Of a stretch of DNA of 64,000 nt, positions 1 to 64,000 are shown in pieces (within the stretch, counting starts at the first letter, position 1; each line of letters opens with the position of its first letter). The notes beneath the pieces were generated by a model. The model made no database searches, was not told where the DNA came from, and saw only the letters and a list, made by a program, of their open reading frames with translations. The translations under genes were made by a program, and so were the position numbers. The DNA is from an uncultured Planctomycetia bacterium (GTDB lineage Bacteria > Omnitrophota > Gorgyraeia > Velamenicoccales > Velamenicoccaceae): NCBI GenBank assembly GCA_964501505.1, contig CAZCSY010000001.1, positions 4,962 to 68,961 of the forward strand, written 5' to 3'.

Positions 1-1
1 G

Positions 2-136
2 GACCTCTCGGGACAGCGTCTGGCTGAGGAGATCATCCGGCAGGCCCGGCGCAAGGCGGCCGGTCGCATCAAGACGGACCCCGCGTGGTTTCGCGGGGCC
101 GAGGCCAGCGCCCGCTTTCTCGCGGGGGTGTCATGA
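2..136 (+). CDS. 3' end of an upstream gene running off the window (product unknown)
   Basis: Frame is open from the window edge (..RLAEEIIRQARRKAAGRIKTDPAWF..). Its TGA (134-136) overlaps the ATG at 133 of the next gene (ATGA coupling). Confidence 0.35.
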   Translation, partial: DLSGQRLAEEIIRQARRKAAGRIKTDPAWFRGAEASARFLAGVS

Positions 137-1173
137 CCGAGCCCGCGCGCCTGCCCACGCCGGCCCTGCGCAAGATCAATCTGGAGCTGACGCACCGCTG
201 CAACCTGCGGTGCTCTTTTTGTTTCATGGCGCATGCCGGTAAGCTCAACCGCAAGAAGAGGGAGATGTCGACGCGCGAGGTCCTGCACTTTATCGATCAG
301 GTGACGCAAAAGGTTCGCTTCTACCTGACCGGCGGGGAGCCGTTCTGCCGCAAGGATTGCTGCGCCATTATCGCCCACATCAAGGAGAGGGGGTTTGCCT
401 GCGGCGTCAACACCAACGGATTGCTTCTCGACGGGGCCACGGCGACGCACCTCGCCCGTATCGGACCGGACTTCGTCATCTTCTCGCTGCACGGCAGAGA
501 GCGTCTGCAGGATGCGATGAGCGCCCGCGCCGGCAGCTACCGGATGGTCGTGGCGAACATGAAGGCCTTCCTGCGTTGCCGCGAGAAGACCCAGGTCATC
601 CTGACGTGCACCCTGGGACCCGACAATTTTTCCGAGATGGAGGCGCTCGTCCGGCTGGCCGGGCGGTTGGGCGTCGACAGGATAATCTTTGAACACCTTC
701 AATTCGTGCGGGAGGCGGAGTTGCGGCAGCACCAGAAGGTCTGGCGTAGATATTTTAAGGGCACGGGCAGGCTCGTCACCCCTGTGATGGAGCCGGCGGC
801 GTCGCGCCGCGATCTGGCGCGGTTGACCCGCGGATTGCGCCGTCTGCGTTGCTATACCGTGCCGCCTCCGGAGATGCGGCCGGTGCTTACGCCGGAAGGT
901 TTCCGGCGCTGGTACGCGGACGTCTGCCGGCCCGCCGGGGTCTGTTCTTCGATCTGGGATACGATGGTGGTGGAGGCGGACGGCGATGTCAGGATGTGTC
1001 AGATATTTGATGTGGTCGTGGGAAACGTGCGGCGCCGGAACTATAACGAGATCTGGAAAGGGTCGCTCATGCAGAAGTGCCGCCGGGCCCTGATGGCGGA
1101 GGGCGGTGTGTTACCGGGGTGCGTGCGATGCTGTCAGCGCCTGGAAATATCTTTTTTGCCGAAGGATGTCTGA
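133..1173 (+). CDS. radical SAM protein with SPASM/twitch-like Cys-rich C-terminus
   Basis: CNLRCSFC (CxxxCxxC) near the N-terminus and a TGGEP motif. C-terminal CSSIW..DGDVRMCQ..GCVRCC. The ORF opens at 85, but ATG 133 is preferred because of the ATGA overlap with the upstream stop. Confidence 0.85.
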   Translation: MTEPARLPTPALRKINLELTHRCNLRCSFCFMAHAGKLNRKKREMSTREVLHFIDQVTQKVRFYLTGGEPFCRKDCCAIIAHIKERGFACGVNTNGLLLDGATATHLARIGPDFVIFSLHGRERLQDAMSARAGSYRMVVANMKAFLRCREKTQVILTCTLGPDNFSEMEALVRLAGRLGVDRIIFEHLQFVREAELRQHQKVWRRYFKGTGRLVTPVMEPAASRRDLARLTRGLRRLRCYTVPPPEMRPVLTPEGFRRWYADVCRPAGVCSSIWDTMVVEADGDVRMCQIFDVVVGNVRRRNYNEIWKGSLMQKCRRALMAEGGVLPGCVRCCQRLEISFLPKDV

Positions 1174-1878
1174 GAAGAGGACGGGGCGGCAGATCTTTTT
1201 TTTGAAGAGCATCTTGAGAAACCGCAGGTAGGACGCGAAGACCCTGAGGTTGGCCGCCGTCAGCGTCTCGTGGTGGAAAAAGACACCCACCAGCCGGTGG
1301 CGGTTGAGGGCCGACAGCGTCTGCTGGACGAGACTCGGCAGGACGAGGGGCAGGCATTTATAATGTTGCGTGTAGGTGTTGACGCTGACCTGGGCCGCCA
1401 GGTAGAGGAGGTCCGGCGGGCAGGGCAGGGGCTTTGCAGGGCCGGCGGCGAAGGCCTCAAACGGCCCCTCGGCGGCCGCCCGAAGCGTCCGGGCGTCGTA
1501 GCCGTGGAAGGGCGGGACGAAGGCGGGCACGAGACGTGAGCCTAATTTTTTGTTGAGCACCTGCCATCCCTTTTCCATGTCTTTTTTCTGGCGGGCGAAG
1601 GCCCGGCGGGGGCCGAATTCGTAGCGCTTGAGGCGGTGGCCGAAGTTCCGATGGGTCCACCCGTGCTGGACGACGTCAAAGGGGATCTTTTTTGCGGCCG
1701 GAGACCTGAGAAAGGTCACCAGCCTTTTTTTTATTCGTTGCGGGATCACGGCGTAGACGACAGGGATGTCTTTTTGCGCGCAGAGCTCGAATGCCGCGAG
1801 GAAGCGCGGCCGCGTGTCCGAGACGTCGTCGTCGCGCAGGAAGAGATAACGCGGACGATCCTTCAGGATTTCATCCAT
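1111..1878 (-). CDS. polysaccharide-deacetylase-like (DUF2334-type) protein
   Basis: LFLRDDDV and VVQHGWTHRNFG motifs resemble predicted deacetylases. The start overlaps the stop of the upstream minus-strand radical SAM gene. The 3' end overlaps the convergent + gene by 63 nt. Confidence 0.55.
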   Translation of the reverse strand: MDEILKDRPRYLFLRDDDVSDTRPRFLAAFELCAQKDIPVVYAVIPQRIKKRLVTFLRSPAAKKIPFDVVQHGWTHRNFGHRLKRYEFGPRRAFARQKKDMEKGWQVLNKKLGSRLVPAFVPPFHGYDARTLRAAAEGPFEAFAAGPAKPLPCPPDLLYLAAQVSVNTYTQHYKCLPLVLPSLVQQTLSALNRHRLVGVFFHHETLTAANLRVFASYLRFLKMLFKKKICRPVLFSDILRQKRYFQALTASHAPR

Positions 1879-3275
1879 GGGTCTCTGGCGAAGAAGGTCT
1901 TAAAGGCCTGCCGGGCCCAGAATCGGCTGCCGCCCCGGCACCTGAGCAGGTCCTCGCACCGGCGGCAGGCGGCCGGCAGATAGGCGAAGCCGCACAGGGT
2001 CTTGCGATAGGGATGTTGCCATGCCTTTTCGATCTCCCCGCCGCACGACACGTCGATAAAATAGCTGGGTTTGAAGACGCCCCGGGTGTCCCGCACGAGA
2101 CGGCTGTGGCCGTCGTCGAAATAGGCGCCGGTCAGGATGAGGTCTCTTTTGGTCTTGTCGGCGACGCTGCAGAAAGGCACGGGGTTGGCGACGGTAGCGA
2201 ACAGCCCCCGGCGGCCGAGCGACCAGAGCCGTCCGACGAGGCGGCTGATGTCTCGGGCCGTGACGTCATATTCTTTGTCGCTGGCAGCGTCCTTGCGGAC
2301 GATCATGGGCCGGAAGAGCTCCCAGCGCCTAATGCCCAGATCCTTGATGAGCCCGCTATAGGCGTCGAGGTGCTTGAGGAGCGTGCGCGAGATGACCGTG
2401 CCGCAGCGCAGGAGAGGGATGCCCGCCCTGACGAGCCGGCGGATGTGATCGGTCTTTTTCGCAAAGAGGCGGCCGCCGCGCGTGAGGCGTTCTTCGCTCG
2501 CGGCATCGTGTCCCTGGAGCGATATCAGGATGTTGTCGACGTACCGCGAGATGGCGCCGAGCATCTTTTCGGGCAGGACGGTGGCGTTGGTGTTTAACAG
2601 GACATAGAGATTTTTCTCCTTGGCATATTTTAAGAGCTCCGGCAGATCCGGCCGTAGCAGCGGCTCGCCTCCCGTCAACCGGATGTTCGGGATGCCCAGG
2701 CGGCGGGTTGCGTCGATGACCCCTTTTATCTCTTTCTTCGCCAGGGCGGTCGGCGATGCCTTTTTTGAAGCAAAACAGGCCCGGCAGCGGAGGTTGCACG
2801 TCGTGTTGACTTCGATGACGATCTCATTCGGCTGGTCGGGGACAGGGCGCAGAAAGGACAGAAGGTTTTCGTCACGCCGGGCGCCGGGCCGCGGCGCGGC
2901 GATACCGGGGCAGAATGTCTTGAGGTGACAGGCCTCGCAGAGAGCGATTCGGTTGTAGGCGTGCCTGCCCTTTCGCTCATAGACGACGTGGTCCCAGGCC
3001 TCCGGCAGAAAGCAGAAGGGGATGCCTTTGAGCCGGATCACGAACCAGTCCTCGAAGCCGTTGAGGAGCTTATAGAGGAGGAACTGGATGATCTCTTTGC
3101 GTCGTTGCGAGGCAAAGTCTTTGATGCCGACTTCGATGCGGCGCCTATCGGTCTCCAGGCGCCAGGAGGCGCCCAGGAGGACAAGGGCCCGGCGGATATG
3201 CTTCAAGACGGTCTCGGCAGTCACGGGACTCACGGAAGGATCCGGGATGCCGTTTTTCACCAGAGCGCTTTTCAT
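1863..3275 (-). CDS. radical SAM/SPASM-domain protein with ~160-aa N-terminal extension
   Basis: TTCNLRCRACF, TGGEPLL and a C-terminal CGGE..CGF..CRRCEDLLRCRGG region. ATG at 3275 (MKSALV) is chosen over the ORF opening at 3365 because a conserved leader and RBS lie immediately upstream. Confidence 0.85.
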   Translation of the reverse strand: MKSALVKNGIPDPSVSPVTAETVLKHIRRALVLLGASWRLETDRRRIEVGIKDFASQRRKEIIQFLLYKLLNGFEDWFVIRLKGIPFCFLPEAWDHVVYERKGRHAYNRIALCEACHLKTFCPGIAAPRPGARRDENLLSFLRPVPDQPNEIVIEVNTTCNLRCRACFASKKASPTALAKKEIKGVIDATRRLGIPNIRLTGGEPLLRPDLPELLKYAKEKNLYVLLNTNATVLPEKMLGAISRYVDNILISLQGHDAASEERLTRGGRLFAKKTDHIRRLVRAGIPLLRCGTVISRTLLKHLDAYSGLIKDLGIRRWELFRPMIVRKDAASDKEYDVTARDISRLVGRLWSLGRRGLFATVANPVPFCSVADKTKRDLILTGAYFDDGHSRLVRDTRGVFKPSYFIDVSCGGEIEKAWQHPYRKTLCGFAYLPAACRRCEDLLRCRGGSRFWARQAFKTFFARDPWMKS

Positions 3276-3402
3276 GGCAGGTCCCTTTTTTACTCGACAC
3301 CTCAGGCCTGGCGGTGCCGCTTGCGCGTCCCCGGCCCCGCCCCGCCTCTTGGCGGGACGCGCCAAACGGTCGGACTTCTTCGCCCGAGCAGCGCCTTACG
3401 CA
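3276..3402 (-). promoter_or_regulatory. conserved structured 5' leader, copy A (homologous to 11908-12021)
   Basis: The minus-strand sequence aligns with 11908-12021. A 30-nt core (3311-3340 vs 11961-11990) differs at 1 position, and similarity continues through gtcgag-A-run-RBS to the ATG. Confidence 0.5.
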
Positions 3403-3408
3403 GAAGGC

Positions 3409-3437
3409 ATCTTACACCGCACAGAGGGATTTTGCAA
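3409..3437 (-). promoter_or_regulatory. sigma70-like promoter for the minus-strand radical SAM arm
   Basis: On the minus strand: TTGCAA, 17 nt, TAAGAT, placed just upstream of leader copy A. Confidence 0.4.
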
Positions 3438-3475
3438 GCGGTCCGAGGCTCGTCAGGAGCACAGAGACAAGATGA

Positions 3476-3504
3476 TTGCCAACAGACCCATTCATTGCTA
3501 TAAT
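3476..3504 (+). promoter_or_regulatory. sigma70-like promoter of the hxs operon
   Basis: TTGCCA (3476-3481), 17-nt spacer, TATAAT (3499-3504). It lies ~145 nt upstream of the first operon gene. Confidence 0.5.
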
Positions 3505-3649
3505 TTAAGTCCAAGAGTGAAAGACTGTTGCGAAAAAACGGCTTATCCGCCGTTGTATTTTCAGTATAGCAAATTCCCTTTTCTTATTATATACTACTAA
3601 TAGACAAGGGAATTCCGTAAAGGACGGCCAAAAGGGAACAAGGAGGGTT

Positions 3650-4192
3650 ATGGGGCGGACTTTCTTTGGTTCGGAGTGGAAGGTGAGTTTTTTTGAGGCA
3701 TTGGCACTGTTTTTTCTTTTTGCCTTCGGCGCTTTTGTCTTCTACGGCTATTGCCAGGAAGAGCGCATCACCTTGACCACCTACTATCCAGCCCCCTTTG
3801 GTATTTACCGTGACCTGAACGTCACGCGCACCCTTAATATGTCGGTCGCCAACGCGACCAACCCCACCAACGGGATTTATTTTAACGGTCCGACCGGCGG
3901 CGCCATGATGCGCGGTTTTACCAACCAGTTGCGGATAGAAATAGCCAATGCGGCGGCCAACACCATCTATATGGGGTCCACCACTGGTTGCGGCGTGGTC
4001 CTCGGGAACGACGGCAACGTGTATGTGTGCGCGGATGTACTCGTGCATTCGAGCGGTCCCGGGCATGGCTGCTTCGTCGTGACGTATAGTTCGTTCAGCG
4101 GCATCACGGCATGCCCGGGCGGTTACACCGTGAACCTGGCGTTGTCGGGCGTGGCGACGACCACCGGCGGAGTATTTTTCTGCTGTAAGTAA
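3650..4192 (+). CDS. exported or membrane-anchored Cys-rich protein, no family recognised
   Basis: RBS aaggaggg. N-terminal hydrophobic helix FFEALALFFLFAFGAFVFYG. Gly/Thr/Asn-rich body with 7 Cys, ending in ..GGVFFCCK. Confidence 0.7.
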   Translation: MGRTFFGSEWKVSFFEALALFFLFAFGAFVFYGYCQEERITLTTYYPAPFGIYRDLNVTRTLNMSVANATNPTNGIYFNGPTGGAMMRGFTNQLRIEIANAAANTIYMGSTTGCGVVLGNDGNVYVCADVLVHSSGPGHGCFVVTYSSFSGITACPGGYTVNLALSGVATTTGGVFFCCK

Positions 4193-4197
4193 AAAAG

Positions 4198-4611
4198 ATG
4201 AGAGAATTCGTCTTAAGGGTCAGCGAAGACATCTATCCCGCGGAAGCGGTCTTGAACACCTGTTACCTTTTTCTGGAGCGCGCGTATTTTTTTGTGGAGC
4301 GGGAGAAAACAGGGATGAAGGTTCTGAAGATCCATATCCGGCCCAAAGAGAACGCCGGTGCCCCGCGGGCGCTCAAGGCTCTGCGCGGTGCGTTTTTGGA
4401 CGAGTTGGTCTATTCGTCTCTGCGCTGTACCCTGGCGCGCGAGAACCGCAAGATCCGGGAGTTTATCGTCGGCAGCGCGCTCTACGCGCAGGCCGGTTTT
4501 TCGAAGGACGAGCTTTTTTTGTCGCCGAGCGCCGACTACGAAGAGGATCCGCTGGGTATCGCCAAAACGCTGAAGAGGCGCCGTGGCAAGAAGACTTCGC
4601 AGACAATTTGA
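4198..4611 (+). CDS. hxsD: HxsD-like His-Xaa-Ser system protein
   Basis: Size, position next to the radical SAM pair and an FLDELVYSSLR..LARE segment resemble the LLNDYxLRE-type HxsD family. Assignment is by motif only. Confidence 0.6.
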   Translation: MREFVLRVSEDIYPAEAVLNTCYLFLERAYFFVEREKTGMKVLKIHIRPKENAGAPRALKALRGAFLDELVYSSLRCTLARENRKIREFIVGSALYAQAGFSKDELFLSPSADYEEDPLGIAKTLKRRRGKKTSQTI

Positions 4612-4612
4612 C

Positions 4613-4804
4613 ATGACGCTCTACAGGAAGGACGCCCTCCGGCGGGCCCTGGCGGCCTTCCGGGCATTCGCGGATTTCAGGGTGGTTCCCCTCCCGGGCG
4701 GTCGCATCGAGGTTGAGGTCCGCCGGTGTCCGACGGCCTATCGGCGCAGCATCCTGGATGAGTTCGCCAACTATCTCTTGGGGGCGACGTGGAAGGCGCA
4801 TTGA
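4613..4804 (+). CDS. small HxsD-like paralogue (63 aa)
   Basis: ATG lies 1 nt after the hxsD stop. ..RIEVEVRRCP..SILDEFANYLLGA echoes the HxsD C-terminal motif. The start is uncertain because the ORF also opens at GTG 4583. Confidence 0.5.
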   Translation: MTLYRKDALRRALAAFRAFADFRVVPLPGGRIEVEVRRCPTAYRRSILDEFANYLLGATWKAH

Positions 4805-6315
4805 GGCCGCCGCGGTTGGAGCGCAAGCGTGTCGGGTATTTCCGGTTCAAGAGGTTCAAGGACCGTTTTCTCTTGACCAATGATTTCGGGTACTTTATCT
4901 TTCTCTCTCGGCGTTCATTTCTTGCATTTGTGGAAGGGCGTTTCGAGGACCTCGACCCCGGGACGTTCCGGGAGTTGGAAGACAGGGGCATGGTCCGGGA
5001 CAAGATGTATCTGCCCCGGCTGATCAATAAGTTCGCGGCGAAGAATTTTTGCGGGCGCGGGCCGGATCTGCATATCGTCGTCGTCACCCTGCGGTGCACC
5101 CACCGTTGCGTGTATTGTCACGCCGGGGCGGCGGGGTTCGGTGAGCGGGGCGTGGACATGACGCGCGCGACGGCCCGCAAGACGCTTGACAAGATCTTCG
5201 AGACGCCGAGCAAGTACGTCACGATCGAGTTCCAGGGCGGCGAGCCGCTCTTGAATTTTGACGTCGTGCGCTTCATGATCCTGCGGGGTCTTGAGAAGAA
5301 CCGGACGGCCAAAAAGAACCTGAGCTTTTGCGTCGTCACGAATCTCTGGCCCATGACGGATGCGATCCTGGACTTTCTGGCGGCGCACAAGATTCAGATC
5401 TGCATGTCGTTGGACGGGCCCCGGACGCTGCACGACCGTCAGCGACCTCTCCTGAACGGCAGAGGGACACACCGGAACACGGTGGCGTGGCTCAAAAAGG
5501 TCAGAAAGCGGTACGCGAAGACGAAAGGTGTCCCCCTGCCGGGGGCGCTGCTGACGTTGACGCGGCTCTCTTTGAAATATCCCCGGCAGATCGTGGATGA
5601 GTACCTCCGGTGCGGCCTGAACAACATCCACCTGCGGCCCGTCAGTCCCTTCGGCATTTCGTCGGAGGCATGGCAGGATTACCGCCTCTCGTCCGCGGCC
5701 TTTCTTGAGTTTTATCGCAAGACCCTGGATTATATCCTGGCGCTCAACAAGAAGGGCGTGTTTTTCACGGAACGTTACGCCGCCATCTTCCTTTCTAAGA
5801 TCCTGACGGGCATCGATCCGGCCTTTCTGGACCTGCGGTCGCCCTGCGGGGCGGGGATCGGGCAGTTGGCGTATAATTACGATGGTGCCGTCTACACGTG
5901 CGACGAAGGCCGGATGCTGGGCCGGCGCGGCGATCCCAGTTTCCGGATTGCCGATATCGACGGGTTCTCCATCACGCGGCTGGGCGACAGTGAGGTCGTG
6001 CGGTCCGTCTGCACCGCGTCGTGCCTCGACGTCATTCCGGGGTGCGCGGACTGCGTGTACAAACCTTATTGCGGGACGTGCCCGGTTTATAACCATTTCA
6101 CAGGGGGGAGCATTTTTGGTCGGACGCCCTTTTTGTGCGAGATCTACACGGGCATCCTGGATATGTTATTCGAGAAGTTGAGCGAGCCGAGTACGGAGTC
6201 TCTCTTGCTGAGGTGGGTGGGAGCCACCAGAATCGGCGGCTCGCGGCCGACACGAGGTCGTCCGCAGGCGAAAAAGACGAACAAACGGGAAGATTTTTTA
6301 GAAGGGGAGGTGTAG
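4789..6315 (+). CDS. hxsB: radical SAM/SPASM maturase, HxsB-like
   Basis: RCTHRCVYCHA and FQGGEPLL motifs. SPASM-type C-terminus CGAG..YDGAVYTCDEG..CADCVYKPYCGTCP. N-terminal YFRFKRF..LLTNDFG extension. GTG start overlaps the previous gene. Confidence 0.8.
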   Translation: MEGALRPPRLERKRVGYFRFKRFKDRFLLTNDFGYFIFLSRRSFLAFVEGRFEDLDPGTFRELEDRGMVRDKMYLPRLINKFAAKNFCGRGPDLHIVVVTLRCTHRCVYCHAGAAGFGERGVDMTRATARKTLDKIFETPSKYVTIEFQGGEPLLNFDVVRFMILRGLEKNRTAKKNLSFCVVTNLWPMTDAILDFLAAHKIQICMSLDGPRTLHDRQRPLLNGRGTHRNTVAWLKKVRKRYAKTKGVPLPGALLTLTRLSLKYPRQIVDEYLRCGLNNIHLRPVSPFGISSEAWQDYRLSSAAFLEFYRKTLDYILALNKKGVFFTERYAAIFLSKILTGIDPAFLDLRSPCGAGIGQLAYNYDGAVYTCDEGRMLGRRGDPSFRIADIDGFSITRLGDSEVVRSVCTASCLDVIPGCADCVYKPYCGTCPVYNHFTGGSIFGRTPFLCEIYTGILDMLFEKLSEPSTESLLLRWVGATRIGGSRPTRGRPQAKKTNKREDFLEGEV

Positions 6316-6317
6316 CG

Positions 6318-6632
6318 ATGGCAAAGCAAAGGAAGAAGACCGCCGCATTGCCGCAGATCAAAAAGGAGATCAAAGACTTCCTCATGGACGAGGAAGGGAG
6401 GATCTCCAAAAAGGACATCGCCAAGCTGGGTCTGTCTCTGGCCGTCCTGGGATTCATGCTGCAGCCGGAGATCTCTCTGGCCCAGCACCATAATAACTAT
6501 ACGTCCCACATCAGTAGCTTTGCGGCTACGGGCCACCTGTCAACATCCAAGCACCAAAACACGCACTACAACCACTCAAACCACGGCAACCACTCCAACC
6601 ATTCCAGCCACTCCAACCACGGCAGTTATTAA
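6318..6632 (+). CDS. hxsA: His-repeat precursor peptide, HxsA-like (104 aa)
   Basis: RBS gaaggggagg. Lys-rich N-region, one hydrophobic helix (LGLSLAVLGFML) and a C-terminal tail with period-3 His: HSN HGN HSN HSS HSN HGS. It is embedded in track ORF 6135..6632. Confidence 0.8.
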   Translation: MAKQRKKTAALPQIKKEIKDFLMDEEGRISKKDIAKLGLSLAVLGFMLQPEISLAQHHNNYTSHISSFAATGHLSTSKHQNTHYNHSNHGNHSNHSSHSNHGSY

Positions 6633-6724
6633 TTGCTGGCGGGGTGCGTTGCGGGCGGACGTTTTTGTTAAGCCGGAAGAGAGGTAGGCTGTGCATGAGT
6701 TTGACTTTTTGACCTCCTTTTTTT

Positions 6725-7612
6725 ATGAATCGGCGTCTCGATCTGAAGGTCACCTACCAGTGCAATAACTTCTGTCGTCTCTGCGTGCAGGGCAACAAGC
6801 GCCGGCGCTTCCCCCGTCCCCCCCGCCTCGCCTATCTTAAAAAAATAATGGAGACCAAGCGCGCCACGTGCCGCGAGGTCATCTTCACCGGCGGGGAGCC
6901 GACGATCCGTCCGGATATCTTTGAGCTCATCGCATGTGCGAAGGGACTCGGGTATGAGGTTCAGATCCAGACGAACGGCCGCATGTTCGCCTACAGGGAT
7001 TTCGCGAAGAAGGTCGTCCGTATGGGCGTCGATTCGTTCGGCGTCTCCCTGCACGGCGCCGACGCCAAGACCCAGGATTTTCTGACACGCGTCCGGGGGA
7101 GCTTTAAACAGGTGACGCACGGCATCGCCAACCTTCTGGCCCTGAGGGCGGTCCTCTCCACGAACACCGTCATCAACAAATACAACTACCGTCAGCTCTT
7201 GAAGCTGGTGGACGTGCTTCATGATCTGGGTGTCGCGCAGTTCCAGCTCTCGTACCCCCACATCCTCGGCGAGGCGCGGCGCAACCGCAAGACGCTCGTC
7301 CTCAAAAAGTCCACCGTGGTCCCCTATATCCTGAAAGCCATCGAGAGGGGATTCGCGTACAACATGGTTCCCAAGGTCGAGGCTATCCCGGCGTGCCTCC
7401 TGGGTCCCTACAAAGACTGCTTGACCGACTGTGAAGTCCCGCATACCTGGGTGTGGGAGATGGCGGGGGCCAGGGATTTTACCGCTTGGTGCAAGGCAAA
7501 GGGAAAGGCGCATGGAGAGGTGTGCCGTTCCTGTCGGCTGGCGGGCGTCTGCGAGGGCCCATGGTGCGAGTACGTCACCCATTACGGCTGGGATGAGTTC
7601 CGCGCCCAGTAA
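6725..7612 (+). CDS. hxsC: radical SAM protein, HxsC-like
   Basis: YQCNNFCRLC lies 13 aa from the start, followed by TGGEPT. Cys-rich C-terminus (CLLGPYKDCLTDC..CRSCRLAGVCEGPWC). No obvious RBS. Confidence 0.75.
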   Translation: MNRRLDLKVTYQCNNFCRLCVQGNKRRRFPRPPRLAYLKKIMETKRATCREVIFTGGEPTIRPDIFELIACAKGLGYEVQIQTNGRMFAYRDFAKKVVRMGVDSFGVSLHGADAKTQDFLTRVRGSFKQVTHGIANLLALRAVLSTNTVINKYNYRQLLKLVDVLHDLGVAQFQLSYPHILGEARRNRKTLVLKKSTVVPYILKAIERGFAYNMVPKVEAIPACLLGPYKDCLTDCEVPHTWVWEMAGARDFTAWCKAKGKAHGEVCRSCRLAGVCEGPWCEYVTHYGWDEFRAQ

Positions 7613-7623
7613 ACGGTCTTTTC

Positions 7624-8595
7624 GTGTTTGAGACATTCACCCCCAAACAATTCTGCAGGGAGTTTGTTACCTCTCGAGGGAACAGCCTTCAACTGTCTTC
7701 CTTCATGGCGGTGGTCAAGGGGCTCAAGCCCTGTCTGGATGACTGGGTGGCGTGCCGGAACTTTTCCGATTTCCAAAAGGCATGCCGGCGCTACGGTCTT
7801 TTCTGTGAAACGGATACGGTCTTCCGCGTCGTCTCCCCGCGGCGCATCGGCGTCCGGATCATCGGCGCCGAAAACCTGACGACGACGCATGCCTACGGCC
7901 GGCCGTGGTCGCCGGGACTGCGGGAGGGGATGATCCACGTCTTTGTCTCGAGGTCCAAAAAGGACCTGCGGGCCTGCTGGCAGGAGGGCTGGTACCCTTT
8001 GATCATCAAGGGGCGGGTGGTCGACAAGCCCCTCATCGATGTCTATCGTTTCGGTCCCACCTTGGGCTACCCCGGCTGCTGCTGTGATTTTTTCCGTCAG
8101 CGCAACAACTGGTCGCTCTACAACTTTTTGTACGAGGTCTACAAGAACAGCGGGCCGGGGCCGTATCCGTTTCTGTGCAACGCGCTGACGCGCTACGAGA
8201 CCTATTCCTATGTCTCCCACATGCCCTGTTCGTTTTCCTGCGGCCGCACGCGCGCCCTGGCCGAGCGGATCCGGTCCGCTATCCTCGAGGAGGAGCCCGC
8301 CTTCGTCCGGGCCGTCGACCGGCACCTGAGGCTGCCTTTCCTGGTCTTCCGCGAGTGCCGGCTCTACGCCTTTGACGGGACGTTGCGCGGCAACCGGCTG
8401 GATTACCGCAGGGTCTTCTTCGCGGGGCACCAGGCCGATGAGGCGACACACGAAAAGGACCTCAAGAGGGGCGACAGTCTTTATGTGGAGAAGGACACGG
8501 TCGTTATCCTTAAAAAGGGCCGGCTGGTCAAAAAGATCGTCTGGCACAAGGAGCGGCGCGCCCTCGGCCGTCCCTTCTTGATAGGATTTGCGTGA
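7624..8595 (+). CDS. hypothetical protein with GYPGCCCDFF motif
   Basis: GTG start 11 nt after the hxsC stop. 323 aa with a Cys cluster LGYPGCCCDFFRQ..SHMPCSFSCGR. No family recognised by eye. Confidence 0.65.
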   Translation: MFETFTPKQFCREFVTSRGNSLQLSSFMAVVKGLKPCLDDWVACRNFSDFQKACRRYGLFCETDTVFRVVSPRRIGVRIIGAENLTTTHAYGRPWSPGLREGMIHVFVSRSKKDLRACWQEGWYPLIIKGRVVDKPLIDVYRFGPTLGYPGCCCDFFRQRNNWSLYNFLYEVYKNSGPGPYPFLCNALTRYETYSYVSHMPCSFSCGRTRALAERIRSAILEEEPAFVRAVDRHLRLPFLVFRECRLYAFDGTLRGNRLDYRRVFFAGHQADEATHEKDLKRGDSLYVEKDTVVILKKGRLVKKIVWHKERRALGRPFLIGFA

Positions 8596-9101
8596 TGCCC
8601 ATGGCCGAAGAGAAGCGCAACATGAGATATTTCCTGCAGGGTTTGATGCGGCAAGGGGCGTCCTGGCATGAGACGAACGCGCTGGATGATTACACGAAGC
8701 GCAAGGACCTGTGTTTTGATTTTTTGATACGCCTGTATTTTCGTGACGCAAAGGAGTTTAGCCTCCTCAGGCGGCACCTCCCCGTCCTTCTGAAAAGAAA
8801 CCGGGGAGAGGAGTGGGTCCTGGCCTGCGCGGGCTACGTCGCTTACCTCGGGCAGGACTACGAGGCGGCCTGCCGGTGGTTTCTGAAGGCCATCGAGGCG
8901 AACCCCGTCAACCTGGACAACTGGATGGACCTGGCCTTCGCCCTGCGCCATGCCGGCGACGCGGAGACGTCCACCGGCATCCTTTTTAACTTTGATTATG
9001 TGTTGTATTATGCCCGCACGTTCGGTCTTCCCGGCAGGGGCCTCGCCGGCCTCAGCGCCTTCGTGCGCAAGATCGTACGCGCCAGTGAAAAAAAGAGATG
9101 A
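8595..9101 (+). CDS. TPR-like repeat protein
   Basis: ATG overlaps the upstream TGA. ..YEAACRWFLKAIEANPVNLDNWMDLAFALRHAGD.. is TPR-like. Confidence 0.6.
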   Translation: MPMAEEKRNMRYFLQGLMRQGASWHETNALDDYTKRKDLCFDFLIRLYFRDAKEFSLLRRHLPVLLKRNRGEEWVLACAGYVAYLGQDYEAACRWFLKAIEANPVNLDNWMDLAFALRHAGDAETSTGILFNFDYVLYYARTFGLPGRGLAGLSAFVRKIVRASEKKR

Positions 9102-10066
9102 ACACCGTTCTCCTTTTGCTGCCGGCTATCTTTATCGTCGGAGTCGCCACCTCCCGGTCCGACGCCGCGGTCTACAGGATTCGCAACAAGTGGATCGCCG
9201 TGGGACTCTCTTATGCGGCGGTGGCGTATCTGGCGGCCTGGGCCTTTTATTGGCAGGGTGGGACGGCCAGCCGCGCGGCCATACCGCTCATCTGGAACTT
9301 TGAGCGTTGGTGCGTGAACTTTGCCGTTAGCCTCGCCCTCGCGTTCGTGTTGTGGCGCCGGCGCCTGTGGGGCGGCGGGGATGCGAAGCTCTTCGTCTGC
9401 TACGCGGCGCTGACGCCGCTCGCGGTTTATCCCGTCGTCTTTTTCGATTATTACTTTGCCTCCTTCTTTCTCCTATGGTGTGTCTTTGTGCCGGCGACCC
9501 TCTGGTTTCTCCTGAGCCTGGGTTGTCGCGAACTGGTGCGGGCCTGGCGCCGGCCGGAGGTCTTATGGGCCGGGCTGCGGGACAAGGCGCGGCGCCTGAC
9601 GGTTGCGGGGATATTGAAAAGTGCCGGTGAGACCGTCTGGCGTCTTGTGGTATGCGTTATCTTTTTTGCCTTTTTCCGGGACAGGGCCGCGGCGCTCCTG
9701 GGGCCGCAGATCGGCGGATCGGCCTTTGTCCAGGGTCTGGTGTTGCTCGCCGCCCTTTTGCTGCTGCGGGTGGTCACAAGGAGATTTTCGGCGTTGCTGG
9801 CGACGACGGTCCTGTTGGCAGGCCTCTTTGCCACGGACCAGGCGGCGCGGGTCCGCAGTCTCGGCACGCTGAAGACGTCGGCGCTTACCGTTTTGGTCTT
9901 CGTGTTGGTGGTTTCCCTTATTCAGCGGTTTTTTAAGTACCAGTTTGACGATAAGGACGACGAGAAGTCTTTTCTGGCCCCATGGTTTTTCGCAGGAGTC
10001 CTGGTGGTCTGGGTCCTGAAGGCCCTGCAGGGGCTGAGCTTTTTTATTCCGACGCGCGGCCTTTGA
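9098..10066 (+). CDS. A24-family (prepilin/preflagellin-type) aspartyl peptidase with extended membrane C-terminus
   Basis: Polytopic membrane protein. SDAAVYRIRNK (D-x5-I-x-N context) and GGGDAKLF signatures match the two catalytic Asp motifs of A24 peptidases. ATGA overlap with the TPR gene. Confidence 0.7.
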   Translation: MNTVLLLLPAIFIVGVATSRSDAAVYRIRNKWIAVGLSYAAVAYLAAWAFYWQGGTASRAAIPLIWNFERWCVNFAVSLALAFVLWRRRLWGGGDAKLFVCYAALTPLAVYPVVFFDYYFASFFLLWCVFVPATLWFLLSLGCRELVRAWRRPEVLWAGLRDKARRLTVAGILKSAGETVWRLVVCVIFFAFFRDRAAALLGPQIGGSAFVQGLVLLAALLLLRVVTRRFSALLATTVLLAGLFATDQAARVRSLGTLKTSALTVLVFVLVVSLIQRFFKYQFDDKDDEKSFLAPWFFAGVLVVWVLKALQGLSFFIPTRGL

Positions 10067-10090
10067 ATAACCCGAATGTTTTCTTATAAT
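10063..10090 (+). promoter_or_regulatory. sigma70-like promoter marking the end of the hxs operon
   Basis: TTGAAT (10063-10068), 16 nt, TATAAT (10085-10090). It overlaps the stop codon of the A24 peptidase gene. Confidence 0.45.
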
Positions 10091-10168
10091 CTCGCCTTCG
10101 CTCAAGAGGCTTGAACGCGCGAGAAGAGAGAGACAGACTCGGCGGGGCGGCGACAACGGGAGGTTGCC

Positions 10169-10675
10169 ATGTCCAAAGAGTTCAAGGTTATCAAGGCCGG
10201 GGCTATCCAGGATAACCCCTTTGCGGCGATCGGCGAGGGGATGTTGATCACGGCCGGTTCGGTCCGCCGTTACAATATGATGACGGCCAGCTGGGGCGCC
10301 TGGGGTGTCCTGTGGAACCGCCACGTGTGCCTGTGTTTCGTCCGCCCTCACCGTTATACGTTTACCTTTATGGAGGAGGCGGATTTCTTTACCCTTTCCT
10401 TTTTCGACAAGCGGTACAAGAAGGTACTGGATTTTTGCGGCAGCCGTTCCGGCCGGGATGTCGATAAGATGAAGAAGGCGGGCCTCACGCCCGTCTCGGG
10501 AGGCAGGGGTGTGGTCTATTTTAGTGAGGCGCGGCTGGTCATCGTGGCCCGCAAGATCTATTGCCAGGATATCGACCCCGAGAACTTCATCGACCTTCGC
10601 ATCGAGGACAATTATCCCAAGAAAGACTACCATCGGATGTACGTCGGGGAGGTCGTGAGATGTCTGAAAAAGTGA
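10169..10675 (+). CDS. flavin reductase-like (FMN-binding split-barrel) protein
   Basis: ..YNMMTASWGAWGVLWNRHVCLCFVRP.. is typical of flavin reductase-like domain proteins. Confidence 0.7.
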   Translation: MSKEFKVIKAGAIQDNPFAAIGEGMLITAGSVRRYNMMTASWGAWGVLWNRHVCLCFVRPHRYTFTFMEEADFFTLSFFDKRYKKVLDFCGSRSGRDVDKMKKAGLTPVSGGRGVVYFSEARLVIVARKIYCQDIDPENFIDLRIEDNYPKKDYHRMYVGEVVRCLKK

Positions 10676-11199
10676 GGCGCGGTTGTTTGCGCAGGTTTTG
10701 TTGTCTTTTTCTCCTCGCGACCCTTCTGGGGGCGTACCCGGCGCTTGCTCAAGAGGAAGAGAAGCTCGTGCGGCTGAGAGACGGCACCCTGCTGCGCGGC
10801 ACGCTCGTCCCGAGCGCCGCGGGCGTCTTTCGTATCAAGTCGCGTGTGCTGGGGGAGGTCCTGATCGACCCGTCAGACATCTCAAGCGTTGAGAGCCCGG
10901 TCGGCACGGACAGCGCGAACGACACGACCGGCGGCAACGACATGGCCGGGCGGATGGAGAAATTAAAAAAGGAGATCGTGAACAACCCGCAGGTCATGGC
11001 GTCGGTCGAGGAATTGGCGCAGGATGAAGAGATCGCGGCCCTCATGTCGGATGAAAAGCTACAGGCCGCCATCATGTCCCTGGACTTTGATTATTTGAGG
11101 CAGGACGAGAAGTTCCGGGCCTTTACGGCCCACGCCGGCGTCCAGGAGATCATCAGGAAGATCAGGCATCAGGAAGAAGGAGCAGGCGATGAGCGATAA
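10660..11199 (+). CDS. secreted hypothetical protein
   Basis: Internal ATG gives MSEKVRRGCLRRFCCLFLLATLLGAYPALAQEE (signal peptide). It overlaps the upstream gene end. Confidence 0.6.
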   Translation: MSEKVRRGCLRRFCCLFLLATLLGAYPALAQEEEKLVRLRDGTLLRGTLVPSAAGVFRIKSRVLGEVLIDPSDISSVESPVGTDSANDTTGGNDMAGRMEKLKKEIVNNPQVMASVEELAQDEEIAALMSDEKLQAAIMSLDFDYLRQDEKFRAFTAHAGVQEIIRKIRHQEEGAGDER

Positions 11200-11443
11200 G
11201 ATTAAGATCAACTTCGGCAACGAGATCGTCGAGGCGAGCCCCGTCGGGATCAACCAGGCCAGCGAGCATTTCAACCAGTACTTTCTCGACGACGGCACGG
11301 TCCTGCGCATGAAGCTTGTGGCGACCAAGGTTTTTCGCGTCGAGGGCCGCTACGACCAGGACGGCAACCCCGTCTACTTCGTTCAGTCGACGAACGTTTT
11401 GAGCGCGGACGCCCCGAGTTCTCTCAGGCGACCCTCTCCTTAG
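11189..11443 (+). CDS. small hypothetical protein (84 aa)
   Basis: Overlaps the upstream stop and has an RBS gaaggag. No motif recognised. Confidence 0.5.
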   Translation: MSDKIKINFGNEIVEASPVGINQASEHFNQYFLDDGTVLRMKLVATKVFRVEGRYDQDGNPVYFVQSTNVLSADAPSSLRRPSP

Positions 11444-11581
11444 AGTTTTTCACGACCGCGGGGCGTGTCCGGAAAGCGCTTTCCCAAAAAGCGGCGGGGC
11501 GCCTTGTCGCGGGCCGATTCTTGAGTAAACTCTGCTTTGAAAGGAGCGAATGCGAGAGAGTCGCATCCAAACTAAATCCTG

Positions 11582-11611
11582 GGGTCGGCAGCGATGCCGA
11601 CCCTCTTTTTT
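11582..11611 (+). terminator. intrinsic terminator
   Basis: GGGTCGGC-agcgat-GCCGACCC followed by TCTTTTTT. Confidence 0.7.
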
Positions 11612-11779
11612 ATCCCGTCTTCGCAGCATATCCCAGGTTTACCCCGGCAGAATCTTGGCAATGGCCGGGGTTGACCCCGGCAACGTCTTTTCTAGCGCGC
11701 CCGTTTCGTAAAGACCTCTTTGGGCGCATCGTGTTTTTGAAGTGTGCGTTTGAGGCGTGCGGGACAAGGAGGCTGAGTC

Positions 11780-11808
11780 TTTAAAAAAAGGGGCTTTCGA
11801 TGTATAAT
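11780..11808 (+). promoter_or_regulatory. possible promoter of the tRNA-binding-protein operon
   Basis: TATAAT at 11803-11808 preceded by TG. The -35 is weak (TTTAAA) at 17-nt spacing. Confidence 0.3.
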
Positions 11809-11823
11809 GAGGCACGGTAAGAG

Positions 11824-11885
11824 CGCTGGCGCGACGAATAAGGAGCGCCGTTAAGCGCGGCCGCCGAGAAGGTGAGGCGGCCCAG
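11824..11885 (+). repeat. partial tandem copy (B1) of the conserved leader element
   Basis: cgctggcgcgacgaataaggagcgccgtt is identical to 11908-11936 (84-nt period). It is followed by a hairpin GGCCGCC..GGCGGCC in place of CCCCGCC..GGCGGGG. Confidence 0.6.
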
Positions 11886-11907
11886 ATGCAGGTGTTTTTC
11901 CTCTTAA

Positions 11908-12021
11908 CGCTGGCGCGACGAATAAGGAGCGCCGTTGAGCGCGCCCCGCCAAGAAGTCTGGCGGGGCCAGGGACGCGCAAGCGGCACCGCGGCATCTCGG
12001 GAGTCGAGAAAAAGGAGAGGC
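11908..12021 (+). promoter_or_regulatory. conserved structured 5' leader, copy B2
   Basis: Homologous to the minus strand of 3276-3402. It has two hairpins (GGCGC..GCGCC and CCCCGCC..GGCGGGG) and ends in the RBS aaaggagagg and the ATG at 12022. Confidence 0.5.
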
Positions 12022-12360
12022 ATGGAAGGCGAAGAGGCGACTGTTTCCTATGAAGAGTTTCGCAAGATCATCCTGAAGGTAGCGACGATCAGGGAGGTCA
12101 AGGCGCACCCGAAGGCGGACAGGCTCTGGGTGTTGACGATCGACACGGGCAGCGCAACGCGGACGATCGTGGCCGGCATTAAGGCCTTTTACGCGCCCGA
12201 GCAGCTGGCGGGAAGGCAGGTCATCCTGGTGGATAATCTGGCGCCGGCAGATATCCGCGGAGTGAGGAGTCAAGGGATGCTTCTGGCCGCAAGCGATGAG
12301 GCCGGGATCGCGATCCTCTCGCCGGACCGTCACGTGCAGGAAGGCAGTCTCGTGAAATGA
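12022..12360 (+). CDS. tRNA-binding domain protein (CsaA/YgjH-like)
   Basis: ..KAHPKADRLWVLTIDTG..IVAGIKAFY..NLAPADIRGVRSQGMLLAA.. is a typical OB-fold tRNA-binding domain. ATG with RBS aaaggagagg. Confidence 0.8.
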   Translation: MEGEEATVSYEEFRKIILKVATIREVKAHPKADRLWVLTIDTGSATRTIVAGIKAFYAPEQLAGRQVILVDNLAPADIRGVRSQGMLLAASDEAGIAILSPDRHVQEGSLVK

Positions 12361-12779
12361 AAATCGTGACCGAATCGTTGGAGTATGCGACGCAGGGGTT
12401 CTGCGACATCATCGACATCACGGACGACGTCGCTTCGGTCGTGGGCACGTCGAAGCTCAAGGAGGGCAGCGTCCTGATCTTTGTCGTCGGCTCGACCGCG
12501 GCCCTGACGACGGTCGAGTATGAGCCGGCCCTTCTGGACGATGTCAAAAACTTCTTCGAGAAGATCCTTCCCCGGCGCGCGACCTACGCGCACGACGCGA
12601 CATGGGGCGATGCCAACGGATTTTCACATCTGCGGGCGACGCTGATCAAGCCGTCGCTAACGGTGCCCTTCACGAAAGGGGCGATGACCCTGGGCCGGTG
12701 GCAGCAGATCGCGTTGATCGACTTTGATAACAACCGGCGCCAGCGCCGGGTGGTGGTTCAGCTGCAGGGGGAAGAGTAG
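12357..12779 (+). CDS. YjbQ/UPF0047 family protein (secondary thiamine-phosphate synthase-like)
   Basis: ..LIFVVGSTAALTTVEYEP..ANGFSHLRATL.. and an ATGA overlap. Confidence 0.75.
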   Translation: MKIVTESLEYATQGFCDIIDITDDVASVVGTSKLKEGSVLIFVVGSTAALTTVEYEPALLDDVKNFFEKILPRRATYAHDATWGDANGFSHLRATLIKPSLTVPFTKGAMTLGRWQQIALIDFDNNRRQRRVVVQLQGEE

Positions 12780-13297
12780 TGCAGCTCAAGCGGTTCGTGC
12801 CCAGCGAGGTGTGTCTGGCCTGCAGCGGCTGCTGCCGTTTTGCCGAGGCCCAGAGTCCGTGGGCGGCTTTTTTTCTGTACGATGAGATTCGGCGCCTGAC
12901 ACAGGAGAATCTCGTTCCCAGTTGTCTCTTCGTCTCCCCCGACGCCTCGACCGGCCGCGGGGCGTGGATCCATTTGGTAGAAAAGGAGGGACGGTTTTTA
13001 TGTCCGTGTCTTGACACCGACCGCCACACGTGCCGCATCTACTCGTATCGGCCTTTTGACTGCCGCTTATATCCGTTTCTCTTGGTCTGGGAGGATAACA
13101 AGATCTTTCTCGCCGTCGACGAAAAGTGTCCTTACACCCAGAAGCAGGGCGCCTCGGCGGCCTTCACCGAGCACGTCGCGTATCTGACGCAGCTTTTCTC
13201 GGGTTCGCAAGGCGCTCTTTTTCTACGCACGCACCCTGATATCGTCCAGGATTATCCGTCTGAATACCGTGTCCTCCACGTCCTGCCGGAGGCGTAA
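12779..13297 (+). CDS. YkgJ-family Cys-cluster protein (UPF0153)
   Basis: CLACSGCCRF and CRIYSYRPFDCRLYPF motifs. Confidence 0.75.
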   Translation: MQLKRFVPSEVCLACSGCCRFAEAQSPWAAFFLYDEIRRLTQENLVPSCLFVSPDASTGRGAWIHLVEKEGRFLCPCLDTDRHTCRIYSYRPFDCRLYPFLLVWEDNKIFLAVDEKCPYTQKQGASAAFTEHVAYLTQLFSGSQGALFLRTHPDIVQDYPSEYRVLHVLPEA

Positions 13298-14216
13298 GCC
13301 AGCCGCGCGGCCGCGCCGCCTGACGTTGCGCGACGCCCCCTTATTAAAAAGATTCCTGTGTCGGGAACCGCACCTCCTTTCCGGCTTTTCTCTCCTTAAC
13401 CTTTTCTTGTGGCGGCCCTTCTTTGAGATGCGCTGGACGATGGTACGCGGGGCGCTGTGTCTTTTTTACGACGGCAGGGTGGGTCCCGTCGTGGGTGGGA
13501 TGAACCGTTTCATGCCGATCCCGCCCCTGGGCCGGTACGATGCCCTGACGCTGGAAGCCTGCCGCGCGATGATGGCCGCCGTCAACGGCGAGAGCCTGGT
13601 CTCACGCATCGAAAACCTCACCGCGGAGGACCTGGGCCTTTTCAAGAAGAGCAGTTGGCGTATCTACGAGAAGGGGCCGGAGTATGTCGTCAGGCAGCCT
13701 GATGTCGCCTTCCTGCGCGGGGAGCGGCTCAAGCACCGTCGCAACCTGTACAACCGCTGCATCAAGAACGTCCCGGCACGGCTTCGCGACTACCGGCCCC
13801 GGGATCGGGGCGGCGTCTTGGCGCTTTATCGGCGCTGGGCGCAGGGCCGGCGCGCCAGGTACGACGATCCGGTCTACAGGCGCATGCTCGAAGAGAGCCG
13901 GCGCGCGCTGGAATACATGCTCGCGTCTTTGCTCAAGCTCGATGTTGTCGCCAAGGTCGTGGAAGCGGACGCACGGATCATCGCCTTTACGAGCGGGGAT
14001 TATATTTCTCCCGATGTCTTTTGTGTTTCCTTTGAGGTCGCCGATCCCCGGTACCCCGGCGCGGCCCAGTTTATCGCGAGCGGATTGGCCCGGGTCCTGT
14101 CGTGCAGGCTGATCAACATCATGGACGACGCGGGCCTGGCGAACCTGAGAAAGAGCAAATTGCTGATGAAGCCCGTTGTCATACCGATGTCCTATTGCGC
14201 CTCTCCGGTGCCATGA
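13269..14216 (+). CDS. DUF2156-like protein (lysyl-PG synthase C-terminal-like domain)
   Basis: ..LLSGFSLLNLFLWRPFF.. and an overall acyltransferase-like layout. The start is uncertain (GTG overlapping the previous gene). Confidence 0.55.
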   Translation: MSSTSCRRRKPAARPRRLTLRDAPLLKRFLCREPHLLSGFSLLNLFLWRPFFEMRWTMVRGALCLFYDGRVGPVVGGMNRFMPIPPLGRYDALTLEACRAMMAAVNGESLVSRIENLTAEDLGLFKKSSWRIYEKGPEYVVRQPDVAFLRGERLKHRRNLYNRCIKNVPARLRDYRPRDRGGVLALYRRWAQGRRARYDDPVYRRMLEESRRALEYMLASLLKLDVVAKVVEADARIIAFTSGDYISPDVFCVSFEVADPRYPGAAQFIASGLARVLSCRLINIMDDAGLANLRKSKLLMKPVVIPMSYCASPVP

Positions 14217-15637
14217 ACCATACCGTCCATCGCACGCTTACAGACCGCAGGCCCCTTCATGTTTTGTTTGAGGCATTAAAGAAGGACGAGAGGCCCTTTT
14301 TGCTCGAGAGCGGCCTGAACGTGGCCGGCATGGGCCGCTATTCCTTTTTCGGCAGCGAGCCCTTTTGTGTGATCACGCGGCACAAGGAGTGTTTCACCGT
14401 TGAGGAAGAGGGCCGCGTGCGGACGGTCTGCCGGCCGGCCCTCGGGGTCCTGCGTGCGCTTCTCGACCGGTGGCGGCTCGGCGGCAAGAAAGCGTCTGTC
14501 CCTTTTTTGGGCGGGGCCGTGGGCTTTCTGGCTTATGACTTCGGTTTTTCTCTGGAGCGCTTCACCCGGCGGCACGTCCCTGTCGCGGCCACGCCGCAGC
14601 TCTCCTTTGCTTTTTACGATACGATTTATATTAAAGACCACGAGACCGGCCGGCTCACCGTTTTTTCAACGGGTTTCCCCGAGACGAGCGGCGCCCTGCG
14701 TCGGCGCCGGGCCCAGGAGCGCCTGGCGCGCGCCCTCAAGAAGCTGGAGCACAGCGGTCTGCCGGCGACACCTGTGGTCGAGATGCCATCTCGACCAGCG
14801 GCGACAGGAGGGCTTTGCGGACCGTTGCGGTCGAACTTCACGCCGGCCCGCTACAAGAGGGCGGTGCGCAGGGCCAAGGAGTTTATCGCCCGGGGTGACA
14901 TTTATCAGGTCAATTTGGCACAGCGGTTTCGCGCAACGGCCCGCTTTGATCCGTGGCGGCTTTACGGCCGCCTGGCCCGGCGTTTCCCTGTTTCTTTCGG
15001 CGCCTATCTGGGCGGCCCGGGCTATGTCCTCTTGAGCGTTTCTCCCGAGCGGTTCTTGAAGTTCGACGGCCGGCGGGTGGTGACGCGGCCGATGAAGGGG
15101 ACGCGTCCGCGCACCGCAAGCCGCGACGCAAACCGGCGCCTGTACCGCGAGCTGAGACGCGACAAGAAAGAAAAGGCAGAGCTTCTCATGATCGTGGATC
15201 TGGAGCGCAACGACCTGGGCCGCGTGTGCGATTATGCGAGCGTGCGCGTCGAGGAGCTGCGCGTGATCGAGCGGTACGCCAACGTGTATCAGGCGACGGC
15301 CCAGATCTCCGGCCGGCTGCACGCCTCCAAGGACAGGATCGATGTCCTGGGCGCCTGTTTTCCCGGCGGGTCGGTGACGGGCTGTCCCAAGATCCGCGCC
15401 ATGGAGGTTATCGAGGAGCTGGAGCCCGAGGCCCGGGGGATTTATACGGGGGCCCTGGGATATTTGAGCTTTCATAACACGATGGAGTTCAGCATGTTGA
15501 TCCGGACGCTGCTGTGGCAGCGGGACCAGGTCTCTTTTCATGTGGGCGGCGGGATCGTGACCGACTCGCGGCCCGCCTTCGAATACGACGAAACGCTGGT
15601 GAAGGCGCGCGCGCTGATTGAGGCGCTGCAGGAGTAA
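14213..15637 (+). CDS. pabB: aminodeoxychorismate/anthranilate synthase component I
   Basis: GDIYQVNLAQRF, SPERFL, GGSVTGCPKIRAMEVIEELE and GIYTGALGY motifs. ATGA overlap. Followed by a class IV lyase gene. Confidence 0.85.
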   Translation: MNHTVHRTLTDRRPLHVLFEALKKDERPFLLESGLNVAGMGRYSFFGSEPFCVITRHKECFTVEEEGRVRTVCRPALGVLRALLDRWRLGGKKASVPFLGGAVGFLAYDFGFSLERFTRRHVPVAATPQLSFAFYDTIYIKDHETGRLTVFSTGFPETSGALRRRRAQERLARALKKLEHSGLPATPVVEMPSRPAATGGLCGPLRSNFTPARYKRAVRRAKEFIARGDIYQVNLAQRFRATARFDPWRLYGRLARRFPVSFGAYLGGPGYVLLSVSPERFLKFDGRRVVTRPMKGTRPRTASRDANRRLYRELRRDKKEKAELLMIVDLERNDLGRVCDYASVRVEELRVIERYANVYQATAQISGRLHASKDRIDVLGACFPGGSVTGCPKIRAMEVIEELEPEARGIYTGALGYLSFHNTMEFSMLIRTLLWQRDQVSFHVGGGIVTDSRPAFEYDETLVKARALIEALQE

Positions 15638-15640
15638 GTT

Positions 15641-16405
15641 ATGGGGCCGAAGAAGAAGGAGGGGAGGCCGGGCCTTATCGAGACGATGCGTTACGAGGAC
15701 GGCGGGATCTTTCTTTTGAACGAGCACCTCAGGCGTCTGTCGTCAGGCTGCCGGGCGCTCGGCCTGCGGCCGCCGTCTCCCAGGGCGGTGCGCGGCGCCA
15801 TCGGCCTCATCGTGCGCAAGAGCCCCCTGAGCCGGTCCCGCCTGCGCGTGATCTGGTCCTGCGCGGACGGGGCGATGCGCCTGGCCGTCACGAGTTTTCC
15901 CCTCGCCGCGATCCCGGCTTCGGGGTACAAGGTCATGCTCGAGCGGCGTCCCAGGTTCAAGGTCAATCCCTTGAGCGCCTTCAAGACGACCCAGCGGAGT
16001 TTTTATGAGGCGCTCTATAGCCGCGCCCGGCACAAGGGGTTTGACGAGGCACTCTTTTTCAACACGCGCGGCGCGCTCGTCGAAGGGACACGGACAAACG
16101 TCTTTCTCGTCCTGGATGCGCGCCTGGTCACGCCGGCCCTTTCCTGCGGCTGCCTCCCCGGCGTGACGCGCAAGGCCGTCGTGGACATGGCGCGCCGCCT
16201 GAAGATTCCCGTTGAAGAGACGACGCTTTCCTCAAGGGACCTGTCCCGCTGCGAGGAGGCCTTCGTGACGAACGCCGTCATCGGGATCGCGCCGGTACAC
16301 CGGTTGGGTCCCCGAGACATGCCGGCTGCCTGCCCCGGCCCGGTGACCCGCCGGCTCCTGGCATCATACAGCAAAGCCGTTGAGGCGAAGGCCGTTAAGG
16401 TGTAA
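15641..16405 (+). CDS. pabC: aminodeoxychorismate lyase / class IV aminotransferase-fold protein
   Basis: ..FFNTRGALVEGTRTNVFLV..LPGVTRK.. lies directly downstream of pabB. Confidence 0.75.
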   Translation: MGPKKKEGRPGLIETMRYEDGGIFLLNEHLRRLSSGCRALGLRPPSPRAVRGAIGLIVRKSPLSRSRLRVIWSCADGAMRLAVTSFPLAAIPASGYKVMLERRPRFKVNPLSAFKTTQRSFYEALYSRARHKGFDEALFFNTRGALVEGTRTNVFLVLDARLVTPALSCGCLPGVTRKAVVDMARRLKIPVEETTLSSRDLSRCEEAFVTNAVIGIAPVHRLGPRDMPAACPGPVTRRLLASYSKAVEAKAVKV

Positions 16406-16423
16406 AATGCAGGACAATAACCG

Positions 16424-18826
16424 ATGAAAAAGATCGTCTTGTCCCTTATTATTATTTGGTTGGCTGGCTGTTCGTCCCGGGGGTCGCAGGAGACGCGGGC
16501 CGACCTTTTTGCCAGGGCCTCCTCGGAGCTGGCCAAGCGCGCCGTCGGATTATACGAAGAGGCGCTCAAGACCGCGACGGGCCGGCAAGACGGGGAGCGC
16601 GTCAATCTCAAGCTCGGCCGGTTCCTCTTTGAGCGCGGCCGTTTCCAGGAGGCGGCAGAGGTCCTGCGCGGGGTGGCCACAGAGGAGGCCCAGCAGCGTT
16701 TCGCCCAGTGCCTGTTTAAGAGCGGCGACGTGACCGGAGCGCTCGAGGTCTTCAACCGCCTCGGTGCAACAGGGCCGCCGGATTACCTGTACACGTACGG
16801 CCAGACGCTCGAAGAGATCAACCTCTATGACCAGGCGTTGCGCGTTTACGCCAAAATCAGGGATGATCCCCGTCTAGGGTCCGTGGTCCGGCAGCGCATG
16901 GCCGTCATCAACCTTCAGAGCGGCGGTGCGCTCTATGCGGGCGTCTCCGACGAGGTCCGCCAACTCATTGAAGAGAGTCCTTCTCAGGCGGCCTATCCGG
17001 AGGCGAGCGCCCTCATCCTTCTTGCCGAGGAGACCATTGATCTGACCGAAGGCAATCGCCTGGAGGGCACCGCGCACTCCGTCGTCAAGATCCTGAACGA
17101 CCGGGGCAAGGATGCCTTCGGCGAGGTGCGCCTCACCTATGACGCGACGTATGAAAAGCTGGACATCCTCTTTGCCCGCACGATCCGTCCCGACGGGACG
17201 GTCGTCTCCGTCGGCGACAAGAATATCCGAGACGTCTCGCTCTACCTGAACTTTCCCCTTTACAGCAATGCGCGCGTGCGCATCCTGTCGATGCCGGAGG
17301 TCGCGCCCGGGTCGGTCATCGAGTACGCGTTCCGGATGACGCGCTCGCAGCTGGCCGACAAAAAGAACTTCCATAGCTTTTACTGGCTGCAGAACAACGA
17401 GCCCATCCTTTTACAGCGCTGCGTCATCAGTATCCCGGCGGCCCGCACCCTGAGGACCAAGATCGTGAACGGCGCCTACAACACGTTCGGCTATGACCTG
17501 GCCCCGCGCGTCGAAGAAGAGGCGGGGCGCCGGAAATATTATATGGAGTTCCGCAACGTACCGCAGATCATCCCCGAGGAGGACATGCCGCCGCCTCCGT
17601 CGGTGAATCCGTATATCCTCTTTTCCACATATTCCGATTGGGAGGAGATCTATCAGTGGTGGCGGGGGCTCTACCGCGACAAACTGGCGGCGGACGCGGC
17701 CATCAAAGAGAAGGTGACCGTCCTCATCAAAGACAAGAAGACGCCGCGAGAGAAGATTCGGGCGATCTACAACTTCTGCGCCGAAGAGATCCGTTACGTG
17801 GCCGTGGCCTACGGCGATGCGGGATACGAACCTCACCAGGCGGCGGAGATCTTTGCCAACAAGTACGGCGACTGCAAGGATCAGGCGATCCTTCTCATCG
17901 CGATGCTCCAGGAGGCCGGGATCGAGGCCTATCCCGTCCTCATCAGCACCTGGGACAGCATCACGACGCAGACGGACATGCCGGCCCTTTTGTTCAATCA
18001 CGCCATCGCGGCGCTGCCGCTGGACGGCACGCTCGTCTTCATGGATCCGACGGACTCCGTCGTTTCTTTCGGCGACCTGCCCGTTATGGATCAAGGTCGC
18101 TCGACGCTGGTCTTTTACCCCGACAGGTATCAATTTGTCACGACCCCTCTCTTCGAGCCCGCCTTCAACAGCGCCGAATCCAGGATGGTCATCCGGGTGC
18201 ATGCGGATGAGTCGATCGACGCCGAGCGCTCGGTTGCAACGAAGGGCAGTTATCGCCAGGCCCAGCGGCACTGGCTGAAATACACCATGCCGATCCTCAT
18301 CGAAGAGGGGATCAAGCAGAGGGTGCGGGGATTCGCCGACCAGGCGGAGCTCAAGGAGTACACGATATCGGGCGTCGAGGACCTGAATGCGCCGGTAACC
18401 CTCTCTTATACCTTCTTCGCGCCGAGGTTCTTTGTCGAGGCCGGCCCCATCCGCATCCTGAACACGTTCGACCACTGGGATACCTCCGGCGTCTCCAAGG
18501 CAACGCGGCGCTATCCGATCGCGCGGCCGGGGCTTGAAGAGCATGTCGACCGGATAGAGGTTGCATTGCCCGATCATCTTGCGGTAAAATATGTGCCACC
18601 GGATACGGACGTCACGACGCCGTGGTTTTATTTTTCTCAGCGCTATGAGACGCAGGGGCACGGGCTGTGCGTTACCAGCGTGCACCGCGTCAAGGTCCGC
18701 GAGATCCCGGTCGCGGACTACCCCGCTTATAAAGAGAAGATAGAAGCGATCGCCTCGACCGTCAATCAGCACGTTATCCTGGAAGAGATCGGGAGGGCCG
18801 ATGCCCGTCAAGAAAAGAAACCGTGA
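16424..18826 (+). CDS. lipoprotein with TPR, DUF3857-like and transglutaminase-like core domains
   Basis: Lipobox LAGCSS. Transglutaminase core YGDCKDQAILLIAMLQEAGIEAYPVLI. Confidence 0.8.
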   Translation: MKKIVLSLIIIWLAGCSSRGSQETRADLFARASSELAKRAVGLYEEALKTATGRQDGERVNLKLGRFLFERGRFQEAAEVLRGVATEEAQQRFAQCLFKSGDVTGALEVFNRLGATGPPDYLYTYGQTLEEINLYDQALRVYAKIRDDPRLGSVVRQRMAVINLQSGGALYAGVSDEVRQLIEESPSQAAYPEASALILLAEETIDLTEGNRLEGTAHSVVKILNDRGKDAFGEVRLTYDATYEKLDILFARTIRPDGTVVSVGDKNIRDVSLYLNFPLYSNARVRILSMPEVAPGSVIEYAFRMTRSQLADKKNFHSFYWLQNNEPILLQRCVISIPAARTLRTKIVNGAYNTFGYDLAPRVEEEAGRRKYYMEFRNVPQIIPEEDMPPPPSVNPYILFSTYSDWEEIYQWWRGLYRDKLAADAAIKEKVTVLIKDKKTPREKIRAIYNFCAEEIRYVAVAYGDAGYEPHQAAEIFANKYGDCKDQAILLIAMLQEAGIEAYPVLISTWDSITTQTDMPALLFNHAIAALPLDGTLVFMDPTDSVVSFGDLPVMDQGRSTLVFYPDRYQFVTTPLFEPAFNSAESRMVIRVHADESIDAERSVATKGSYRQAQRHWLKYTMPILIEEGIKQRVRGFADQAELKEYTISGVEDLNAPVTLSYTFFAPRFFVEAGPIRILNTFDHWDTSGVSKATRRYPIARPGLEEHVDRIEVALPDHLAVKYVPPDTDVTTPWFYFSQRYETQGHGLCVTSVHRVKVREIPVADYPAYKEKIEAIASTVNQHVILEEIGRADARQEKKP

Positions 18827-19214
18827 GGACCTGGACTTTCAGATGGTTTTCTACGAGGCGCTCCTGCGGCGCCGTCCGCGGTATATCGACGCGCTGATCG
18901 CGCTCGGCGAGATCTACACGCGCAAGGAGTTTTACGAAAAGGGCCTCGAGGTGGACCGTCGGCTCTCCGCGTTGCAGCCGGACAATCCGATCGTCCATTA
19001 CAATCTGGCCTGCAGCCTGTCTCTTTTGGGCGATGTCACGAATTCCCTCGAGGCCATCGAGAGGGCCGTGCATCTGGGGTATGATGATTTTCAGTACATG
19101 AGTCGTGACCCGGATTTGAGCAATTTGAGGCGCGATGAGCGCTTCGGACAGCTTGTCCGTCAGCTGCGTCAGCGAACCGCCCGGGTGAGTCATGTCCGAA
19201 AGAGAAAGAGATAA
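18801..19214 (+). CDS. TPR-like protein
   Basis: ..IDALIALGEIYTRKEFYEKGLEV..NPIVHYNLACSLSLLGD... The start is uncertain. Confidence 0.55.
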   Translation: MPVKKRNREDLDFQMVFYEALLRRRPRYIDALIALGEIYTRKEFYEKGLEVDRRLSALQPDNPIVHYNLACSLSLLGDVTNSLEAIERAVHLGYDDFQYMSRDPDLSNLRRDERFGQLVRQLRQRTARVSHVRKRKR

Positions 19215-20334
19215 CTTGACGTCCGAGTCGGCACAGCGGTACCAGGCGATGAAGAATCGCCTGTTTCTTTTTTACCTCCTCCTGCAGGCGGGGACGCTCC
19301 TCCTTTTTTTGGCCACCGGCTGGTCGCGCGGCCTGAAGCGGGTTCTCCTTTGTGTGCGCGACGACTTCTTCTTCATCAACGCCCTGTATTTTGCGGCCTT
19401 CAGCCTCATCCTCTGGTGCGTTTGTCTGCCCCTGGATTATTTTGAGGGCTACGTCTGGGAGCACCGGTTCAGATTAAGCCGCGCCTCCTTCAGGGCGTGG
19501 CTGGCGGATGTCCTCAAAAAGTCCCTGTTCGCCTTTTTCGTGGCGCTCTTCCTGGTCGAGGGCATCTATTATTTCCTGTCGGCCTTTCCCGGGACCTGGT
19601 GGTTGGCCGCGGCGGGTCTCTGGTTTGTCGTGTCGGTCGTCATCAGCCGCCTCTTCCCGCGGCTCGTCCTGCCGCTCTTTTTTAAGGTCACGCCGCTCGC
19701 CCCCGGCCCCCTGCGCGACCGGTTGAGGCTCTTTCTCGACAATCAGGGTATGCGCCTGCAGAATATTTTCGTCCTCGATTTTTCGCGCAAGACCGTTAAG
19801 GCCAACGCCATGGTGGCCGGGTGGGGCCGCGCCAAGAAGATCTTTTTGAGCGACACGCTCGTGCGGGACTTCGCGGCCGAGGAGATCGAGTCGGTGCTGG
19901 CCCACGAGGTCGGCCACTACCGCTACCGCGATACGTGGTCGCTTCTGGTCTTTGGTCTTGGTGCGGCGCTCCTTTCCTTTTTTTGCGCGCACCGGCTCAT
20001 GACGCATTTTTCTGCGCGGCTGGGCTTTGTCGCGATAAGCGATATCGCGAACCTGCCGCTCTTGCTGCTCATCCTGCTGGGTACGGGCCTGTTTCTCCTG
20101 CCGGTCCAGAACGGATTCGCGCGTCTTCTGGAGCGCCGCGCCGATGCCTTTGCCCTGCGCGTCACGGGCCGGCCCGAGGTCTTCATTGCGATGATGCACC
20201 GTCTGGGCGAAAAGAACCTTGCCCAGTTTGCGCCGGCGCGCTGGGTTGAGATCTTTCTCTACGACCATCCACCCATCGGACAACGCATCCTCATGGCGCG
20301 CGACTTCAAGCCTCCTGTGCATTATGATATTTAA
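19192..20334 (+). CDS. M48 family (Ste24/HtpX-like) zinc metalloprotease
   Basis: Multi-TM N-terminus, HEVGHYRY (HExxH) and a downstream ERRADAFAL segment. Confidence 0.85.
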   Translation: MSERERDNLTSESAQRYQAMKNRLFLFYLLLQAGTLLLFLATGWSRGLKRVLLCVRDDFFFINALYFAAFSLILWCVCLPLDYFEGYVWEHRFRLSRASFRAWLADVLKKSLFAFFVALFLVEGIYYFLSAFPGTWWLAAAGLWFVVSVVISRLFPRLVLPLFFKVTPLAPGPLRDRLRLFLDNQGMRLQNIFVLDFSRKTVKANAMVAGWGRAKKIFLSDTLVRDFAAEEIESVLAHEVGHYRYRDTWSLLVFGLGAALLSFFCAHRLMTHFSARLGFVAISDIANLPLLLLILLGTGLFLLPVQNGFARLLERRADAFALRVTGRPEVFIAMMHRLGEKNLAQFAPARWVEIFLYDHPPIGQRILMARDFKPPVHYDI

Positions 20335-22267
20335 GACGGCCCCAAGACAGCGGGAACCGGGACACGAACGCCGGCGCTACCGGCGCCTCGATCAGATATT
20401 CCCCGTCGAGTTTCAGTTTCTGGATGAGGAAGGCCGGCCGCGCACGGGTTGGCGTCAGGGCTTCACGCAGGACGTCAGCGACGGCGGCCTGTGCCTGACG
20501 ATGCGGCTCGTGCATCCCGACGACGTGCGCCGCCTCGAGGCCGCCACCACGTCCCTGGCCCTGCAGATCCACATCCCGTACTCGGCGAATATCCGCGCCG
20601 CCGCCCGGCCGGTCTGGCTGCGCTGCGTCGAGGAGGGGCTGGTCAATACGTACGTGGCGGGCCTCGACTACCGGCAGATCGACCGTAAGGACCTGGGGCG
20701 GATGCGCCGCTATATCGGCGTGCGCCGTTTTGTCAAGGTCGTGATGATCACGTTCACCCTGATACTGACGATGGGGCTGGCCTCGCTGACCTTTTATAAC
20801 ACGCGTCTGCGCCTGGAAAACGAGAGACTCCTCGGCCGCCTCAACGCTCAACTCCTGCGTCAACAGACGCTCGCGCGCGACCGGGAGAACCTCGCGGTCA
20901 AGCTCGACGAGATGGAGTTCGACCTGGCCCAGGCCGACCGCCAGATCAACAGCCTCTCCCGGGACATCGAGATGACGAGCGCGCGCAGCAAGAAAGAGGC
21001 TGCGGTGCTGCGGGCGTCACTCGATTTTTACAAGAAGTATCAGGCCCAGTTGAACAGGGATATCGCCGGCCTGAAGGAGCAGGCCGTCGAGGTCGAGCGC
21101 CAGGTCAAGATCGCGGCCCACGAGGCCCAGGGGGTCGAGGGGCAGCTCGTCGACCGCTTTTATCAGTGGCTCATCGTGCACCGTAACCGCCGCACGGGGC
21201 TGTTGGCGAGCTTTGAAGGGGATGCCGGCATCAAAGACTGGGCCTTTACCTATGACCAGTCGCTGGCGGCGGTCGTCTTCGCCCTGAAGGGGCAGGCGGA
21301 TTATGCCCGGCAGATTTTTGATTTTTACCGCACGGCCGAGCGCATCGATGGTGGCGCCGTCATCAATGCCTATTATGCGTCAACAGGGGGGCCGGCGGAG
21401 TACATAGCCCATGCTGGCCCCAATATCTGGCTGGGCCTGGCCGTTCTCCAGTACACGCACAGGACCCGGGACACAAGTTACCTGGACCTCGCGACAGGCA
21501 TCGCCGAGGGACTGGCGACCCTCACCGACGGGGAAGGCGGCATCCGCGGCAACCGGAAGGTAACGTGGTGCAGCACGGAGCACAACCTGGATGCGTACGC
21601 CTTTTATAAGATGCTTGCCGTCCTCACCGGCCAGGCGCGCTATCGTGAACGCGCCGAACAGACGCTCGCCTGGCTTAGCAAGAACGCGTACAGCCGCCTG
21701 TCGGATCCCCTCGTCAAGCGCGGCAAGGGGGACGCGACCATCGCGACGGATACGTACGCGTGGTCCATCGCCTCCGTAGGGCCGCGCGCCTTAAAAGAGA
21801 TGGGGATGGATCCCGATCAGATCATCGAGTTTGCCCTGGCGCAGTGTTCCGTCACGACAGGCTTTAAGAAGAGCGACGGCACGAGCGTGCGCGTCAAGGG
21901 GTTTGATTTTGCCAAGGAGCAGCACCTGCCGCGCGGCGGCATCATCTCCTGCGAGTGGACGGGCCAGATGATCATGGCCTTCAAGATCATGGCCGCCTAC
22001 CACGAAGAGGCGGGCGCGTCCGAGAGGGCCCGGCACTACAGGAATCTTGCGCGCGACGGGATATCGGAACTTACGAAGATGGTCGTCACCAGCCCCTCGC
22101 CGGTGGGGCAGGGTGATTTTTGCCTGCCCTACGCCTCGCATGAGCTTGCCGATACGGGGCACGGCTGGTACACGCCGCGCGGCCATGCGACCGGTTCGGT
22201 GGCCGCGACCGCCTATGCCATCTTGGCGATCGAGGGCTTCAATCCACTGTCCCTGGACACAGAGTGA
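20324..22267 (+). CDS. PilZ-domain protein with TM helix, coiled coil and alpha/alpha-barrel-like C-terminal domain
   Basis: RRRYRRL..DVSDGGLCL (PilZ RxxxR / DxSxGG). TM segment VVMITFTLILTMGLASL. A long heptad-like region. ATG at 20324 precedes the upstream stop. Confidence 0.75.
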   Translation: MIFKTAPRQREPGHERRRYRRLDQIFPVEFQFLDEEGRPRTGWRQGFTQDVSDGGLCLTMRLVHPDDVRRLEAATTSLALQIHIPYSANIRAAARPVWLRCVEEGLVNTYVAGLDYRQIDRKDLGRMRRYIGVRRFVKVVMITFTLILTMGLASLTFYNTRLRLENERLLGRLNAQLLRQQTLARDRENLAVKLDEMEFDLAQADRQINSLSRDIEMTSARSKKEAAVLRASLDFYKKYQAQLNRDIAGLKEQAVEVERQVKIAAHEAQGVEGQLVDRFYQWLIVHRNRRTGLLASFEGDAGIKDWAFTYDQSLAAVVFALKGQADYARQIFDFYRTAERIDGGAVINAYYASTGGPAEYIAHAGPNIWLGLAVLQYTHRTRDTSYLDLATGIAEGLATLTDGEGGIRGNRKVTWCSTEHNLDAYAFYKMLAVLTGQARYRERAEQTLAWLSKNAYSRLSDPLVKRGKGDATIATDTYAWSIASVGPRALKEMGMDPDQIIEFALAQCSVTTGFKKSDGTSVRVKGFDFAKEQHLPRGGIISCEWTGQMIMAFKIMAAYHEEAGASERARHYRNLARDGISELTKMVVTSPSPVGQGDFCLPYASHELADTGHGWYTPRGHATGSVAATAYAILAIEGFNPLSLDTE

Positions 22268-22273
22268 GGTGCC

Positions 22274-22957
22274 GTGCAATCGAGGCTCGTGAAGATCTAC
22301 AAGCAACTGCTGGGCGTCTTCGGGCCGCAGGGATGGTGGCCTGGCCGCACGCCTCTTGAGATCAGCGTCGGCGCGATCCTTACGCAGAACACGAACTGGA
22401 GCAACGTCGCCCGGGCGATGCACGCGTTGCGGCAGGCCGGCTGTCTGTCGTTTGCGGCGCTCAAGGCCGTCCCGGAGAGGAAGCTGGCCCGTCTGATCCG
22501 GCCAGCGGGGTATTTCAATATGAAGGCGCGGCGCCTGAAGCATTTTATCCGGTATCTCGACCGTCGCTACGGCGGGAACTTCAGCCGGATGCGCCGCCGG
22601 TCCCTGAAGGCCCTGAGGCAGGAGCTCCTGGCGGTCAACGGGATCGGGCCGGAGACCGCGGATTCGATCCTCCTGTACGCCCTGAAAAAGCCCGTTTTTG
22701 TCGTTGATGCCTACACGAAGCGCATCCTGAGCCGCCACGGCATCGTCAAGGAAGATGCCGACTATGCCCGGCTCCAGAGCGTCTTCTTGGAGAATCTGCC
22801 CGCAAAAGAACCGTTGTTCAATGAGTACCACGCCCTGATCGTACGTCTGGGCAAGGACTTTTGCAAGAAGACGGGGCCCCGCTGCGGGGTCTGCCCCTTA
22901 AAAAATGAGACTCAAAGACCAGGTCTTTTAGTCTCAATCTTCCCGCAAAAAAAATGA
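22274..22957 (+). CDS. endonuclease III-related HhH-GPD protein
   Basis: ..LAVNGIGPETADSILLYAL..VDAYTKRI.. and an Fe-S loop CKKTGPRCGVCPL. The last ~15 codons run through a palindromic element. Confidence 0.8.
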   Translation: MQSRLVKIYKQLLGVFGPQGWWPGRTPLEISVGAILTQNTNWSNVARAMHALRQAGCLSFAALKAVPERKLARLIRPAGYFNMKARRLKHFIRYLDRRYGGNFSRMRRRSLKALRQELLAVNGIGPETADSILLYALKKPVFVVDAYTKRILSRHGIVKEDADYARLQSVFLENLPAKEPLFNEYHALIVRLGKDFCKKTGPRCGVCPLKNETQRPGLLVSIFPQKK

Positions 22958-22984
22958 CACAAAAAGACCTGGTCTCTTTGTCTC
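22907..22984. repeat. nested inverted repeat (GAGAC..AAAGACCAGGTCTTTT / AAAAAGACCTGGTCT..GTCTC)
   Basis: 22907-22929 and 22961-22984 are largely complementary (5+12 matched positions). Each arm contains its own AAGACC-n-GGTCTT palindrome. Confidence 0.6.
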
Positions 22985-22996
22985 ACTTTCAGGCCC

Positions 22997-25804
22997 ATGG
23001 ATAGATGTCGCGTTGTCCTCTTTACCGTTTTGGCCGTTTTCGTCGGCGGGCCGCGCGTGGAAGCCTTTGAAGATGTCCGCTACGACATCAGCGCCCGGTT
23101 CAACCCGGCGGCCGCGACCCTGACGGCGCGCCAGACCTTGTCATTCAATAACGACAGCGGTCAGCCGTTAAAGGAAGTTTATCTGCGCATCTACCCGAAC
23201 CACCGGTATTCACCGCGGGAAAAACGCGAGCTCTACAGGTACGCGAGCTACTTTAAGACCGATCCGTTTCCGCAGGGCTTTGAGGAGGGGGCGCTCGCCG
23301 TCACGTCTTTAAAAGACGGCGCTCAAAGAGATCTTTCTTTTTCCGTCGAGGGAGAGGATGAGACGGTCTTGCGGGTCGACCTGCCCGAGGCCTGCCCGGC
23401 AGGCGGCAGATGTGTCCTGGAGATGGCCTTTACGGTGAAGATCCCGAACCATCTGGGCCGCTTCGGCCGGCACAAGGATACGTTTGCCCTGAACCGCTGG
23501 TATCCGCTCCTTGTCGTGTGCGAGGACGGCGCGTGGCAAAGGCACCCTGATTATCTTCTGCACATGCCGTACGTGAGCGACGCGGCGATGTATACGCTCA
23601 CCATCGAGACGCCCCAGGAGTATCTCGTGGTCTCGGGCTGCGATGAGGTGGCAAAGGAGAGTGTTGCGTCGGGCAAAAGGACGCTGCGCCTGAAGAGCTC
23701 CGCGCCGCTGCGCGAGTTGACCCTGGCCATCAGCAGCGCCTACGCCTGTCACCGCATCGAGCGCGACGGCGTCACCATCGAGTCTTATTACTTTAAGGAG
23801 GATGACGTTCAGGCCGCTAAGGCCGCCGCGTATGCCGCCGACATGCTGGCGTATTATGGCGAGCGGTTCGGCGCGTATCCCTATAAGAAGTTTTCCATCG
23901 CGCCGGTGTATCTGGGTTACGGCGGCAGCCAGAATGCCGGCCTTATTTTTATCGACACGCGGGCCTACCGGATGCCGACGTTCCTCGACCGCTACTTTGA
24001 GTTTCTCGTCGTCCATGAGACCGGGCACCAGTGGTGGTACAACGTCGTGGGCAACGACGAGTACCGGGAGGTCTGGCTGGACGAGGGCGTCAACTCCTAC
24101 TGGACGCTTGAGTACTTCAAGCACAAGTACGGCCCGGACGTCAAGATCGTGGACGCGCCGGACTGGGTGGAGAAGATCGTGCCCAATCCCTCGTTTGACG
24201 ACGTGCGCGCGTACCGCTACTGGTACTTTGCCAAGAAGGGCCTGGACGCGGCCATCATCCAGGAGTCGTCGAGCTTCTACGAGCCGAGCCTGATCTTTAC
24301 CGTCGCCTACGGCAAGGGCTCGGAGGTCGTCAGGATGCTCGCCGGCCTCATCGGCGAGGAGAAGCTCGGGGAGATCATGCGTCGGTATGCCGAACGGTTC
24401 CGTTTCCGCATCGCCCGTGTCGCGGACTTTACGGCGCTCACCGAAGAGGTGAGCGGGCAGGACCTGTCGTGGTTCTTCGACGAGTGGCTCTATCGGGCTG
24501 CGATCTGCGACTACGGCGTCTTCCGGCGCGACGGACGCCTTGTTCTCAAGAAGGTCGGTGACGTGCGCATGCCGCTCGACGTGCGGCTGCGCTACCGCGA
24601 CGGGACCCAAGAGGTCCTTTCTTTTACGGGGGAGACATCCGAGGAAGAGATCCCGGTTGACCGCGGCCGCGAGGTCCTGGAGGCCGAGGCGGACCCCGGC
24701 GGGCGGCTCCTGGACCTTGACCGCGTGAACAACCGTTACCCGCGCATGTTTTGCGCGCGCGTCGTGCCGGTCTACCACGGCCTGTATGACATCCCGCTCT
24801 TTTTGGAGCGCGACCGCTACCACTGGTTGACGGGTCCCAGCCTTTCATCCTACGGCATCGGGGTCAAGTCCGCCCTGAAGCGGCCCGGGGACTGGATGGC
24901 CGCTATCGCCACTTCCTACGACAACAACGCCGAATCCTGGATCTCCTCGGCGGGCTTTGAAAAATACAATGTCTTCGGACACCCTGTGAGCTGGGGGTTT
25001 GAGTTTATGGACCGCCAGGCCCAAAGCGATGTGGAAAGCGACTTGCAGTCTTATAGAGTCTACCTGCGCCGGGAGCTTTCTCTGGACTACAGCCTCGTCG
25101 AAACCAACAGCCACGCGACGCTCTACTTCTTGCACAACCGGAAGCTGGGGGAGACGGGGCTGGTCGGTACGAGGCAGGAGGCGCCGAACCTGCGCTACCG
25201 ACAGAAGAACGAGTCGATCTTCGGCTTGTCGTTGCACTGGGCCCACGCCGGCGCCTTCCCCGATCCCTCGACGGGATTCCGGCTGGCCGCCGTCCAGGAA
25301 GTGGCCCGTCCCCTGGCGCACGGCGAGGATGCCTTCGTGCGCAGTATGCTTGAATACGACCGTTATATCGAACTGTGGACAGGCCACAAGCTGGCGCTGC
25401 GTCTCAAGGGAGGCGCCGGCCACCCGAAGAACAAGTACCTCTTTTATCTGGGTTCGGACCGCGAGCTCCGCGGTTACCGCTACAAGAGTATCCAGGGCAG
25501 CGCGATGATACTGGGTTCTGCCGAATACCGTTTTCCGGTGCTGCGCGACCTGGACGTACGTCTGCCCTGGAACGTCGCCACGCTCGACGCGGTGCAGGGC
25601 GTTGCCTTCTTTGATGCGGGCTCGGCCTGGTACACGGCTTTCAACGAGAACGGGTTCAGGAAAGACGTCGGCCTCGGGCTGCGCATCTATTTCAATGTCG
25701 CCGGCGCCGCGGAGCGCCTGGCCGTGCGCATCGACGTGGCCCGGCCCCTCGACGGAGAGGACAAGGATACCCGTGTCTGGGTCGGCATCAACCACGCCTT
25801 CTAG
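22997..25804 (+). CDS. M1-family zinc peptidase fused to an Omp85/surface-antigen beta-barrel domain
   Basis: Signal peptide. HETGHQWWYN..WLDEGVNSY (HExxH-x18-E). C-terminal ..GSAEYRFPV..FFDAGSAW..VGLGLRIYF..VGINHAF. Confidence 0.8.
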   Translation: MDRCRVVLFTVLAVFVGGPRVEAFEDVRYDISARFNPAAATLTARQTLSFNNDSGQPLKEVYLRIYPNHRYSPREKRELYRYASYFKTDPFPQGFEEGALAVTSLKDGAQRDLSFSVEGEDETVLRVDLPEACPAGGRCVLEMAFTVKIPNHLGRFGRHKDTFALNRWYPLLVVCEDGAWQRHPDYLLHMPYVSDAAMYTLTIETPQEYLVVSGCDEVAKESVASGKRTLRLKSSAPLRELTLAISSAYACHRIERDGVTIESYYFKEDDVQAAKAAAYAADMLAYYGERFGAYPYKKFSIAPVYLGYGGSQNAGLIFIDTRAYRMPTFLDRYFEFLVVHETGHQWWYNVVGNDEYREVWLDEGVNSYWTLEYFKHKYGPDVKIVDAPDWVEKIVPNPSFDDVRAYRYWYFAKKGLDAAIIQESSSFYEPSLIFTVAYGKGSEVVRMLAGLIGEEKLGEIMRRYAERFRFRIARVADFTALTEEVSGQDLSWFFDEWLYRAAICDYGVFRRDGRLVLKKVGDVRMPLDVRLRYRDGTQEVLSFTGETSEEEIPVDRGREVLEAEADPGGRLLDLDRVNNRYPRMFCARVVPVYHGLYDIPLFLERDRYHWLTGPSLSSYGIGVKSALKRPGDWMAAIATSYDNNAESWISSAGFEKYNVFGHPVSWGFEFMDRQAQSDVESDLQSYRVYLRRELSLDYSLVETNSHATLYFLHNRKLGETGLVGTRQEAPNLRYRQKNESIFGLSLHWAHAGAFPDPSTGFRLAAVQEVARPLAHGEDAFVRSMLEYDRYIELWTGHKLALRLKGGAGHPKNKYLFYLGSDRELRGYRYKSIQGSAMILGSAEYRFPVLRDLDVRLPWNVATLDAVQGVAFFDAGSAWYTAFNENGFRKDVGLGLRIYFNVAGAAERLAVRIDVARPLDGEDKDTRVWVGINHAF

Positions 25805-25828
25805 GCCCGCGACCGGTCGCCCCTAACT

Positions 25829-26728
25829 ATGAAATCAGGCATCATTGCGATTCTCGGTAGGCCGAACACCGGTAAGTCGACGCTCCTCAATCGGATCCTG
25901 GGGGAGAAGGTCGCGATCGTCTCGCCCACGGCGCAGACGACCCGCCATCAGATCCGCGGCGTGCTCCATGAGGCCCGCGGCCAGATCGTCTTCCTGGACA
26001 CGCCGGGGTTACACACGAAGAAGCATGCCTTCGACCGGGCGATGATGACGGTCCTCCAGGAGTCGATGAGCGGCGCGGATGTGCTGTTGCACCTCGTTGA
26101 TGCCACCGAGCACGTCGGCCAGGAGGAAGAGATGCTGCTCGAGCGGCTGCGGCGTGAGTCCGCGCCGGTCATCCTGGCCCTTAATAAGATCGATAGAGGG
26201 ACGGCCCATATCGAGGATTACCTCAAGGCGTGGGAGCGGGTGCTGGGTCGTTCTTTGGGCGAGGCCGGCCGGGTGACGCCGGTGCCCATCTCTGCCTTAA
26301 AAGGAACGAACATCGACGGACTCCTCGCGGCCTGCTTCGACCTTCTGCCGGAGGGCGAGCCGCTGTATGCCGAGGATGTCCTGACCGATTTTCCCCGGCA
26401 GTTGACGATTCAGGAGATCGTGCGCGAGAAGTTCCTGGAGAATCTGAAGGAGGAGCTGCCCTTTTCGATAGCGGTCTATGCCGAGGAGATCGTTGACCGC
26501 AGGCAAGACCTGACGGTGACCAAGGTCGTGGTCTTCGTCGAGCGCGCCTCGCAAAAGGCGATCGTGATCGGACGCCAGGGCGACCTCTTGAAGCGGGTCG
26601 GCACCGCCGCCCGCAAGGAACTCGAAGAGATCTACGGCAAGAAGTTCTTCCTGGAGCTGTGGGTCAAGGTGGACGCGAAGTGGAAGCAGAATCATGACCT
26701 CTTGCGTCGCATCGGCTATATCAGTTAA
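25829..26728 (+). CDS. era: GTPase Era
   Basis: GRPNTGKST, DTPG, NKID and a C-terminal KH domain. Confidence 0.9.
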   Translation: MKSGIIAILGRPNTGKSTLLNRILGEKVAIVSPTAQTTRHQIRGVLHEARGQIVFLDTPGLHTKKHAFDRAMMTVLQESMSGADVLLHLVDATEHVGQEEEMLLERLRRESAPVILALNKIDRGTAHIEDYLKAWERVLGRSLGEAGRVTPVPISALKGTNIDGLLAACFDLLPEGEPLYAEDVLTDFPRQLTIQEIVREKFLENLKEELPFSIAVYAEEIVDRRQDLTVTKVVVFVERASQKAIVIGRQGDLLKRVGTAARKELEEIYGKKFFLELWVKVDAKWKQNHDLLRRIGYIS

Positions 26729-26847
26729 AATAGAGATATCCGGCGCACCCTGTCCAGGCCCGCTTTTCGCCAAAGATCCTTGGGCGGGGAGAGCCTGGGG
26801 TTTGAAGCCGCGTCAAACGGTTGGGCCGGCCATGACAAGGAAGAGGC

Positions 26848-27981
26848 ATGATCAACAAGGATAGGCTGGTCAATCTGACGCAGCGGTTGCTGCGGATCAA
26901 CTCCGAGAATCCGCCGGGGGACGAGAGGGCGGTGGCGGCCTTTGTGGCCGGCTATCTGAGGAGGGCGGGATTGCGGCCGCGCCGCATTCGGTTCTTCCCC
27001 AGGCGTGACAATGTGTTGGCTGTCCTCAAGGGGCGATCGTCGCGCCCGTCGCTTTTGATCACGCCGCACCTGGATACCGTGCCGGCAGGCCGCGGCTGGC
27101 GGGTGGGGCCGTTCTCGGGCACTGTGCGTAACGGGAAAATCTATGGCCGCGGCGCCACGGATTGCAAAGGGAATTTAGCGGTGGCCATGGAGGTGATGGT
27201 TTGTCTCCTCGAGGACGGGGCGCGCCTCAGGCATGACGTTGTTTTTCTGGCGACCGCCGACGAGGAGACCGGTTCGGCCCGGGGACTCGCGCCGCTCTTG
27301 ACAAAGAATATCGTGCGTCCTTCCTTCGCGCTGATTCTTGATTCCGACGAATTCAGTATCATCACCGCCCAGAAGGGGCTCATCCATTTTCGCATCAGCG
27401 TCGCCGGCCGCAAGGCCCACGGCGCCTATCCCCACCGGGGCGTCAACGCCATCGATCAGGCGATCGTCCTGATCCGGACGCTTGAGGGGTTGCGCTGGCA
27501 ACAGCGCCGGCACCGGCTCCTGAAGCCGTTGACCGTCAATATCGGCACGATCCGCGGCGGGGACAAGGTGAATATGGTGGCGGACTGGTGCGTCGTCGAG
27601 GCGGACCTCCGGTTCTTGCCCGGCATGTCGGCCCAACGCATCCTTAAACGTATCCGCGCCGCCTTCGACAGGACGGGGGTCCGTTACAAGATCGAGGTCG
27701 ACGGCATCCAGCGGCCCTATGAGATCGACGCGCACCATCCTTTGGTATCCTGCCTGAGAAGAGCGGCCCGCGCTCTCGGCGCGCCCGCCCCTATCCGAGG
27801 CAGCGAGGGGGCGACGGTCATCACCTTTTTTCAGAGTAAGTCGATCCCGGCCGTGGCGACCGGCTACGGCGCCCAAGGGAATGCCCACGTGACCGACGAG
27901 TTCGTCCGCATCCGGGACCTGGTTCGCGGTGCCGAGGTGCTGGAGCGCTTTATCAGGCTTTTTGACAAAAGAACGCGATGA
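26848..27981 (+). CDS. M20 family metallopeptidase (ArgE/DapE-like)
   Basis: ..ITPHLDTVP..GRGATDCKG..ADEETGS.. motifs. Confidence 0.8.
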   Translation: MINKDRLVNLTQRLLRINSENPPGDERAVAAFVAGYLRRAGLRPRRIRFFPRRDNVLAVLKGRSSRPSLLITPHLDTVPAGRGWRVGPFSGTVRNGKIYGRGATDCKGNLAVAMEVMVCLLEDGARLRHDVVFLATADEETGSARGLAPLLTKNIVRPSFALILDSDEFSIITAQKGLIHFRISVAGRKAHGAYPHRGVNAIDQAIVLIRTLEGLRWQQRRHRLLKPLTVNIGTIRGGDKVNMVADWCVVEADLRFLPGMSAQRILKRIRAAFDRTGVRYKIEVDGIQRPYEIDAHHPLVSCLRRAARALGAPAPIRGSEGATVITFFQSKSIPAVATGYGAQGNAHVTDEFVRIRDLVRGAEVLERFIRLFDKRTR

Positions 27982-28946
27982 AAAAGATCCGCATCATCAA
28001 AAAAGTGCGTCTCAAGAATCCGGTGCTCATCGCCGCCTGGCCCGGGATGGGGGACGTGGCCCTGAAGGCGGCACTTTACCTGAAAGAGAAGTTCAAGGCA
28101 CAGGAGTTTGCCGTTTTGACGGCGTCGGACTATTATTACCCGTCGGGGATTTTTGTGGAGGTAGGTCAGATCGTCCTGCCGCCTCTGCCCGAGGGGCGGT
28201 TTTACGTCATGAAGGGTGCGGCCGCGGGCAACGACGCGGTCTTGTTCATCAGCAGCGCCCAGCCGCTCATCGAAAAGAGCTTTGCCTACGCCTTGGAGAT
28301 AATCGATTTTGCGGTTTCGCTCGACATCAAGACGCTCTACACCTTCGCCGCGATGCCGATGCCGATCGAACACACGCAGATCCCGCAGGTGCGCGCCGTC
28401 GCCACACAGAAGAAGATTCTCGATGAGCTTGCGGTCCGACGCATCAAGGTGATGCCGACGGGACAGATCAGCGGTCTCAACGGCCTGATCCTCGGAGCGG
28501 CCAAGGCGCGGGGGTTGAACGGCGTCTGTCTTCTGGGCGAGATCCCTCTTTATACGGTGCAGATCGAGAACCCGCTCGCCTCCATGGCGGTCCTGGAGAG
28601 GCTCTCGGATATCCTGGGCATGAAGGTCGATCTCTCGGAGCTCCAGAGACACGCCGCGCGCATGAACCAGGAGATCGAGCACTTGATCGAATACCTGAAG
28701 AATCCGCCCCAGGCCGAGACGCCAATCGACCAGGAAGAGATCGAGGATATCAAGAAGAGGCTCGCCGATGCCTCGCGGCTGCCCGAGTCGGCCCGGCGCC
28801 TTATCGACAGGCTCTTCGTCGCGGCCCGCCGGGATCTTTCGCGGGCGACGGAGCTCAAAAAAGAATTAGATAAGTGGAACGTCTACGATAAGTACGAAGA
28901 TCGGTTTCTCGATCTTTTTAAAAAGCCGTCCAAGAAGAACAATTAG
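27978..28946 (+). CDS. PAC2 (proteasome assembly chaperone 2-like) family protein
   Basis: ..LKNPVLIAAWPGMGDVALKAALYL.. N-terminus is typical of bacterial PAC2-family proteins. ATGA overlap. Confidence 0.6.
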   Translation: MKKIRIIKKVRLKNPVLIAAWPGMGDVALKAALYLKEKFKAQEFAVLTASDYYYPSGIFVEVGQIVLPPLPEGRFYVMKGAAAGNDAVLFISSAQPLIEKSFAYALEIIDFAVSLDIKTLYTFAAMPMPIEHTQIPQVRAVATQKKILDELAVRRIKVMPTGQISGLNGLILGAAKARGLNGVCLLGEIPLYTVQIENPLASMAVLERLSDILGMKVDLSELQRHAARMNQEIEHLIEYLKNPPQAETPIDQEEIEDIKKRLADASRLPESARRLIDRLFVAARRDLSRATELKKELDKWNVYDKYEDRFLDLFKKPSKKNN

Positions 28947-28958
28947 GCGCGTCCCCGC

Positions 28959-29588
28959 ATGGTGCACCGCAGATCCGATCGCCGTGGGCTCTTCCTGTGC
29001 GACCTGGGCAATGTGTTGATCCGATTCGACCACCGCATCGCCGTGCGCCGCATTCTCCCTTACACGTCGAAGACCTTTAAAGAGGTCTACGCCTATTTTT
29101 TCGATTCTCCCTTGACCCGGGACTACGAAGAGGGGCGCATCTCGTCGCGGCGCTTTTTCGCGCGTCTCAAGAAGGAGTTGGCGCTCGACGGGCTCACCTA
29201 TGACAAATTTGTCCCTATCTGGAGCGAGATCTTTTTTCCGAACCCGGGGATCCTTGCGCTCCTCAAGACCCTGCGCCGGCGCTGGCGCCTCCATCTCATC
29301 TCGAACATCAACGCCCTCCATTACGCGTACATCCGCAGGAAGTTTCCCGGGCACCTCGGCGTCTTCGATAAGGTGATCCTCTCCTATAGGGTCGGCGCGC
29401 AAAAACCGCACCCCCGCATCTATCGGCGCGCCATGGCCGTGGGCCGGTACGCGAACGGCCGCGTCCTCTATGTTGATGACCGGCCGGACCTCATCCGGGC
29501 GGCCCGCCGGCTGGGGCTCAGCTGTATCCGTTTCCGATCCGTCAAAGACCTCAAAAGAGAACTCAGACGACGCAAGGTGCTTGCGTGA
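28959..29588 (+). CDS. HAD-superfamily hydrolase
   Basis: FLCDLGNVL (motif I-like), ..LISNIN.. and ..YVDDR.. Confidence 0.7.
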   Translation: MVHRRSDRRGLFLCDLGNVLIRFDHRIAVRRILPYTSKTFKEVYAYFFDSPLTRDYEEGRISSRRFFARLKKELALDGLTYDKFVPIWSEIFFPNPGILALLKTLRRRWRLHLISNINALHYAYIRRKFPGHLGVFDKVILSYRVGAQKPHPRIYRRAMAVGRYANGRVLYVDDRPDLIRAARRLGLSCIRFRSVKDLKRELRRRKVLA

Positions 29589-30334
29589 GCGCCCCCATTT
29601 TAAAGACGTCCGGCCTGACGAAACGGTTTGTCGAAGGAATCCTGTTTTTCCGCCAGGAGGTGCTGGCCGTGGCCGATTTGAATCTGGAGGTCTTTGAGGG
29701 AGAGATTTTTGGCGTTTTGGGCCCCAACGGCGCGGGCAAGACGACCACCCTGAACATGCTGGCGGGGGTGGTGCGGCCGACAGCGGGACATATAGAGCTT
29801 TTCGGCGAGCCCTTCATCGCGGGCGACACGGCGCCCTTCGCGCGCATCGGATACGTCCCCGAGACGACGGTCTTGCCCGACTTTTGCACGGTGGATGACC
29901 TCTTGTTCTTTTTCGGCGCACTCTTCGGGCTTGCCTCGACGGTGATCCGGGAACGGGCCAACTATCTCCTGGAAGTGACGGGGCTGACGAAAGAGCGGCA
30001 CGTCCTTTTGAAATATCTCTCGGCGGGACAGCGGCGCCAGGTGGATTTTATCCAGGCGCTTATCCACGATCCGGACCTGATCATCCTGGATGAACCAACG
30101 GTGTACCTGGACCCCGTGATCCTTGCGCGTCTGCGGGAGATGCTCCGGGGACTGAAGGGGTCGGGCAAGACCATCGTCATATCCACGCATTCGCTCGCGG
30201 AGATAGAGAAACTCTGCGACCGCGTGGCCGTGCTCAACGAGGGGCGCTGCCTCAAGGTGGAGGGCCGTGACGAATTCCTGCGGGCCGGCGGCATGGAGCA
30301 AGAATTCATGAGGATCATCCGTCATGAGAATTAA
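29585..30334 (+). CDS. ABC transporter ATP-binding protein
   Basis: GPNGAGKTT (Walker A), LSAGQRR (signature), LIILDEPT (Walker B). Confidence 0.9.
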   Translation: MSAPILKTSGLTKRFVEGILFFRQEVLAVADLNLEVFEGEIFGVLGPNGAGKTTTLNMLAGVVRPTAGHIELFGEPFIAGDTAPFARIGYVPETTVLPDFCTVDDLLFFFGALFGLASTVIRERANYLLEVTGLTKERHVLLKYLSAGQRRQVDFIQALIHDPDLIILDEPTVYLDPVILARLREMLRGLKGSGKTIVISTHSLAEIEKLCDRVAVLNEGRCLKVEGRDEFLRAGGMEQEFMRIIRHEN

Positions 30335-31139
30335 GACGGCCCCAAGCGACCTCAGGACCGCGTTTTTGATCGGCCGGGAGGTTTACCGCTGGGCGACGCG
30401 CGAGCGTATGATGTACGGTTTTCTGTTGCTCGCGCTGCTCTTCATCCTGATGGCCAACGTTCCCTTCGCGGTGGATGACCCGAAGGTCTTCGGCGATCAG
30501 ACCCCGCAGGAGTCGGCCATCCACATCGGCTTCGTCGCCGTCCATATCTTCATCCCCCTGATCGCCATCTTCGTCTCCGTCAGCGTCCTGCAGAGTTTTT
30601 TGGGGCGCGCCAACCTGATTCATCTTTTTTCCAAGCCGGTGCGGTCCTGGCAGGTGCAGGCCGGCGCGGTGATCGGCCTGTTTCAGATGGTCTTTCTGAA
30701 CTGGTTCCTGATGACCGCGGGGCTTTGGTTTATTCTGCTTTCTCAAACGCGCCTCCTGACGGGCTACCTGTGGGCCGGGATGAGCCTGGCCCTCGTCATG
30801 GGGCTCCTGTGCATCAGCCTCACCGTCTTTTTCTATCTCCTCGTGCCCAACGTCCTGGCGGGGATCGTGACCATCCTGATGCTGGTCGCGGGACTGGGCG
30901 GGCCGTTAGCCCGGGAGACGTTCCTTGGGGCGGGCGCTGCGTCGTTCTTCAACCGGATGCTGGCCGCCAGCACCCTTCTCCTGCCGCAGGTCGACGCCTT
31001 GTGGGGTGTCTCGATGGCGACGCTCAGGATGTTTACGCTGCACCTGGATTCGGGCCGGATCATCGCACAGACCCTCGCCTTCATTTTTGTCGTTTTGTCC
31101 CTCAGTTTCGTTCAATTTCACCGTACGAGCCGTTTTTGA
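30324..31139 (+). CDS. ABC-2-type transporter permease
   Basis: Overlaps the ATPase gene. About 6 predicted hydrophobic helices. Confidence 0.65.
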   Translation: MRIKTAPSDLRTAFLIGREVYRWATRERMMYGFLLLALLFILMANVPFAVDDPKVFGDQTPQESAIHIGFVAVHIFIPLIAIFVSVSVLQSFLGRANLIHLFSKPVRSWQVQAGAVIGLFQMVFLNWFLMTAGLWFILLSQTRLLTGYLWAGMSLALVMGLLCISLTVFFYLLVPNVLAGIVTILMLVAGLGGPLARETFLGAGAASFFNRMLAASTLLLPQVDALWGVSMATLRMFTLHLDSGRIIAQTLAFIFVVLSLSFVQFHRTSRF

Positions 31140-31213
31140 TCAGGAATTTTTGTAAATTTTTTTTTCTCGTCGAGAAATTTAACAAAAAAAGTTCGTCTTG
31201 CTTCCAAAATTTC

Positions 31214-31242
31214 TTGACAACATCTTTTTGTTAGGATAATAT
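31214..31242 (+). promoter_or_regulatory. near-consensus sigma70 promoter in an AT-rich spacer
   Basis: TTGACA (31214-31219), 17 nt, TAATAT (31237-31242). Confidence 0.55.
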
Positions 31243-31318
31243 TAAAGTGAAAGGAAAATTTTTTTCTCAAACCAAACTTCATTAAAAGCGGAGAAAAAAT
31301 TATCATCTCGTCTTGTAA

Positions 31319-31348
31319 GGGGGCTCACGTGGCTGGGGCCCCTTTTTT
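31319..31348 (+). terminator. intrinsic terminator-like hairpin (attenuator or sRNA 3' end)
   Basis: GGGGC(t)C..loop..G(g)GCCCC stem followed by TTTTTT. It lies ~100 nt downstream of the predicted TSS and 92 nt upstream of the next ATG. Confidence 0.45.
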
Positions 31349-31440
31349 CTTTATCCTGCCCGCGATGGATCCGTCTCAGGCAAAGGCAGGCGTGTCTCCC
31401 GGCGTCGGTGAGGAGACCGCGGGATTGAAGAGAGATTTTT

Positions 31441-32439
31441 ATGGGCTGCACTGTCGGTTTTACCTATGATCTGAAGTCGGATCATCCGGCGCAAGCCGAG
31501 GGTCCGCTGGACGCCCTGGCGGAGTTGGACGCCCAGGAGACGATTGATCTCGTCGCCCGCGCGCTTGAGTCCGGCGGCCATCGGGTGGAACGCATCGGCA
31601 ATGTCCGTAGTCTCCTAAAGCGCCTGCCGGACCTCGATGTCGACATCGTCTTTAATATCTGCGAAGGAGTGGGGCACCGGAGTCGCGAGGCCGAGGTGCC
31701 GACGATCCTGGAGATGTTCGGCGTGCCGTATGTCGGCAGCGACGCATTAACCTTGTCTCTGACATTGGACAAGGTTATGACCAAGAAGGCGTTTGTGGCC
31801 GACGGCGTGCCGACGCCGCGGGCCTTTCTGGCCAACGGGAAGTTCTCTTTGAAAGATTTAGACGGCATGAAGTTCCCGGTTATCGTCAAGCCGTGCCATG
31901 AGGGGTCTTCGAAGGGGATCTCGGACGATTCGCTCGTGAAGGAGAAGGGGGTACTCAAGGCGCAGATCGCCGAGGTGAACCGGCTCTACCGTCAGCCGGC
32001 CGTGGTCGAGGAGTTTATCCGGGGCAGCGAATTCACGGTCCTGGTGATCGGTAACGATGCCCCCGAGGCGCTGGAGCCCGTGCAGATCCAGATCGCCGGA
32101 CTCCTGGATCTGGGAGATCTCATGTACACGTGGCGGCGCCTGACGTCGACGGACATCGAGTATATCTGTCCGGCGAAGGCGCCGGCCGGCCTCAAGCGCA
32201 AGCTCCGTGACATGGCGGTGGCCGCCTATCGGGCGGTCGATTGCCGGGATTTCGGGCGGGTGGATTTTCGCGTGGACGCAAAGGGCCGGCCGTATGTCCT
32301 CGAGGTGAACCCGTTGCCGTCTTTGTCGGATGAGGACGTCTTTCCGATGATCGCCAAAGCCCACGCATGGACGTATGAGGAGTTGCTTCTCAAGATCGTG
32401 GAAATAGCACGCCAACGTTATCCCGCCTTCGCAGGATAG
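31441..32439 (+). CDS. D-alanine--D-alanine ligase-family ATP-grasp enzyme
   Basis: Ddl-like layout: ..VFNICEGVGHRSREAEVPTILEMFGVPYVGS.., ..FPVIVKPCHEGSSKGI.., ..GRVDFRVDAKGRPYVLEVNPLP.. Confidence 0.8.
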   Translation: MGCTVGFTYDLKSDHPAQAEGPLDALAELDAQETIDLVARALESGGHRVERIGNVRSLLKRLPDLDVDIVFNICEGVGHRSREAEVPTILEMFGVPYVGSDALTLSLTLDKVMTKKAFVADGVPTPRAFLANGKFSLKDLDGMKFPVIVKPCHEGSSKGISDDSLVKEKGVLKAQIAEVNRLYRQPAVVEEFIRGSEFTVLVIGNDAPEALEPVQIQIAGLLDLGDLMYTWRRLTSTDIEYICPAKAPAGLKRKLRDMAVAAYRAVDCRDFGRVDFRVDAKGRPYVLEVNPLPSLSDEDVFPMIAKAHAWTYEELLLKIVEIARQRYPAFAG

Positions 32440-32559
32440 CCTGCTTCGGCGGGATGTCACGGGATGGCCAGCCCCGGCCATAGGTGAGTTTCTGCCGGGG
32501 TAAACCCTGCGCAAGATATTGGGCCGGAGCAGTTGCTCCGGGTTTGCCGAGGGGAGTTC

Positions 32560-33753
32560 ATGGGATCGGTTAAGGTTGAACATTCGGTCGTTGCCGCGGC
32601 ACCCGAGGCCGTTGTCACCACGGCGCCGGGGCGGCGCGCGCCCATCGGGGACTATCGCAAGGTCGCCCTGTGGAAGGACGTCACCGACGATCAGTGGGAA
32701 GACTGGCACTGGCAGATCAAGAATCGCATCACGACCCTGGACCAGATCTCAAAAGTCTTGATCCTCACGCCCGACGAGGAAGAGGGTATCCGCAGATCGC
32801 GGGGGCGGCTCTCCATGGCGATCACGCCGTACTGGCTGACGTTGATGGATGCCAACGACCCTGAGTGTCCCATCCGCCGTCAGGCCGTTCCCTCCAAAGA
32901 CGAATTCGTTTTCGGCCCCAAGGAATTTGTCGATCCGTGCGCCGAGGACCGGGATGCGCCGGTCAGCGGTCTCGTGCACCGTTATCCGGACCGCGTGCTT
33001 CTCCTGGCGACGGAGCAGTGCGCCATGTATTGCCGCCACTGCACCAGGCGGCGTCTGGTGGGGGAGAAGGAGGCCCGCGCCCTCAACGAGAAGACGCTGG
33101 ACACAGCGGTTAGTTATATCAAGAGCAACCGGAAGATCCGCGATGTCCTCATCTCGGGCGGCGACCCGCTGATGCTCGAGGATGACGAGCTGGAGTCGAT
33201 CCTGCTGAAGATCAAGAGTATTTCCCATGTTGAATTTGTCCGCATCGGGACCCGCGTACCGGTGACGTTGCCCCAGCGGATCACGCCGGACCTCATCGAG
33301 CTGCTTAAGAAGTTCACGCCGCTATGGATTAGCATCCACTTCAACCATCCCCGTGAGATCAGCAGGCGCTGCAAGGCCGCCTGTGATATGCTGGTGGATG
33401 CGGGCATCCCGTTGGGCAGCCAGACGGTCCTCCTGAAGGGGGTCAACGACCGCCCCTACGTCATGAAGAAGCTCATGCATGAACTCCTGAAGGTCCGCGT
33501 GCGGCCCTACTACATCTATCAGTGCGACCCCGTCCGGGGCACGGCGCACTTCCGTACGCCGGTCGCCGTCGGGATCAATATTATCGATAAGTTGCGCGGC
33601 TTTACCTCCGGTTATGCCGTGCCCACCTATGTCGTCGACGCCCCGGGCGGCGGCGGCAAGATCCCCGTGAGTCCGAACTACCTCATCTCGCAGGACAAGG
33701 GTAAGCACATCCTGCGTAACTACAAAGGCAAGATCTACACGTACATCGAGTAG
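32560..33753 (+). CDS. kamA: lysine 2,3-aminomutase-family (KamA) radical SAM protein
   Basis: CAMYCRHCTRR cluster motif, ..ISGGDPL.., ..HFNHPREI.., ..QTVLLKGVND... ATG with RBS gaggggag. Confidence 0.85.
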   Translation: MGSVKVEHSVVAAAPEAVVTTAPGRRAPIGDYRKVALWKDVTDDQWEDWHWQIKNRITTLDQISKVLILTPDEEEGIRRSRGRLSMAITPYWLTLMDANDPECPIRRQAVPSKDEFVFGPKEFVDPCAEDRDAPVSGLVHRYPDRVLLLATEQCAMYCRHCTRRRLVGEKEARALNEKTLDTAVSYIKSNRKIRDVLISGGDPLMLEDDELESILLKIKSISHVEFVRIGTRVPVTLPQRITPDLIELLKKFTPLWISIHFNHPREISRRCKAACDMLVDAGIPLGSQTVLLKGVNDRPYVMKKLMHELLKVRVRPYYIYQCDPVRGTAHFRTPVAVGINIIDKLRGFTSGYAVPTYVVDAPGGGGKIPVSPNYLISQDKGKHILRNYKGKIYTYIE

Positions 33754-33900
33754 ACCTCCCAAAAGCGGAACAGTTTCCAATCTATTCGGGAAACACTTTT
33801 CAATTCCAAGTTGTTCGGGAAAGTGTTTTCGGGTTGTCCGTGGGCACCCCTTGCCATAATAAGGTAAAGGAGTGCCTGCCGGGCGCTTCCCACTGTCCGG

Positions 33901-33929
33901 TTGACGCCTCTGGGGCAATCGTTTATAAT
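33901..33929 (+). promoter_or_regulatory. near-consensus sigma70 promoter for the EF-G-like gene
   Basis: TTGACG (33901-33906), 17 nt, TATAAT (33924-33929). Confidence 0.55.
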
Positions 33930-34037
33930 AGAACCCTAACATTTTTCCCTTCAGCAGGTTACCCTGCGCCTTCTTCCAAAAGTCCCCTTAAGAAGGTGCG
34001 GGGTCGATGTTCGTTGCTTAACAAAGGGAGTCCTGAA

Positions 34038-35999
34038 ATGGAAAAGGTTAATCCTGAATTCAAAAGGACCATCGTCTTCGTCTCGCACGCCCAGGCCGGC
34101 AAGACCTCGTTGGTCGAGGCGCTTCTGTTTGCCGTCGGGGCGACGACGCGCAAAGGCACGGTCGCCGAAGGCAACACGGTCAGCGATTACAATACGGACG
34201 AGATCGCCAAGAAGAACTCCATCAACTCCAGCGTCATGCACGCTCCCTGGAAGAACCATGCCCTGCAGCTCGTCGATACCCCGGGGTACGCGGATTTTAT
34301 CGCGGACATGATTTGCGGTATCCGGGCGGTCGACGGCGCGGTGGTCGTGGTCGACGCCACCGCGGGCATCGAGGTCGGCACCGAGCGCGCCTGGGACAAA
34401 CTGGAAGAAAGGAATATCCCCCGTTTTATCTTCCTCAACAAGATGGACAAGGAAAACGTCAACCTGGACGAGTTGGTCCGGGAGATCCGCGAGCGGTTCT
34501 CCCGCGGGGCATGTCTCGTTTCATTTCCGCTCTCCTCCGAGTTGAAAGAGACGATCGCCGAATCGGACGACGCCCTGCTTGAGCAGTACCTCGACGCTAA
34601 AGAGATCGACGATGACCAGTACAAGAAGGCCCTGAAGGGTGCCGTGCTCCAGGGCAAGATCTTTCCCATTATCACCGGGTCGGCCGTAACGGATGCCGGG
34701 ATCAAGGAGCTTTTGGACGCGATCGTCGAGTATCTTCCTTCTCCGCTCGAACGGCCGCCGCTTCTGGGCCAGGACCCCGATTCGAAGGAGCCCAGAGAGA
34801 TCATCTGCAAGGAAGACGCGCCGCTATGCGCCCTGGTCTTCAAGTCGATATCAGATCCTTTCGTCGGTCAGTTGACGGTGATGCGTATTTTTTCCGGCCG
34901 GCTTGACGCAAATACGGGTTTTTATAATGTAACCCGCGGCACGAAAGAGAGGGTCGGTAACCTGATGATCCTGCAGGGCAAGGAGCAGCGTTCCGTGCCC
35001 TCGGCGTCGTGCGGGGACATCGTGGCCGTCGCTAAGCTCAAGGAGACACTGTTGGGCGATTCTATCGGCGACGGCAAGACGTCGGTCCTTCTGCCGCCTT
35101 TCGTCTTGCCGGAGCCGGTCTTCTCCTCGTCGATCAAGCCCAAGACGCGCCAGGACGAAGAGAAGATCTCCGAGGCGCTGGCCAAGCTGTGCGCCAGCGA
35201 TCCGACCTTCAAGATCAACCGTGACGCCCAGACCAAAGAACTCGTCATCACGGGCATGGGCGACCAGCACATCGACGTCATGGTCAGGCGCCTGAAAGAG
35301 CGCTACAACGTGCACGTGGAGATCGGGACCCCTAAGGTGCCGTACAAGGAGACGATCAAAAAGGCGGCCAAGGCCCAGGGCAAACACAAAAAGCAGTCCG
35401 GCGGACGCGGGCAGTACGCCGACGTGTGGCTGGAGCTGGCGCCGCTGGAGCGGGGCAAGGATTTTGAGTTTGTCGATGAGATCGTTGGCGGCGCGATTCC
35501 CCGTAACTACATTCCCTCGGTTGAAAAGGGGGTCCGCAGGGCGATGACCGAAGGGGTGATGACCACCTTTCCCATGGTCGACCTGCGCGCCACCGTCTAT
35601 GACGGCTCCTACCACGAGGTCGATTCCTCGGATATCGCCTTTCAGATCGCTGGCGCCTTGGCCTTTCGCAAGGCGGCGCTGGAGGCGGGTCCCATCCTCC
35701 TGGAACCGATCATGGAGGCCGAGGTCTGTGTCCCCGAGGAGTTCATGGGCGCGATCCCGGCGGACCTGAACAGCCGCCGGGGACGGGTCCTGGGTGTCGA
35801 GGCACGGGGCAAGAACCAGACCATCAAGGCCCTCGTGCCGCTGGCCGAGATGTTTCGCTACGCCTCGGACCTGCGCTCGATGACGGGCGGCCGCGGGAAC
35901 TATACGATGCACTACGTCGGTTACGAAGAGGTTCCGCAGAAGATCATCCAGCAGATTGTCGCCCAGAACCCACGCCACAAGGGGCAGGAGGAGGGATAG
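34038..35999 (+). CDS. elongation factor G paralogue
   Basis: G-domain SHAQAGKTS / DTPGYADF / NKMD plus EF-G domains II-V. The P-loop differs from the canonical AHIDAGKTT. Confidence 0.85.
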   Translation: MEKVNPEFKRTIVFVSHAQAGKTSLVEALLFAVGATTRKGTVAEGNTVSDYNTDEIAKKNSINSSVMHAPWKNHALQLVDTPGYADFIADMICGIRAVDGAVVVVDATAGIEVGTERAWDKLEERNIPRFIFLNKMDKENVNLDELVREIRERFSRGACLVSFPLSSELKETIAESDDALLEQYLDAKEIDDDQYKKALKGAVLQGKIFPIITGSAVTDAGIKELLDAIVEYLPSPLERPPLLGQDPDSKEPREIICKEDAPLCALVFKSISDPFVGQLTVMRIFSGRLDANTGFYNVTRGTKERVGNLMILQGKEQRSVPSASCGDIVAVAKLKETLLGDSIGDGKTSVLLPPFVLPEPVFSSSIKPKTRQDEEKISEALAKLCASDPTFKINRDAQTKELVITGMGDQHIDVMVRRLKERYNVHVEIGTPKVPYKETIKKAAKAQGKHKKQSGGRGQYADVWLELAPLERGKDFEFVDEIVGGAIPRNYIPSVEKGVRRAMTEGVMTTFPMVDLRATVYDGSYHEVDSSDIAFQIAGALAFRKAALEAGPILLEPIMEAEVCVPEEFMGAIPADLNSRRGRVLGVEARGKNQTIKALVPLAEMFRYASDLRSMTGGRGNYTMHYVGYEEVPQKIIQQIVAQNPRHKGQEEG

Positions 36000-36004
36000 T
36001 ACCG

Positions 36005-36706
36005 ATGAAGGCGAGCGTCACCGGTATCCCGGATTTTCCTTTTGGCAAGAAACCCCTTGTCGATGAGAGAATGAAGGTCCTCCAGGGTCTTTACAAGTCG
36101 CAGAAGGCGACGTCCGTCCAGATCGAGTATACTTCGGATAAGGACATAAAGACCGCCGACGCGATTGTCTGTCTAAAAGAGCGTCAGCTCGACCTCGTCA
36201 TCATGGACATGCAAATGCTGGAGGCGCGGCTCCAGAAAACCCTGACGGAAGCAGAGGGGGTGCTCCTGCGGCGCGCGCAGGCTTCTCTGGAAAAAGAGGA
36301 ATTTTTGAACGCGGCCGCATGGAACGAGGAAGAAAAAAAGATCCTCGTCAATAGCAACCTCGTGACGCTCAAGCCCGTCGTCCTCATCGCGTCCCAGGAG
36401 ATTGAAGATTTGCCGGCATTGACGCGTCGCGTCTTTGACGCGGCCGGCCGCATCGTCTTTTTGACCGCCGGGGCCAAAGAGGCTCGGGCTTGGGAGTTAC
36501 GCCGCGGCAGCACGGCCCTGGACGCGGCCGGCGCGGTCCACTCCGATATCGCGCGCGGCTTCATCCGTGCCGAGGTGATGCCGTTCGCGGAGCTCGCGAA
36601 GATGGGCAACGTGCACCAGGCCAAGGCCTCCGGCTGCCTGCGCCAGGAAAACAAGGAGTACGTCGTTGAGGACGGCGATGTCATCGAGTTCAAGTTCAGC
36701 GTGTGA
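36005..36706 (+). CDS. YchF-like protein lacking the P-loop (DUF933/TGS-type C-terminus)
   Basis: C-terminus ..AVHSDIARGFIRAEVMPF..ASGCLRQENKEYVVEDGDVIEFKFSV matches the YchF C-terminal domain. No GxxxxGKS is present. Confidence 0.65.
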   Translation: MKASVTGIPDFPFGKKPLVDERMKVLQGLYKSQKATSVQIEYTSDKDIKTADAIVCLKERQLDLVIMDMQMLEARLQKTLTEAEGVLLRRAQASLEKEEFLNAAAWNEEEKKILVNSNLVTLKPVVLIASQEIEDLPALTRRVFDAAGRIVFLTAGAKEARAWELRRGSTALDAAGAVHSDIARGFIRAEVMPFAELAKMGNVHQAKASGCLRQENKEYVVEDGDVIEFKFSV

Positions 36707-36714
36707 GGAGTGCC

Positions 36715-38289
36715 ATGTTACAGATCAAGAGGGCGTTGATCAGCGTTTCGGATAAGGCGGGGATCACGGAGTTTGCACGGACGTTGACGGGGCTCGGCGT
36801 CGAGATCGTCTCGACCGGCGGCACGGCAAAGATGCTCAAGGCCGCGGGGATACCCGTGATCGAGATGTCCGATTACACGGGCTTCCCCGAGATGATGGAC
36901 GGCCGCGTCAAGACGCTGCACCCGAAGATCCACGGCGGCCTCCTGTCGGTGCGCGAAAACCCTGAGCACATGCGCCAGGCCCAGGAGCACGACATCGGCC
37001 TCATCGACATGGTCGTCGTGAACCTGTATCCTTTCGAAGAGACGATCAGCCGCAGGGGCGCGACCCTGTCTCAAGCGATCGAGAACATCGATATCGGTGG
37101 TCCGTCGATGCTGCGCTCGGCCGCCAAGAACTACCGTTCTGTGGCGGTCGTGCCGGACCCCAAGTATTACGGCCGCGTCACCGAGGCGCTGACGCGGCAC
37201 GCCGGGTGCGTGCCGGACGGCCTCTTGGAAGAGATGGCGGTCGAGGTCTTCAAGCTGACGGCGCACTACGACAGCGTCATCGCCGGCTACCTTCAGAATA
37301 AATTGAGCGGGCAGGGATTGCATCCTCTGGCCGAACTGCCCCGAATCTTCTGTGTCACGCTCATGCAGACGGCCTTGTTGCGTTACGGGGAGAATCCGCA
37401 TCAGAAGGCTGCGCTGTACCGCATGCCGGAGGCATTGAGCCCGCACTTTCTGGTCAACGCCAGGCAGCTGCACGGCAAAGAACTCTCTTTTAATAATTAT
37501 CTGGATCTCGACGCCGCCCTCGCGCTCATGCGGGAATTCGAGCGGCCGGCGGCCTGCGTGATCAAGCATAACAATCCCACGGGCGTTGCCGAGAACGCCC
37601 GCCTATCGGTGGCCTTGCGCCAGGCCTGGGATACGGATCCCCTTTCGGCCTTCGGCGGCATCATCGGTCTGAACCGACCGGTGGATGCCGCGACGGCCAG
37701 GGTGATTTTAAAGGCGGGTTTCTGCGAGTGCGTCTTAGCGCCTCGTTTCACCACCGAGGCCCTGACGTTCTTGAAGACCAAAAAGAACGTGCGTCTCGTC
37801 GAGGTATCGGTGACCGACACGCCCCAGCGCGACCCCTTTGACTTCAAGAAGATAGACGGCGGGATCCTGATCCAGCAGGAGGACGACCTGGATTACAAGG
37901 AGAGCGACCTGCGCGTCGCCACGCGCCGCCGGCCGACACAACGGGAACGGACGGCGCTGTCCTTTGCCTGGAAGGTGGTCAAACACGTCAGGTCCAACGC
38001 CATTGTCCTGGCGGACGGCAGGAAGACCGTCGGCATCGGGATGGGTGAGACGAGCCGCGTCGATTCGGTCTACATGGCCGTCAAGCGCGCCGGGGAGCGC
38101 GCCAGGAAGTCTGTCTTGGCCAGCGACGCCTTTTTTCCTAAGGACGACAATATCGCCCTGGCCCGCCGCGCCGGCGTCACGGCCATCATCCAGCCCGGCG
38201 GCTCGATCGCCGATGCGGCGGTGATCGAGGCCGCGGACCGCGCCAAGATGGCGATGGTTTTTACCGGCATCCGTCATTTCAAGCATTGA
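36715..38289 (+). CDS. purH: bifunctional AICAR transformylase / IMP cyclohydrolase
   Basis: ..RALISVSDK..GGTAK..VKTLHPKIHGGLL..IQPGGSI..TGIRHFKH. Confidence 0.92.
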   Translation: MLQIKRALISVSDKAGITEFARTLTGLGVEIVSTGGTAKMLKAAGIPVIEMSDYTGFPEMMDGRVKTLHPKIHGGLLSVRENPEHMRQAQEHDIGLIDMVVVNLYPFEETISRRGATLSQAIENIDIGGPSMLRSAAKNYRSVAVVPDPKYYGRVTEALTRHAGCVPDGLLEEMAVEVFKLTAHYDSVIAGYLQNKLSGQGLHPLAELPRIFCVTLMQTALLRYGENPHQKAALYRMPEALSPHFLVNARQLHGKELSFNNYLDLDAALALMREFERPAACVIKHNNPTGVAENARLSVALRQAWDTDPLSAFGGIIGLNRPVDAATARVILKAGFCECVLAPRFTTEALTFLKTKKNVRLVEVSVTDTPQRDPFDFKKIDGGILIQQEDDLDYKESDLRVATRRRPTQRERTALSFAWKVVKHVRSNAIVLADGRKTVGIGMGETSRVDSVYMAVKRAGERARKSVLASDAFFPKDDNIALARRAGVTAIIQPGGSIADAAVIEAADRAKMAMVFTGIRHFKH

Positions 38290-38295
38290 GTCCCC

Positions 38296-39672
38296 ATGAC
38301 GTACGAAGAGGCCCTTTCCTACCTCGAAAGCTTCATTGATTATGAGAAGAGGACCGTGACGCACTACCGCACGGCCTTCAAGATCGAGCGGATCAGGAAA
38401 CTCCTGACCAACATCGGTGAGCCGCAGGACAGCTTTAAGGTCGTCCATGTGGCCGGGACAAAGGGCAAAGGGTCCACGTCCTGTTTTATCGCGCATATCC
38501 TGCGGGAGAACGGCCTTCGCGTCGGGCTCTACACCTCGCCGCACCTCAATGACCTGCGCGAGCGCATCCGCATCCTCGACGTTCACCACCAGGCCGATAC
38601 CCGTCAGGTCTTTGCGGGGATGATCCTCAAGAATGAATTCGCCGAGATCCTTTCATCGATCCGGTCGCAGATCGATTTTTTCCGTCGCTCTTTTCAGAAC
38701 TACGGGGCGTTGACCTTTTTTGAGATTCTGACCGCCGTGGCGATGACGTATTTCCGCAACAAGGGCGTCGACATCGCGGTGCTGGAGACGGGGCTCGGAG
38801 GCCGCCTGGATGCGACGAACGCCGCGCGCTCCCACGTCAGCGTGTTGACGCCGATCAGTTACGATCACGAGAAGGTGCTGGGTTCTACCCTGGCGGAGAT
38901 AGCCTTTGAAAAGGCGGGGATCCTCAAGACGGAAAATATCCGTACCTCCGAAGGGCTCTCGGTCGCCGTGACCGCGGCTCAGGAGAAGTCCGTGGCGCAG
39001 GTGTTGCGCCGCCGCGCCAAGGCCGTCGAGTGCCTTCTCCTCGAGATGGAGAAGGATTTTTTTTACAAGAAGCTGTCCGCCAGTCTCTCCGGTCAGGACA
39101 TTTATTATTCGGGCCTGAACCGCGATTCGCGATTTTTTTCGGTCAAGATGCTGGGGGGTCACCAGTTGATCAACGCGTCGTTGGCCGTGGCCGCCTGCGA
39201 GGCGCTGGGGCCCTACGGGATCAAGGTCACCGGCGATGCGATGAGCCGCGGCTTAGCTCAAACCTACTGGCCGGGGCGCCTAGAGGTGATCCGCACCCAG
39301 CCCTTTATCATCCTGGACGGCGCGCACAACCGCGAGTCGGCCAGCTGCCTGGCCACTTTTCTCGAGCTGGAATTCAAAAAAATGCGCAAGTGGTTTGTGT
39401 TAGGGGTCTGTCAGGATAAGGACATCCGCGGCGTTGTCCAGGAATTGGAGCCGTTGGCTGACAAGATCGTCCTGACGCGAGCCAGCAATTCCCGCGCGGC
39501 GGATCCCGCCGAGATCGGCCGCAATTACCTGCGTAAGAAACCGTACGCGGTGACGGCGACCGTTGAGGAGGCGCTCAATCTTGTCAACAGGGATTCTTCT
39601 CCTGATGACTTGGTCGTGGTCACCGGTTCCCTCTTTGTGGTCGGCGAGGCGAAGGCATTATGTCAAGGTTAG
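38296..39672 (+). CDS. folC: folylpolyglutamate synthase / dihydrofolate synthase
   Basis: VAGTKGKGST P-loop, ..VLETGLGGRLDATN.., ..LDGAHN.. Confidence 0.88.
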   Translation: MTYEEALSYLESFIDYEKRTVTHYRTAFKIERIRKLLTNIGEPQDSFKVVHVAGTKGKGSTSCFIAHILRENGLRVGLYTSPHLNDLRERIRILDVHHQADTRQVFAGMILKNEFAEILSSIRSQIDFFRRSFQNYGALTFFEILTAVAMTYFRNKGVDIAVLETGLGGRLDATNAARSHVSVLTPISYDHEKVLGSTLAEIAFEKAGILKTENIRTSEGLSVAVTAAQEKSVAQVLRRRAKAVECLLLEMEKDFFYKKLSASLSGQDIYYSGLNRDSRFFSVKMLGGHQLINASLAVAACEALGPYGIKVTGDAMSRGLAQTYWPGRLEVIRTQPFIILDGAHNRESASCLATFLELEFKKMRKWFVLGVCQDKDIRGVVQELEPLADKIVLTRASNSRAADPAEIGRNYLRKKPYAVTATVEEALNLVNRDSSPDDLVVVTGSLFVVGEAKALCQG

Positions 39673-41078
39673 ACCTGGATGATACGATAGCCGCTGTGGC
39701 AACGGCTCGGGGGGAGGGGGCGGTGGGCATCGTGCGCCTCAGCGGTCCTCAGGCCCTCTGCGTCGTTGATAAGATTTTTCTTGCCCGCAACCGGCGATCC
39801 CTCTTCGAACAGCCTGATTTCACGATGCGTCTGGGCTGGGTCGTGCGCGACGCCCGCGGCCGACAGGCGCCGTCCGGCCGGCCCAGCGATGTCGTCGATG
39901 AGGTGCTCGTCTCGGTGATGCGCGCGCCGAGGAGCTACACGCGCGAGGATGTCGTCGAGGTGAACGCCCACGGCGGCATGCACGCGCTCCAGACGATCCT
40001 GAAGCTTATCCTGGAAGGCGGTGCGCGGCTGGCTGAACCAGGCGAGTTCACGCGCCGCGCCTTTTTGAACGGTCGCCTGGATCTGGTCCAGGCGGAAGCG
40101 GTCTTGGACGTGGTCCGCGCCAAAGGCGACTGGGCGCTCAAGAACAGCGAGCGTCAGCTTTTGGGCGCTTTGTCGCGCGTCTTTTGCGAAATGCACGATC
40201 ACCTCATCGGCCTCCTGGCCGACATGGAGGCGGTCCTTGATTTTCCGGAGGAAGGGACGGGCCCGGCGGAGACGCGGCGTTTTGTGCCGCTCATCGCGCA
40301 GGCTGCCGACAGAATGGATGCCCACGTGAGGCGCAGCGCCCAGGGCCGCCTGATGCGCGAAGGCCTGAAGGTCGTGATCATCGGCCGGACGAACGTCGGC
40401 AAGTCTTCATTACTCAACGCGTTGCTGCGCCAGGAGCGGGCGATCGTGACGCCCATCCCCGGCACGACGCGCGATACGGTCGAAGAGACCATTCCTATTC
40501 AGGGGCTGGCGGTCCAGCTTATCGATACCGCCGGGATCGCCGTCGCCCGCGACGCAGTAGAAGTTGAGGCCTTGGCGCGCAGCCGGCAGGCCCTGGCGCA
40601 GGCCGATGTCGTCCTGTTTGTTCTGGATGGATCGGTGGGCCTCCAGGACGATGACAGGCGGCTCTTTGAGTCTCTTGCCGATAAGACGCATCTCATCGTT
40701 ATCAACAAGTCTGACTTGCCGCGCGCCTGGGACAGGGGGGCGCTGTGTCGTTGGACCGCCCGGCCGGTGATCGATGTGTCCGCGCGCACCGGCGAGCATA
40801 TCATGGAACTGGAACAGGTAGTCCTGAAGAGCGTCTTCGACGGGCCGCCGGCCTGGGAGGAGGGGGCGTGGGTCTCGAACGCCCGCCATATCGAGGCGCT
40901 GCGCCGCGGCCGTGAGGGGCTCATGCGGGCCGTCGATTCGCTCAAGAAGGGGTTGCCCCTGGATGTGGCGGCCCTCGACGTGCGCGCCGCCGCAGAGAGC
41001 ATCGGCGAGATCACCGGTACTCTCTGCAGCGACGAGGTCCTCGACGCCATCTTTTCCAAATTCTGCATCGGCAAGTGA
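39660..41078 (+). CDS. mnmE: tRNA modification GTPase MnmE
   Basis: ..DTIAAVATA..GAVGIVRLSG.., GRTNVGKSSLLN, DTAG and a C-terminal FCIGK. Confidence 0.9.
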   Translation: MSRLDLDDTIAAVATARGEGAVGIVRLSGPQALCVVDKIFLARNRRSLFEQPDFTMRLGWVVRDARGRQAPSGRPSDVVDEVLVSVMRAPRSYTREDVVEVNAHGGMHALQTILKLILEGGARLAEPGEFTRRAFLNGRLDLVQAEAVLDVVRAKGDWALKNSERQLLGALSRVFCEMHDHLIGLLADMEAVLDFPEEGTGPAETRRFVPLIAQAADRMDAHVRRSAQGRLMREGLKVVIIGRTNVGKSSLLNALLRQERAIVTPIPGTTRDTVEETIPIQGLAVQLIDTAGIAVARDAVEVEALARSRQALAQADVVLFVLDGSVGLQDDDRRLFESLADKTHLIVINKSDLPRAWDRGALCRWTARPVIDVSARTGEHIMELEQVVLKSVFDGPPAWEEGAWVSNARHIEALRRGREGLMRAVDSLKKGLPLDVAALDVRAAAESIGEITGTLCSDEVLDAIFSKFCIGK

Positions 41079-41216
41079 GACCTCCAGTTTGCCCCGTATC
41101 ACGGGAAGGCAAGGGCTGGTGATAGGGGGTAAACCCCCTATCACGGGAAGGTGAGAGCCGGTGACGCGGGACCTCCGGCCCCGCATCACAGGAAGGCAAG
41201 AGCCGGTGACGCGGGG
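41079..41216 (+). repeat. three tandem conserved hairpins between mnmE and folE
   Basis: Units at 41092-41129, 41134-41170 and 41179-41216. Pattern: CCCC(g/c)(t/c)ATCAC-(g/a)GGAAGG(c/t)(a/g)AG(g/a)GC(t/c)G-GTGA(t/c)(a/g)(g/c)GGG. Units 1 and 3 are each preceded by GACCTCC. Confidence 0.7.
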
Positions 41217-41246
41217 CCTTCGGCGGGATAGGAGTGAGGGTAAATC

Positions 41247-41810
41247 ATGGACAAGAAGAAGATCGAGAAGGCGATACGCATGATCCTGGAGGCGATCGGG
41301 GAGGACCCGCACCGCCGGGACCTGGAGGAGACGCCCGAGCGCGTGGCGGACATGTATGAGGAGATATTTCTGGGTCTCAGCGAGGACCCCAAGAAGGAGC
41401 TGGAGGTCATCCTTGACCAGAAGCACGAAGAGATCGTCCTTTTAAAAGACATCCCGCTCTATTCCGTCTGCGAACACCACCTCATCCCGTTCATCGGTCG
41501 GGCGCACGTGGCGTATATCCCGAAGGGCGGACGGGTGACGGGCCTGAGCAAGATCGCCCGCGTGGTAGAGATCCTCTCCAGGCGGCCACAGGTGCAGGAG
41601 CGGTTGACGACCCAGGTGGCCGGCGTGATCATGGACAAGCTCAAGCCTTTGGGGGTGATGGTGGTGATTGAGGCCGAGCACCTGTGCCTGAGCATGCGCG
41701 GGGTGAAGAAGCCCGGTATCACGACGGTGACGAGCGCGGTCCGTGGGGTCTTCAAGGAGAACGAAAAGACGCGCTCGGAGACCCTGGCGCTTATCAAGGG
41801 AGTCCGGTAG
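41247..41810 (+). CDS. folE: GTP cyclohydrolase I
   Basis: ..[34 protein letters not shown].. Confidence 0.92.
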
Positions 41811-41814
41811 GCCT

Positions 41815-41843
41815 TTGACAATTGTGGAGGATTATGCTATAAA
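41815..41843 (+). promoter_or_regulatory. near-consensus sigma70 promoter immediately after folE
   Basis: TTGACA (41815-41820), 17 nt, TATAAA (41838-41843). Confidence 0.45.
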
Positions 41844-41885
41844 AAGCATAAGCACGGCGTCGGTGCTTGCGAAAGAAGGCAATGG

Positions 41886-41913
41886 GGCGTTCTTGAGAGA
41901 GAACGCCTTTTTT
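41886..41913 (+). terminator. intrinsic terminator
   Basis: GGCGTTCT-tgagag-AGAACGCC followed by TTTTTT. Confidence 0.65.
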
Positions 41914-41993
41914 GTTGCCCGGAGAGGGCTATCTGCCTTAACGGCCCTGCGGTGAAGGGCGCCATATTTTTAGGTTGACAAAAAGGGGAAGAG

Positions 41994-42155
41994 ATGGCTA
42001 AACTCAAGAAAGGGATGCGGCTGGCGTGTGTGCCGTGCGGCCGCCGGGTGGTCGTCGATGCGTGCGGCGCCTCGACGCAGACCATCTGGTGCTGCGGCAA
42101 GCCCATGGCTCCTACGCGCGGCGCCTCAAAGAAGACAAAAAAGCGCAGCCGCTAG
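41994..42155 (+). CDS. desulforedoxin-like small metal-binding protein (53 aa)
   Basis: Not in the ORF track (<60 aa). RBS aaaggggaag. MAKLKKGMRLACVPCGRRVVVDACGASTQTIWCCGKPM.. has the CxxC..x15..CCGxxM pattern of desulforedoxin domains. Confidence 0.55.
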   Translation: MAKLKKGMRLACVPCGRRVVVDACGASTQTIWCCGKPMAPTRGASKKTKKRSR

Positions 42156-42218
42156 AGCCGCACGCTCTTTGCTTACCTTTTTCACTTCACCTTACGATCA
42201 GAGGATCCGTCGGGGACC

Positions 42219-42953
42219 ATGGGGTGTCTTCACAGCGGGAGGAGTGTCTCTTTATCTGGTCGTGTCGTTGCCTGTGCGTTTCTCCTGACTCTCGTCGTCT
42301 TCCTTCACGTCCCTCTTTTAACGGCTCAACAGTCCGGAGGATCTAAGGTAGTGCGGTTACCCGACCCACAAGAGGACGGCGGCCTTTCTCTCGAAAAGAC
42401 GCTCGCGGGGCGCCGTTCCGTGAGAAGCTATAAAAACGACTCCCTGTCTTTAACACAGCTGGGTCAGCTTCTTTGGGCGGCGCAGGGCCAGACGCATCCG
42501 CGAGGGTTTAGGACAGCGCCGTCGGCCGGCGCCACGTACCCGCTCGAGCTCTACGTGGCGGTGGGACACGTTGAAGGGTTGGCGCCGGGCGTCTACCGCT
42601 ATACATCAAAGGATCATGCCTTAATTTTATGCAAGGACGTAGACGTGCGTTCGGACATGGCCCGGGCCAGCTACGGACAGAGTTGGGTCGCCGGCGCACC
42701 CGTCCTTTTTATCATCACAGCGGATTATAAGCGCACGACAGGACGCTACGGCACGCGGGGCGGGGTCTACGTCGCCATCGAGGCGGGGTGCGCGTCACAA
42801 AATATCGCGCTGGAAGCCGTGGCAGGGGGGCTGGGGTCGGTCATCGTCGGGGCCTTTGACGACGCCGGCGTGAAGGCCGCAGCCGGCCTGCCGGCGGAAG
42901 AAGAGCCTTTGTTGTATATGCCTGTGGGTGTTCCTGATCAGGTGCAGGGTTAA
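42219..42953 (+). CDS. SagB/ThcOx-type nitroreductase-family protein with N-terminal hydrophobic anchor
   Basis: ..RRSVRSY..LGQLLWAAQG..RTAPSAGATYPLELYV.. Confidence 0.75.
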   Translation: MGCLHSGRSVSLSGRVVACAFLLTLVVFLHVPLLTAQQSGGSKVVRLPDPQEDGGLSLEKTLAGRRSVRSYKNDSLSLTQLGQLLWAAQGQTHPRGFRTAPSAGATYPLELYVAVGHVEGLAPGVYRYTSKDHALILCKDVDVRSDMARASYGQSWVAGAPVLFIITADYKRTTGRYGTRGGVYVAIEAGCASQNIALEAVAGGLGSVIVGAFDDAGVKAAAGLPAEEEPLLYMPVGVPDQVQG

Positions 42954-43021
42954 GGGCGCGGCTGAGGGAGCCTCGGATATTTTCGTGCATTATCGAAGTT
43001 CTAACGGCAAAAGGAGGGGGT

Positions 43022-43660
43022 ATGGGGGCAAGACATTTTTTGGGGATGCTGTTGGTGTCGGTCTTCGCGATGAGCGCCTCTGGTTGTGCAACGATTGACA
43101 AGCTGAAGCGTGCAGACGCCTTGGAACGGGAAAACATGCGCCTCCGGCAAGACCTGGAGGGCTTGCAGCAGGAACGCGATACGGCCCTGGAGCGGGCCCG
43201 CAAGGACCTCGCCCGCATCTTTGAACAGGAACTTGGAGAATACAAGGCCAAGCTCGAGATGACCGAGCGCGGCCTCGTCCTGACCTTTTTAGCAGAGGTC
43301 TTCTTTGATTCCGGCAAGGCCGAGGTGCGCCAGGAGGGTAAAGGGGTCCTGAATAAGGTGGCCAAGGTCTTGAAGGAGGACGTCCCGGCTTCGCTCGTCG
43401 CCATCGAGGGGCATACCGATTCAGACCCCATCAAGCACTCTGACTGGAAGTCGAATTGGGAGCTCTCCACGGCCCGCGCCCTTGCCGTGCTGCACTATTT
43501 CGTCGATGAAGGCGGCGTGACGCCGGACAGGCTCTCTGCGGTCGGCTACGGCGAGTACCGTCCCGTGGCCTCCAACGAGACCGCCGACGGCAAGAAGAGG
43601 AACCGGCGCGTCGAGATCGTCATCCTGCCGTCCAAGATGAAGAAGGTCAAGGCAGACTAG
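43022..43660 (+). CDS. OmpA/MotB-family lipoprotein
   Basis: Lipobox SASGCAT, a coiled coil, then ..IEGHTDSDPI..NWELSTARALAV..NRRVEIVI. Confidence 0.85.
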   Translation: MGARHFLGMLLVSVFAMSASGCATIDKLKRADALERENMRLRQDLEGLQQERDTALERARKDLARIFEQELGEYKAKLEMTERGLVLTFLAEVFFDSGKAEVRQEGKGVLNKVAKVLKEDVPASLVAIEGHTDSDPIKHSDWKSNWELSTARALAVLHYFVDEGGVTPDRLSAVGYGEYRPVASNETADGKKRNRRVEIVILPSKMKKVKAD

Positions 43661-43720
43661 CCTGTCTCTTTGAGGCAACACGCTGTCCCCAAAGGCGCGG
43701 TCTGCTCTTCGGGGGCAATA

Positions 43721-43751
43721 AAAAAGGCGCCTCTTCAAGAGGCGCCTTTTT
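43721..43751. terminator. bidirectional intrinsic terminator between convergent genes
   Basis: AAAAA-GGCGCCTCTT..AAGAGGCGCC-TTTTT. Confidence 0.75.
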
Positions 43752-43851
43752 CTCTTACCTGTCTTTCACGAGCGCATGGTCACTCGGACCTTCTGCGCTT
43801 AGATCATCCCTGATGCCCTCCGGCGTATCGGCATATCAGCCCCTCACCGAT

Positions 43852-45276
43852 CTATGATTTTTCACAAAGTCTCTTCATGATCGCTTGGGCGGCTCTCTTG
43901 GCCATCCCCATGGCTTCAATGACAGTCCCTTCCCCTCCCACGATATCGCCGCCCGCAAAGACATTTTTCATGGACGTTTCCATGGTCTGGGGATCGACCA
44001 CCACATTTCCATATTCATCGACCTTGAGGGCCGGCGTCGCCTTTGTCAGGATCGCGTTCGCCTCGAGACCGATCGCGATAACGGCCAGGTCGCAATCCAA
44101 TTCAAAGTCGCTCCCTTTTATCTCTATCGGTCTTCGTCGTCCGGAGCCGTCAGGTTCACCCAGTTCGCACCTGAGGCATCTGACCCGTCTCACAAAACCG
44201 TTCCCGTCGCCGCTGAAGGCCTCGGGCTTGACCAAAAGATTGAATTTTACTCCTTCTTCCCCGGCGTGCTCTATCTCGAGACGGCGCGCCGGCATTTCTA
44301 CTTGCGTCCGACGATAAAGTATCGTCGTATCGGGTCTGATCCCGTTCATCTTCTGGAGCCTTAGGGCTACTCTCGCCGCATCCATGGCGGTATTCCCGCC
44401 GCCGATGACGACGACGTGCTCACCGATATTGACGGGGGTATGGTAATGGGGGAATTGATAAGCGGACATCAGGTTGACGCGGGTAAGGAACTCATTCGCG
44501 GAATAGACGTTAGAGAGGTTTTCTCCGGTAATCCGCAAAAATGACGGCGTGCCGGCGCCCAGGCCCAGAAAAACGGCGGCATAGCCTTCCCTGAAGAGTC
44601 CGTCGAGCGCCCTGGTCTTGCCGATGATGCAATTCGGGATAATCTCGACGCCGAGCTTTTTCAGATAATCGATTTCAAGATCCAGGACGTTTCGGGGCAG
44701 CCTGAAAGGAGGGATCCCATAGCGCAAGACGCCTCCGGAATCGTGCAGGCCCTCAAAGACGGTCACCTTCATTCCTTGCCTCGCAAGCTCCCCGGCACAA
44801 CACAGGCCGGCAGGGCCGGATCCGACGACCGCCACCCTGAAACGGGAAAAACCCTCGGTATCCCGGACGGGGACCCTCAGCTCATGGGCCATCCCGTAGT
44901 CGCCGATAAACCTTTCGAGGAAATGAATATTGATGGCCTCTTCGGAGGCAAAGGGCATGCCTTTCTTGGTCAGGACACACGTCTTGCGGCACTGATATTC
45001 CGCCGGGCACACCCGGCCGCACATCGAGGGAAAGTCATTCCTTTGCCTGATGGTAACGTATGCGCCGGCATAGTCCTTCTCGGTGATCTGACGTATAAAT
45101 TCTTTTATATCTATGCCGACCGGACAGCCGGCGCTGCACTGCGGATCCTTGCATTGAAGGCAACGCATGGCCTCCCGCAGCGCCTCTTGTTCGCCATACC
45201 CCTCCACGACCTCTTCGAAACCAGAAATCCTTGAGGCGGCGTCTTTCTCTTTGATCTTAACCGGCCCTTTTCTCAT
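43852..45276 (-). CDS. nfnB: GltD-like NADPH-dependent oxidoreductase large subunit (NfnB/SudA type)
   Basis: N-terminal Fe-S Cys motifs (CLQCKDPQCSAGCP), VAVVGSGPAGL and ..VVVIGGGNTAMD... Paired with a DHOD-electron-transfer-like subunit. Confidence 0.8.
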   Translation of the reverse strand: MRKGPVKIKEKDAASRISGFEEVVEGYGEQEALREAMRCLQCKDPQCSAGCPVGIDIKEFIRQITEKDYAGAYVTIRQRNDFPSMCGRVCPAEYQCRKTCVLTKKGMPFASEEAINIHFLERFIGDYGMAHELRVPVRDTEGFSRFRVAVVGSGPAGLCCAGELARQGMKVTVFEGLHDSGGVLRYGIPPFRLPRNVLDLEIDYLKKLGVEIIPNCIIGKTRALDGLFREGYAAVFLGLGAGTPSFLRITGENLSNVYSANEFLTRVNLMSAYQFPHYHTPVNIGEHVVVIGGGNTAMDAARVALRLQKMNGIRPDTTILYRRTQVEMPARRLEIEHAGEEGVKFNLLVKPEAFSGDGNGFVRRVRCLRCELGEPDGSGRRRPIEIKGSDFELDCDLAVIAIGLEANAILTKATPALKVDEYGNVVVDPQTMETSMKNVFAGGDIVGGEGTVIEAMGMAKRAAQAIMKRLCEKS

Positions 45277-45285
45277 CTTGTTTCA

Positions 45286-46113
45286 TCAGAGACTATTAAG
45301 ACGACAGATGTGTTTTTCTTTTTGTGCGTATCTATTGTTGCGTTTCATCAATTCGTCCCAGTCAACGGCGTGCGCATCAAATTCGGGACCATCGACGCAG
45401 CTAAACCTGGTCTTTCCCCCGACGCTGACCCGGCAACAACCGCACATTCCGGTCCCGTCGACCATGATGGCATTCAGGGAGACGAGGACGGGGCCGTTGT
45501 GGTTTTTTGTCACGTCTGAGACCTTCTTCATCATGGGCAGGGGACCCACGGCATACACCAGATCGCATTTTGTTCGTTCAAGAAGCTCTTGGAGCAGGTC
45601 GGTGGTGAAGCCTCTTCTGCCGTAGGAACCGTCGTCCGTCATTATGTGACATTCGTCGCAGACCTTTTTCATCTCGTCTTCGAGGATGAGGAGTTTTTTT
45701 GTGCGGGATCCCAGGATGGCGATGACGTCGTTACCGGCGCCCTTCAGCGCCCTGGCGACCGGATATATCTCTGCTATGCCGACGCCTCCGCCGACCACGA
45801 TGACCCGTCCGTATTTCTTGATCGGCGTGGGATGCCCCAGCGGACCCACGAGCGCATAGAGCTCATCCCCGACCTCGGCGCGGCCCAAGAGCGCCGTGGT
45901 CAGGCCCGCCTCCTGAACGATGAGCCTCAGAACGCCCTTTTGCGCGTCGGCATCCACGACGGTCAAGGGGATCCGTTCACCCTCCTTTTTGACCATGAGC
46001 ACGACAAACTGCCCCGCTTTTGAATTTTTGGCGATTTCCGGCGAAGAGATGTCAAGCCTGAAAATACGGGTACCCTGAGCGTCTGCCAGGATTTTTTTAT
46101 TTAAGATCTTCAT
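45286..46113 (-). CDS. nfnA: FAD/NAD-binding ferredoxin-reductase-like small subunit (NfnA/SudB type)
   Basis: ..RIPLTV..VVGGGVGIAEIYP.. and a C-terminal CGCCRV 2Fe-2S motif. Confidence 0.8.
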   Translation of the reverse strand: MKILNKKILADAQGTRIFRLDISSPEIAKNSKAGQFVVLMVKKEGERIPLTVVDADAQKGVLRLIVQEAGLTTALLGRAEVGDELYALVGPLGHPTPIKKYGRVIVVGGGVGIAEIYPVARALKGAGNDVIAILGSRTKKLLILEDEMKKVCDECHIMTDDGSYGRRGFTTDLLQELLERTKCDLVYAVGPLPMMKKVSDVTKNHNGPVLVSLNAIMVDGTGMCGCCRVSVGGKTRFSCVDGPEFDAHAVDWDELMKRNNRYAQKEKHICRLNSL

Positions 46114-46164
46114 GACGCGTTCTTACCGGATCTCTGGGCGATTTGCCTTTTTTAAGCAGGATAT

Positions 46165-46198
46165 CAGAAAAAAGACGTCCTTTCCTATGGACGTCTTT
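46165..46198 (-). terminator. intrinsic terminator on the minus strand upstream of nfnA
   Basis: Minus strand: GGACGTC-loop-GACGTCC (A/T-extended) followed by a T-run. Confidence 0.5.
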
Positions 46199-46845
46199 GT
46201 CTCATGCGTACGCAATCCTTCCTGCAGAAATATATTAGATAAAATAATACACTGTTTACCTTTTTTGTCAACCTTAAATGTGCTGCGGCCGCCGTTTATT
46301 TGTTTCGCTCGAGGCTGCGGCACCGGATGGCTTCAGCGACGGTGACCGCGGCGATGATCCCCGGCTTTGCCGCCAGGAACATCCAGGGCTTGGTGAGCCT
46401 GTTGAAGGAGGCCGAAGAGATCCCGGCACGCCGTACGTCATGGATGCGTATCGCAAGGAAGCCGGAAAGATCCTCAGTTTGCATATAACATATAAAGAGA
46501 AAGAAGCGCGAAGACCAAATGGACAGGGATCCGATTGGAGACCAGCCTGTTTTTCTGCGTCAGGCCGGCGGCGACGGTCCTTCTGGTGCCGTGAAGCACG
46601 TTATGTCAGGGTAACAATTCAATATAATATTATATTCTACTTTAAGTATATTATTATATAATATATTATATAAATAGTAAGAAGTGAGTTCTGCTAGGGA
46701 ATATGTCAAGCGAAATTTCTCAAGGAGAGGACCGTTTGGGCCATAGGTCTTCAGGGAACGCGAGAGAAGGCGCAGACATCTTCGCATTAAAATGTTTGCC
46801 GGAAAAGCCCTTCGAGCCTCTGGAGGACCTTTTTTGTGATAAGAT

Positions 46846-47022
46846 ATGCGAGGGTCCGGGGAGAGATGCGGCCTTTGTTTTCCGCAGAAGATCGGCATCG
46901 AAGGCACGAGCTCGGGATTTTCGATTATTTACAATATCGTCAAATCACACAAGGGCACCATCGAGGCCCAGAGCACGCAAGGCCAGGGGACTACCTTCGT
47001 GGTCCGTCTGCCGGTCCCTTAG
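46846..47022 (+). pseudogene. remnant of a histidine-kinase C-terminus (HATPase_c G2 box region)
   Basis: ..GTSSGFSIIYNIVKSHKGTIEAQSTQGQGTTFVVRLPVP* resembles GTGLGLSI..HGG.I...S..G.GT.F...LP. There are stops directly upstream in frame, an FEP-like segment in another frame, and no sensor or DHp part. Confidence 0.55.
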
Positions 47023-47084
47023 ACAGGGCCCTGCGTGCGATACGGGCAGGGGTATCCGTCTTCAAATAACACAGGGGGGAGAGA

Positions 47085-48374
47085 ATGGTCAAGGTGCGGG
47101 GAATTGCCTGCGCGGTTCTTTTTTTGTCTTTTTGTTCAGTCCAGACCGCCCGGGGCGATGAACTTTCTGATCTAAAAAAACACCTGGAGGTTCTGCAGAG
47201 ACAGATCGAGGAGCAGGCAAGACAGATGGGCCAGATGCAGCGCAGGATCGAAGAGCTGGAGGCGCAAGGGGCGGCAAGGATTCAGTCGCCCGAAGAGGTG
47301 GCAGAGAGGATAACCGCCACAGAAGAGAAACTGGAGAAACCCCCTAAAGGCGGCCTTCTGTCGCTGAAAGACGCAAGGTTTGAGATAGGGGGAGAGTTGG
47401 AGCTTGAGTTTGTCAATACGCAGGATGATACCTCTATAAGCGAACCCGAGCCGCATTTTCAGCTTGATAAGTTTGTCTTGAGCCCCAGGATCCATCTCGC
47501 CGATAACGTGGCGCTCAACGCGGATATCGAGATGACCCAGAGCGACATCACGGTATGCGTGGCGACCCTCAATTTTTCCGACCTCGTGTTTGATTCCGAA
47601 CTAAAGATAGGCCTGGACAGCCGGTTTATCGCAGCTTCACGCAAGACGGAGGCCTACCCTCTGATAGGCAATGCCTTTTGGAGGGACGAGGAGATCGGCG
47701 TGACCTGGTCGATGGAGAGAAAGCCGTTCTACGGCGTTCTCTCCGTTTCCCAGGGGCTTGAGTTGGATACGAAGGCGGTAGGTGAAGACAACTCCTACAG
47801 GATGCTCCAAGATAATACGCTCCTCGGCAGCTATGGAGGGGTGAAGGAAGTGGGGGTCGGTCTGGGGGTGGTCAAAGAGTTGGGACGGGGCGGCGCCGTT
47901 GATGTCCTGGGCTTCGGATATTTCAATGAATTGAGCGATGCCGACATCGCTTTTCTAAAGTCAAACCTGTCGAGCTATAATTCCAATGAGGAAAGGCAGT
48001 GCCGGACCGGCCTCAATCTGAAATACGATCTGGGAAATTTCAACTTTTTCACCCAGTACATCACCGCCCGGGACGGGGATCTTTCGCGATACGGCTGGTA
48101 TGTCCAGCCTTCCTATAAGGTGACGCTGCCCGTGGGGTGGAAGTATTTCAAGACACACGACTTGCTGGTCAGATACGGCCGGTACAATGTGAACACGCCC
48201 AAGGCCTTCAGCCTGCCTGCCACGTGGGACAGGGAAGAGTTGCTGTTCGCTGTCATAACGGACGTGATGCAGAACGTAAAATTGAAGACCGAATACTCCA
48301 TCAACGACGAAAAGACCGGCAACGGAGCCGTGAGAAATGATGAGCTGCTGATGCAGTTGGAAGTCAGTTTTTAA
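47085..48374 (+). CDS. outer-membrane porin-like protein with N-terminal coiled coil
   Basis: Signal peptide ..SVQTARG. The coiled coil LEVLQRQIEEQARQMGQMQRRIEELEAQ. Alternating beta-strand pattern. C-terminal ..QLEVSF. Confidence 0.7.
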   Translation: MVKVRGIACAVLFLSFCSVQTARGDELSDLKKHLEVLQRQIEEQARQMGQMQRRIEELEAQGAARIQSPEEVAERITATEEKLEKPPKGGLLSLKDARFEIGGELELEFVNTQDDTSISEPEPHFQLDKFVLSPRIHLADNVALNADIEMTQSDITVCVATLNFSDLVFDSELKIGLDSRFIAASRKTEAYPLIGNAFWRDEEIGVTWSMERKPFYGVLSVSQGLELDTKAVGEDNSYRMLQDNTLLGSYGGVKEVGVGLGVVKELGRGGAVDVLGFGYFNELSDADIAFLKSNLSSYNSNEERQCRTGLNLKYDLGNFNFFTQYITARDGDLSRYGWYVQPSYKVTLPVGWKYFKTHDLLVRYGRYNVNTPKAFSLPATWDREELLFAVITDVMQNVKLKTEYSINDEKTGNGAVRNDELLMQLEVSF

Positions 48375-48403
48375 TCAGCATGTATCCCGACGCTCCAAGG
48401 GCT

Positions 48404-48667
48404 TTAGCCCGGGTGGGGACTCCCATTAAAAATAGGACAGGCACCATTTTTTAGAGACACCCTTTCCTGACCGATGGCGCGGAATGTCTTGAAGTTTTGA
48501 AGAATCTCCCTTGCCAGGTCCATCGCGCTTTCCCCTTTTGAGCCCGTCTGCAGAATAATCGCCAACAGCCCGGAATCGCTCAAGGTAGGCCCTCCGTTTT
48601 TCAACAATTTTTCTCTCGGCCGGTCTTCCGGCGGCCAGTCATTTATGCGGGTCGTCATGGTCGGCAA
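48404..48667 (-). pseudogene. truncated RadC-like gene (N-terminal part only)
   Basis: ..[43 protein letters not shown].. matches the RadC N-terminus. The ORF ends after 87 aa with no JAB/MPN domain. Confidence 0.6.
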
Positions 48668-48700
48668 CGTAGGTAGGAACCAGGTTTCGGAGCGCGGTTG

Positions 48701-50248
48701 CTAACGAAAGAGTTCCCTGTCCAGGCCCCTGTATTGTATCGCCTCTGAGAGATGCTCCGTTTTAATTTGCTCAGATCCTGCCAGATCGGCTATGGTCCTT
48801 GATATCTTCAATATCTTATCATAGGCCCTGGCACTGAAATTAAGTTCGGTCATTGCCATGCGTAACAGTTCATCCTCCTGTTTACCTAACACGCAGAATT
48901 TACGTACCTGTTTATGGCTCATCTGGGCATTACACAGAATACCTTCCTCCCGGAACCTCTTTCCTTGGATTGTGCGCGCTTTATTTACTCTTTCCTTTAT
49001 TTGAACAGAACTCTCAGCAGGTTGGGTGCTGGTCAATTCCTGATATCTTGCTGCCGGCACCTCTATGTGTATATCAATCCTGTCTAACAGAGGCCCGGAA
49101 ATCTTTCCCATATAGTTCTGAATCTTGTTAGGATTACATCTACAGGCCTTTTTAGGGTCGGTGTAGTAACCGCAGGGGCACGGGTTCATAGCGGCGACGA
49201 GCATGAAGCGGGCCGGAAAGACGAGCGTGCGCGCGGCGCGCGCTACCTGGATACGGCCGTCCTCCAGGGGCTGGCGCAGGAGTTCGAGGACGTTCCGGTG
49301 GAACTCCGGCAGTTCGTCCATAAAGAGGACGCCGTTGTGGGCGAGGGTGATCTCGCCGGGATGGGGGTTGGAGCCGCCTCCGACGAGGGCGCTGTCCGAG
49401 GCCGTGTGGTGCGGAGCGCGGAAGGGACGCTTCTTCACGAGGCCCAGGCGGCTGTCCCTCAGGCGGCCGTCCGTCAGGCCGACGGCCGAGTGGATCTTTG
49501 TCGTCTCCAGCGCCTCTTCATGCGTCAGGTCCGGCAGGATCGTCGTCAGGCGCTTGGCGAGCATCGTCTTGCCGCTGCCCGGCGGGCCGATCAAGAGGAT
49601 ATTGTGGCCGCCGCTCGCGGCGACCTCCAGGGCGCGCTTTGCAGCTCCTTGCCCCTTGACGTCGCTGAAGTCTTCCTCAGGTTCAAGCGCCGTTGGCGGC
49701 CCGGCGTCCGGCGCCAGAGAGAAGGGCGCGATCATGCCGGGGTCGTAGAGAAAAGAGACAACTTCCCTGAGCGTTCTGACTCCGTAAACGTTGACGTCGC
49801 TGACGGCTGAGGCCTCGGCCGCGTTGCGTAGCGGAACGACAAGATTCCTGATGCGTCGTCTCTTGAGGGCCATAGCCATGGGCAGGGCTCCTTTGACCGG
49901 CCGGATCTCGCCGTTCAGGGCCAGCTCGCCCGCAAAGAAGGCGTCTTTCAGTATTGTCGGCTCGAGCTGCCCTGAGGCAGCGAGGATACCCAGGGTGATG
50001 GCCAGGTCAAAAGAGGAGCCTTCTTTTTTCAAGTCAGCCGGGGCCAGGTTGACCGTGATCCGGTCAGGGGGGAAGGTAAAACCGCTGTTTTTGATGCCGG
50101 CGCGGACCCGCTCCTTACTCTCCCGGACAGCCGAATCCGGCAGCCCTACAATGGAGACGTTCGGTAGGCCTCCGGTGACGTCCGCCTCAATCTCAACGCA
50201 GAGGGCGTTGATGCCGACCAAAGCAAAGGTATGCACCTTGGCGATCAT
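48701..50248 (-). CDS. comM: Mg-chelatase-like ATPase ComM/YifB
   Basis: Lon-like N-domain, GPPGSGKTM, ..LFMDELPEF.. and ..MNPCPCGY... The gene is intact despite an abrupt GC shift near 49.15-49.2 kb. Confidence 0.9.
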   Translation of the reverse strand: MIAKVHTFALVGINALCVEIEADVTGGLPNVSIVGLPDSAVRESKERVRAGIKNSGFTFPPDRITVNLAPADLKKEGSSFDLAITLGILAASGQLEPTILKDAFFAGELALNGEIRPVKGALPMAMALKRRRIRNLVVPLRNAAEASAVSDVNVYGVRTLREVVSFLYDPGMIAPFSLAPDAGPPTALEPEEDFSDVKGQGAAKRALEVAASGGHNILLIGPPGSGKTMLAKRLTTILPDLTHEEALETTKIHSAVGLTDGRLRDSRLGLVKKRPFRAPHHTASDSALVGGGSNPHPGEITLAHNGVLFMDELPEFHRNVLELLRQPLEDGRIQVARAARTLVFPARFMLVAAMNPCPCGYYTDPKKACRCNPNKIQNYMGKISGPLLDRIDIHIEVPAARYQELTSTQPAESSVQIKERVNKARTIQGKRFREEGILCNAQMSHKQVRKFCVLGKQEDELLRMAMTELNFSARAYDKILKISRTIADLAGSEQIKTEHLSEAIQYRGLDRELFR

Positions 50249-50268
50249 TTTAACAGACCCAAAAGCGC

Positions 50269-50297
50269 TTGATTTTTTTAGGGGTTATACCTATAAT
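50269..50297 (+). promoter_or_regulatory. sigma70-like promoter
   Basis: TTGATT (50269-50274), 17 nt, TATAAT (50292-50297). Confidence 0.5.
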
Positions 50298-50407
50298 AGG
50301 AAAACTGGTAGGTTCAGGAGGGAATAGAGCGGGAGGAAGAACCGACCTAGTAAAAATTTACCATGTCCCTCCGGGCCTGTCAACATAAAGTTTGGAGGCG
50401 GTGAGCC

Positions 50408-51040
50408 GTGAAGAACCTCTTTTTATGGGGCCTGACCCTTTTTCTGGCGGGCACAGCGGCTTTTGGGATCTATAAATCACTGGATCTGTTGGACAAGAAC
50501 GCTGACCTGGGACATTCCCTGGCGGTGTTGAACGGCCGCATCGAAGAGATGCGCCTGGCCATGAGGGAGGTCCAGGATCAGATTGCAGACAGCGGCCTGG
50601 TGAATGAACAGCTCAATAACGAGGTCGTTCATCTGAAGCAGAACCTGGCCGAGAAGGAAAAGAAGATCGGCCAGTATCATCGTTACGCCCTGCTGCTAAA
50701 GAAGAAGATGAACGACGTCAGCGAGGTCAACGCGGTGTTGGCCGAAGAGGGGCGCCAGACACGCGAACTCTTGATGCGGGTACGGCTTGAGAATCAGGAG
50801 ATGAGCAGGAAGTTGTCGTCGGTGAAGGAGCTCAGGCGGGCGATCCAGGAGTTGAAGCGAGGGGGGAGCGTGACGTCCCGCGGGAGGGTAACTTCCGCGA
50901 CGGCCTGGCGCACGCCGCTTCCGGACGCGGAGACGGTGATGGGCAACTGCGGTTTCCTCGTGCGTGACGGCGTCTCCACCTTCTACGATAAAGTGGACAT
51001 TCAGGTCCGTCCTGTCGAACAGGTGGTCCATCCTTCTTAA
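50408..51040 (+). CDS. membrane-anchored coiled-coil protein
   Basis: GTG start with RBS ggaggcgg. N-terminal TM LWGLTLFLAGTAAFGIY followed by heptad-rich sequence. Confidence 0.6.
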   Translation: MKNLFLWGLTLFLAGTAAFGIYKSLDLLDKNADLGHSLAVLNGRIEEMRLAMREVQDQIADSGLVNEQLNNEVVHLKQNLAEKEKKIGQYHRYALLLKKKMNDVSEVNAVLAEEGRQTRELLMRVRLENQEMSRKLSSVKELRRAIQELKRGGSVTSRGRVTSATAWRTPLPDAETVMGNCGFLVRDGVSTFYDKVDIQVRPVEQVVHPS

Positions 51041-51051
51041 GGGAGCATGTT

Positions 51052-51495
51052 GTGGACGGAATCTTTGCGCAGTTGTGGCAGAACCATATCCTGAAGGTTA
51101 CCCTTTTCGCCTGGGCCTTTGCCCAGACGCTGAAGGTGGCCTTGGGTGTCTTGCGGACCAAGCGCTTTGACTTCCGTTGGTTTATCGGGACGGGCGGGAT
51201 GCCGTCTGCGCACGCGGCGGGTTCCAGCGCCCTGGCGGTGGTCGTGGGTAGGGACCTGGGTTTCGAAAGGCCGGAGTTCGCGCTCGCGGCGGTGTTCGCC
51301 ATGGTGACGATGTTCGACGCGCAGGGGGTGCGGCGCGCCGCGGGCACCCAGGCCTCGATCCTGAACAAGGTCCTCGACGACATCTATTGGAAAGGGAGGA
51401 TCGAAGGGGACCGCCTGAAGGAACTGATCGGCCACACGCCCGTGGAGGTCTTTGCGGGATCGATTATCGGGATTTTACTGGCTTTAATCTTTTAA
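51052..51495 (+). CDS. divergent PAP2 / DUF212 family membrane protein
   Basis: ..GGMPSAHAAGSSALA..MFDAQGVRRAAG.. Confidence 0.75.
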   Translation: MDGIFAQLWQNHILKVTLFAWAFAQTLKVALGVLRTKRFDFRWFIGTGGMPSAHAAGSSALAVVVGRDLGFERPEFALAAVFAMVTMFDAQGVRRAAGTQASILNKVLDDIYWKGRIEGDRLKELIGHTPVEVFAGSIIGILLALIF

Positions 51496-51509
51496 TATCG
51501 GGGGGATGC

Positions 51510-52352
51510 GTGAAAAGAAACATACTTATCGGGGTCGCGGCGGCTGTTGTTTTGATCGTTATCATCGTGGGGATATCTGTGAGGAAGGGATCGCGGCCGG
51601 CAGCGGTCCCCGCGGCGTCGGCCGCGGCGGCGTCGCGGTCCGTCTCAGGCAGCTTTGATATGCTCCTGAAAGAGGCGCAGGGTTTCGCGAAGAAGGGGGA
51701 ATTTTTGGAGGCCCAGCGCATCCTGAAGGATATGCTGCCGCGCTTTGTGGCTGATCCGCGCGTCGAAGAGGTTCAGCAGAGGCTTGAGGCTATCAACATG
51801 CGCGTCCTTGTCTCCGGGTTGATGGTCCCGGGGCTCACGGTGCAGCGCGAGATAGCCGCCGGCGACACGCTGAGCATGATCGCCGACGAGTTCCGTACGA
51901 CCGTCGCCTTTATCAAGAAACAGAACGGATTGAGCTCCGACGTCATCCGGCGCGGGCAGCTTTTGAGGATTTGGACGGGGCGCCTGAGCGTCGTCATCGA
52001 CAAGTCTCAGAATATCCTGATGCTGCGCTCCGACGGTGAACTCATCAAGACCTACCCCGTCTCGACGGGCAAGGACAGCATCACGCCCGTCGGTAGCTTT
52101 ACGATCGTCAACAAACTCCAAAAACCGACCTGGACACATGAGGGGCGCGTCATCCCTTACGGTGACCCGGAGAATGTCCTGGGCACGCGTTGGATGGGAT
52201 TCGACATCCCCGGTTACGGGATCCACGGCACGAGCGAACCCGCAAAGATCGGCCAGCAGACCACGGCCGGCTGCGTGCGGATGCGTAACGAGGACGTCGA
52301 AGAGCTGTACGATCTCCTGCCCGTCAATACCGAAGTTACCATCATGGATTGA
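51510..52352 (+). CDS. L,D-transpeptidase (YkuD) with LysM domain
   Basis: GTG start and TM anchor. LysM ..GDTLSMIADEF..GQLLRI. YkuD ..GIHGT..TAGCVRM. Confidence 0.82.
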   Translation: MKRNILIGVAAAVVLIVIIVGISVRKGSRPAAVPAASAAAASRSVSGSFDMLLKEAQGFAKKGEFLEAQRILKDMLPRFVADPRVEEVQQRLEAINMRVLVSGLMVPGLTVQREIAAGDTLSMIADEFRTTVAFIKKQNGLSSDVIRRGQLLRIWTGRLSVVIDKSQNILMLRSDGELIKTYPVSTGKDSITPVGSFTIVNKLQKPTWTHEGRVIPYGDPENVLGTRWMGFDIPGYGIHGTSEPAKIGQQTTAGCVRMRNEDVEELYDLLPVNTEVTIMD

Positions 52353-52376
52353 GACGCGCGTCTGCGGACCGACTCT

Positions 52377-53339
52377 ATGGTTGCGTTGGATTTCGAAAAG
52401 CCTATCGTCGAGCTTGAGCGCAAGATCAATGAGCTCAAAAAATTCACCTCGGACAAGAACATCGATCTGTCGGGTGAGATCAAGCGCTTGGAAGACAAGC
52501 TCGACCACCTGCGCAAGGATATCTACGGCAAGCTCACGGCCTGGCAGCGCGTCCAGATCTCCCGGCACCCCCACCGCCCCTACACCCTCGATTACATTCA
52601 ATTGCTGCTTAAGGACTTCGTCGAGTTACACGGCGATCGGGCCTTTCGCGACGACCGGGCCATCATCACGGGGCTCGGCCGGCTGGACGGCCAGAAGCTC
52701 ATCGTGATCGGCCACCAGAAGGGCCGCGATACGAAGGAGAATCTCCTGCGGACCTTCGGCTGCGCGCATCCCGAAGGGTACCGCAAGGCCTTGCGGGTGA
52801 TGCAGATGGCCGAGAAGTTCGGTCTGCCGATCCTGATCTTCATCGACACGCCGGGCGCCTATCCCGGCATCGGCGCCGAGGAGCGCGGCCAGGCGCAGAT
52901 CATCGCGGAGAACCTGATGAAGATGTCCGGCATCGCCACGCCCATGGTGGCCGTCGTCATCGGCGAAGGGGGCAGCGGGGGGGCTCTGGGTATCGGGGTG
53001 GCGGACCGTATCTGCGTATTGGAGAATGCGTATTACTCGGTGATCTCGCCGGAGGGCTGCGCGGCGATCCTGTGGAAGAACAGCGCCAAGGCGCCTGACG
53101 CGGCCCGCGCGCTCAAGCTCGAGGCGCAGGACCTGCTGCGGTTCAAGGTGATCGACGAGATTATCAAGGAGCCCATGGGCGGCGCGCACGTGAATCCGGA
53201 AGAGGCGGCAAGGCACATCAAGGCGGCCGTCAAGAGACACCTTATTGAGCTTATGAAGGTGCCGCAGGACGAACTGGTCAGCCGACGCTACGAGAAGTTT
53301 CGCGCCATGGGTGTTTTCGAACAAGCCAATGAAGATTGA
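52377..53339 (+). CDS. accA: acetyl-CoA carboxylase carboxyltransferase alpha subunit
   Basis: ..[39 protein letters not shown].. Confidence 0.92.
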
Positions 53340-53889
53340 ACAGGAACTGATCATCCTGGGGTTGCTCAAGGATCAGCCGCGCCACGGCTACGAGATCAAG
53401 AAGCAGATCAAGAAGGTGATCAGTACCTTTGCGGTCCTCGAGGTCGAGTCCACGTATTACTCGTTGAACCTCCTTGAAAAGAAGGGATATGTCAACAAGG
53501 GCGTGCGCTCCGGCGGCAAGCGTCCGGAGAAATTCGTCTACAGCTTGACGCCGAAAGGGGACCAGCGTTTTCGGCAATTGCTGACCAAGAGCCTCATCGC
53601 CGCCGAACGGCCGAATTTCTGCTTCGATATCGCGCTTTATTTTCTGCCGTACCTGCCGCGCGACGTGGCCTTGCGCCGTCTTAAAGGGCGCGCCCGGGTC
53701 CTCGCCAAAGTGGAGGAGGCGCTGAAGGGGCTGGGCAGCCGTTTGGCCAACCAGTCTTCCTATCACCTCAAGTCGATCGTGGACCATAATCTTGAGCTTC
53801 TGCAAGCAGAGAAGAGGTTCATCCAGACAGTTAGCTCAGAGCTCGCCAACGAGAAGATTTCTCTTCCTGAATGGCCGCAAAAGACCTAA
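53329..53889 (+). CDS. PadR-family transcriptional regulator
   Basis: ..[34 protein letters not shown]... Confidence 0.8.
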
Positions 53890-53952
53890 CCTCCTCATTT
53901 CAAAAAGGTTAATTATGTCAAAAATATGGTGAATTCGGAGTGAATTAATTCC

Positions 53953-53981
53953 TTGACATATTAAAAATTGAATAGTAAAAT
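53953..53981 (+). promoter_or_regulatory. near-consensus sigma70 promoter in an AT-rich spacer
   Basis: TTGACA (53953-53958), 17 nt, TAAAAT (53976-53981). Confidence 0.5.
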
Positions 53982-54090
53982 TTTACTAATTTATCGAGTC
54001 TCGCTCGTGCCAGCTTGACGAGATCCCTTTGGGGCTGATTTATGCGTCCTGCAGGAATCACCTGTACTTTACCTAATTAAAAGGTGACAC

Positions 54091-55614
54091 ATGAAGTTTG
54101 ACGTGCGGCGGCTGTTGACAGGACACGCCAAGAAGTTCGGTCAAAAGCCGGCCATCATCTTTCAGGATGAGCCCGTCACCTTTTCTCAGTTGGCGGATAC
54201 CGTCTTTCGTCTGGCCAACGGCCTCCTTGCGCGTGGCATCAAAAAGGGCGACAGGGTCGCGGTGTACCTGCCGAACTGTCCGCAATACCTGTATTCCTAT
54301 CTGGCGCTCTTTTCCATAGGCGCGACGGTCGTGCCGCTGGATTTCATGCTGAAGAGCGGTGAGCTCCAGGCGATCCTCGCGCACGCGGACGCGTCGCTGT
54401 TAATCGCGAAGCCCGGGGAGGGGATCTGTCTTGAGACGATCCGTTCCGATGTCGCGACCCTGAAAGACGTCGTTCTGGTCGGCGAGGGGAAAGGGGCGCA
54501 GGGGTCTTTTTCGGATCTCGTGTCCTCGGGTTCGTCCGACGTGCCGAAGGTCGGCATCGTCGAGTCGGACCGCTCCCTGATCCTCTACACGTCGGGCTCG
54601 ACGGGCCGGCCCAAGGGCGTGTGTCTCGACTACAGGCACCTGGACGCCGCGCCGCAGGCCATGGAGTATTTCGTGGATCTGAGCGGCCGCGACGTGAAAC
54701 TCTGCGCCCTGCCGCTCTCGCACGCAGGAGGGCTTGTCTATTTGCAGAACTGCGTTTATTTCGGCATCACGCTCGTCCTGATGGAGCGCTTCAACCCACT
54801 TGAATTTTTGCGGCAGGTCGAGAAGCACGGCGTGACGTGTTTTCACATGGTCCCGTCGATGTACTACGCGCTGCTCCAATTGAAGGAGTTTGAAAAGTAC
54901 AACCTGTCGAGCATCCGGTGGGTCAACGTCTTCGGCGCGCCGAACGCCCCCGAGGCGATCCGCCGCTTCAAGACGTATTGTCCGAACGCGAAGCTCTTGA
55001 ACGGGTGGGGGTTGACGGAGACGAACGCCCCCAATACCGTCATCCCGATGGGGAGCGATAAGATTGAGTCCATCGGCCGGCCGGCGCCATGGATCACGCT
55101 CAGGGTCGTGGATGAGGAGGGCGCGGAGGTGCCGAAGGGCGGGGTCGGCGAGCTGACGATCAAGAGCTGGGTCGTCATGGAAGGTTATTACAAGGACCCC
55201 GAAATGACGAAAGAGGTCCTGCGCGACGGCTGGTTCCATACCGGGGACCTCGCGCGTTGCGACGAGGAGGGGTTCTATTATATCGTGGGCCGCAAAAAGG
55301 ACATGATCAAGGTCTCGGGCCAATTGGTCTTTCCGAACGAGATCGAAGAGGCGATCCACAAACACCCGGTCGTCAAGGAGGTCGCGGTGGTGGGCGTGCC
55401 GGACGCCCTGCGCGGGGAGACGATCAAGGCGTTTATCGTCGCGAAAGAGGGCGCCCGCGTCGAAGAACAGGATATCAAGCAGTTTTGCCGTCAGCACCTG
55501 GCGCGCTTCAAGCTGCCGCAGTTCGTCGCGGTGGTGGAGGCGTTGCCCAAGACCCGCACCGGCAAGGTGGACAAGAGCGCGTTGAGGCAGGCACCGGCCG
55601 GCGAGGCGGGGTAG
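54091..55614 (+). CDS. AMP-forming acyl-CoA synthetase / ligase
   Basis: LILYTSGSTGRPKGV, ..TGDL..YYIVGRKKDMIK and a C-terminal ..PKTRTGKVDK. Confidence 0.88.
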   Translation: MKFDVRRLLTGHAKKFGQKPAIIFQDEPVTFSQLADTVFRLANGLLARGIKKGDRVAVYLPNCPQYLYSYLALFSIGATVVPLDFMLKSGELQAILAHADASLLIAKPGEGICLETIRSDVATLKDVVLVGEGKGAQGSFSDLVSSGSSDVPKVGIVESDRSLILYTSGSTGRPKGVCLDYRHLDAAPQAMEYFVDLSGRDVKLCALPLSHAGGLVYLQNCVYFGITLVLMERFNPLEFLRQVEKHGVTCFHMVPSMYYALLQLKEFEKYNLSSIRWVNVFGAPNAPEAIRRFKTYCPNAKLLNGWGLTETNAPNTVIPMGSDKIESIGRPAPWITLRVVDEEGAEVPKGGVGELTIKSWVVMEGYYKDPEMTKEVLRDGWFHTGDLARCDEEGFYYIVGRKKDMIKVSGQLVFPNEIEEAIHKHPVVKEVAVVGVPDALRGETIKAFIVAKEGARVEEQDIKQFCRQHLARFKLPQFVAVVEALPKTRTGKVDKSALRQAPAGEAG

Positions 55615-55645
55615 GCGTCATCAACCCGATACCAAGGAGTTCCTG

Positions 55646-56407
55646 ATGCAGATGAAAAAAGACGTTCACATGACGGGGCAGGATCTGCTGGGCATGGTGC
55701 AGGTTCGGCCCGGCGACTTCGGCAAGATCGCCATCATCCCCGGGACCACGGAGCGCCGCGACGCCCTCCTGAGCTTTCTCGAAAAGCCGGTGAAGAGCTT
55801 CTCGTTTTTCGAGTACTCCATGTTCACCGGGACGTACAAGGGCGTCAAGATCGCCGTCGGCAACGGCGGCCGTTTTTCGCCGGACTCGGCCATCATCGCC
55901 GAAATCCTGTGCGCGGGCAAGGTCGAAATGATCATTCGCGCGGGGTCGTGCGGGGCGCTCGACGAGAAGATCAGGATCGGCGACATCGTGCTCGCCACCG
56001 GGTCGGTGCGCGGGGACGGGGTGACACCGTACTATGTGGATAAGGATTTCAAGACCGTCTGCGACGCCGAGGTGACGGCGGCCCTGGAGAAGGCCGCGGC
56101 GGCCGACGGCGTGACGGTGCATAAGGGCGGCATGTGGACGACGGACGCGCTCCTGCGTGAGACCCGCGAGGTGGTCGAGGCCGCCCGCAAGGAGGGGGCC
56201 ATCGCGGTCGATATGGTCTCCAGCGCCCTGTTGACGATCGCCCAACTGAATAAGGTGAAGGCCGCCTCCATCTCGGCGGTCAGCGACAACCTGATCACGG
56301 GCGAGCTCGGCTTCATGAACCCCGACTACTACGAGGCCGAGATGAAGGTTGTGAATATCTGTCTGGAAGCGGCGAAGGCCTTGGCCAAGGCCCCTGAGCG
56401 CGCATGA
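55646..56407 (+). CDS. nucleoside phosphorylase (PNP/UDP_1 family)
   Basis: ..VGNGGRFSPDSAIIAEIL..IIRAGSCGAL..IGDIV..AVDMVSSAL..SAVSDN.. Confidence 0.75.
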   Translation: MQMKKDVHMTGQDLLGMVQVRPGDFGKIAIIPGTTERRDALLSFLEKPVKSFSFFEYSMFTGTYKGVKIAVGNGGRFSPDSAIIAEILCAGKVEMIIRAGSCGALDEKIRIGDIVLATGSVRGDGVTPYYVDKDFKTVCDAEVTAALEKAAAADGVTVHKGGMWTTDALLRETREVVEAARKEGAIAVDMVSSALLTIAQLNKVKAASISAVSDNLITGELGFMNPDYYEAEMKVVNICLEAAKALAKAPERA

Positions 56408-57417
56408 AGGAATCCGTTCTCTTCTGGCCCGCGCGGCTGGAGGGCGAGACTCTTTATATACTTGACGAGACGAAGATCCCGGAGGAGGTCGTCTATCTGA
56501 GGGTCCGGGATTACCGGCAGGCCGTGGACGCGGTCGTCGCAATGAAGACGCGCGCCTTCGGTCAGTTTCTGACCGTGGTCTGTTCCTTTATCCTTGAGGT
56601 GCGCAAGGCCAGGAGCGCCTCGCCGCAGGTCCTGATGCTGCTTTTTGAGAAGATCGCCGACGCCTTTAACAAGAGCCGTCCCACCTTTCCCTTCGAAGAG
56701 GTGACGGGGATGATTCTTGGGATGGCGCGGGGGATCGGCGACGGGCCGAACTTTCGCACGGTCCTCTTGCGGTCGCTCGAGGGCATGCTCGACGTCATCC
56801 GGCGCCAGCGCATCGGTCGCGCCGAGGCCGCCGCCCGGCTCCTTTCAAGCGGGGACCGCATCCTGACGCACTGCCACGTGAGCGGGGAGATGGCGCTGAT
56901 CGGCGCGATCTGCCGCCGGCAAAAAAAACGCGTCAAATTTTTCGCCACGGAGACGCGGCCATACCTTCAGGGCGCGCGCCTGACGGCCTGGGAGTTGAAA
57001 CGGGCCGGATGCGACGTGACGCTCATCCCCGATAACGCCGTCGCCAAGGTTATGGCCGAAAAAAGGGTCTCCTGCGTCCTGGTGGGGTCGGACCGCTCGG
57101 CGAAAAACGGCGACTTCGCCAACAAGGTGGGCACGTACCAGATCGCACTCCTTGCGCGGCACTTCAATATTCCTTTTTACGCCCTGGTCCAGCCTTCGGA
57201 GCGCCTGGCGAGCGGTCGGGATATCCCGATCGAGGTGCGCGCGGACGACGAGATACTGATATTTGAGGGCCGCCGGCTCGGCGATAAGAAGCTACAGGCG
57301 TATTACCCGGGTTTCGACGTCGTGCCCGCGCGGCTCGTGACACAACATATTGCCATTCATCCCCCCACGGGGGATTCCGCCCGGGAGGGCAATAAGCGGG
57401 GGCTCCATGCACGTTAG
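56404..57417 (+). CDS. mtnA: eIF-2B-family isomerase, MtnA-like (5-(methylthio/deoxy)ribose-1-phosphate isomerase)
   Basis: ..ILTHCHVSG..ATETRPYLQGARLTAWEL..LVGSDRSAKNGDFANKVGTYQIA... The N-terminal half is divergent. Confidence 0.65.
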   Translation: MKESVLFWPARLEGETLYILDETKIPEEVVYLRVRDYRQAVDAVVAMKTRAFGQFLTVVCSFILEVRKARSASPQVLMLLFEKIADAFNKSRPTFPFEEVTGMILGMARGIGDGPNFRTVLLRSLEGMLDVIRRQRIGRAEAAARLLSSGDRILTHCHVSGEMALIGAICRRQKKRVKFFATETRPYLQGARLTAWELKRAGCDVTLIPDNAVAKVMAEKRVSCVLVGSDRSAKNGDFANKVGTYQIALLARHFNIPFYALVQPSERLASGRDIPIEVRADDEILIFEGRRLGDKKLQAYYPGFDVVPARLVTQHIAIHPPTGDSAREGNKRGLHAR

Positions 57418-57856
57418 TCAGCCGATGCCTCTCATCTTCGGGGTGCCGCACAAGGCCTTCTACAAAAATTTCAAAGCCGCCTCGGTCTTTGTGACGGAGC
57501 TGCGGCCGGGCCTGGAGGGTATCAAGGTCGTCGCCAGGGAACTCCTGCGGCGCGACATCCAGCCGGTCGTGATCTGCGACGGCATGATGGCGCATTGCAT
57601 GGAGCGGGGTCTGGTCAGGGCCGTGCACATTTTTTATGACCGGTTGTCGAAGAAGAAGGCCGTCTGCCGGACGGGCTCGCTCATCGCAGCGATCTGCGCG
57701 CTCAAGCATCATATCCCGATCCACCTGCACCGCGGCCGGCCGGGGCGCAAAAAGACGTCTCTGTTGAAGATGGACGGCCGCAAGGTCACGGCGCAGAACA
57801 TCAAGACGTACGTGCCCCCGTCGGAAGACGTGCCGCTTGTTTATATAAAGGGGTGA
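57407..57856 (+). CDS. half-size eIF-2B/MtnA-like paralogue (149 aa)
   Basis: VFVTELRPGLEGIKVVARELLRRDIQPVVICDGMM..FYDRL..CRTGS parallels the C-terminal half of the preceding protein. It overlaps that gene's stop. Confidence 0.5.
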   Translation: MHVSQPMPLIFGVPHKAFYKNFKAASVFVTELRPGLEGIKVVARELLRRDIQPVVICDGMMAHCMERGLVRAVHIFYDRLSKKKAVCRTGSLIAAICALKHHIPIHLHRGRPGRKKTSLLKMDGRKVTAQNIKTYVPPSEDVPLVYIKG

Positions 57857-57859
57857 GGG

Positions 57860-58858
57860 ATGAATAAGGACAAGCAGGAATTGATTACCGTCGGCCGCTG
57901 GATCTGGGAGAAGGACCTCTCCGGCGGGCTTTCGGGAAATTTGAGCGTGCGGGTGAGCGACAGGGAGCTTCTCATCACCGGCCACGGGACGTGTCTGGGG
58001 GATCTGAAGGAGGCCGATATCGGCCTCATCGATGTGGACGGTCATCCCCGGGACAAGGGTTTTGTGCCGTCTTCGGAGAAACCCTTTCACACGAGCGTCT
58101 ATAAGAATCTGGAGGCGTGGGCGGTGGTGCATGTCCACCCGACGCACGCGAACGGGTACTTTGCCGCGCACGATCATCTCGTGTGCGATACCTTTGAGAC
58201 GCGCCTGACGCTGGGTGCGGTGCCTGTCGTGGACCAGAAGACGCCGACGATCACGGATATCGCACCGGTGATCGAGGCGCTCAGGAATTCCAACATCGTG
58301 GTGCTTCGGCACCACGGCGTGGTCGCGATCGGCGAGACGCTGCGGGAGGCCTTCTTCCTGGCACAGGTCCTGGAAGAGGCCGTGCGGATCGCCGTGATCA
58401 AGGATCTTTACACCTCGGGGGGCGGGAGGCCGCAGGCTTCAGGGAGAGGTGAAGAGGCCCCTGCTGCGGCAGGCGCCAAGACCTATAAGATATTTTCTCC
58501 CGAGCAGATCGAGGCGATCGTGCACTGTGTCAACGCTGACGCGAAGTTCAGGGACCTTGCGACCCAGGCGGCCCTGGAGACCAGGCTCGCCGTCGTCATG
58601 GACGAGACCCAGGACGTCTACTGTTTCCATTTTTCAGAAGGGCGCATCAAGGATTTCACGCGCAGCCTCGACGACGCCGAGTTCGTGATCTCGGGCAAGG
58701 CCGACCACTGGCGCGCCATCTTCAAGCGCCAGCTCGATCCGTTCGCGGCCACGACCCAGAAGAAGCTCAAGCTCAAGGGCGACTTTGCCAAGATCTCCCG
58801 CTGGTACGTGCCGTTCAACAGGCTCTTCGAGCTGTGGACCGCTGCGCCGGTAGAATGA
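57860..58858 (+). CDS. class II aldolase/adducin-domain protein fused to an SCP2-like domain
   Basis: ..GGLSGNLSVR..SSEKPFHTSVY..VVHVHPTHA.. forms the N-domain. C-terminal ..QKKLKLKGDFAKISRW.. is SCP2-like. Confidence 0.7.
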   Translation: MNKDKQELITVGRWIWEKDLSGGLSGNLSVRVSDRELLITGHGTCLGDLKEADIGLIDVDGHPRDKGFVPSSEKPFHTSVYKNLEAWAVVHVHPTHANGYFAAHDHLVCDTFETRLTLGAVPVVDQKTPTITDIAPVIEALRNSNIVVLRHHGVVAIGETLREAFFLAQVLEEAVRIAVIKDLYTSGGGRPQASGRGEEAPAAAGAKTYKIFSPEQIEAIVHCVNADAKFRDLATQAALETRLAVVMDETQDVYCFHFSEGRIKDFTRSLDDAEFVISGKADHWRAIFKRQLDPFAATTQKKLKLKGDFAKISRWYVPFNRLFELWTAAPVE

Positions 58859-58940
58859 GCCGACGCGTTGCCCGGCGGGTGGCCGAGGCGGCCCGGCTAA
58901 AGGCCTTTTTCCTTTAAGCGCCGGTCGGAGGAATGACGAC

Positions 58941-60419
58941 ATGGAACAATACAAGATGTACATAGACGGGAAGTTTTGCGGGGCTGAGGGCGGCGCCGTC
59001 GCGGAGAGCATCAACCCGGCGACGGAAACGAAGATCGCGCCCTTCCCGCGCGCCTCGGCCAAGGACATGGAGAGGGCTATCCAGGCGGCCCGCAGGGCCT
59101 TTGACGAAGGGGCCTGGCCGCGCATGAGCCTGAACGAGCGGGCGGCGTATCTCGTGCGCATCGCCGGCGAGATCCGCGAATCGGCCTTTGAGATGGCGCG
59201 CGTCGAGACGCTCGATACGGGCAAGACGACCAAGCAGACGACCTTTATCGATATTCCGGTCGCGGCCAACGCCTATGAGTATTTTTCCGGGGCCGCCGGC
59301 GAGATCAAGGGCGAGACGATTTCGGTCCCGGCGCCGGCGATGAGCTACACCTTACGGGAGGCGGTGGGCGTGGTGGGCGCGATCATCCCGTGGAATTATC
59401 CCTTTCTGATGGCGGCCTGGAAGATCGCCTCCAGTATCATATTAGGTAACACGGTCGTGCTCAAGCCTTCTCAGGAGGCGTCGTTGAGTTGTCTGGAGCT
59501 GACCAGGATTTTCGACAAGGTGGAGCTGCCGCCCGGCGTGGTGAATGTCGTGACCGGACAGGGTTCGGTCCTGGGCCCGTATCTGTCAGAGTCGATGGCC
59601 GTCGACATGATTACCTTTACGGGCTCGACCGAGGTGGGCCGCGGCGTGATGCGCGCGGCGGCGTCGAACCTCAAGAAGCTGACGCTCGAACTGGGGGGCA
59701 AGTCCCCCAATATCGTCTTGGCCGACGCCGACCTGGAGGCGGCGGCCGGCGGGGCGCTGTGCGCGATCTTCATGAACCAGGGCCAGATGTGCGTGGCGGG
59801 ATCGCGCCTCATCGTCGAAGAGAAGATCTACGACACGTTCCTCGAGATGATCGTGACGAAGACCAAAAAGCTTAACATAGGCGATCCGCAGGATCCCGCG
59901 ACGGATATCGGGCCGCTCATCAGCGCCAGGCAGAAGAAATCAGTGCTGGAATACATCGCCGTGGGGCGCAGGGAGGGACGGCTCGTGGCCGGCGGCGGGG
60001 TACCCAAAGATCTGGCCAAAGGTTACTATGTCGAGCCGACGGTCTTCACCGACGTTGACAATAGCGCCCGCATCGCGCGCGAGGAGATCTTCGGTCCTGT
60101 CCTGTGCGTCCTGAAGGCCAGGGACGCACAGGAGGCGCTGCGTATCGCCAATGACACGGATTACGGGTTGGCGGGGATGGTGTGGACCAAGGACATGGCC
60201 CGCGCAACGACGATCGCCCGGGGGTTGCGCTGCGGCACCGTCTGGGTCAACACGTATGGTGGATTTTATAACGAGGCGCCCTTCGGCGGCTACAAGCAGA
60301 GCGGTTTCGGCCGGGAGCTCGGCCGCGAGGGGTTGTCGGAGCTGACGCAGGTCAAGCACGTCAATGTGGACTTGACACCCGGCGGCCGCAGCCTCGTGAC
60401 GTCCTGGTTCAACGTCTGA
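58941..60419 (+). CDS. NAD(P)-dependent aldehyde dehydrogenase
   Basis: ..PWNYP.., ..TLELGGKSPNIV.. and ..NQGQMCVAGSR.. (catalytic Cys). Confidence 0.9.
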   Translation: MEQYKMYIDGKFCGAEGGAVAESINPATETKIAPFPRASAKDMERAIQAARRAFDEGAWPRMSLNERAAYLVRIAGEIRESAFEMARVETLDTGKTTKQTTFIDIPVAANAYEYFSGAAGEIKGETISVPAPAMSYTLREAVGVVGAIIPWNYPFLMAAWKIASSIILGNTVVLKPSQEASLSCLELTRIFDKVELPPGVVNVVTGQGSVLGPYLSESMAVDMITFTGSTEVGRGVMRAAASNLKKLTLELGGKSPNIVLADADLEAAAGGALCAIFMNQGQMCVAGSRLIVEEKIYDTFLEMIVTKTKKLNIGDPQDPATDIGPLISARQKKSVLEYIAVGRREGRLVAGGGVPKDLAKGYYVEPTVFTDVDNSARIAREEIFGPVLCVLKARDAQEALRIANDTDYGLAGMVWTKDMARATTIARGLRCGTVWVNTYGGFYNEAPFGGYKQSGFGRELGREGLSELTQVKHVNVDLTPGGRSLVTSWFNV

Positions 60420-60442
60420 GACTTTAGGCAAGGGAGTCGTTT

Positions 60443-61912
60443 ATGAAAAAGGTCCTGTTCATCATGCCGCCCATCGGCGGGTGGGCGACCCACGGCGTCA
60501 ACAAGGCGGCGAACCAGTATTACGCGCAGCTGGCGGCCTATATCCGCGAGAAAGGGGTCGGCCGGCCCGTGGTTCTGGACGCGCGCGCCCTCGATCTGAC
60601 CTATGACGATATCAGGGCGAGGGTCAACGAGATTCAGCCGGACCTTGTGGTCCTGGGGGACATCCTGCACTCGACCGGGGGTCTGGCGGTCATCTGGCAC
60701 TTCAACAAGACCGCCCAACTCGTGAAAGAGGTGAGCCCCAAGACGCTCGTCGCCGTCGGAGGATTGTGGTATTCGGCGCTCTACGAAGAGACCATCCGCA
60801 AACACCCGGCCATCGACTTCGTCCTCATCGGCGAAGGGGAGTTGACGCTCGAGGACCTGTGTCGGGCCCTCGATACGCCGGGCAGGGATTTTTCGAAGAT
60901 CCCCGGGCTGGCGTGCCGCCAGGACGCAAAGGTCGTCGCCGGCCCGCACCGCGAGCTCATCAAGGATATCAACGTCCTGCCGTTGCCGGCGTATGACCTC
61001 TTCCCGATGGAGAAGTACGTCAACCATACCTATTGGACTCATTTTTGCGAACTTTTCACGTCGCGGGGGTGCCCGGGCGGCTGTTCTTTTTGTTATGAGT
61101 GGAGTCAGTATGATCCGCGTTCCCCGAAAGATTTCGTCTCCTGGCGTTCGCGTTCGGCCAGCCGCATTGTCGAGGAGTTGGAGGTCCTGACGAAGAAGTT
61201 CGGGGTCAAGACCGTCGTCTTTCAGGATGATGCCTTCAACGTCAATCCGGAGATGGTCAGGGGCGTGTCTGAGGGGATTCTGGAAAAGGGGATCAGGCTC
61301 AACTGGGTGATCCTCGGCCGCGCCGACGACTGGGAGCGTCAGGAGGACATCATCCCGTTGATGAAGAGAGCGGGCCTTTTCATGGGCTTGGTCGGCGTCG
61401 AGGTCGGCGACGACGCGGACCTCTCGCGCATCGGCAAGGGGGTGACGGTCGCGCAGATCAAAAAGACCATCGATGCCCTGCGCAGGAACGACATCGCCAC
61501 GGTCGGGACCTTCATGATTGGTTTCGAGGACGATGATGAAGCGAAGATCAAGCAGCGCTTTGAGTTCGCGGACAAGGTCGACCCCGACGTCTTCGCCCTC
61601 CAGTTCGTGACGCCCGTGCCCGGCTCGCCGCTGTGGAAGAAATTGGTCAAGGAGCGGCTCTTGGATCCGGAAAAGATCGACCTGATCACGTGGGACTTCC
61701 AGCACCCCGTGGTGCCGACGAAGCACCTCTCGACCGAAGAGGTGGGCCGGCTGGGGTCCTGGTGCATGCGCGAGTTCTTCTCCAGGCCCCACCGCATCCA
61801 CCGGATCATGGCGAGCCGGTATTCGGATCTGGCGAAGCTGTGCGTCAAGGACTTCATGGCGAATATCTCAAAGTTTGAAGCCGCGGCCACGAAAGGCGAT
61901 TTGTATGTCTGA
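60443..61912 (+). CDS. B12-binding-domain radical SAM protein
   Basis: N-terminal cobalamin-binding-like domain, then FTSRGCPGGCSFC. Confidence 0.85.
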   Translation: MKKVLFIMPPIGGWATHGVNKAANQYYAQLAAYIREKGVGRPVVLDARALDLTYDDIRARVNEIQPDLVVLGDILHSTGGLAVIWHFNKTAQLVKEVSPKTLVAVGGLWYSALYEETIRKHPAIDFVLIGEGELTLEDLCRALDTPGRDFSKIPGLACRQDAKVVAGPHRELIKDINVLPLPAYDLFPMEKYVNHTYWTHFCELFTSRGCPGGCSFCYEWSQYDPRSPKDFVSWRSRSASRIVEELEVLTKKFGVKTVVFQDDAFNVNPEMVRGVSEGILEKGIRLNWVILGRADDWERQEDIIPLMKRAGLFMGLVGVEVGDDADLSRIGKGVTVAQIKKTIDALRRNDIATVGTFMIGFEDDDEAKIKQRFEFADKVDPDVFALQFVTPVPGSPLWKKLVKERLLDPEKIDLITWDFQHPVVPTKHLSTEEVGRLGSWCMREFFSRPHRIHRIMASRYSDLAKLCVKDFMANISKFEAAATKGDLYV

Positions 61913-62204
61913 CGGTGTCAAGATGACGTGGGAGAAGACGACCGAGGAGAGGTTCAAGAAGATGCTCGGCAAGATGCCGGTCTTTCACCGGCACATGACC
62001 GAGATTGGCGCGACCCAGAAGGCCGAGGAGAACGCGCGGGGGCGGGGGTCCCGGATTGTCGAAGAGGTCGATCTGATGCAGGCGATGTTCTCCGAGGTGC
62101 CCCTTCAGTTCTATTCCTTGATGATCCGGTTGCTCGACGACGTCGGCTTCGACTATAAGAAGCACGACCTGCCGCGCCGTCGACCCCCAAGGGACGCGCC
62201 CTAA
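61905..62204 (+). CDS. PCP-reductase-like small protein
   Basis: MTWEKTTEERFKKMLGKMPVFHRHMTEIGATQKAEENARGRG..IVEEVDL resembles the protochlorophyllide-reductase C-terminal-like family. It overlaps the upstream stop. Confidence 0.55.
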   Translation: MSDGVKMTWEKTTEERFKKMLGKMPVFHRHMTEIGATQKAEENARGRGSRIVEEVDLMQAMFSEVPLQFYSLMIRLLDDVGFDYKKHDLPRRRPPRDAP

Positions 62205-62207
62205 AGG

Positions 62208-62675
62208 ATGAGAGAGAACCGGCATTCTATTCTGGTGCACTGCAGCGAAGAGGCGCTCGTCCCCGAGATCGTGGCGTGGGGCGAGGCCCCTTGGTGGCCG
62301 CGCGGTTCTTTGATGCGCTTCGTGCGCTTGACCGATGGGCCGGTCGGCGTCGGCACGCGGTATCGGCAGGAGGTCCGGCTTCCCTTTGCCCCGTCGTGGG
62401 ATGTGGCGGTTACCGCGGTGGGCCCGTACAGCATCACGCGTTCTTTTTTGAACGGCATGTTCACGGGCTCTGAGACACTGAGCGCCCGGCAAGAGCCCGG
62501 CGGCATGCGCGTCGTGTACGAGATGGATTACGAGGTGCGGGGAATGGTCCCGAGGGCCCTGTGGGTCCTTATTTTGCGGTACCTGCACGACGCGAACATC
62601 CGCCGGATCCTGAAAAATTTGAAGCGGTACTGCGAACAAGGAAGACAGAAGGAACGGGAGAAAGAGAAACGATGA
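62208..62675 (+). CDS. SRPBCC (START/Bet v1-like) family protein
   Basis: Size and a beta-rich pattern (..VGTRYRQEV..SITRSFLNGMFTGSETL..VVYEMDYEV..). Weak motif evidence. Confidence 0.5.
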   Translation: MRENRHSILVHCSEEALVPEIVAWGEAPWWPRGSLMRFVRLTDGPVGVGTRYRQEVRLPFAPSWDVAVTAVGPYSITRSFLNGMFTGSETLSARQEPGGMRVVYEMDYEVRGMVPRALWVLILRYLHDANIRRILKNLKRYCEQGRQKEREKEKR

Positions 62676-63700
62676 AGGCGGCGGTGATCGGGTTAGGGGC
62701 GATCGGAGGGCTCGTGGCCGGGTATCTGAAGGCCAAGGGCGCCGGCGTGATTGCCGTCGGACGCCTCGAGCAGAAGAAGCAGATCGAACGTCATGGCCTC
62801 GCGATCGAGGGTGCGCGCGGACGCTCCTTGCACTATCTCGACGTGAAGACGCGCCTGGAGGAGAAGGTGGACCTGGCCATCCTTACGGTCAAGACGCAGG
62901 ACATCCGCGACGCCGTCGACAAGTCGCGCGACTTTCTCGTCAACGGGCCCCTCATCCTTTCGACGCAGAACGGCGTGCGGGCCGATAAACTCCTGAGCAT
63001 GATGCTCGGTCCCGAGAGGCTCGTCTCAAGCATCGTGATGTTCGGCGCCACCTATATCCCGTACCACCGCATTGTGCATAATTTTGAAGGCAACTGGCTC
63101 ATCGGTCGGCCGTACGGACCGAACGACGAGGCGGTGGACCAGGTGATCGCGTTCCTGAAGCCCGCCTTTGAGGCCGTTGCCGTCGAGAACATCGGCGGCA
63201 TGAAGTGGACGAAGGTCTTCGTCAACGCCAGCAACTGCATCCCGGCGATCCTCGGCAAGAGCATGCAGGAGACGTACAGCGACCTTAAGATGTGCACGTG
63301 GGCGCTCAGGATCCTGAAAGAGGGCTTTGACGTGGTCGACCAGCTCAAGATCGAGCTTTTGGACATGCCGGACTTCGAGGTCAAGAAACTCAAAGGATTG
63401 AGCGCCCTGCCGCTCGAGCAGGCGGCGCCGGTCTATGCGGGGATCATGACGAATCTCAGCGACAAGCCGTTGTACGGCTCGATCCTGCAGAGCATTCAGC
63501 GCGGCCGGCCCAGTGAAATAGATTTCATCAACGGCGAGCTCGCCAATCAGGCGAAGACCCACAACATTGACGCCAAGCTTAACACCCGCGTCACCGAGCT
63601 CGTGCACAAGGTGGAGGAGACGAAGAGCTTTTTGACATCCGAGGCGTTTCACCAAGAAATGGAAAAGTGCACCCAGATAACGCGCAAGGACTTCTTTTAA
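62672..63700 (+). CDS. 2-dehydropantoate 2-reductase-family (ApbA/PanE) oxidoreductase
   Basis: MKAAVIGLGAIGG Rossmann motif, ..LTVKTQD.. and ..STQNG... ATGA overlap. Confidence 0.8.
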   Translation: MKAAVIGLGAIGGLVAGYLKAKGAGVIAVGRLEQKKQIERHGLAIEGARGRSLHYLDVKTRLEEKVDLAILTVKTQDIRDAVDKSRDFLVNGPLILSTQNGVRADKLLSMMLGPERLVSSIVMFGATYIPYHRIVHNFEGNWLIGRPYGPNDEAVDQVIAFLKPAFEAVAVENIGGMKWTKVFVNASNCIPAILGKSMQETYSDLKMCTWALRILKEGFDVVDQLKIELLDMPDFEVKKLKGLSALPLEQAAPVYAGIMTNLSDKPLYGSILQSIQRGRPSEIDFINGELANQAKTHNIDAKLNTRVTELVHKVEETKSFLTSEAFHQEMEKCTQITRKDFF

Positions 63701-63756
63701 AAGTTTTCGATGGAAGGAAGGCGTGATTCGATAATATCCCGGACGAGGAGCGTACG

Positions 63757-64000
63757 ATGGAAAAGAGCTTCAGTGAGTTGAGGAAGATCGTCAAGAAGAC
63801 GCGGGTGAAGTTCCCGCGCCTGCGTGCGACCGTGACCAAACAGGACGGCTACTGCTACCATTTTTACAAGGTCGGCGACCAGTTTGAGTTTGAGGATTTC
63901 ACGCATCCCCCGAAAGACTTTTGCCTGGGCGCCGTGCACTCGATGTTTCCGTGCATGTACGCCTTGACCTTCGGCGCCACGTTCCCGTTCATGGAGAACA
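63757..64000 (+). CDS. 5' part of a TIGR04076-like small Cys-containing protein (runs off the window)
   Basis: RBS gaggag. ..GYCYHFYKVGDQFEFEDF..PKDFCLGAVHSMFPCMYAL.. It is not in the ORF track because there is no stop in the window. Confidence 0.5.
   Translation, partial: MEKSFSELRKIVKKTRVKFPRLRATVTKQDGYCYHFYKVGDQFEFEDFTHPPKDFCLGAVHSMFPCMYALTFGATFPFMEN

Follow-up and report, generated by a model that had tools for sequence, protein, structure and literature searches.

Why should two unrelated genes share the sequence that leads up to their start codons? In the 64-kb stretch of DNA analysed here (64,000 nucleotides from an uncultured bacterium, hereafter the window), a first-pass annotation had pointed to such a common leader upstream of a radical SAM (rSAM) gene and of a gene for a tRNA-binding domain (tRNA_bind). 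It had read this leader as a cis-acting RNA, riboswitch-like or bound by a protein or small RNA, that co-regulates both genes rather than as a random repeat. The two genes are indeed unrelated, with their products belonging to PF04055 and PF01588, respectively. The features on which the following argument draws are, in window coordinates:

1863..3275, minus strand: radical SAM gene (PF04055; matches of the generic SPASM type, neither HxsB nor HxsC), with copy 1 in its leader
3284..3287, minus strand: right AAGG of the direct repeat around copy 1, which is also part of the Shine-Dalgarno-like AAGGGA that precedes the ATG at 3275 by 8-9 nt
3288..3393, minus strand: copy 1, 106 nt, made up of the composite hairpin P1, a CCGUUNRG bulge, P2 (CCCGCC/GGCGGG), the 30-nt core and the tail GUCGAGUAAAA; 118.8 bits
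3311..3340, minus strand: core of copy 1, 30 nt, an imperfect hairpin GCGGGGCC...GGCACCGC around CGC-GCAA-GCG
3394..3397, minus strand: left AAGG, on the promoter side of copy 1, the direct repeat flanking it
3409..3437, minus strand: resident promoter of the radical SAM gene, TTGCAA-17 nt-TAAGAT, conserved in four related lineages without the element
11780..11808, plus strand: resident promoter of the tRNA_bind operon, TTTAAA-17 nt-TATAAT, whose -10 box (11803-11808) is conserved in six related lineages
11824..11880, plus strand: unit 1, a partial tandem copy with P1 and an older-type P2, GGCCGCC-GAGAAGGUGA-GGCGGCC; 53 bits
11881..11907, plus strand: 27-nt spacer between unit 1 and unit 2, CCAGAUGCAGGUGUUUUUCCUCUUAA, without a homologue in the other copies
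11908..12013, plus strand: copy 2 (unit 2), full-length, 128.9 bits, whose right junction AAAAAGGAG rebuilds the Shine-Dalgarno (SD) sequence of the tRNA_bind gene
11961..11990, plus strand: core of copy 2, 30 nt, matching the core pattern
12022..12360, plus strand: tRNA-binding-domain gene (PF01588; MetRS beta-chain/CsaA-like), which heads a long plus-strand array

A repeat search of the window aligned 3288-3393 (minus strand) with 11908-12013 (plus strand) over 106 nt without a gap, 78 of the 106 positions being identical (74%), so that the similarity between the two leaders lies where it had been reported. The 30-nt core GCGGGGCC(G/A)GGGACGCGCAAGCGGCACCGC also proved exact at 3311-3340 (minus strand) and 11961-11990 (plus strand), with a single difference; nothing else in the 64 kb resembles it even when three mismatches are allowed, and none of 100 shuffles matched. 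Identity between the copies is uneven, reaching 88% in the central 52 nt and 59% in the remaining 54 nt (Fisher p = 8e-4), and the run of 29 identical positions out of 30 in the core has a permutation p of 0.006. From core to ATG the distance is 35 nt in copy 1 and 31 nt in copy 2, in keeping with the approximately 30 nt first given. The copies themselves end 12 nt before the ATG at 3275 and 8 nt before the ATG at 12022, and the 3' tail of the element is GUCGAG(U)A5-6GG, 8-9 nt ahead of the ATGs. Copy 1 is not an assembly artefact, because the independent assemblies L001 and L002 carry the same copy unchanged. Unit 1 (11824-11880), which the annotation had missed, matches the opening 36 nt of 11908-12013 at 97% identity, and the spacer that follows it (11881-11907) contains a CCUCUU able to pair with the SD sequence GAGAGG in the minimum-free-energy fold.

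Both copies begin 8-11 nt past the predicted transcription start. As had been described, they stand in sense orientation between promoter-like sites and ATGs, and the promoters are conserved in relatives. Within the element itself we found no promoter-like sites at either locus. Placed as it is after conserved -10 boxes and before start codons, the element almost certainly forms part of both transcripts as their 5' leader.

Divergently from the radical SAM gene lies a Hxs (His-Xaa-Ser) RiPP-type cluster (window 3650-7612). Its members include HxsD (4198-4611), HxsB (4789-6315; TIGR03978, 472 bits), an HxsC-like radical SAM protein (6725-7612) and an HxsA-like precursor with six CACTCCAAC (His-Ser-Asn) repeats (6564-6620).

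To see how these genes look elsewhere, we compared the rSAM locus with those of four lineages (amino acid identity L031 80%, L034 75%, L073 74%, L033 68%) and the tRNA_bind locus with those of six (L038 85%, L078 84%, L074 83%, L083 81%, L037 80%, L042 75%). The element is absent from the rSAM site in all four other lineages and from the tRNA_bind site in five of six (L037, L042, L074, L078, L083), being present only in L038, and at these empty sites 0-22 nt separate promoter and start codon. The four rSAM relatives keep the divergent intergenic region up to the promoter CTTGCAAAAT...GTGTAAGATG (that is, CTTGCAAAATCC-N-GTGTAAGATG) and then run straight into the gene. The empty site of L031 reads TAAGATGCTTCTGCATAAG|CAGACCAGCCATG (a junction that can also be given as TGCATAAG|CAGACCAGCCATG), and in L034 22 nt separate the promoter region from the start codon. 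In L073 (2325-2350) and L033 (9995-10020), the rSAM ATG lies 7-8 nt past the conserved -10 box TAAGAT, which suggests that the mRNAs of these two lineages are leaderless. In the window, the same flanks are found with 106 nt between them (...CTGCGTAAGG|CGCTGC...GTCGAGTAAAAAGG|GACCTGCCATG). The five empty tRNA_bind sites follow the pattern TATAAT-GGGGCCC-(T)ACMAAGG|GAGGGG..ATGG.

L031 has an ATA in place of the ATG used in L073 and L033, and an ATG 15 nt further on is used instead. Together with the window, L031, L073 and L033 form a natural series of leader lengths for the rSAM gene.

The junctions carry a further signature. At the rSAM site (TAAGG|CGCTG...AAAAAGG|GACC), AAGG is present at both ends of the element and only once at the empty sites. 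At the tRNA_bind site, AAGGG stands at both junctions in L038 and once at the empty sites; the window has AAG(G) at both, its left junction reading AAGAG. Terminal inverted repeats (TIRs) were not detected, the first 30 nt scoring 5 when aligned with the reverse-complemented final 30 nt, a score reached by 72-74% of shuffles (p = 0.72-0.74). Given the empty sites in relatives and the AAGG or AAG(G) direct repeat that is double at filled and single at empty sites, the comparison shows that the element entered the genome by insertion. Window and L038 are mutual nearest relatives, and because only L038 shares the tRNA_bind element while four rSAM lineages are empty, the alignments date one insertion, that at the tRNA_bind site, to the ancestor shared by the window and L038 lineages, and a second, at the rSAM site, to the window lineage. 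We found no transposase. Both window insertions are sense-oriented within a target of only 15-20 nt; such a double outcome is improbable at random, so that target specificity or selection is needed to account for it.

The region upstream of the tRNA_bind gene holds other small repeats. At window positions ~11495-11612, a promoter-like site precedes a ~75-nt stretch with a GUGCGA-GAGA-GUCGCAC hairpin and the intrinsic terminator GGGGTCGGCAGCGATGCCGACCCTCTTTTTT. This stretch is near-invariant in the window and in L038, L037, L042, L074 and L083, the flanking spacer is not conserved, and its sole Rfam match is a sub-threshold one to sroB (25 bits). It is a candidate small RNA gene between an 84-aa ORF and the tRNA_bind promoter. 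Between the candidate terminator and that promoter, a window-specific insertion of ~170 nt contains a 41-nt palindrome CCCCGGC...GCCGGGG (11636-11676), of which an inverted copy with 83% identity lies at 32466-32506; these palindromes look like a second small repeat family in the window genome. The same upstream region bears three copies of GGGGACGTACACGTCTGTCCC...GGGACAGACGTGTACGTCCCC in L083 (640-980) and a GGGACAGACACTATTTATT... palindrome in L078 (55-170). The spacer thus appears to be a hotspot for small repeats, and it tolerates such DNA, since other lineages carry unrelated palindromic insertions there.

We then considered whether the inserted element has a structure that is maintained. 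In a five-sequence alignment, 94.5% of cells were paired and 13 of 21 pairs had changed on both sides, a count equalled by none of 500 shuffles but drawn from only five sequences in an alignment fitted to the covariance model. Independently of that fitted alignment, three compensated pairs occur in P1 in the gapless alignment of three sequences. On the sense strand, four pairs are G-U and none is A-C. The copies therefore indicate that compensatory changes keep hairpins P1 and P2 intact. A functional RNA would likewise show such compensation, such pair types and a central block better conserved than its flanks; yet compensatory stems do not separate RNA function from hairpin-dependent DNA mobility. 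The unpaired CCGUUNRG bulge is invariant in all five P1 copies, and several hairpin loops bear SD-like purine runs (AAGGA, GAAGGUGA). Single-sequence folds are unremarkable, being only marginally better than those of shuffles (z = -0.7 to -2.9).

Beyond these constant parts, the copies have a mosaic build. There is hardly any variation in the core helices; P2 differs between copies in length and sequence, with a loop of 4 to 22 nt. Copy 1 has a P1 of the L034 type and copy 2 a P1 of the unit-1 type, and P2 and the core are common to both. The tRNA_bind copies of window and L038, which go back to one insertion according to the alignments above, have also diverged in build: the L038 copy lacks the inner P1 hairpin and has an unrelated 12-bp hairpin (GTGAGACAAAAGG...CCTTTGTCTCAC) where the 3' arm of P2 should be, and the window copy has the tandem partial duplication and its spacer. 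Four-fold degenerate sites are 76-82% identical between the two lineages (about 78%), and the L038 core, at ~80% identity to the window, is no better conserved than these neutral sites. Internal turnover of the element is fast and its interior mosaic. Restructuring of a shared copy while neutral sites are still ~78% identical makes an aptamer an unfit reading, as an aptamer would not tolerate such change.

Hairpins of another kind are found directly upstream of folE (41247-41810, TIGR00063), where three tandem units of ~43 nt with the pattern CCCCnTATCAC-GGGAAGGyrAGrGCyG-GTGAyrsGGGG occupy window 41092-41223. Their loops carry an SD-like GGGAAGGTGAG that resembles the P2 loop of unit 1, and they have no Rfam match at E < 5. 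These units are a candidate cis-regulatory or protein-titrating leader.

To gauge the extent of the family, we built one covariance model from the three window copies (R1) and another from five sequences (R2). With filters off, R1 recovered only the three copies in the window, the next match scoring 13 bits and falling within a coding region. On the relatives' loci it found the L038 copy and a new member, L034:15447-15539 (minus strand; 42 bits, E = 6.5e-8), the sequence of which is the same in L035. R2 added nothing in full-sensitivity scans of the window or of 84 kb of relatives' loci. The count thus comes to two full copies and one partial copy in the 64-kb window and one each in the L038 and L034 lineages. 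A model-based search, which had been suggested as a way to further copies, yielded one antisense member outside any leader (L034), and the many scattered copies that would mark a selfish repeat were not found in the 64-kb window or the 84 kb of relatives' loci.

The L034 member resembles the window copies in its hairpins and differs from them in its context. Its P1 is ~70% identical to that of copy 1 over 60 nt, its P2 resembles that of unit 1, and its outer stem is fully compensated (UCCU/AGGA versus CGCU/AGCG). It is not a leader: it lies antisense, 64 nt downstream of tRNA-Asp, with the next start codon 345 nt away. The segment that contains it is 157 nt long and has at its two ends 16 nt of the tRNA 3' end, repeated directly and without a mismatch.

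The surroundings of this member (L034 15305-15556) consist of tRNA-Asp (15305-15383), its terminator and a degenerate tRNA fragment, in which the D-arm TCGCTTAGCCT and, at 15541, the perfect 16-nt repeat of the tRNA 3' end are preserved. In place of the middle of the fragment stands the repeat-family member, in reverse complement. The arrangement could have arisen through an integration-type duplication or through disruption of a tandem tRNA copy.

Public databases added no further member. Rfam 15 gave no match at the gathering score in the whole window, and at E < 10 over both loci the matches reached 11-15 bits against cut-offs of 37-65; a 14.5-bit match to 'SAH' is on the wrong strand and covers a hairpin only. 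A search for the exact 18-mer core in 185,579 species-representative genomes returned 28 matches, all with unrelated flanks and in a number near chance. In JGI metagenomes, the pattern GCGCARGCGG-N14-22-GTCGAG-N0-1-AAAAAG had a sole true match (L059, of the L038 lineage), a weak negative given that the pattern cannot match copy 1 (T plus six A) and that the collection also missed several contigs known to carry the L038 copy. Nothing related was seen in viral contigs (three patterns) or in plasmids and phages (blastn), and six-frame translations of both copies, compared with 5.8 billion proteins so as to catch gene calls over-extended at the N-terminus, had no match at E <= 1.

How does the element compare with known small repeats and leaders? 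REP units are ~20-40 nt long and occur in hundreds of copies, typically at the 3' ends of genes, with a RAYT transposase. The element shares with REP, BIME and REPIN sequences the G+C-rich palindromes, the compensated stems, a modular mosaic build and the intergenic location, but at 106 nt, with three different hairpins and a low copy number in the sequence examined, it is too long and heterogeneous to be one of them; no RAYT-like gene was seen among the window ORFs scanned. PATEs of the IS200/IS605 family resemble it in lacking TIRs, in having subterminal hairpins, in strand-specific insertion by a short target (here YAAG) and in being small and non-autonomous. The left flank of the element is YAAG at both sites, but AAGG(G) occurs at both of its junctions, and its left and right hairpins (P1 and the core hairpin) are unlike each other, where a PATE has similar ones at its two ends. 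The IS200/IS605 family makes no target duplication, and the duplication present at the junctions thus makes this type of insertion an unfit model. With MITEs (Correia/CREE, ERIC/IRU, RUP) the element has in common that it is a non-coding insertion of ~100-150 nt with a short flanking direct repeat, empty sites in relatives, probable co-transcription with neighbouring genes and the capacity for stable folds. MITEs, however, have TIRs and one long end-to-end hairpin, whereas the element has three local hairpins, no TIRs and no known related transposase; despite the target duplication, it fails the definition of a MITE because it is without TIRs. SAM and SAH riboswitches share with it the position in the 5' leader upstream of a SAM-using enzyme and the multiple helices, but the element has no covariance-model match, is not conserved at orthologues and is unstable in its internal architecture.

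The closest likeness is to REP2 of Neisseria. REP2 is described (Delihas, 2011, PMC3184786) as a 120-150 bp repeat without TIRs that carries two 5' stem-loops and a ribosome-binding site and stands immediately ahead of 14 co-induced genes, whose 5' UTR it helps to form. There are 23-26 copies of REP2 per genome, compared with 2-3 in 64 kb for the element. As far as that text describes them, REP2 and the Borrelia IR-A/IR-B repeats (PMC3184786) are, like the element, TIR-less intergenic repeats of 100-150 nt that stand in sense orientation directly upstream of unrelated ORFs and form their 5' UTR. In REP2 as in the element, a pair of internal stem-loops lies towards the 5' end and the 3' end provides a ribosome-binding site, a likeness of design with no sequence relation seen. 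REP2 carries its own promoter and ATG, whereas at the element's sites promoter and start codon are resident and conserved in relatives without it; co-regulation has been shown for REP2, and the element is likened to it by sequence design alone. On these comparisons, we file the element as a small structured intergenic repeat that would be REP2-like in its working and is not a member of REP2.

Several specific mechanisms were tried and set aside. A T-box gave no match. For leader-peptide attenuation, the only ORF that runs through the leader is not common to the copies. No terminator or SD-sequestering fold is common to the copies: an intrinsic terminator is contradicted by the lack of a U-tract after the hairpins, and the 6-bp anti-SD pairing exists in copy 2 only, via the non-homologous spacer. 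A switch between mutually exclusive P2 and P3 helices, with GGCGGGG taking part in both, is available to copy 2 only, as the duplicated GCGGGG of copy 1 lets both helices form. An integron attC site (GTTRRRY in CCGTTRAGC) does not agree with copy 1, which has GTTTGGC and no matching inverse core, and the flanking genes are syntenic chromosomal genes.

Which reading, then, accounts best for the element? A riboswitch, in which an aptamer for a ligand such as SAM, SAH or 5'-deoxyadenosine would be coupled to an expression platform, suits the leader position, the radical SAM gene downstream, the several hairpins and the highly similar 30-nt core. The family is nevertheless restricted to a few closely related lineages and absent from most orthologues, Rfam returns only noise even at E < 10, no alternative pairing or terminator is common to the copies, the architecture is not conserved between window and L038, where the shared copy is internally rearranged, and the L034 member lies outside a leader. 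These comparative data make a riboswitch very unlikely, and this part of the first-pass annotation does not hold. The element might instead act as DNA, either as an operator just downstream of both promoters or as a pair of inverted repeats, 8.5 kb apart, that invert the Hxs cluster and swap promoters. Copies that start 8-11 nt after the predicted transcription start, that are mutually inverted and flank both promoters, and whose central block is near-identical, as if they recombined, would be in line with such roles. A sequence-specific duplex operator is disfavoured because the stems are compensatory: the hairpin arms change sequence yet keep their complementarity, the opposite of what an operator needs. 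Inversion is at odds with the gene order, since L001 and L002 are arranged as the window is and relatives without repeats share the same order; moreover, no recombinase gene appeared among the segment genes scanned against Pfam/NCBIfam (part of the segment ORFs). We regard either DNA-level role as improbable.

A more serious contender is that the element has been exapted as a regulatory leader, a cis-acting RNA through which one trans factor, common to both copies (an RNA-binding protein or a small RNA), would co-regulate the radical SAM gene and the tRNA_bind operon post-transcriptionally. Candidate recognition sites would be the CCGUUNRG bulge, the purine-rich SD-like loops (AAGGA, GAAGGUGA) and the 30-nt core. 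Much of what was found agrees with this: the two insertions between promoter and ATG are both sense-oriented, P1 and P2 have compensatory changes and the sense strand shows G-U pairs but none of the A-C type, CCGUUNRG is invariant in five P1 copies, the core is 29/30 identical although the flanks are at 59%, the tRNA_bind element has been retained since the split from the L038 lineage, and there is a precedent in Neisseria REP2, upstream of 14 coordinately induced genes according to the relevant part of PMC3184786. On the other hand, the orthologous genes at nine related loci manage without the element, conservation of the core between window and L038 is no better than neutral (about 80% versus about 78%), the P2 loop varies from 4 to 22 nt and one P2 arm has been replaced, the L034 member is outside any leader, no SD-sequestering or terminator fold is consistent across copies, and the covariation of the hairpins is equally expected of DNA repeats that are recognised as hairpins. 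We therefore hold this reading to be possible but doubtful. Of the original proposal of a cis-acting RNA leader, the leader position stands and is accompanied by compensatory changes in P1 and P2; the further claim of a regulator 'rather than a random repeat' is not supported, given the empty orthologous sites, the AAG(G) junctions and the non-leader member of L034.

The explanation that we favour, as probable though with considerable reserve, is that the element is a structured dispersed repeat that passively became the leader of both genes. The sequences would be explained by two independent sense insertions into very short or absent 5' UTRs, directly behind resident -10 boxes. With co-transcription, the element would then account for almost all of the radical SAM leader (about 125 nt) and, with the extra partial tandem unit, for the leader of the tRNA_bind operon (about 205 nt). 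The A-rich 3' end together with the duplicated AAGG would supply or rebuild the Shine-Dalgarno sequence, and because the end of the element plus AAGG would provide the ribosome-binding site, only sense insertions may survive at such tight sites. The near-identical central block of 52 nt would reflect mosaic exchange (gene conversion) among family members and not the conservation of an aptamer. An effect on expression, if any, would be the generic influence of 5' stem-loops on mRNA stability or translation initiation, the same for both genes, in the manner of the Neisseria REP2 repeats.

A bolder version of the element's role is that of a mobile '5'-leader cassette'. Such a cassette, TIR-less and A-tailed, would insert in sense orientation at Shine-Dalgarno-like sequences with a 4-5-bp AAGG(G) duplication, give leaderless or short-leader genes a long structured leader, and recruit unrelated genes into one post-transcriptional regulon via a factor that reads the CCGUU bulge, the SD-like loops and the 30-nt core. 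We consider this unlikely as a whole.

If the passive-repeat reading is right, it carries a caution: a long leader common to unrelated genes may be a recent insertion of a structured repeat and not a regulator, and comparison of orthologous sites settles this choice quickly. Should the regulatory reading be true instead, the element would be a REP2-like mobile module that wires genes into a common control circuit in an uncultured lineage. As a dispersed repeat, it would represent a new and previously undescribed small family of ~106-nt, G+C-rich, hairpin-forming non-coding sequences in uncultured bacteria related to the window organism. The rSAM locus would then offer a natural example of the birth of a 5' UTR, in which one promoter-gene junction exists in apparently leaderless, 15-nt and 125-nt versions and the hairpins come with the inserted repeat, which also restores the ribosome-binding site.

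What the first reader, a model, noticed from the sequence alone, without database searches (positions are those of the whole stretch)
3476..10090. Expanded His-Xaa-Ser (Hxs) radical-SAM peptide operon: ten coupled genes, about half outside the described HxsABCD core
Seen: a near-consensus promoter (TTGCCA-17-TATAAT) at 3476-3504 is followed by ten same-strand genes (3650-10066). Their gaps are 0-92 nt, or their stops and starts overlap or abut (4609/4613, 4789-4804, 6313/6318, 8593/8595, 9098-9101). The next promoter-like site appears only at 10063. The set includes a His-triplet-repeat peptide, a 508-aa radical SAM/SPASM enzyme, a 295-aa radical SAM enzyme and an HxsD-like protein. Established: the His-Xaa-Ser system (HxsA precursor, HxsB/HxsC radical SAM pair, HxsD) is defined by comparative genomics. 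To my knowledge no product, chemistry or biological role has been shown. Inference: here the core is embedded with a Cys-rich exported protein, a mini-HxsD, a GYPGCCC-motif protein, a TPR protein and an A24 aspartyl peptidase. Together these would form a candidate complete modification, processing and export module larger than the described four-gene system.
Basis: partly seen in the sequence, partly recalled or inferred. Interest (0 to 1): 0.85.

Follow-up and report, generated by a model that had tools for sequence, protein, structure and literature searches.

The report
Compact variant His-Xaa-Ser radical-SAM operon
This is a real nine-gene operon encoding a divergent His-Xaa-Ser (Hxs) peptide-modification system plus three conserved extra genes that no curated family describes. 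Its better-known relatives were recently shown to block phage DNA entry.

Summary
A promoter at 3476-3504, whose hexamers are invariant in two orthologous loci, precedes nine tightly packed same-strand genes (3650-10066), not ten.

Curated models confirm HxsB and an HxsD-like protein. HxsD is borderline. The His-rich precursor and the 295-aa radical SAM enzyme are only distant HxsA3/A4-like and HxsC4/HxsC-like.

A 2026 paper shows that canonical HxsDBCA is an antiphage system.

The extras are not random neighbours:
- The GYPGCCC protein (DUF483 superfamily) and the TPR-like protein are adjacent in nearly all bacterial loci recovered.
- An A24 aspartyl peptidase with both catalytic Asp motifs invariant accompanies them in about 15 loci.
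- HxsB lies within 10 kb in about 11 loci from several phyla.
- One relative, joined from two overlapping contigs, runs g1-type, HxsD, HxsD_rel, HxsB, HxsA, ten radical SAM genes, then the same three genes. The window is therefore a compact form.

About 13 of 22 informative HxsB-anchored loci lack the module, and it also occurs without Hxs. It is an accessory, not part of the core. No transporter is present; export is implied by a Sec-like signal in the precursor.

Verdict: a new variant of a known kind, moderately interesting.

The parts
3476..3504 (+). Sigma-70-type promoter TTGCCA-17-TATAAT with a TG extension
   Evidence: Consensus scan gives 11/12. Both hexamers and the spacing are invariant in orthologous loci L040 and L007 while the spacer varies.
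3583..3601 (+). Conserved block CTTATTATATACTAnTAA in the 145-nt 5' leader; role unknown (operator or second -10?)
   Evidence: Nearly invariant in the three-way alignment of window, L040 and L007. No Rfam family at gathering score.
3650..4192 (+). g1: exported Cys-rich protein (180 aa). An N-terminal hydrophobic signal is followed by the motif QEERITLTTYYPAPFGIY; the C-terminus carries C...CPxGY...CC.
   Evidence: No Pfam or NCBIfam family. Invariant E38, T41, T44, Y45, Y46, P47, P49, C141, C155, C178, C179. A protein of this type lies directly upstream of HxsD in L007, L040, L028, L049, L052, L055 and L021, and nearby in L005, L017, L025 and L029.
4198..4611 (+). g2: HxsD-type small protein (137 aa)
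   Evidence: TIGR03976 scores 47.8 bits, just under the cutoff of 50. The L001 orthologue passes at 66.8. Pfam PF27806 HxsD is recorded on orthologues.
4613..4804 (+). g3: HxsD-like mini protein (63 aa from ATG 4613, or 73 aa from GTG 4583)
   Evidence: NF038315 HxsD_rel scores 52.4, above the cutoff of 41. The same family sits at the same position in L001 (48.1 against 41).
4789..6315 (+). g4: HxsB, a radical SAM/SPASM maturase (508 aa)
   Evidence: TIGR03978 scores 472 bits against a cutoff of 370. The CxxxCxxC residues C103/C107/C110 are invariant in the subfamily alignment. The C-terminal Cys-rich SPASM-type region is visible in the translation.
6318..6632 (+). g5: HxsA-type precursor (104 aa). 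It has a conserved roughly 33-aa leader, a Sec-signal-like hydrophobic segment ending SLAQ, and a 48-aa His-rich core ending in Tyr.
   Evidence: HxsA3 scores 42.9 (<65) and HxsA4 33.6 (<55). The leader is conserved and the core is variable. Precursors of relatives pass HxsA4 at 71-94 bits against 55.
6725..7612 (+). g6: radical SAM enzyme (295 aa), the HxsC-like partner of this variant
   Evidence: Best NCBIfam hits are HxsC4 (120 bits) and HxsC (94 bits), both far below cutoff. Orthologues at 39-80% identity follow the HxsA gene or precede g7 in most related loci.
7624..8595 (+). g7: GYPGCCC protein (323 aa), DUF483 superfamily, a putative metal- or Fe-S-binding accessory protein
   Evidence: Invariant H105, D139, G148-Y-P-x-C152-C153, N161-N-W, H199, C202, C206. 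The profile finds 1766 relatives, some of which pass PF04467. No structural relative was found. The GTG start at 7624 is supported by the conserved family N-terminus; public records call a truncated 296-aa form.
8595..9101 (+). g8: TPR-like protein (168 aa), the obligate partner of g7
   Evidence: Only sub-threshold TPR hits. It is adjacent to g7 in nearly all bacterial loci with downstream sequence.
9098..10066 (+). g9: A24-family (GXGD) intramembrane aspartyl peptidase with a C-terminal multi-TM extension (322 aa)
   Evidence: PF01478 scores 22.8 (<26.5) for this protein, but 12 of 13 family members match, best E 1.9e-9. D22 (ED....IxN) and W-G-[AG]-G-D95-A-K-L-F are invariant.
1863..3275 (-). 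g0: divergently transcribed radical SAM enzyme, a probable member of the system. The ORF runs to 3365, but the likely start is the ATG at 3275.
   Evidence: Radical_SAM Pfam hit. It is 75% identical and at the same position in L007. A 43% relative lies next to g9 and g7 in L025. g0-type radical SAM genes follow HxsA in L048, L057, L058 and L101. The start is inferred from the L007/L040 alignment.

Best explanation
The locus is a compact member of a divergent His-Xaa-Ser (Hxs) radical SAM maturation system, of the kind NCBIfam labels HxsA4/HxsC4/HxsD_rel.

Shown:
- One conserved promoter drives nine tightly coupled genes.
- g5 is a small precursor with a strongly conserved N-terminal leader, a Sec-signal-like hydrophobic segment, and a variable His-every-third-residue core.
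- g4 is a bona fide HxsB radical SAM/SPASM enzyme.
- g2 and g3 are HxsD and HxsD-like small proteins.
- g6 is the HxsC-like radical SAM enzyme that accompanies this subfamily.
- g7 (DUF483-like, with invariant Cys/His), g8 (TPR-like) and g9 (A24 aspartyl peptidase) form a conserved accessory module. It closes such clusters whether one or ten radical SAM genes intervene.

Inferred:
- In the cytoplasm the leader is bound by HxsD, HxsD_rel and the N-terminal domain of HxsB.
- HxsB and g6, and probably g0, install radical-mediated modifications on the His/Ser/Asn-rich core.
- g7-g8 assist the radical SAM enzymes. A role in metal, Fe-S or redox supply, or as a scaffold, is my guess from the invariant Cys/His residues and from one fusion to DUF362 plus ferredoxin domains.
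- The peptide is exported by Sec.
- The leader/signal is removed at the membrane by g9 and/or signal peptidase I.
- The modified His-rich peptide then acts in the periplasm or cell envelope. By homology with E. coli HXS its most likely role is a barrier against incoming phage DNA.
- g1 is a co-exported envelope partner or a second substrate.
For: Operon:
- Promoter present and conserved.
- Gene junctions are -16 to +11 nt apart from one 92-nt gap.

Hxs identity:
- HxsB 472 against 370; HxsD_rel 52.4 against 41; HxsD 47.8 against 50; best hits of g5 and g6 are HxsA3/A4 and HxsC4/HxsC.
- Orthologues in L001 pass HxsD, HxsD_rel and HxsB.
- Precursors of relatives pass HxsA4.

Precursor anatomy: conserved leader, variable core.

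Linkage of the extras:
- g7-g8 adjacency.
- g9 present in about 15 loci, and HxsB within 10 kb of g7 in about 11.
- L028 shows nearly the same compact order at about 38-43% identity.
- L049 and L010 overlap at 100% identity over 6,884 bp, giving g1-type, HxsD, HxsD_rel, HxsB, HxsA, ten radical SAM genes, g7, g8, g9.

g9: catalytic motifs invariant, and 12 of 13 members hit Peptidase_A24.

Function of canonical HXS: maturation by HxsB/C/D, N-terminal processing, periplasmic effector, block of phage DNA entry (PMC13128918).
Against: - g5 and g6 fail every curated Hxs cutoff, and HxsD is marginally below its cutoff.
- The gene order (D, Drel, B, A, C-like) and the short precursor without a peptidoglycan-binding domain differ from the characterised system.
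- About 13 of 22 HxsB-anchored loci with 8 kb or more downstream lack g7-g9.
- g7-g8 also occur with other radical SAM genes and no HxsB in view (L018, L023, L027, L011). The module is therefore not obligatory for Hxs chemistry.
- The pilin-like G|xSL site proposed as the g9 target is invariant only in the subclade that carries g7-g9, and shared ancestry could explain that.
- No structure-based function could be assigned to g7 or to g1.
- PADLOC gives only generic radical SAM hits, and the flanks are housekeeping genes rather than a defence island.
- There is no expression, mass-spectrometry or phenotype evidence.
Confidence: 0.6

Rival explanations
1. There are two separate systems placed side by side. 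g1-g6 form the Hxs-type unit. g7-g8-g9 (with g0, and in other genomes long radical SAM arrays) form an independent radical SAM support or envelope module that acts on a different substrate, and it is linked to Hxs only because radical SAM genes cluster.
For: - g7-g8 occur without a detectable HxsB within 10 kb in L011, L018, L023 and L027, and are fused to other domains in actinomycetes.
- Most informative HxsB-anchored loci lack the module.
- In L008 and L010, g9 is next to PMT_2 and GT9 glycosyltransferases.
- In L005, g7-g8 are transcribed divergently from the Hxs genes.
Against: - In the window the genes overlap or abut (stop/start -1 and -4 nt, and 11 nt after g6) under one conserved promoter.
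- The pairing with HxsB/HxsD/HxsA recurs in about 11 loci across phyla, including the same compact order in L028.
- In the joined L049+L010 cluster the module closes an array that begins with the Hxs genes.
Confidence: 0.2
2. The machinery is the same but the purpose differs. The exported, cross-linked His-rich peptide is a metal-binding (Ni/Zn/Cu/Fe) periplasmic buffer or metallophore-like peptide, not an antiphage effector.
For: - The core is 25% His with His every third residue, and relatives carry long (S/G)H(G/S) runs. Such tracts are classic metal ligands (general knowledge).
- A P-type cation ATPase is inserted between g7 and g8 in the 82% orthologue L007.
- The flanks are not a defence island.
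Against: - The only experimental datum for any Hxs system is antiphage defence with DNA binding by HxsA.
- The inserted ATPase carries Cation_ATPase_N/C domains, which I take from memory to be typical of P2-type rather than heavy-metal pumps. It is also absent from the window and from L040.
- No metal-responsive regulator or uptake genes are seen in the operon.
Confidence: 0.25
3. This is an ordinary four-gene Hxs system whose neighbours are unrelated genes that happen to share a strand.
For: The 2026 survey reports that more than 99.8% of HXS systems have only four genes.
Against: - That survey was built on canonical HxsA, almost all from Pseudomonadota.
- Here the extras are conserved with Hxs genes at 38-82% identity in several phyla and are tightly coupled by overlapping or abutting stops and starts.
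- HxsC and HxsA of the canonical type are not present.
Confidence: 0.03

Closest known systems
Canonical HXS antiphage system (HxsD-HxsB-HxsC-HxsA) of E. coli and Klebsiella (Li et al., Nat Commun 2026, PMC13128918)
   Same: - An HxsB radical SAM/SPASM enzyme that passes the same curated model.
- An HxsD-type small protein.
- A second, HxsC-like radical SAM enzyme.
- A His-rich triplet-repeat substrate with an N-terminal region that is removed, destined for the periplasm.
   Different: - The precursor is 104 aa with no peptidoglycan-binding domain, and its core is Asn/Ser/Gly-rich rather than basic.
- The order is D, Drel, B, A, C-like instead of D, B, C, A.
- HxsC and HxsA fail the canonical models.
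- There are extra conserved genes (g1, HxsD_rel, g7, g8, g9, g0).
- The lineage is uncultivated bacteria, not Pseudomonadota.
- An antiphage role has not been tested.
NCBIfam variant Hxs families HxsA3 (NF038309), HxsA4 (NF038313), HxsC4 (NF038332), HxsD_rel (NF038315)
   Same: g3 passes HxsD_rel. The best hits of g5 and g6 are HxsA3/A4 and HxsC4. Precursors of HxsB-subfamily relatives pass HxsA4.
   Different: g5 (42.9/65 and 33.6/55) and g6 (120/500) are below cutoff. No curated model exists for g1, g7, g8 or g9. I found no paper that describes these variant systems or their neighbourhoods.
Radical SAM/SPASM RiPP maturases (SCIFF, PapB ranthipeptides, three-residue cyclophane enzymes XyeB/GrrM/FxsB)
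   Same: A conserved leader with a variable core, a SPASM enzyme with an N-terminal extension, and small partner proteins. HxsB's next-best hits are these families.
   Different: All those scores are far below their cutoffs. The substrate carries its own Sec-like signal. No ABC or C39 exporter-protease is present. Up to ten further radical SAM genes occur in relatives.
Type IV prepilin, preflagellin and Tad peptidases (Peptidase A24: PilD, FlaK, TadV)
   Same: g9 has both catalytic Asp motifs (D....IxN and GxGDxK) invariant and matches PF01478 at family level.
   Different: The window protein itself is below the Pfam gathering score. It has a roughly 190-aa extra membrane region. There is no pilin, ATPase or platform gene in the window, although L001 has T2SSE/T2SSF upstream. 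The substrate is unknown.

Membership tests
His-Xaa-Ser (Hxs) system | HxsB radical SAM/SPASM maturase (TIGR03978) above the curated cutoff | tested here: met
   472 bits against a cutoff of 370, covering model positions 3-466 of 466.
His-Xaa-Ser (Hxs) system | HxsD (TIGR03976) above the curated cutoff | tested here: inconclusive
   47.8 bits against a cutoff of 50. The L001 orthologue passes at 66.8, and Pfam PF27806 HxsD is recorded on orthologues.
His-Xaa-Ser (Hxs) system | HxsC radical SAM partner (TIGR03977, or the HxsC4 variant NF038332) above cutoff | tested here: not met
   g6 scores 94 against 268 for HxsC and 120 against 500 for HxsC4. These are nevertheless its two best hits.
His-Xaa-Ser (Hxs) system | HxsA precursor with His-Xaa-Ser repeats recognised by a curated HxsA model | tested here: not met
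   HxsA3 42.9 against 65; HxsA4 33.6 against 55. The core has His every third residue at 83-101 but only 4 strict HxS triplets. Relatives pass HxsA4.
His-Xaa-Ser (Hxs) system | [quoted passage not shown] | tested here: not met
   The order here is D, Drel, B, A, C-like. g5 is 104 aa with no Pfam domain. The canonical features are taken from PMC13128918.
His-Xaa-Ser (Hxs) system | Antiphage activity and radical-SAM-dependent maturation of HxsA | not testable with these tools
   Needs expression, phage challenge and mass spectrometry.
NCBIfam HxsD_rel (NF038315) | Score above the curated cutoff, and a position next to HxsD/HxsB | tested here: met
   52.4 against 41. The gene lies between HxsD and HxsB, as in L001.
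Peptidase A24 (prepilin-type GXGD aspartyl peptidase) | Pfam PF01478 at or above the gathering score | tested here: inconclusive
   The window protein scores 22.8 against 26.5 (E 1.3e-4). Twelve of 13 orthologues or homologues match, best E 1.9e-9.
Peptidase A24 (prepilin-type GXGD aspartyl peptidase) | Two catalytic aspartates in the conserved motifs (D in the first cytoplasmic loop; GxGDxK) | tested here: met
   D22 with I28/N30, and W91-G-x-G94-D95-A-K-L-F, are invariant in 13 sequences. That these are the A24 catalytic motifs rests on my knowledge of PilD, FlaK and TadV.
Peptidase A24 (prepilin-type GXGD aspartyl peptidase) | A class III (pilin-like) signal peptide substrate encoded nearby | tested here: inconclusive
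   The g5 leader ends K-L-G38|L-S-L-A-V-L-G, invariant in the g7-g9-bearing subclade but not across the wider precursor family. The segment equally fits a Sec signal with an AxA-type site.
DUF483 (PF04467) | Pfam match at or above the gathering score (25 bits) | tested here: inconclusive
   The window g7 has no hit at E<=0.01. Homologues carry weak precomputed hits, and profile-found relatives P0048, P0062 and P0079 pass at 25.7-28.3 bits over the equivalent central region.
RiPP-type biosynthetic cluster | Precursor with a conserved leader and variable core next to its maturase; a dedicated leader peptidase; an exporter | tested here: inconclusive
   Leader/core pattern and adjacency are met. 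There is a candidate peptidase, g9. No transporter gene is present in the operon.
TPR repeat proteins (g8) | A TPR Pfam model at or above the gathering score | tested here: not met
   TPR_17 scores 21.9 against 24.4 and TPR_2 scores 18.6 against 27. This is a helical-repeat resemblance only.

The most novel reading that the evidence does not exclude
The g7-g8-g9 trio would define an undescribed finishing route for radical-SAM-modified peptides. A DUF483-type Cys/His metalloprotein with its TPR partner would service one to ten radical SAM enzymes. A prepilin-type (A24) intramembrane aspartyl protease would remove the leader at a pilin-like Gly|x-Ser-Leu site. The His-rich product would then be handled like a pilin: membrane-anchored, or assembled on the envelope with g1-type TTYYP proteins. 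That would be the first RiPP-like pathway to use a prepilin peptidase.
Probability: 0.15. Interest if true: 0.8.

Novelty: new variant of a known kind. Interest (0 to 1): 0.6.

Why it matters
The chemistry of the Hxs modification is unsolved. The 2026 study found a +8 Da change but could not reconstitute it, because E. coli HxsA is insoluble and its enzymes are barely expressed.

This variant offers a 104-aa precursor with a clear leader/core split and a minimal enzyme set: HxsB plus one HxsC-like radical SAM enzyme. Relatives add one to ten further radical SAM enzymes, which forms a natural series for dissecting what each enzyme adds.

The data also show that Hxs-type systems are abundant outside Pseudomonadota. 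More than 556 tblastn-confirmed HxsB-subfamily stretches were found in metagenomes. The published survey puts 99.7% of systems in Pseudomonadota.

Finally, the locus gives a first genomic context to three unannotated protein families: the DUF483-like g7, its partner g8, and an A24 peptidase subfamily.

Tried and rejected
- Structure route for g7: the AlphaFold2 model reached pLDDT 75, but the motif-bearing centre is below 50. Foldseek against PDB and BFVD gave nothing below E 0.01. A profile search against PDB sequences gave nothing. No fold-based function could be assigned.
- Structure route for g1: pLDDT 55, unusable, so no fold search was run.
A profile search against PDB sequences found no hit.
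- PADLOC gave only generic viperin/radical SAM matches.
- Rfam on the whole window gave nothing at gathering score.
- The 92-nt g5-g6 spacer and the 3' end of g9 fold no better than shuffled sequence (z-scores +1.06 and +0.04). There is no evidence for an attenuator or a strong terminator.
- A search for T2SSE/T2SSF homologues in the window found none. I therefore dropped a pilus-assembly reading for this locus, although L001 has these genes upstream.
- g1 as a pilin-like A24 substrate: close orthologues show G|FFE after a basic leader, but the window has Ser at -1. The wider TTYYP family has ordinary Sec signals with AxA sites just before the motif. I rejected this in favour of Sec export.
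- Literature searches on DUF483, Omnitrophota with radical SAM, and prepilin peptidase with radical SAM found nothing relevant.
- I considered the 106-nt inverted repeat at 3288-3393 and 11908-12013 as a mobile-element boundary. Both copies lie just 5' of outward-facing genes and the element is absent from L040 and L007. I treat it as a small intergenic repeat, not an island border.

Full report
**1. What is in the sequence**

Between 3650 and 10066 on the + strand I find nine ORFs, not ten:

| gene | coordinates | size |
|---|---|---|
| g1 | 3650-4192 | 180 aa |
| g2 | 4198-4611 | 137 aa |
| g3 | 4613-4804 | 63 aa (73 aa from GTG 4583) |
| g4 | 4789-6315 | 508 aa |
| g5 | 6318-6632 | 104 aa |
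| g6 | 6725-7612 | 295 aa |
| g7 | 7624-8595 | 323 aa |
| g8 | 8595-9101 | 168 aa |
| g9 | 9098-10066 | 322 aa |

The gaps between successive genes are 5, 1, -16, 2, 92, 11, -1 and -4 nt.

The promoter-like site TTGCCA-17-TATAAT at 3476-3504 is the best in the region, with 11 of 12 matches and a TG extension. It sits in a 46.5% GC spacer within a 60% GC window. In the two orthologous loci L040 and L007 (about 80-86% DNA identity), both hexamers and the 17-nt spacing are invariant while the spacer sequence changes. That is a phylogenetic footprint, not proof of function.

Two weaker 9/12 sites lie inside the operon, and the next site of 10/12 or better is at 10063. The g5-g6 spacer and the operon's 3' end show no structure beyond shuffled controls. 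Operon GC (59.1%) matches the window.

**2. Family assignments**

- g4 is HxsB: TIGR03978 scores 472 bits against a cutoff of 370.
- g3 is the curated HxsD-like family NF038315: 52.4 against 41.
- g2 scores 47.8 on HxsD against a cutoff of 50, which is borderline. Its L001 orthologue passes at 66.8.
- g5's only hits are HxsA3 (42.9, below 65) and HxsA4 (33.6, below 55).
- g6's best hits are HxsC4 (120, below 500) and HxsC (94, below 268), ahead of generic radical SAM families.
- g9 scores 22.8 on Peptidase_A24 (gathering score 26.5). In an alignment of 13 homologues, D22 (ED....IxN) and W-G-x-G-D95-A-K-L-F are invariant. Twelve of the 13 match PF01478, with best E 1.9e-9.
- g8 has only sub-threshold TPR hits.
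- g1 and g7 have no family.

Upstream lie three further genes:
- a divergent radical SAM gene, g0 (ORF 1863-3365 on the - strand, likely start at 3275);
- a DUF2334/deacetylase-like gene (1111-1878, - strand);
- a radical SAM/SPASM gene (85-1173).

Downstream genes are housekeeping types: flavin reductase, a tRNA-binding domain protein, YjbQ and anthranilate synthase.

**3. Literature**

Li et al. (Nat Commun 2026, PMC13128918) report the following:
- E. coli HxsD-HxsB-HxsC-HxsA is a broad antiphage system that blocks phage DNA entry.
- HxsA is N-terminally processed, carries a +8 Da modification on an SHRSS motif, reaches the periplasm, has a peptidoglycan-binding domain and binds DNA.
- HxsC binds HxsD.
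- 99.7% of the systems they surveyed are in Pseudomonadota, and more than 99.8% have four genes.
- The chemistry could not be reconstituted in vitro.

**4. Are the extras linked to Hxs?**

*Starting from g7.* A word-indexed search finds only 17 clusters at 90% identity. A profile search over 1.84 billion representatives finds 1766 relatives, 94 of them below E 1e-30. Some of these pass Pfam DUF483, so g7 belongs to the DUF483 superfamily.

I collected about 30 independent g7 loci. They come mostly from Candidatus Omnitrophota, with others from MAGs labelled Planctomycetia, from Elusimicrobia, and from one 'Deltaproteobacteria' MAG (64% identity). More distant copies occur in actinomycetes and DPANN archaea.

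With HMMs built from the window proteins:
- g8 follows g7 in nearly all bacterial loci that have downstream sequence. A radical SAM gene is intercalated in L018, L022 and L023, and a P-type ATPase is inserted in L007. In L034 only a weak g8-type hit lies upstream of g7.
- g9 is present in about 15 loci.
- HxsB at 250 bits or more lies within 10 kb of g7 in about 11: the window, L001, L003 (weak), L005, L007, L014, L017, L021, L025, L028, L029 and L040.
- L028, at about 38-43% identity, has nearly the window's order: g1-type, HxsD, HxsB, HxsA, g6, g9, g7, g8.

*Starting from HxsB.* A metagenome scan confirmed more than 556 relatives, and 80 were kept at 41-77% identity. Their typical layout is [g1-type], HxsD, HxsD_rel, HxsB, (x), HxsA, then 1-8 radical SAM genes. 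Their precursors pass the curated HxsA4 model at 71-94 bits against 55.

Of the 22 loci with 8 kb or more downstream:
- one (L040, a 77% orthologue) shows g7-g9;
- six or seven have radical SAM arrays that run to the edge of the fetched flank, so they cannot be judged;
- about 13 lack the module.

*The join.* L049 (HxsB-anchored) and L010 (g7-anchored) overlap at 100% identity over 6,884 bp. Together they give one cluster of about 18 kb: g1-type, HxsD, HxsD_rel, HxsB, x, HxsA, ten radical SAM genes, g7, g8, g9. L009 carries a homologous array at 66-84% identity. The +/-10 kb view therefore under-counts the linkage, and the window is the compact end of a series.

**5. Anatomy of the substrate and partners**

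*Precursors.* They share the leader LPxIKK[DE]IKxFLxxEEGKIxKK, followed by a short hydrophobic segment and an AxA-like site. The core is variable. In relatives it consists of long (S/G)H(G/S) runs, which are true HxS repeats, ending in W or Y.

The window core is degenerate. It has 12 His in 48 residues, with His every third residue from 83 to 101, and only four strict HxS triplets.

The motif K-[LI]-G|[LIV]-S-L-x-x-L-G is invariant in every precursor that sits with g7-g9. It is looser elsewhere. This is compatible with A24 cleavage, but shared ancestry plus ordinary Sec processing explains it equally well.

*g1.* It belongs to a subfamily with an N-terminal signal, the mature-end motif [IV]T[LI]TTYYP[AS]PxGxY, and a C-terminal C...CPxGY...CC. 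The N-terminal motif alone defines at least 756 clusters of small secreted proteins in Omnitrophota and Elusimicrobia.

*g7.* Its invariant residues are H105, D139, C152, C153, H199, C202 and C206. One relative is fused to DUF362 plus ferredoxin domains. These hint at metal or Fe-S chemistry, which is inference only. No structural homologue was found.

**6. Interpretation**

The best reading is a compact, divergent Hxs-type maturation operon with three parts:
- a core of HxsD, HxsD_rel, HxsB, an HxsA-like precursor and an HxsC-like enzyme (g6);
- a recurrent accessory trio, g7-g8-g9;
- a co-conserved exported protein, g1, and probably the divergent radical SAM gene g0.

The modification steps, Sec export, leader removal by g9 and an envelope function are all inferred. 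An antiphage role is extrapolated from the only characterised relative. A metal-binding role is a serious alternative.

The main structural rival is that g7-g9 form a general radical-SAM-associated module that is merely adjacent. The tight gene junctions and the recurrence across phyla weaken this rival, but it is not excluded.

**7. Novelty**

The Hxs system, and even its variant precursor, HxsC4 and HxsD-like families, are curated in NCBIfam. The canonical function is published. Not described in any paper or curated model I could find are:
- the g7-g8-g9 module;
- the g1-type partner;
- the one-to-ten radical SAM series;
- the abundance of such systems outside Pseudomonadota.

I rate this a new variant of a known kind, with interest about 0.6.

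Noticed in passing
window 3650-3810; P0182-P0301; L017, L025, L028, L029: The motif [IV]T[LI]TTYYP[AS]PxGxY, placed directly after a signal peptide, defines a large unannotated family. At least 756 clusters at 90% identity carry it, mostly 65-146-aa proteins of Candidatus Omnitrophota and Elusimicrobia with variable C-terminal parts. One member carries a phage tail-collar domain. It looks like a lineage-wide N-terminal sorting or assembly tag.
   Followed up: partly
L008, L009, L010, L015, L016, L049 (whole loci): Uninterrupted arrays of 8-10 consecutive radical SAM genes, mostly HxsC-like, lie upstream of g7-g8-g9 in Omnitrophota-type contigs. L049 and L010 join into a cluster of about 18 kb that begins with the Hxs genes.
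   Followed up: partly
window 3288-3393 and 11908-12013 (inverted), plus 11824-11880: A roughly 106-nt GC-rich repeat with internal hairpins occurs as an inverted pair (74% complementary), with a partial tandem copy. Each copy lies just 5' of an outward-facing gene (g0, and the tRNA-binding-domain gene). It is absent at this position in orthologous loci L040 and L007. It could be a small intergenic repeat or a shared leader element. No Rfam match.
   Followed up: partly
window 7624-7704: Public gene calls for g7 start at an internal Met, giving 296 aa (P0001). The 27 N-terminal residues from GTG 7624 (MFETFxPKKFCREFV...) are conserved across the family, so the longer 323-aa form is correct.
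   Followed up: yes
L007 10993-13551: In the 82% orthologous locus, an 852-aa P-type cation ATPase is inserted between g7 and g8, breaking the otherwise nearly invariant adjacency. A 606-aa TPR protein follows g9.
   Followed up: no
L001 1-3171: A T2SSE-type ATPase (with an MshEN domain) and a T2SSF platform gene lie directly upstream of the Hxs-like cluster that also carries the A24 peptidase. No homologue of either exists in the window.
   Followed up: partly
window 3429-3445 and 3583-3601: Two further blocks are conserved across window, L040 and L007 around the promoter: GGATTTTGCAAGCGG upstream of the -35, and CTTATTATATACTAnTAA in the 5' leader. They are candidate regulator sites or a second promoter.
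   Followed up: no
L003 1-431 and neighbouring genes: One distant g7-g8 locus lies next to an SMC_N/AAA_15/DUF2813 ATPase, the OLD/Gabija-like type. This is the only hint of a defence-island context among the loci examined.
   Followed up: no
P0042, P0044, P0048, P0062, P0070; L032, L033, L035: In actinomycetes (Sphaerisporangium, Nocardia), the g7-like domain is the C-terminal third of 850-960-aa proteins. Their N-terminal 600 residues match no Pfam family.
   Followed up: no

What the first reader, a model, noticed from the sequence alone, without database searches (positions are those of the whole stretch)
6318..6632. Precursor peptide with a strict period-3 histidine tail (HSN-HGN-HSN-HSS-HSN-HGS) and an unusually long charged N-region
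Seen: the 104-aa product ends ..HISSFAATGHLSTSKHQNTHYNHSNHGNHSNHSSHSNHGSY. The last 18 residues before the terminal Tyr have His at every third position. Looser H-x-S units (HIS, HLS) lie upstream. Most third positions are Asn rather than Ser, so this is a His-Xaa-Asn/Ser variant of the family pattern. The N-terminus is a 35-residue Lys/Glu-rich segment followed by one hydrophobic helix (LGLSLAVLGFML). That n-region is longer than in a normal Sec signal. Inference: the His tail is the radical SAM substrate (cross-linking or a metal-binding product), and the N-region acts as leader and/or membrane-targeting signal.
Basis: partly seen in the sequence, partly recalled or inferred. Interest (0 to 1): 0.7.

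Follow-up and report, generated by a model that had tools for sequence, protein, structure and literature searches.

The report
Divergent His-Xaa-Ser/Asn radical-SAM precursor peptide
This is a real 104-residue precursor peptide of the known but little-studied His-Xaa-Ser (HXS) radical-SAM system, in a divergent small form typical of Omnitrophota-like bacteria, so it is a recognisable variant, not a new kind of thing.

Summary
ORF 6318-6632 (+) encodes exactly the peptide described. It has seven consecutive His-x-Asn/Ser triplets, not six (P about 2e-4 by shuffling), and a 36-residue Lys-rich N-region before a 12-residue hydrophobic stretch.

The gene is real. It has a good ribosome-binding site, mostly synonymous changes against relatives, and more than 300 homologues.

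It sits inside an HXS-type cluster: HxsD, a 73-aa HxsD-like protein, HxsB (above NCBIfam cut-off), the peptide, then an HxsC-related radical SAM enzyme. The peptide matches NCBIfam HxsA3 and HxsA4, but below both cut-offs.

Across 120 homologues the N-region is the most conserved part, as expected of a leader. It is followed by a Sec-type h-region and a conserved Ala-x-Ala cleavage site. Six His-x-Ser/Asn units are conserved. Asn and Ser interchange at position 3. The window's extra units are a 27-bp expansion of a 9-bp tandem repeat.

Most likely mechanism (inferred): radical SAM modification in the cytoplasm, then Sec export, releasing a 49-residue His-rich peptide.

Unusual points are the loss of the C-terminal GGWC together with its PapB-like enzyme, and an invariant Gly38 alongside a cluster-encoded prepilin-peptidase-like protease.

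Modest interest: a new variant of a known kind.

The parts
6318..6632 (+). HxsA3/HxsA4-like precursor peptide gene (104 aa plus stop)
   Evidence: Translation. NCBIfam HxsA3 42.9 bits and HxsA4 33.6 bits, both below cut-off. 309 homologues. Mostly synonymous substitutions.
6318..6425 (+). Leader / n-region, residues 1-36. Conserved block PxIKK[DE]IKDFLxxEEGKIsKKxIAK.
   Evidence: Most conserved part of 120 homologues. 11 K/R and 6 D/E.
6426..6482 (+). Sec-type h-region and c-region, residues 37-55 (L-G38-LSLAVLGFML-QP-EISLA). Predicted signal peptidase I cut is after A55. G38 is invariant.
   Evidence: Hydropathy. Family-wide A at -3 in 94/120, A at -1 in 102/120, P50 in 95/120, G38 in 120/120.
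6483..6629 (+). Predicted mature core, residues 56-104. 12 His, 11 Ser, 8 Asn, 1 Lys, no Asp/Glu. Includes the conserved units H64-x-S, G72-H73-x-S75 and H79-x-N.
   Evidence: Composition. Column conservation.
6564..6626 (+). Seven contiguous His-x-Asn/Ser triplets (residues 83-103), encoded by a 9-bp tandem repeat. Three of the units (27 bp) are an expansion relative to the closest relatives.
   Evidence: TRF, 9-bp unit x 6.3 at 6564-6620. DNA alignment with L004, L003 and L018. Shuffle test.
4789..6315 (+). HxsB, a radical SAM/SPASM peptide maturase with an N-terminal extension of about 95 residues
   Evidence: TIGR03978 472 bits, cut-off 370. Best PDB relative is CteB 5wgg, E 8e-34, aligned from HxsB residue ~50.
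4198..4611 (+). HxsD-like small protein
   Evidence: TIGR03976 47.8 bits, cut-off 50. Orthologues carry PF27806 HxsD.
4583..4804 (+). 73-aa HxsD-related protein. It overlaps the end of HxsD and the start of HxsB.
   Evidence: NF038315 52.4 bits, cut-off 41. Orthologous 66-73-aa genes in L001, L003, L014 and L019.
6725..7612 (+). HxsC-related radical SAM enzyme (295 aa; CxxxCxxC at residues 13-20)
   Evidence: Best NCBIfam hits are HxsC4 at 120 bits (cut-off 500) and HxsC at 94 bits (cut-off 268). Orthologues in L001, L003-5, L007, L008, L013, L014 and L018.
7624..8595 (+). 323-aa protein of unknown function (weak DUF483). Invariant GYPxCC, NNW, H199, C202, C206.
   Evidence: AF2 model pLDDT 77.6. 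No Foldseek PDB match at E<0.001.
8592..9101 (+). Small TPR protein
   Evidence: Weak TPR_17/TPR_2 hits. Syntenic in L001 and L003-5.
9098..10066 (+). A24-type (prepilin-peptidase-like, GxGD) intramembrane aspartyl protease
   Evidence: PF01478 E 1.3e-4. 45/47 homologues hit PF01478 and 12 hit the archaeal Arc_PepC domain. D22 and D95 (in WGGGDAKLF) are invariant.
3650..4192 (+). 180-aa secreted Cys-containing protein, conserved upstream of HxsD in all related loci. First gene of the putative operon.
   Evidence: Alignment A5. Synteny. Promoter-like site at 3476-3504, 11/12 match.
1863..3365 (-). Divergently transcribed 500-aa radical SAM enzyme, syntenic in relatives
   Evidence: PF04055. 64-78% identical orthologues at the same position in L003-5.
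133..1173 (+). Radical SAM/SPASM enzyme, followed by a DUF2334-like gene at 1111-1878 (-). Both are syntenic in relatives.
   Evidence: The same genes lie downstream of the peptide in the P0114 cluster.

Best explanation
The ORF encodes a divergent, small HxsA-type (HxsA3/HxsA4-like) precursor peptide of a His-Xaa-Ser radical-SAM maturation system, in the form common in Candidatus Omnitrophota metagenome genomes.

Proposed mechanism:
1. Residues 1-36 form a conserved leader. It docks the unfolded peptide on the cytoplasmic maturation machinery. That machinery is HxsB with its N-terminal recognition region, HxsD, the 73-aa HxsD-like protein and the HxsC-related radical SAM enzyme.
2. The iron-sulfur enzymes covalently modify His-x-Ser/Asn units of the core. 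The chemistry is unknown. The candidates are the +8 Da change mapped to S-H-R-S-S in E. coli HxsA, or a His-to-C-beta three-residue cross-link as in triceptides.
3. Residues 37-55 then act as a Sec-type signal. Signal peptidase I cuts after Ala55.
4. This releases a 49-residue peptide into the periplasm or envelope. It has no acidic residues and 12 His. It acts through its imidazole array, binding polyanions such as incoming DNA (by analogy with E. coli HXS) or metals.

What is shown: gene identity, family relationship, cluster context, conservation pattern, signal features, and repeat expansion by 9-bp slippage.

What is inferred: the modification, the order of steps, the cleavage site and the final function.
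For: - Sequence and statistics.
- HxsB above cut-off, HxsD and HxsC-related neighbours.
- HxsD-like 73-aa gene above cut-off.
- All 120 homologues hit HxsA3 and 99 hit HxsA4. One homologue is named HxsA4 by NCBI.
- Cluster synteny (unknown protein - HxsD - HxsD-like - HxsB - peptide - radical SAM enzymes) in more than 10 independent loci.
- The leader is far more conserved than the core, with a conserved P..A-x-A site.
- Conserved His-x-S/N skeleton.
- HxsB is related to the RRE-containing SPASM maturase CteB.
- Published E. coli work shows HxsB/C/D-dependent N-terminal processing, periplasmic export and modification inside an HxS repeat: PMC13128918.
- There is precedent for radical SAM cross-links on His-x-x motifs: PMC11499958.
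Against: - The peptide scores below the curated cut-offs of HxsA3 and HxsA4 and does not hit canonical HxsA.
- It lacks the peptidoglycan-binding domain that is essential in E. coli HxsA.
- The second radical SAM enzyme is only distantly HxsC-like.
- The related clusters look vertically inherited. L013 and L014 share upstream synteny. They also carry up to nine further radical SAM genes. Neither is typical of a defence system, so the final function may differ.
- Invariant Gly38 is not explained by a plain Sec signal.
- No signal-peptide predictor was available.
- No experimental data exist for any HxsA3/A4-type peptide.
Confidence: 0.72

Rival explanations
1. Pilin-type processing. The long N-region is a class-III-like signal. 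The cluster-encoded A24 (GxGD) protease cuts after invariant Gly38 (AKLG|LSLAVL) on the cytoplasmic face. This either removes the RiPP leader or clears the leader-signal remnant after export. The A-x-A site would then be secondary or a second cut.
For: - Gly38 and Phe21 are the only invariant residues in 120 homologues.
- The context K-[LI]-G-[VIL]-S-L resembles the prepilin G|F-[TS]-L.
- An A24-like protease with both catalytic Asp invariant is encoded four genes downstream. It recurs in the window's clade, in L001/L006 and in L013.
Against: - The hydrophobic stretch after Gly38 is only about 11 residues, against about 20 in pilins.
- There is no Glu at +5.
- A canonical P-x-x-A-x-A site follows and is conserved.
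- No A24-like gene lies within 10 kb in L007, L008, L009, L014, L015 or L019.
- The neighbouring 180-aa protein is an alternative substrate. In close relatives it has a classical [KR]G|xxxxE prepilin N-terminus.
Confidence: 0.12
2. A triceptide-like natural product. HxsB makes a His-C2 to C-beta cross-link (-2 Da) on each His-x-Ser/Asn triplet. The result is a rigid poly-cyclophane secreted peptide whose role is chemical (metal chelation, antibiotic), not the E. coli-type defence role.
For: - The period-3 aromatic-x-x motif is the defining triceptide substrate pattern. His-x-x cyclophanes (HAA, HNR, HTK) are made by radical SAM/SPASM enzymes (PMC11499958).
- Ser and Asn interchange freely at position 3. 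Both carry a beta-methylene.
- HxsB weakly hits cyclophane-forming families YhhB, FxsB, XyeB and GrrM and the ChlB structure.
- The related clusters look like elaborate RiPP gene clusters.
Against: - HxsB scores far below the cut-offs of every cyclophane family (42-65 bits against 310-450). It scores higher against the thioether or other maturases PapB, nif11 and QhpD.
- The only measured change in an HxsA is +8 Da at one site, not -2 Da per repeat.
Confidence: 0.25
3. An unmodified secreted His-rich metal-binding peptide that merely happens to lie among radical SAM genes.
For: - The core has 12 His in 49 residues and no acidic residues.
- A P-type ATPase is inserted in the cluster of one relative, L018.
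Against: - The position of the peptide directly after HxsB is conserved in more than 10 independent loci.
- A 27-residue leader block conserved more strongly than the core has no role in a simple secreted protein.
- The L018 ATPase has Cation_ATPase_N/C domains, which I take to mark a P2-type pump, not a heavy-metal pump.
Confidence: 0.04
4. A chance ORF in low-complexity, repeat-rich DNA.
For: The tail is a 9-bp tandem DNA repeat.
Against: Ribosome-binding site. 309 homologues with a conserved non-repetitive N-terminal half. Excess of synonymous changes. Fixed synteny.
Confidence: 0.01

Closest known systems
Canonical HXS system HxsABCD (TIGR03976-03979). Shown in E. coli to be an antiphage system that blocks phage DNA entry (Li et al., Nat Commun 2026, PMC13128918).
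   Same: - A bona fide HxsB.
- An HxsD-type partner.
- A second HxsC-related radical SAM enzyme.
- A substrate with period-3 His-x-Ser-type repeats and an N-terminal export signal.
- By analogy, expected radical-SAM-dependent maturation followed by export.
   Different: - The peptide is 104 aa, against 214 aa.
- It has no peptidoglycan-binding domain.
- A 36-residue conserved leader precedes the h-region. E. coli HxsA has a plain 22-residue signal peptide.
- It has 12 His with 7 contiguous units and Asn at most third positions. E. coli HxsA has five HxS repeats.
- Gene order is D-D'-B-A-C, against D-B-C-A in 99.6% of canonical systems.
- The HxsC-like enzyme is far below cut-off.
- There are extra DUF483-like, TPR and A24-protease genes.
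- Named relatives are Omnitrophota, whereas 99.7% of canonical systems are in Pseudomonadota.
- There is no hit to TIGR03979.
NCBIfam HxsA3 (NF038309) and HxsA4 (NF038313) small His-Xaa-Ser repeat proteins, with HxsC4 (NF038332) and the HxsD-like protein (NF038315). These are database models only; no paper was found.
   Same: Same architecture (leader, signal, His-x-Ser/Asn core) and same cluster core. All 120 homologues hit HxsA3 and 99 hit HxsA4. The window's 73-aa gene passes the HxsD-like cut-off.
   Different: - The window peptide is below both cut-offs (42.9 against 65; 33.6 against 55).
- It ends in Ser-Tyr, where most members end in GGW(M)C (68/120 end in Cys) or HGQW.
- Its clade lacks the ~240-aa protein between HxsB and the peptide.
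- Its clade lacks the PapB-like radical SAM/SPASM enzyme that follows Cys-terminated members.
- It is Asn-dominated at position 3.
- Its tail is expanded.
Triceptides: three-residue cyclophane RiPPs made by radical SAM/SPASM enzymes such as HaaB, HtkB and YhhB.
   Same: Repeated aromatic-x-x triplets with His as the aromatic residue. A leader-dependent SPASM maturase. Small polar or basic residue at position 3.
   Different: HxsB is not a member of any characterised cyclophane synthase family by score. No -2 Da cross-link is known for any HxsA. Triceptide precursors are not known to me to carry a Sec signal between leader and core (from my own knowledge).
Class III (prepilin) signal peptides and A24 prepilin peptidases
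   Same: An invariant Gly immediately before a hydrophobic segment beginning [VIL]-S-L. A basic n-region. A GxGD protease encoded in the cluster.
   Different: The hydrophobic segment is too short. There is no Glu+5. A conserved signal peptidase I site follows. The n-region is much longer and more conserved than in pilins.

Membership tests
Canonical HxsA (TIGR03979) | Score at or above the curated cut-off of 121.65 bits | tested here: not met
   No hit at E<=0.01. Only 4 of 120 homologues hit it weakly.
Canonical HxsA (as characterised in E. coli) | C-terminal peptidoglycan-binding domain | tested here: not met
   No Pfam domain. The predicted mature part is only 49 residues of His/Ser/Asn-rich sequence.
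HxsA3 (NF038309) | Score at or above the curated cut-off of 65 bits | tested here: not met
   42.9 bits, E 3.1e-11. The match covers residues 11-97 against profile positions 2-81 of 81.
HxsA4 (NF038313) | Score at or above the curated cut-off of 55 bits | tested here: not met
   33.6 bits, E 5.4e-8. Homologue P0056 is named HxsA4 by NCBI.
His-Xaa-Ser repeat proteins in general | Period-3 His repeats with a small polar residue at position 3 | tested here: met
   Seven contiguous units plus HIS and HLS. Asn replaces Ser in 5 of 7 units. Ser and Asn interchange family-wide.
HXS system | HxsB radical SAM/SPASM maturase adjacent | tested here: met
   TIGR03978 472 bits, cut-off 370. Its stop codon lies 2 nt before the peptide's ATG.
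HXS system | HxsC radical SAM maturase | tested here: not met
   HxsC 94 bits (cut-off 268) and HxsC4 120 bits (cut-off 500). These are still its two best hits.
HXS system | HxsD partner protein | tested here: inconclusive
   TIGR03976 47.8 bits against a cut-off of 50. Orthologues carry PF27806. The overlapping 73-aa HxsD-like gene passes NF038315 (52.4 against 41).
HXS system | Radical-SAM-dependent covalent modification and N-terminal processing of the repeat protein | not testable with these tools
   Shown only for E. coli HxsA (PMC13128918).
RiPP precursor peptide | Leader more conserved than core, and encoded next to a maturase with a recognition domain | tested here: met
   Conservation profile. 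HxsB has an N-terminal extension of ~95 residues that partly aligns with the N-terminal region of CteB.
Sec (signal peptidase I) signal peptide | Basic n-region, h-region of 7-15 residues, small residues at -3 and -1 | tested here: met
   Manual analysis only. The h-region is residues 37-49. The site is S53-L-A55|Q56. Family-wide, Ala is at -3 in 94/120 and at -1 in 102/120, and Pro50 is present in 95/120. SignalP was not available.
Triceptide | Maturase belongs to a three-residue cyclophane-forming enzyme family | tested here: not met
   YhhB 65 bits (cut-off 445), FxsB 51 (370), XyeB 43 (450), GrrM 42 (310).
Triceptide | Aromatic-to-C-beta cross-link (-2 Da) on aromatic-x-x motifs | not testable with these tools
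   Requires MS and NMR.
Class III (prepilin-type) signal peptide | Gly at -1, Glu at +5, hydrophobic helix of about 20 residues | tested here: not met
   Gly38 is invariant. However, +5 is Val/Ile/Ala, and the hydrophobic stretch ends at Pro50.

The most novel reading that the evidence does not exclude
The peptide family would be a RiPP that borrows pilin-type processing. The strictly invariant Gly38, at the junction of leader and hydrophobic segment, would be the cleavage site of the cluster-encoded A24 (GxGD) intramembrane protease. In that case the leader of a radical-SAM-modified, poly-(His-x-Ser/Asn) cross-linked peptide is removed at the membrane during export. That leader-removal route has not been described for RiPPs, to my knowledge.
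Probability: 0.12. Interest if true: 0.65.

Novelty: new variant of a known kind. Interest (0 to 1): 0.35.

Why it matters
The HXS system received its first functional assignment in 2026, and its radical chemistry is still unknown. E. coli HxsA is insoluble and could not be reconstituted.

The small HxsA3/A4-type peptides have about 50-residue cores, a well-defined leader and a simple cluster. They are not described in the searched literature. In the window the cluster is B, D, D', one HxsC-like enzyme and no PapB-like enzyme. This could make a far more tractable substrate for finding out what HxsB and HxsC do to His-x-Ser units.

The free interchange of Ser and Asn at position 3, and the natural variation in repeat number, give ready-made substrate-scope information.

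For genome annotation, this clade falls below the NCBIfam cut-offs. It would be labelled hypothetical.

Tried and rejected
1. An apparent Phe-Ser-Arg period-3 variant in locus L008 would have supported the triceptide idea. It was an artefact. A masked run of N shifts the frame. The real sequence is a ~170-aa His-[Ala/Gly]-Ser repeat ending HSSY.

2. The fold of the 323-aa neighbour was modelled (AF2, pLDDT 77.6). Foldseek against PDB gave nothing at E<0.001. Its function stays unknown.

3. The PADLOC defence library gave only generic viperin-type radical SAM hits and nothing for the peptide, HxsD or the accessory genes. The library predates the HXS paper.

4. I looked for a terminator or attenuator between the peptide and the next gene. 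None was found. The fold z-score is +1.06.

5. No second HxsA-like copy exists in the window.

6. I suspected a degraded large TPR gene after the A24-like gene. It is simply absent, and the flavin reductase follows directly.

7. A sequence search of the A24-like profile against PDB gave no hit.

8. The genome-contig scan returned only 7 loci, so co-occurrence statistics rest on about 12 independent clusters.

9. The first structure-prediction job failed and was re-run.

10. The organism of the window could not be named. Exact look-ups carried no names. Named relatives are mostly Candidatus Omnitrophota.
Full report
**Observation**

- The ATG at 6318 lies 7 nt after a GGAGG. It lies 2 nt after the stop codon of the upstream gene.
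It covers residues 83-103: HYN HSN HGN HSN HSS HSN HGS. That is seven units, five with Asn and two with Ser at position 3.
- HIS (64-66) and HLS (73-75) lie upstream.
- In 200,000 shuffles, a run of seven or more never arose from the whole-protein composition. It arose at a frequency of 2.2e-4 from the composition of the last 49 residues alone.
- At DNA level the tail is a 9-bp tandem repeat, CACTCCAAC x 6.3, at 6564-6620.
- Compared with the closest relatives, the window has 27 extra bases, which is three 9-bp units. The number of units ranges from 2 to 7 within this clade. So the tail grows and shrinks by slippage.
- Residues 1-36 hold 11 Lys/Arg and 6 Asp/Glu.
- The only hydrophobic stretch is residues 37-49. 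At about 12 residues it has signal-peptide length, not transmembrane length.

**Is it a gene?**

Yes.
- A single-sequence search found 24 small homologues of 87-116 aa. A profile search found 309.
- Against three relatives, codon changes in the leader and signal part are mostly synonymous: 8:3, 17:5 and 11:2.
- There is no second copy in the window.

**Context**

NCBIfam identifies these neighbours:

| Coordinates | Assignment | Score vs cut-off |
|---|---|---|
| 4198-4611 | HxsD (TIGR03976) | 47.8 vs 50 |
| 4583-4804 | overlapping 73-aa HxsD-like protein (NF038315) | 52.4 vs 41 |
| 4789-6315 | HxsB (TIGR03978) | 472 vs 370 |
| 6725-7612 | 295-aa radical SAM enzyme; best hits HxsC4 and HxsC | 120 vs 500; 94 vs 268 |

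The peptide itself hits HxsA3 (42.9 bits, cut-off 65) and HxsA4 (33.6 bits, cut-off 55). It does not hit canonical HxsA.

Downstream follow three more genes:
- A 323-aa protein with a weak DUF483 match.
- A small TPR protein.
- A 322-aa membrane protein of the A24 prepilin-peptidase family. Both catalytic aspartates, D22 and the GxGD D95, are invariant in 47 homologues.

Upstream lie:
- A conserved secreted 180-aa protein.
- On the other strand, a 500-aa radical SAM enzyme and a DUF2334-like gene.
- A radical SAM/SPASM gene.

A promoter-like site (11 of 12 matches) sits at 3476-3504, before the 180-aa gene. This is only a consensus match.

**The family**

Where sources name the organism, it is nearly always Candidatus Omnitrophota. 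NCBI calls one member HxsA4.
- All 120 listed homologues hit the HxsA3 model and 99 hit HxsA4. So the window peptide is a sub-threshold member of an HxsA3/A4 continuum.
- The alignment shows that the N-terminal block P12-x-I-K-K-[DE]-I-K-D-F-L-x-x-E-E-G-K-I-s-K-K-x-I-A-K-x-G38 is the most conserved part. F21 and G38 are the only invariant residues.
- It is followed by a hydrophobic stretch of about 10 residues, then Pro50 (95/120), then Ala at -3 (94/120) and Ala at -1 (102/120) before the His-rich part.
- This is what a RiPP leader fused to a Sec-type signal peptide with a signal peptidase I site looks like.
- The core has a conserved skeleton: H64-x-[NS], F68, G72-H73-x-S75 (Ser in 113/120), H79-x-[SN], H86-x-[NS]-H89-x-[SN]-H92-x-[SN]. 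Most members then have G-G-W(-C).
- Every member has a period-3 His run. Position 3 is Ser 539 times and Asn 309 times. 37 of 120 members are Asn-dominated.
It therefore fails to refute the finding.

**Cluster comparison**

In relatives of the window's clade (L003, L004/L005, L018) the whole cluster is syntenic.

More distant members (L001/L006, L009, L013, L014, L015, L019, and the clusters of P0099 and P0114) share a common core. It is unknown secreted protein - HxsD - HxsD-like - HxsB - peptide. They differ in three ways:
- They add a ~240-aa unknown protein between HxsB and the peptide.
- Where the peptide ends in Cys (GGWC), a PapB-like radical SAM/SPASM enzyme follows directly.
- They carry up to nine further radical SAM genes.

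The window's clade ends in Ser-Tyr and lacks both the ~240-aa gene and the PapB-like enzyme.

A peptide 80% identical to the window's but ending in GGWC (P0005) sits in a different cluster. That cluster has the 253-aa protein and a PapB-like enzyme, but no HxsB or HxsD nearby.

So the C-terminal Cys co-varies with the PapB-like enzyme. The window's system is a stripped-down version.

The A24-like, DUF483-like and TPR genes travel with the HxsC-like enzyme in the window's clade, in L001/L006 and in L013. They are not within 10 kb in L007, L008, L009, L014, L015 or L019.

**What is known**

The HXS system was defined bioinformatically by Haft and Basu, as cited in PMC9062424. In 2026 it was shown in E. 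coli to be an antiphage system (PMC13128918):
- HxsA is 214 aa, with a signal peptide, five HxS repeats and a peptidoglycan-binding domain.
- It needs HxsB, HxsC and HxsD for N-terminal processing and periplasmic accumulation.
- It carries a +8 Da change mapped to S-H-R-S-S in the last repeat.
- 99.7% of those systems are in Pseudomonadota, and 99.6% have gene order D-B-C-A.

No paper mentions HxsA3, HxsA4 or HxsC4. A recent Omnitrophota genome survey does not discuss these clusters.

Radical SAM/SPASM enzymes that cross-link His-C2 to the C-beta of the third residue of His-x-x motifs are established for triceptides (PMC11499958).

HxsB's nearest solved relative is the RRE-containing thioether-forming maturase CteB (E 8e-34). 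The alignment starts inside CteB's N-terminal region.

**Most likely mechanism**

The following steps are inferred, not shown.
1. The conserved leader (residues 1-36) recruits the cytoplasmic machinery: HxsB, HxsD, the HxsD-like protein and the HxsC-like enzyme.
2. The radical SAM enzymes modify His-x-Ser/Asn units.
3. The h-region and the S-L-A55|Q56 site direct Sec export and signal peptidase I cleavage.
4. A 49-residue peptide is released into the envelope. It has 12 His, one Lys and no acidic residue.

The fixed G-H73-x-S75-[ST] element resembles the modified S-H-R-S-S of E. coli HxsA. It is at least as good a substrate candidate as the length-variable end of the tail.

Ser and Asn interchange at position 3. 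This fits chemistry at the C-beta of that residue, but it does not prove it.

The final role is uncertain. By analogy it would bind polyanions such as incoming DNA. However, there is no peptidoglycan anchor. The clusters also look vertically inherited: L013 and L014 share BatD-TPR-GH77-Wzy upstream. They are much more elaborate than a typical defence system. A metal-binding or other envelope role is therefore equally open.

**Rival worth testing**

The invariant Gly38, in the context K-[LI]-G|[VIL]-S-L, together with the cluster-encoded GxGD protease, suggests pilin-type cleavage of the leader.

Against this:
- The hydrophobic stretch is short.
- There is no Glu at +5.
- The A-x-A site is conserved.
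- The protease gene is absent from many related clusters.
- The neighbouring 180-aa protein is another candidate substrate. In close relatives it has a textbook [KR]G|xxxxE prepilin N-terminus. The window's copy, however, has Lys in place of the Gly.

**Dead ends**

- An apparent Phe-Ser-Arg repeat variant in L008 was a frame artefact of masked N.
- The 323-aa protein has no structural match.
- PADLOC gave only generic radical SAM hits.
- No terminator follows the peptide gene.

**Verdict**

- The object is a divergent clade of a catalogued but uncharacterised small-peptide branch (HxsA3/A4) of the HXS family. I rate it a new variant of a known kind, of modest interest (0.35).
- Its main value is as a compact, tractable substrate-enzyme set for working out the unknown HxsB/HxsC chemistry.

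Noticed in passing
window 4583-4804 (+): A 73-aa gene overlaps the end of HxsD by 29 nt and the start of HxsB by 16 nt. It passes the NCBIfam HxsD-like model (52.4 bits, cut-off 41). Gene callers could easily miss it. Orthologues of 66-73 aa occur in L001, L003, L014 and L019.
   Followed up: yes
window 9098-10066 (+): A membrane protein of the A24 prepilin-peptidase family. Both catalytic Asp (D22, and D95 in WGGGDAKLF) are invariant in 47 homologues. 12 homologues also match the archaeal A24 C-terminal domain. Its substrate in this cluster is unknown.
   Followed up: partly
window 3650-4192 (+); L004 4338-4877, L003 7316-7894, L018 4855-5415: A 180-aa secreted protein (mature N-terminus QEE-ITLTTYYPxPFG, C-terminal CC[KR]) is conserved upstream of HxsD in all related clusters. 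In close relatives its N-terminus is a classical type IV prepilin signal ([KR]G|xGFxE followed by 20 hydrophobic residues). The window copy has Lys in place of the Gly, and distant orthologues have plain signal peptides.
   Followed up: partly
L001 10309-11442, L009 10413-11420, L013 10293-11453, L015 5287-6408, L016 2759-3907, compared with the window, L003, L004, L018, L007, L014, L008: Family members ending in Cys (GGWC) are followed directly by a PapB-like radical SAM/SPASM enzyme. They usually also have a ~240-aa unknown protein before the peptide. Members ending in Tyr or Trp, including the window, lack that enzyme. This suggests a thioether-type step on the C-terminal Cys that the window's clade has lost.
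   Followed up: partly
L016 2439-2762 and L017 2396-2719: A peptide 80% identical to the window's (same leader) but ending in GGWC lies in a different cluster. That cluster has four radical SAM genes, with no HxsB or HxsD among the called genes of these ~9.6-kb contigs. Either the maturation enzymes act in trans or this is a separate pathway sharing the leader.
   Followed up: no
window 7624-8595 (+): A 323-aa protein with a weak DUF483 match and invariant GYPxCC, NNW, H199, C202, C206, which may be a metal site. The AF2 model is of fair confidence, and no PDB fold match was found.
   Followed up: yes
L008 10244-10344: A masked run of N inside a ~170-aa His-[Ala/Gly]-Ser repeat gene makes the downstream repeat read as Phe-Ser-Arg in the wrong frame. 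This is a trap for automated motif searches.
   Followed up: yes
window 2-133, 133-1173 (+), 1111-1878 (-), 1863-3365 (-): The end of a GT28-type glycosyltransferase, a radical SAM/SPASM gene, a DUF2334-like gene and a 500-aa radical SAM gene are syntenic with relatives. They also occur downstream of the peptide in the P0114 cluster. They probably belong to the same extended pathway.
   Followed up: partly
L013 1-6281 and L014 1-6312: Two distinct genomes share the same genes upstream of the cluster: BatD, TPR/SH3, GH77 and a Wzy_C ligase. This suggests vertical inheritance at a fixed chromosomal site, not a mobile defence island.
   Followed up: no
L018 9868-12426: A P-type cation ATPase (852 aa) is inserted between the DUF483-like gene and the TPR/A24-like genes in one close relative. 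It is absent from the window.
   Followed up: no
window 10066-10169: The large (~608 aa) TPR gene that follows the A24-like gene in L003, L004 and L018 is absent from the window. The flavin reductase gene follows directly.
   Followed up: yes
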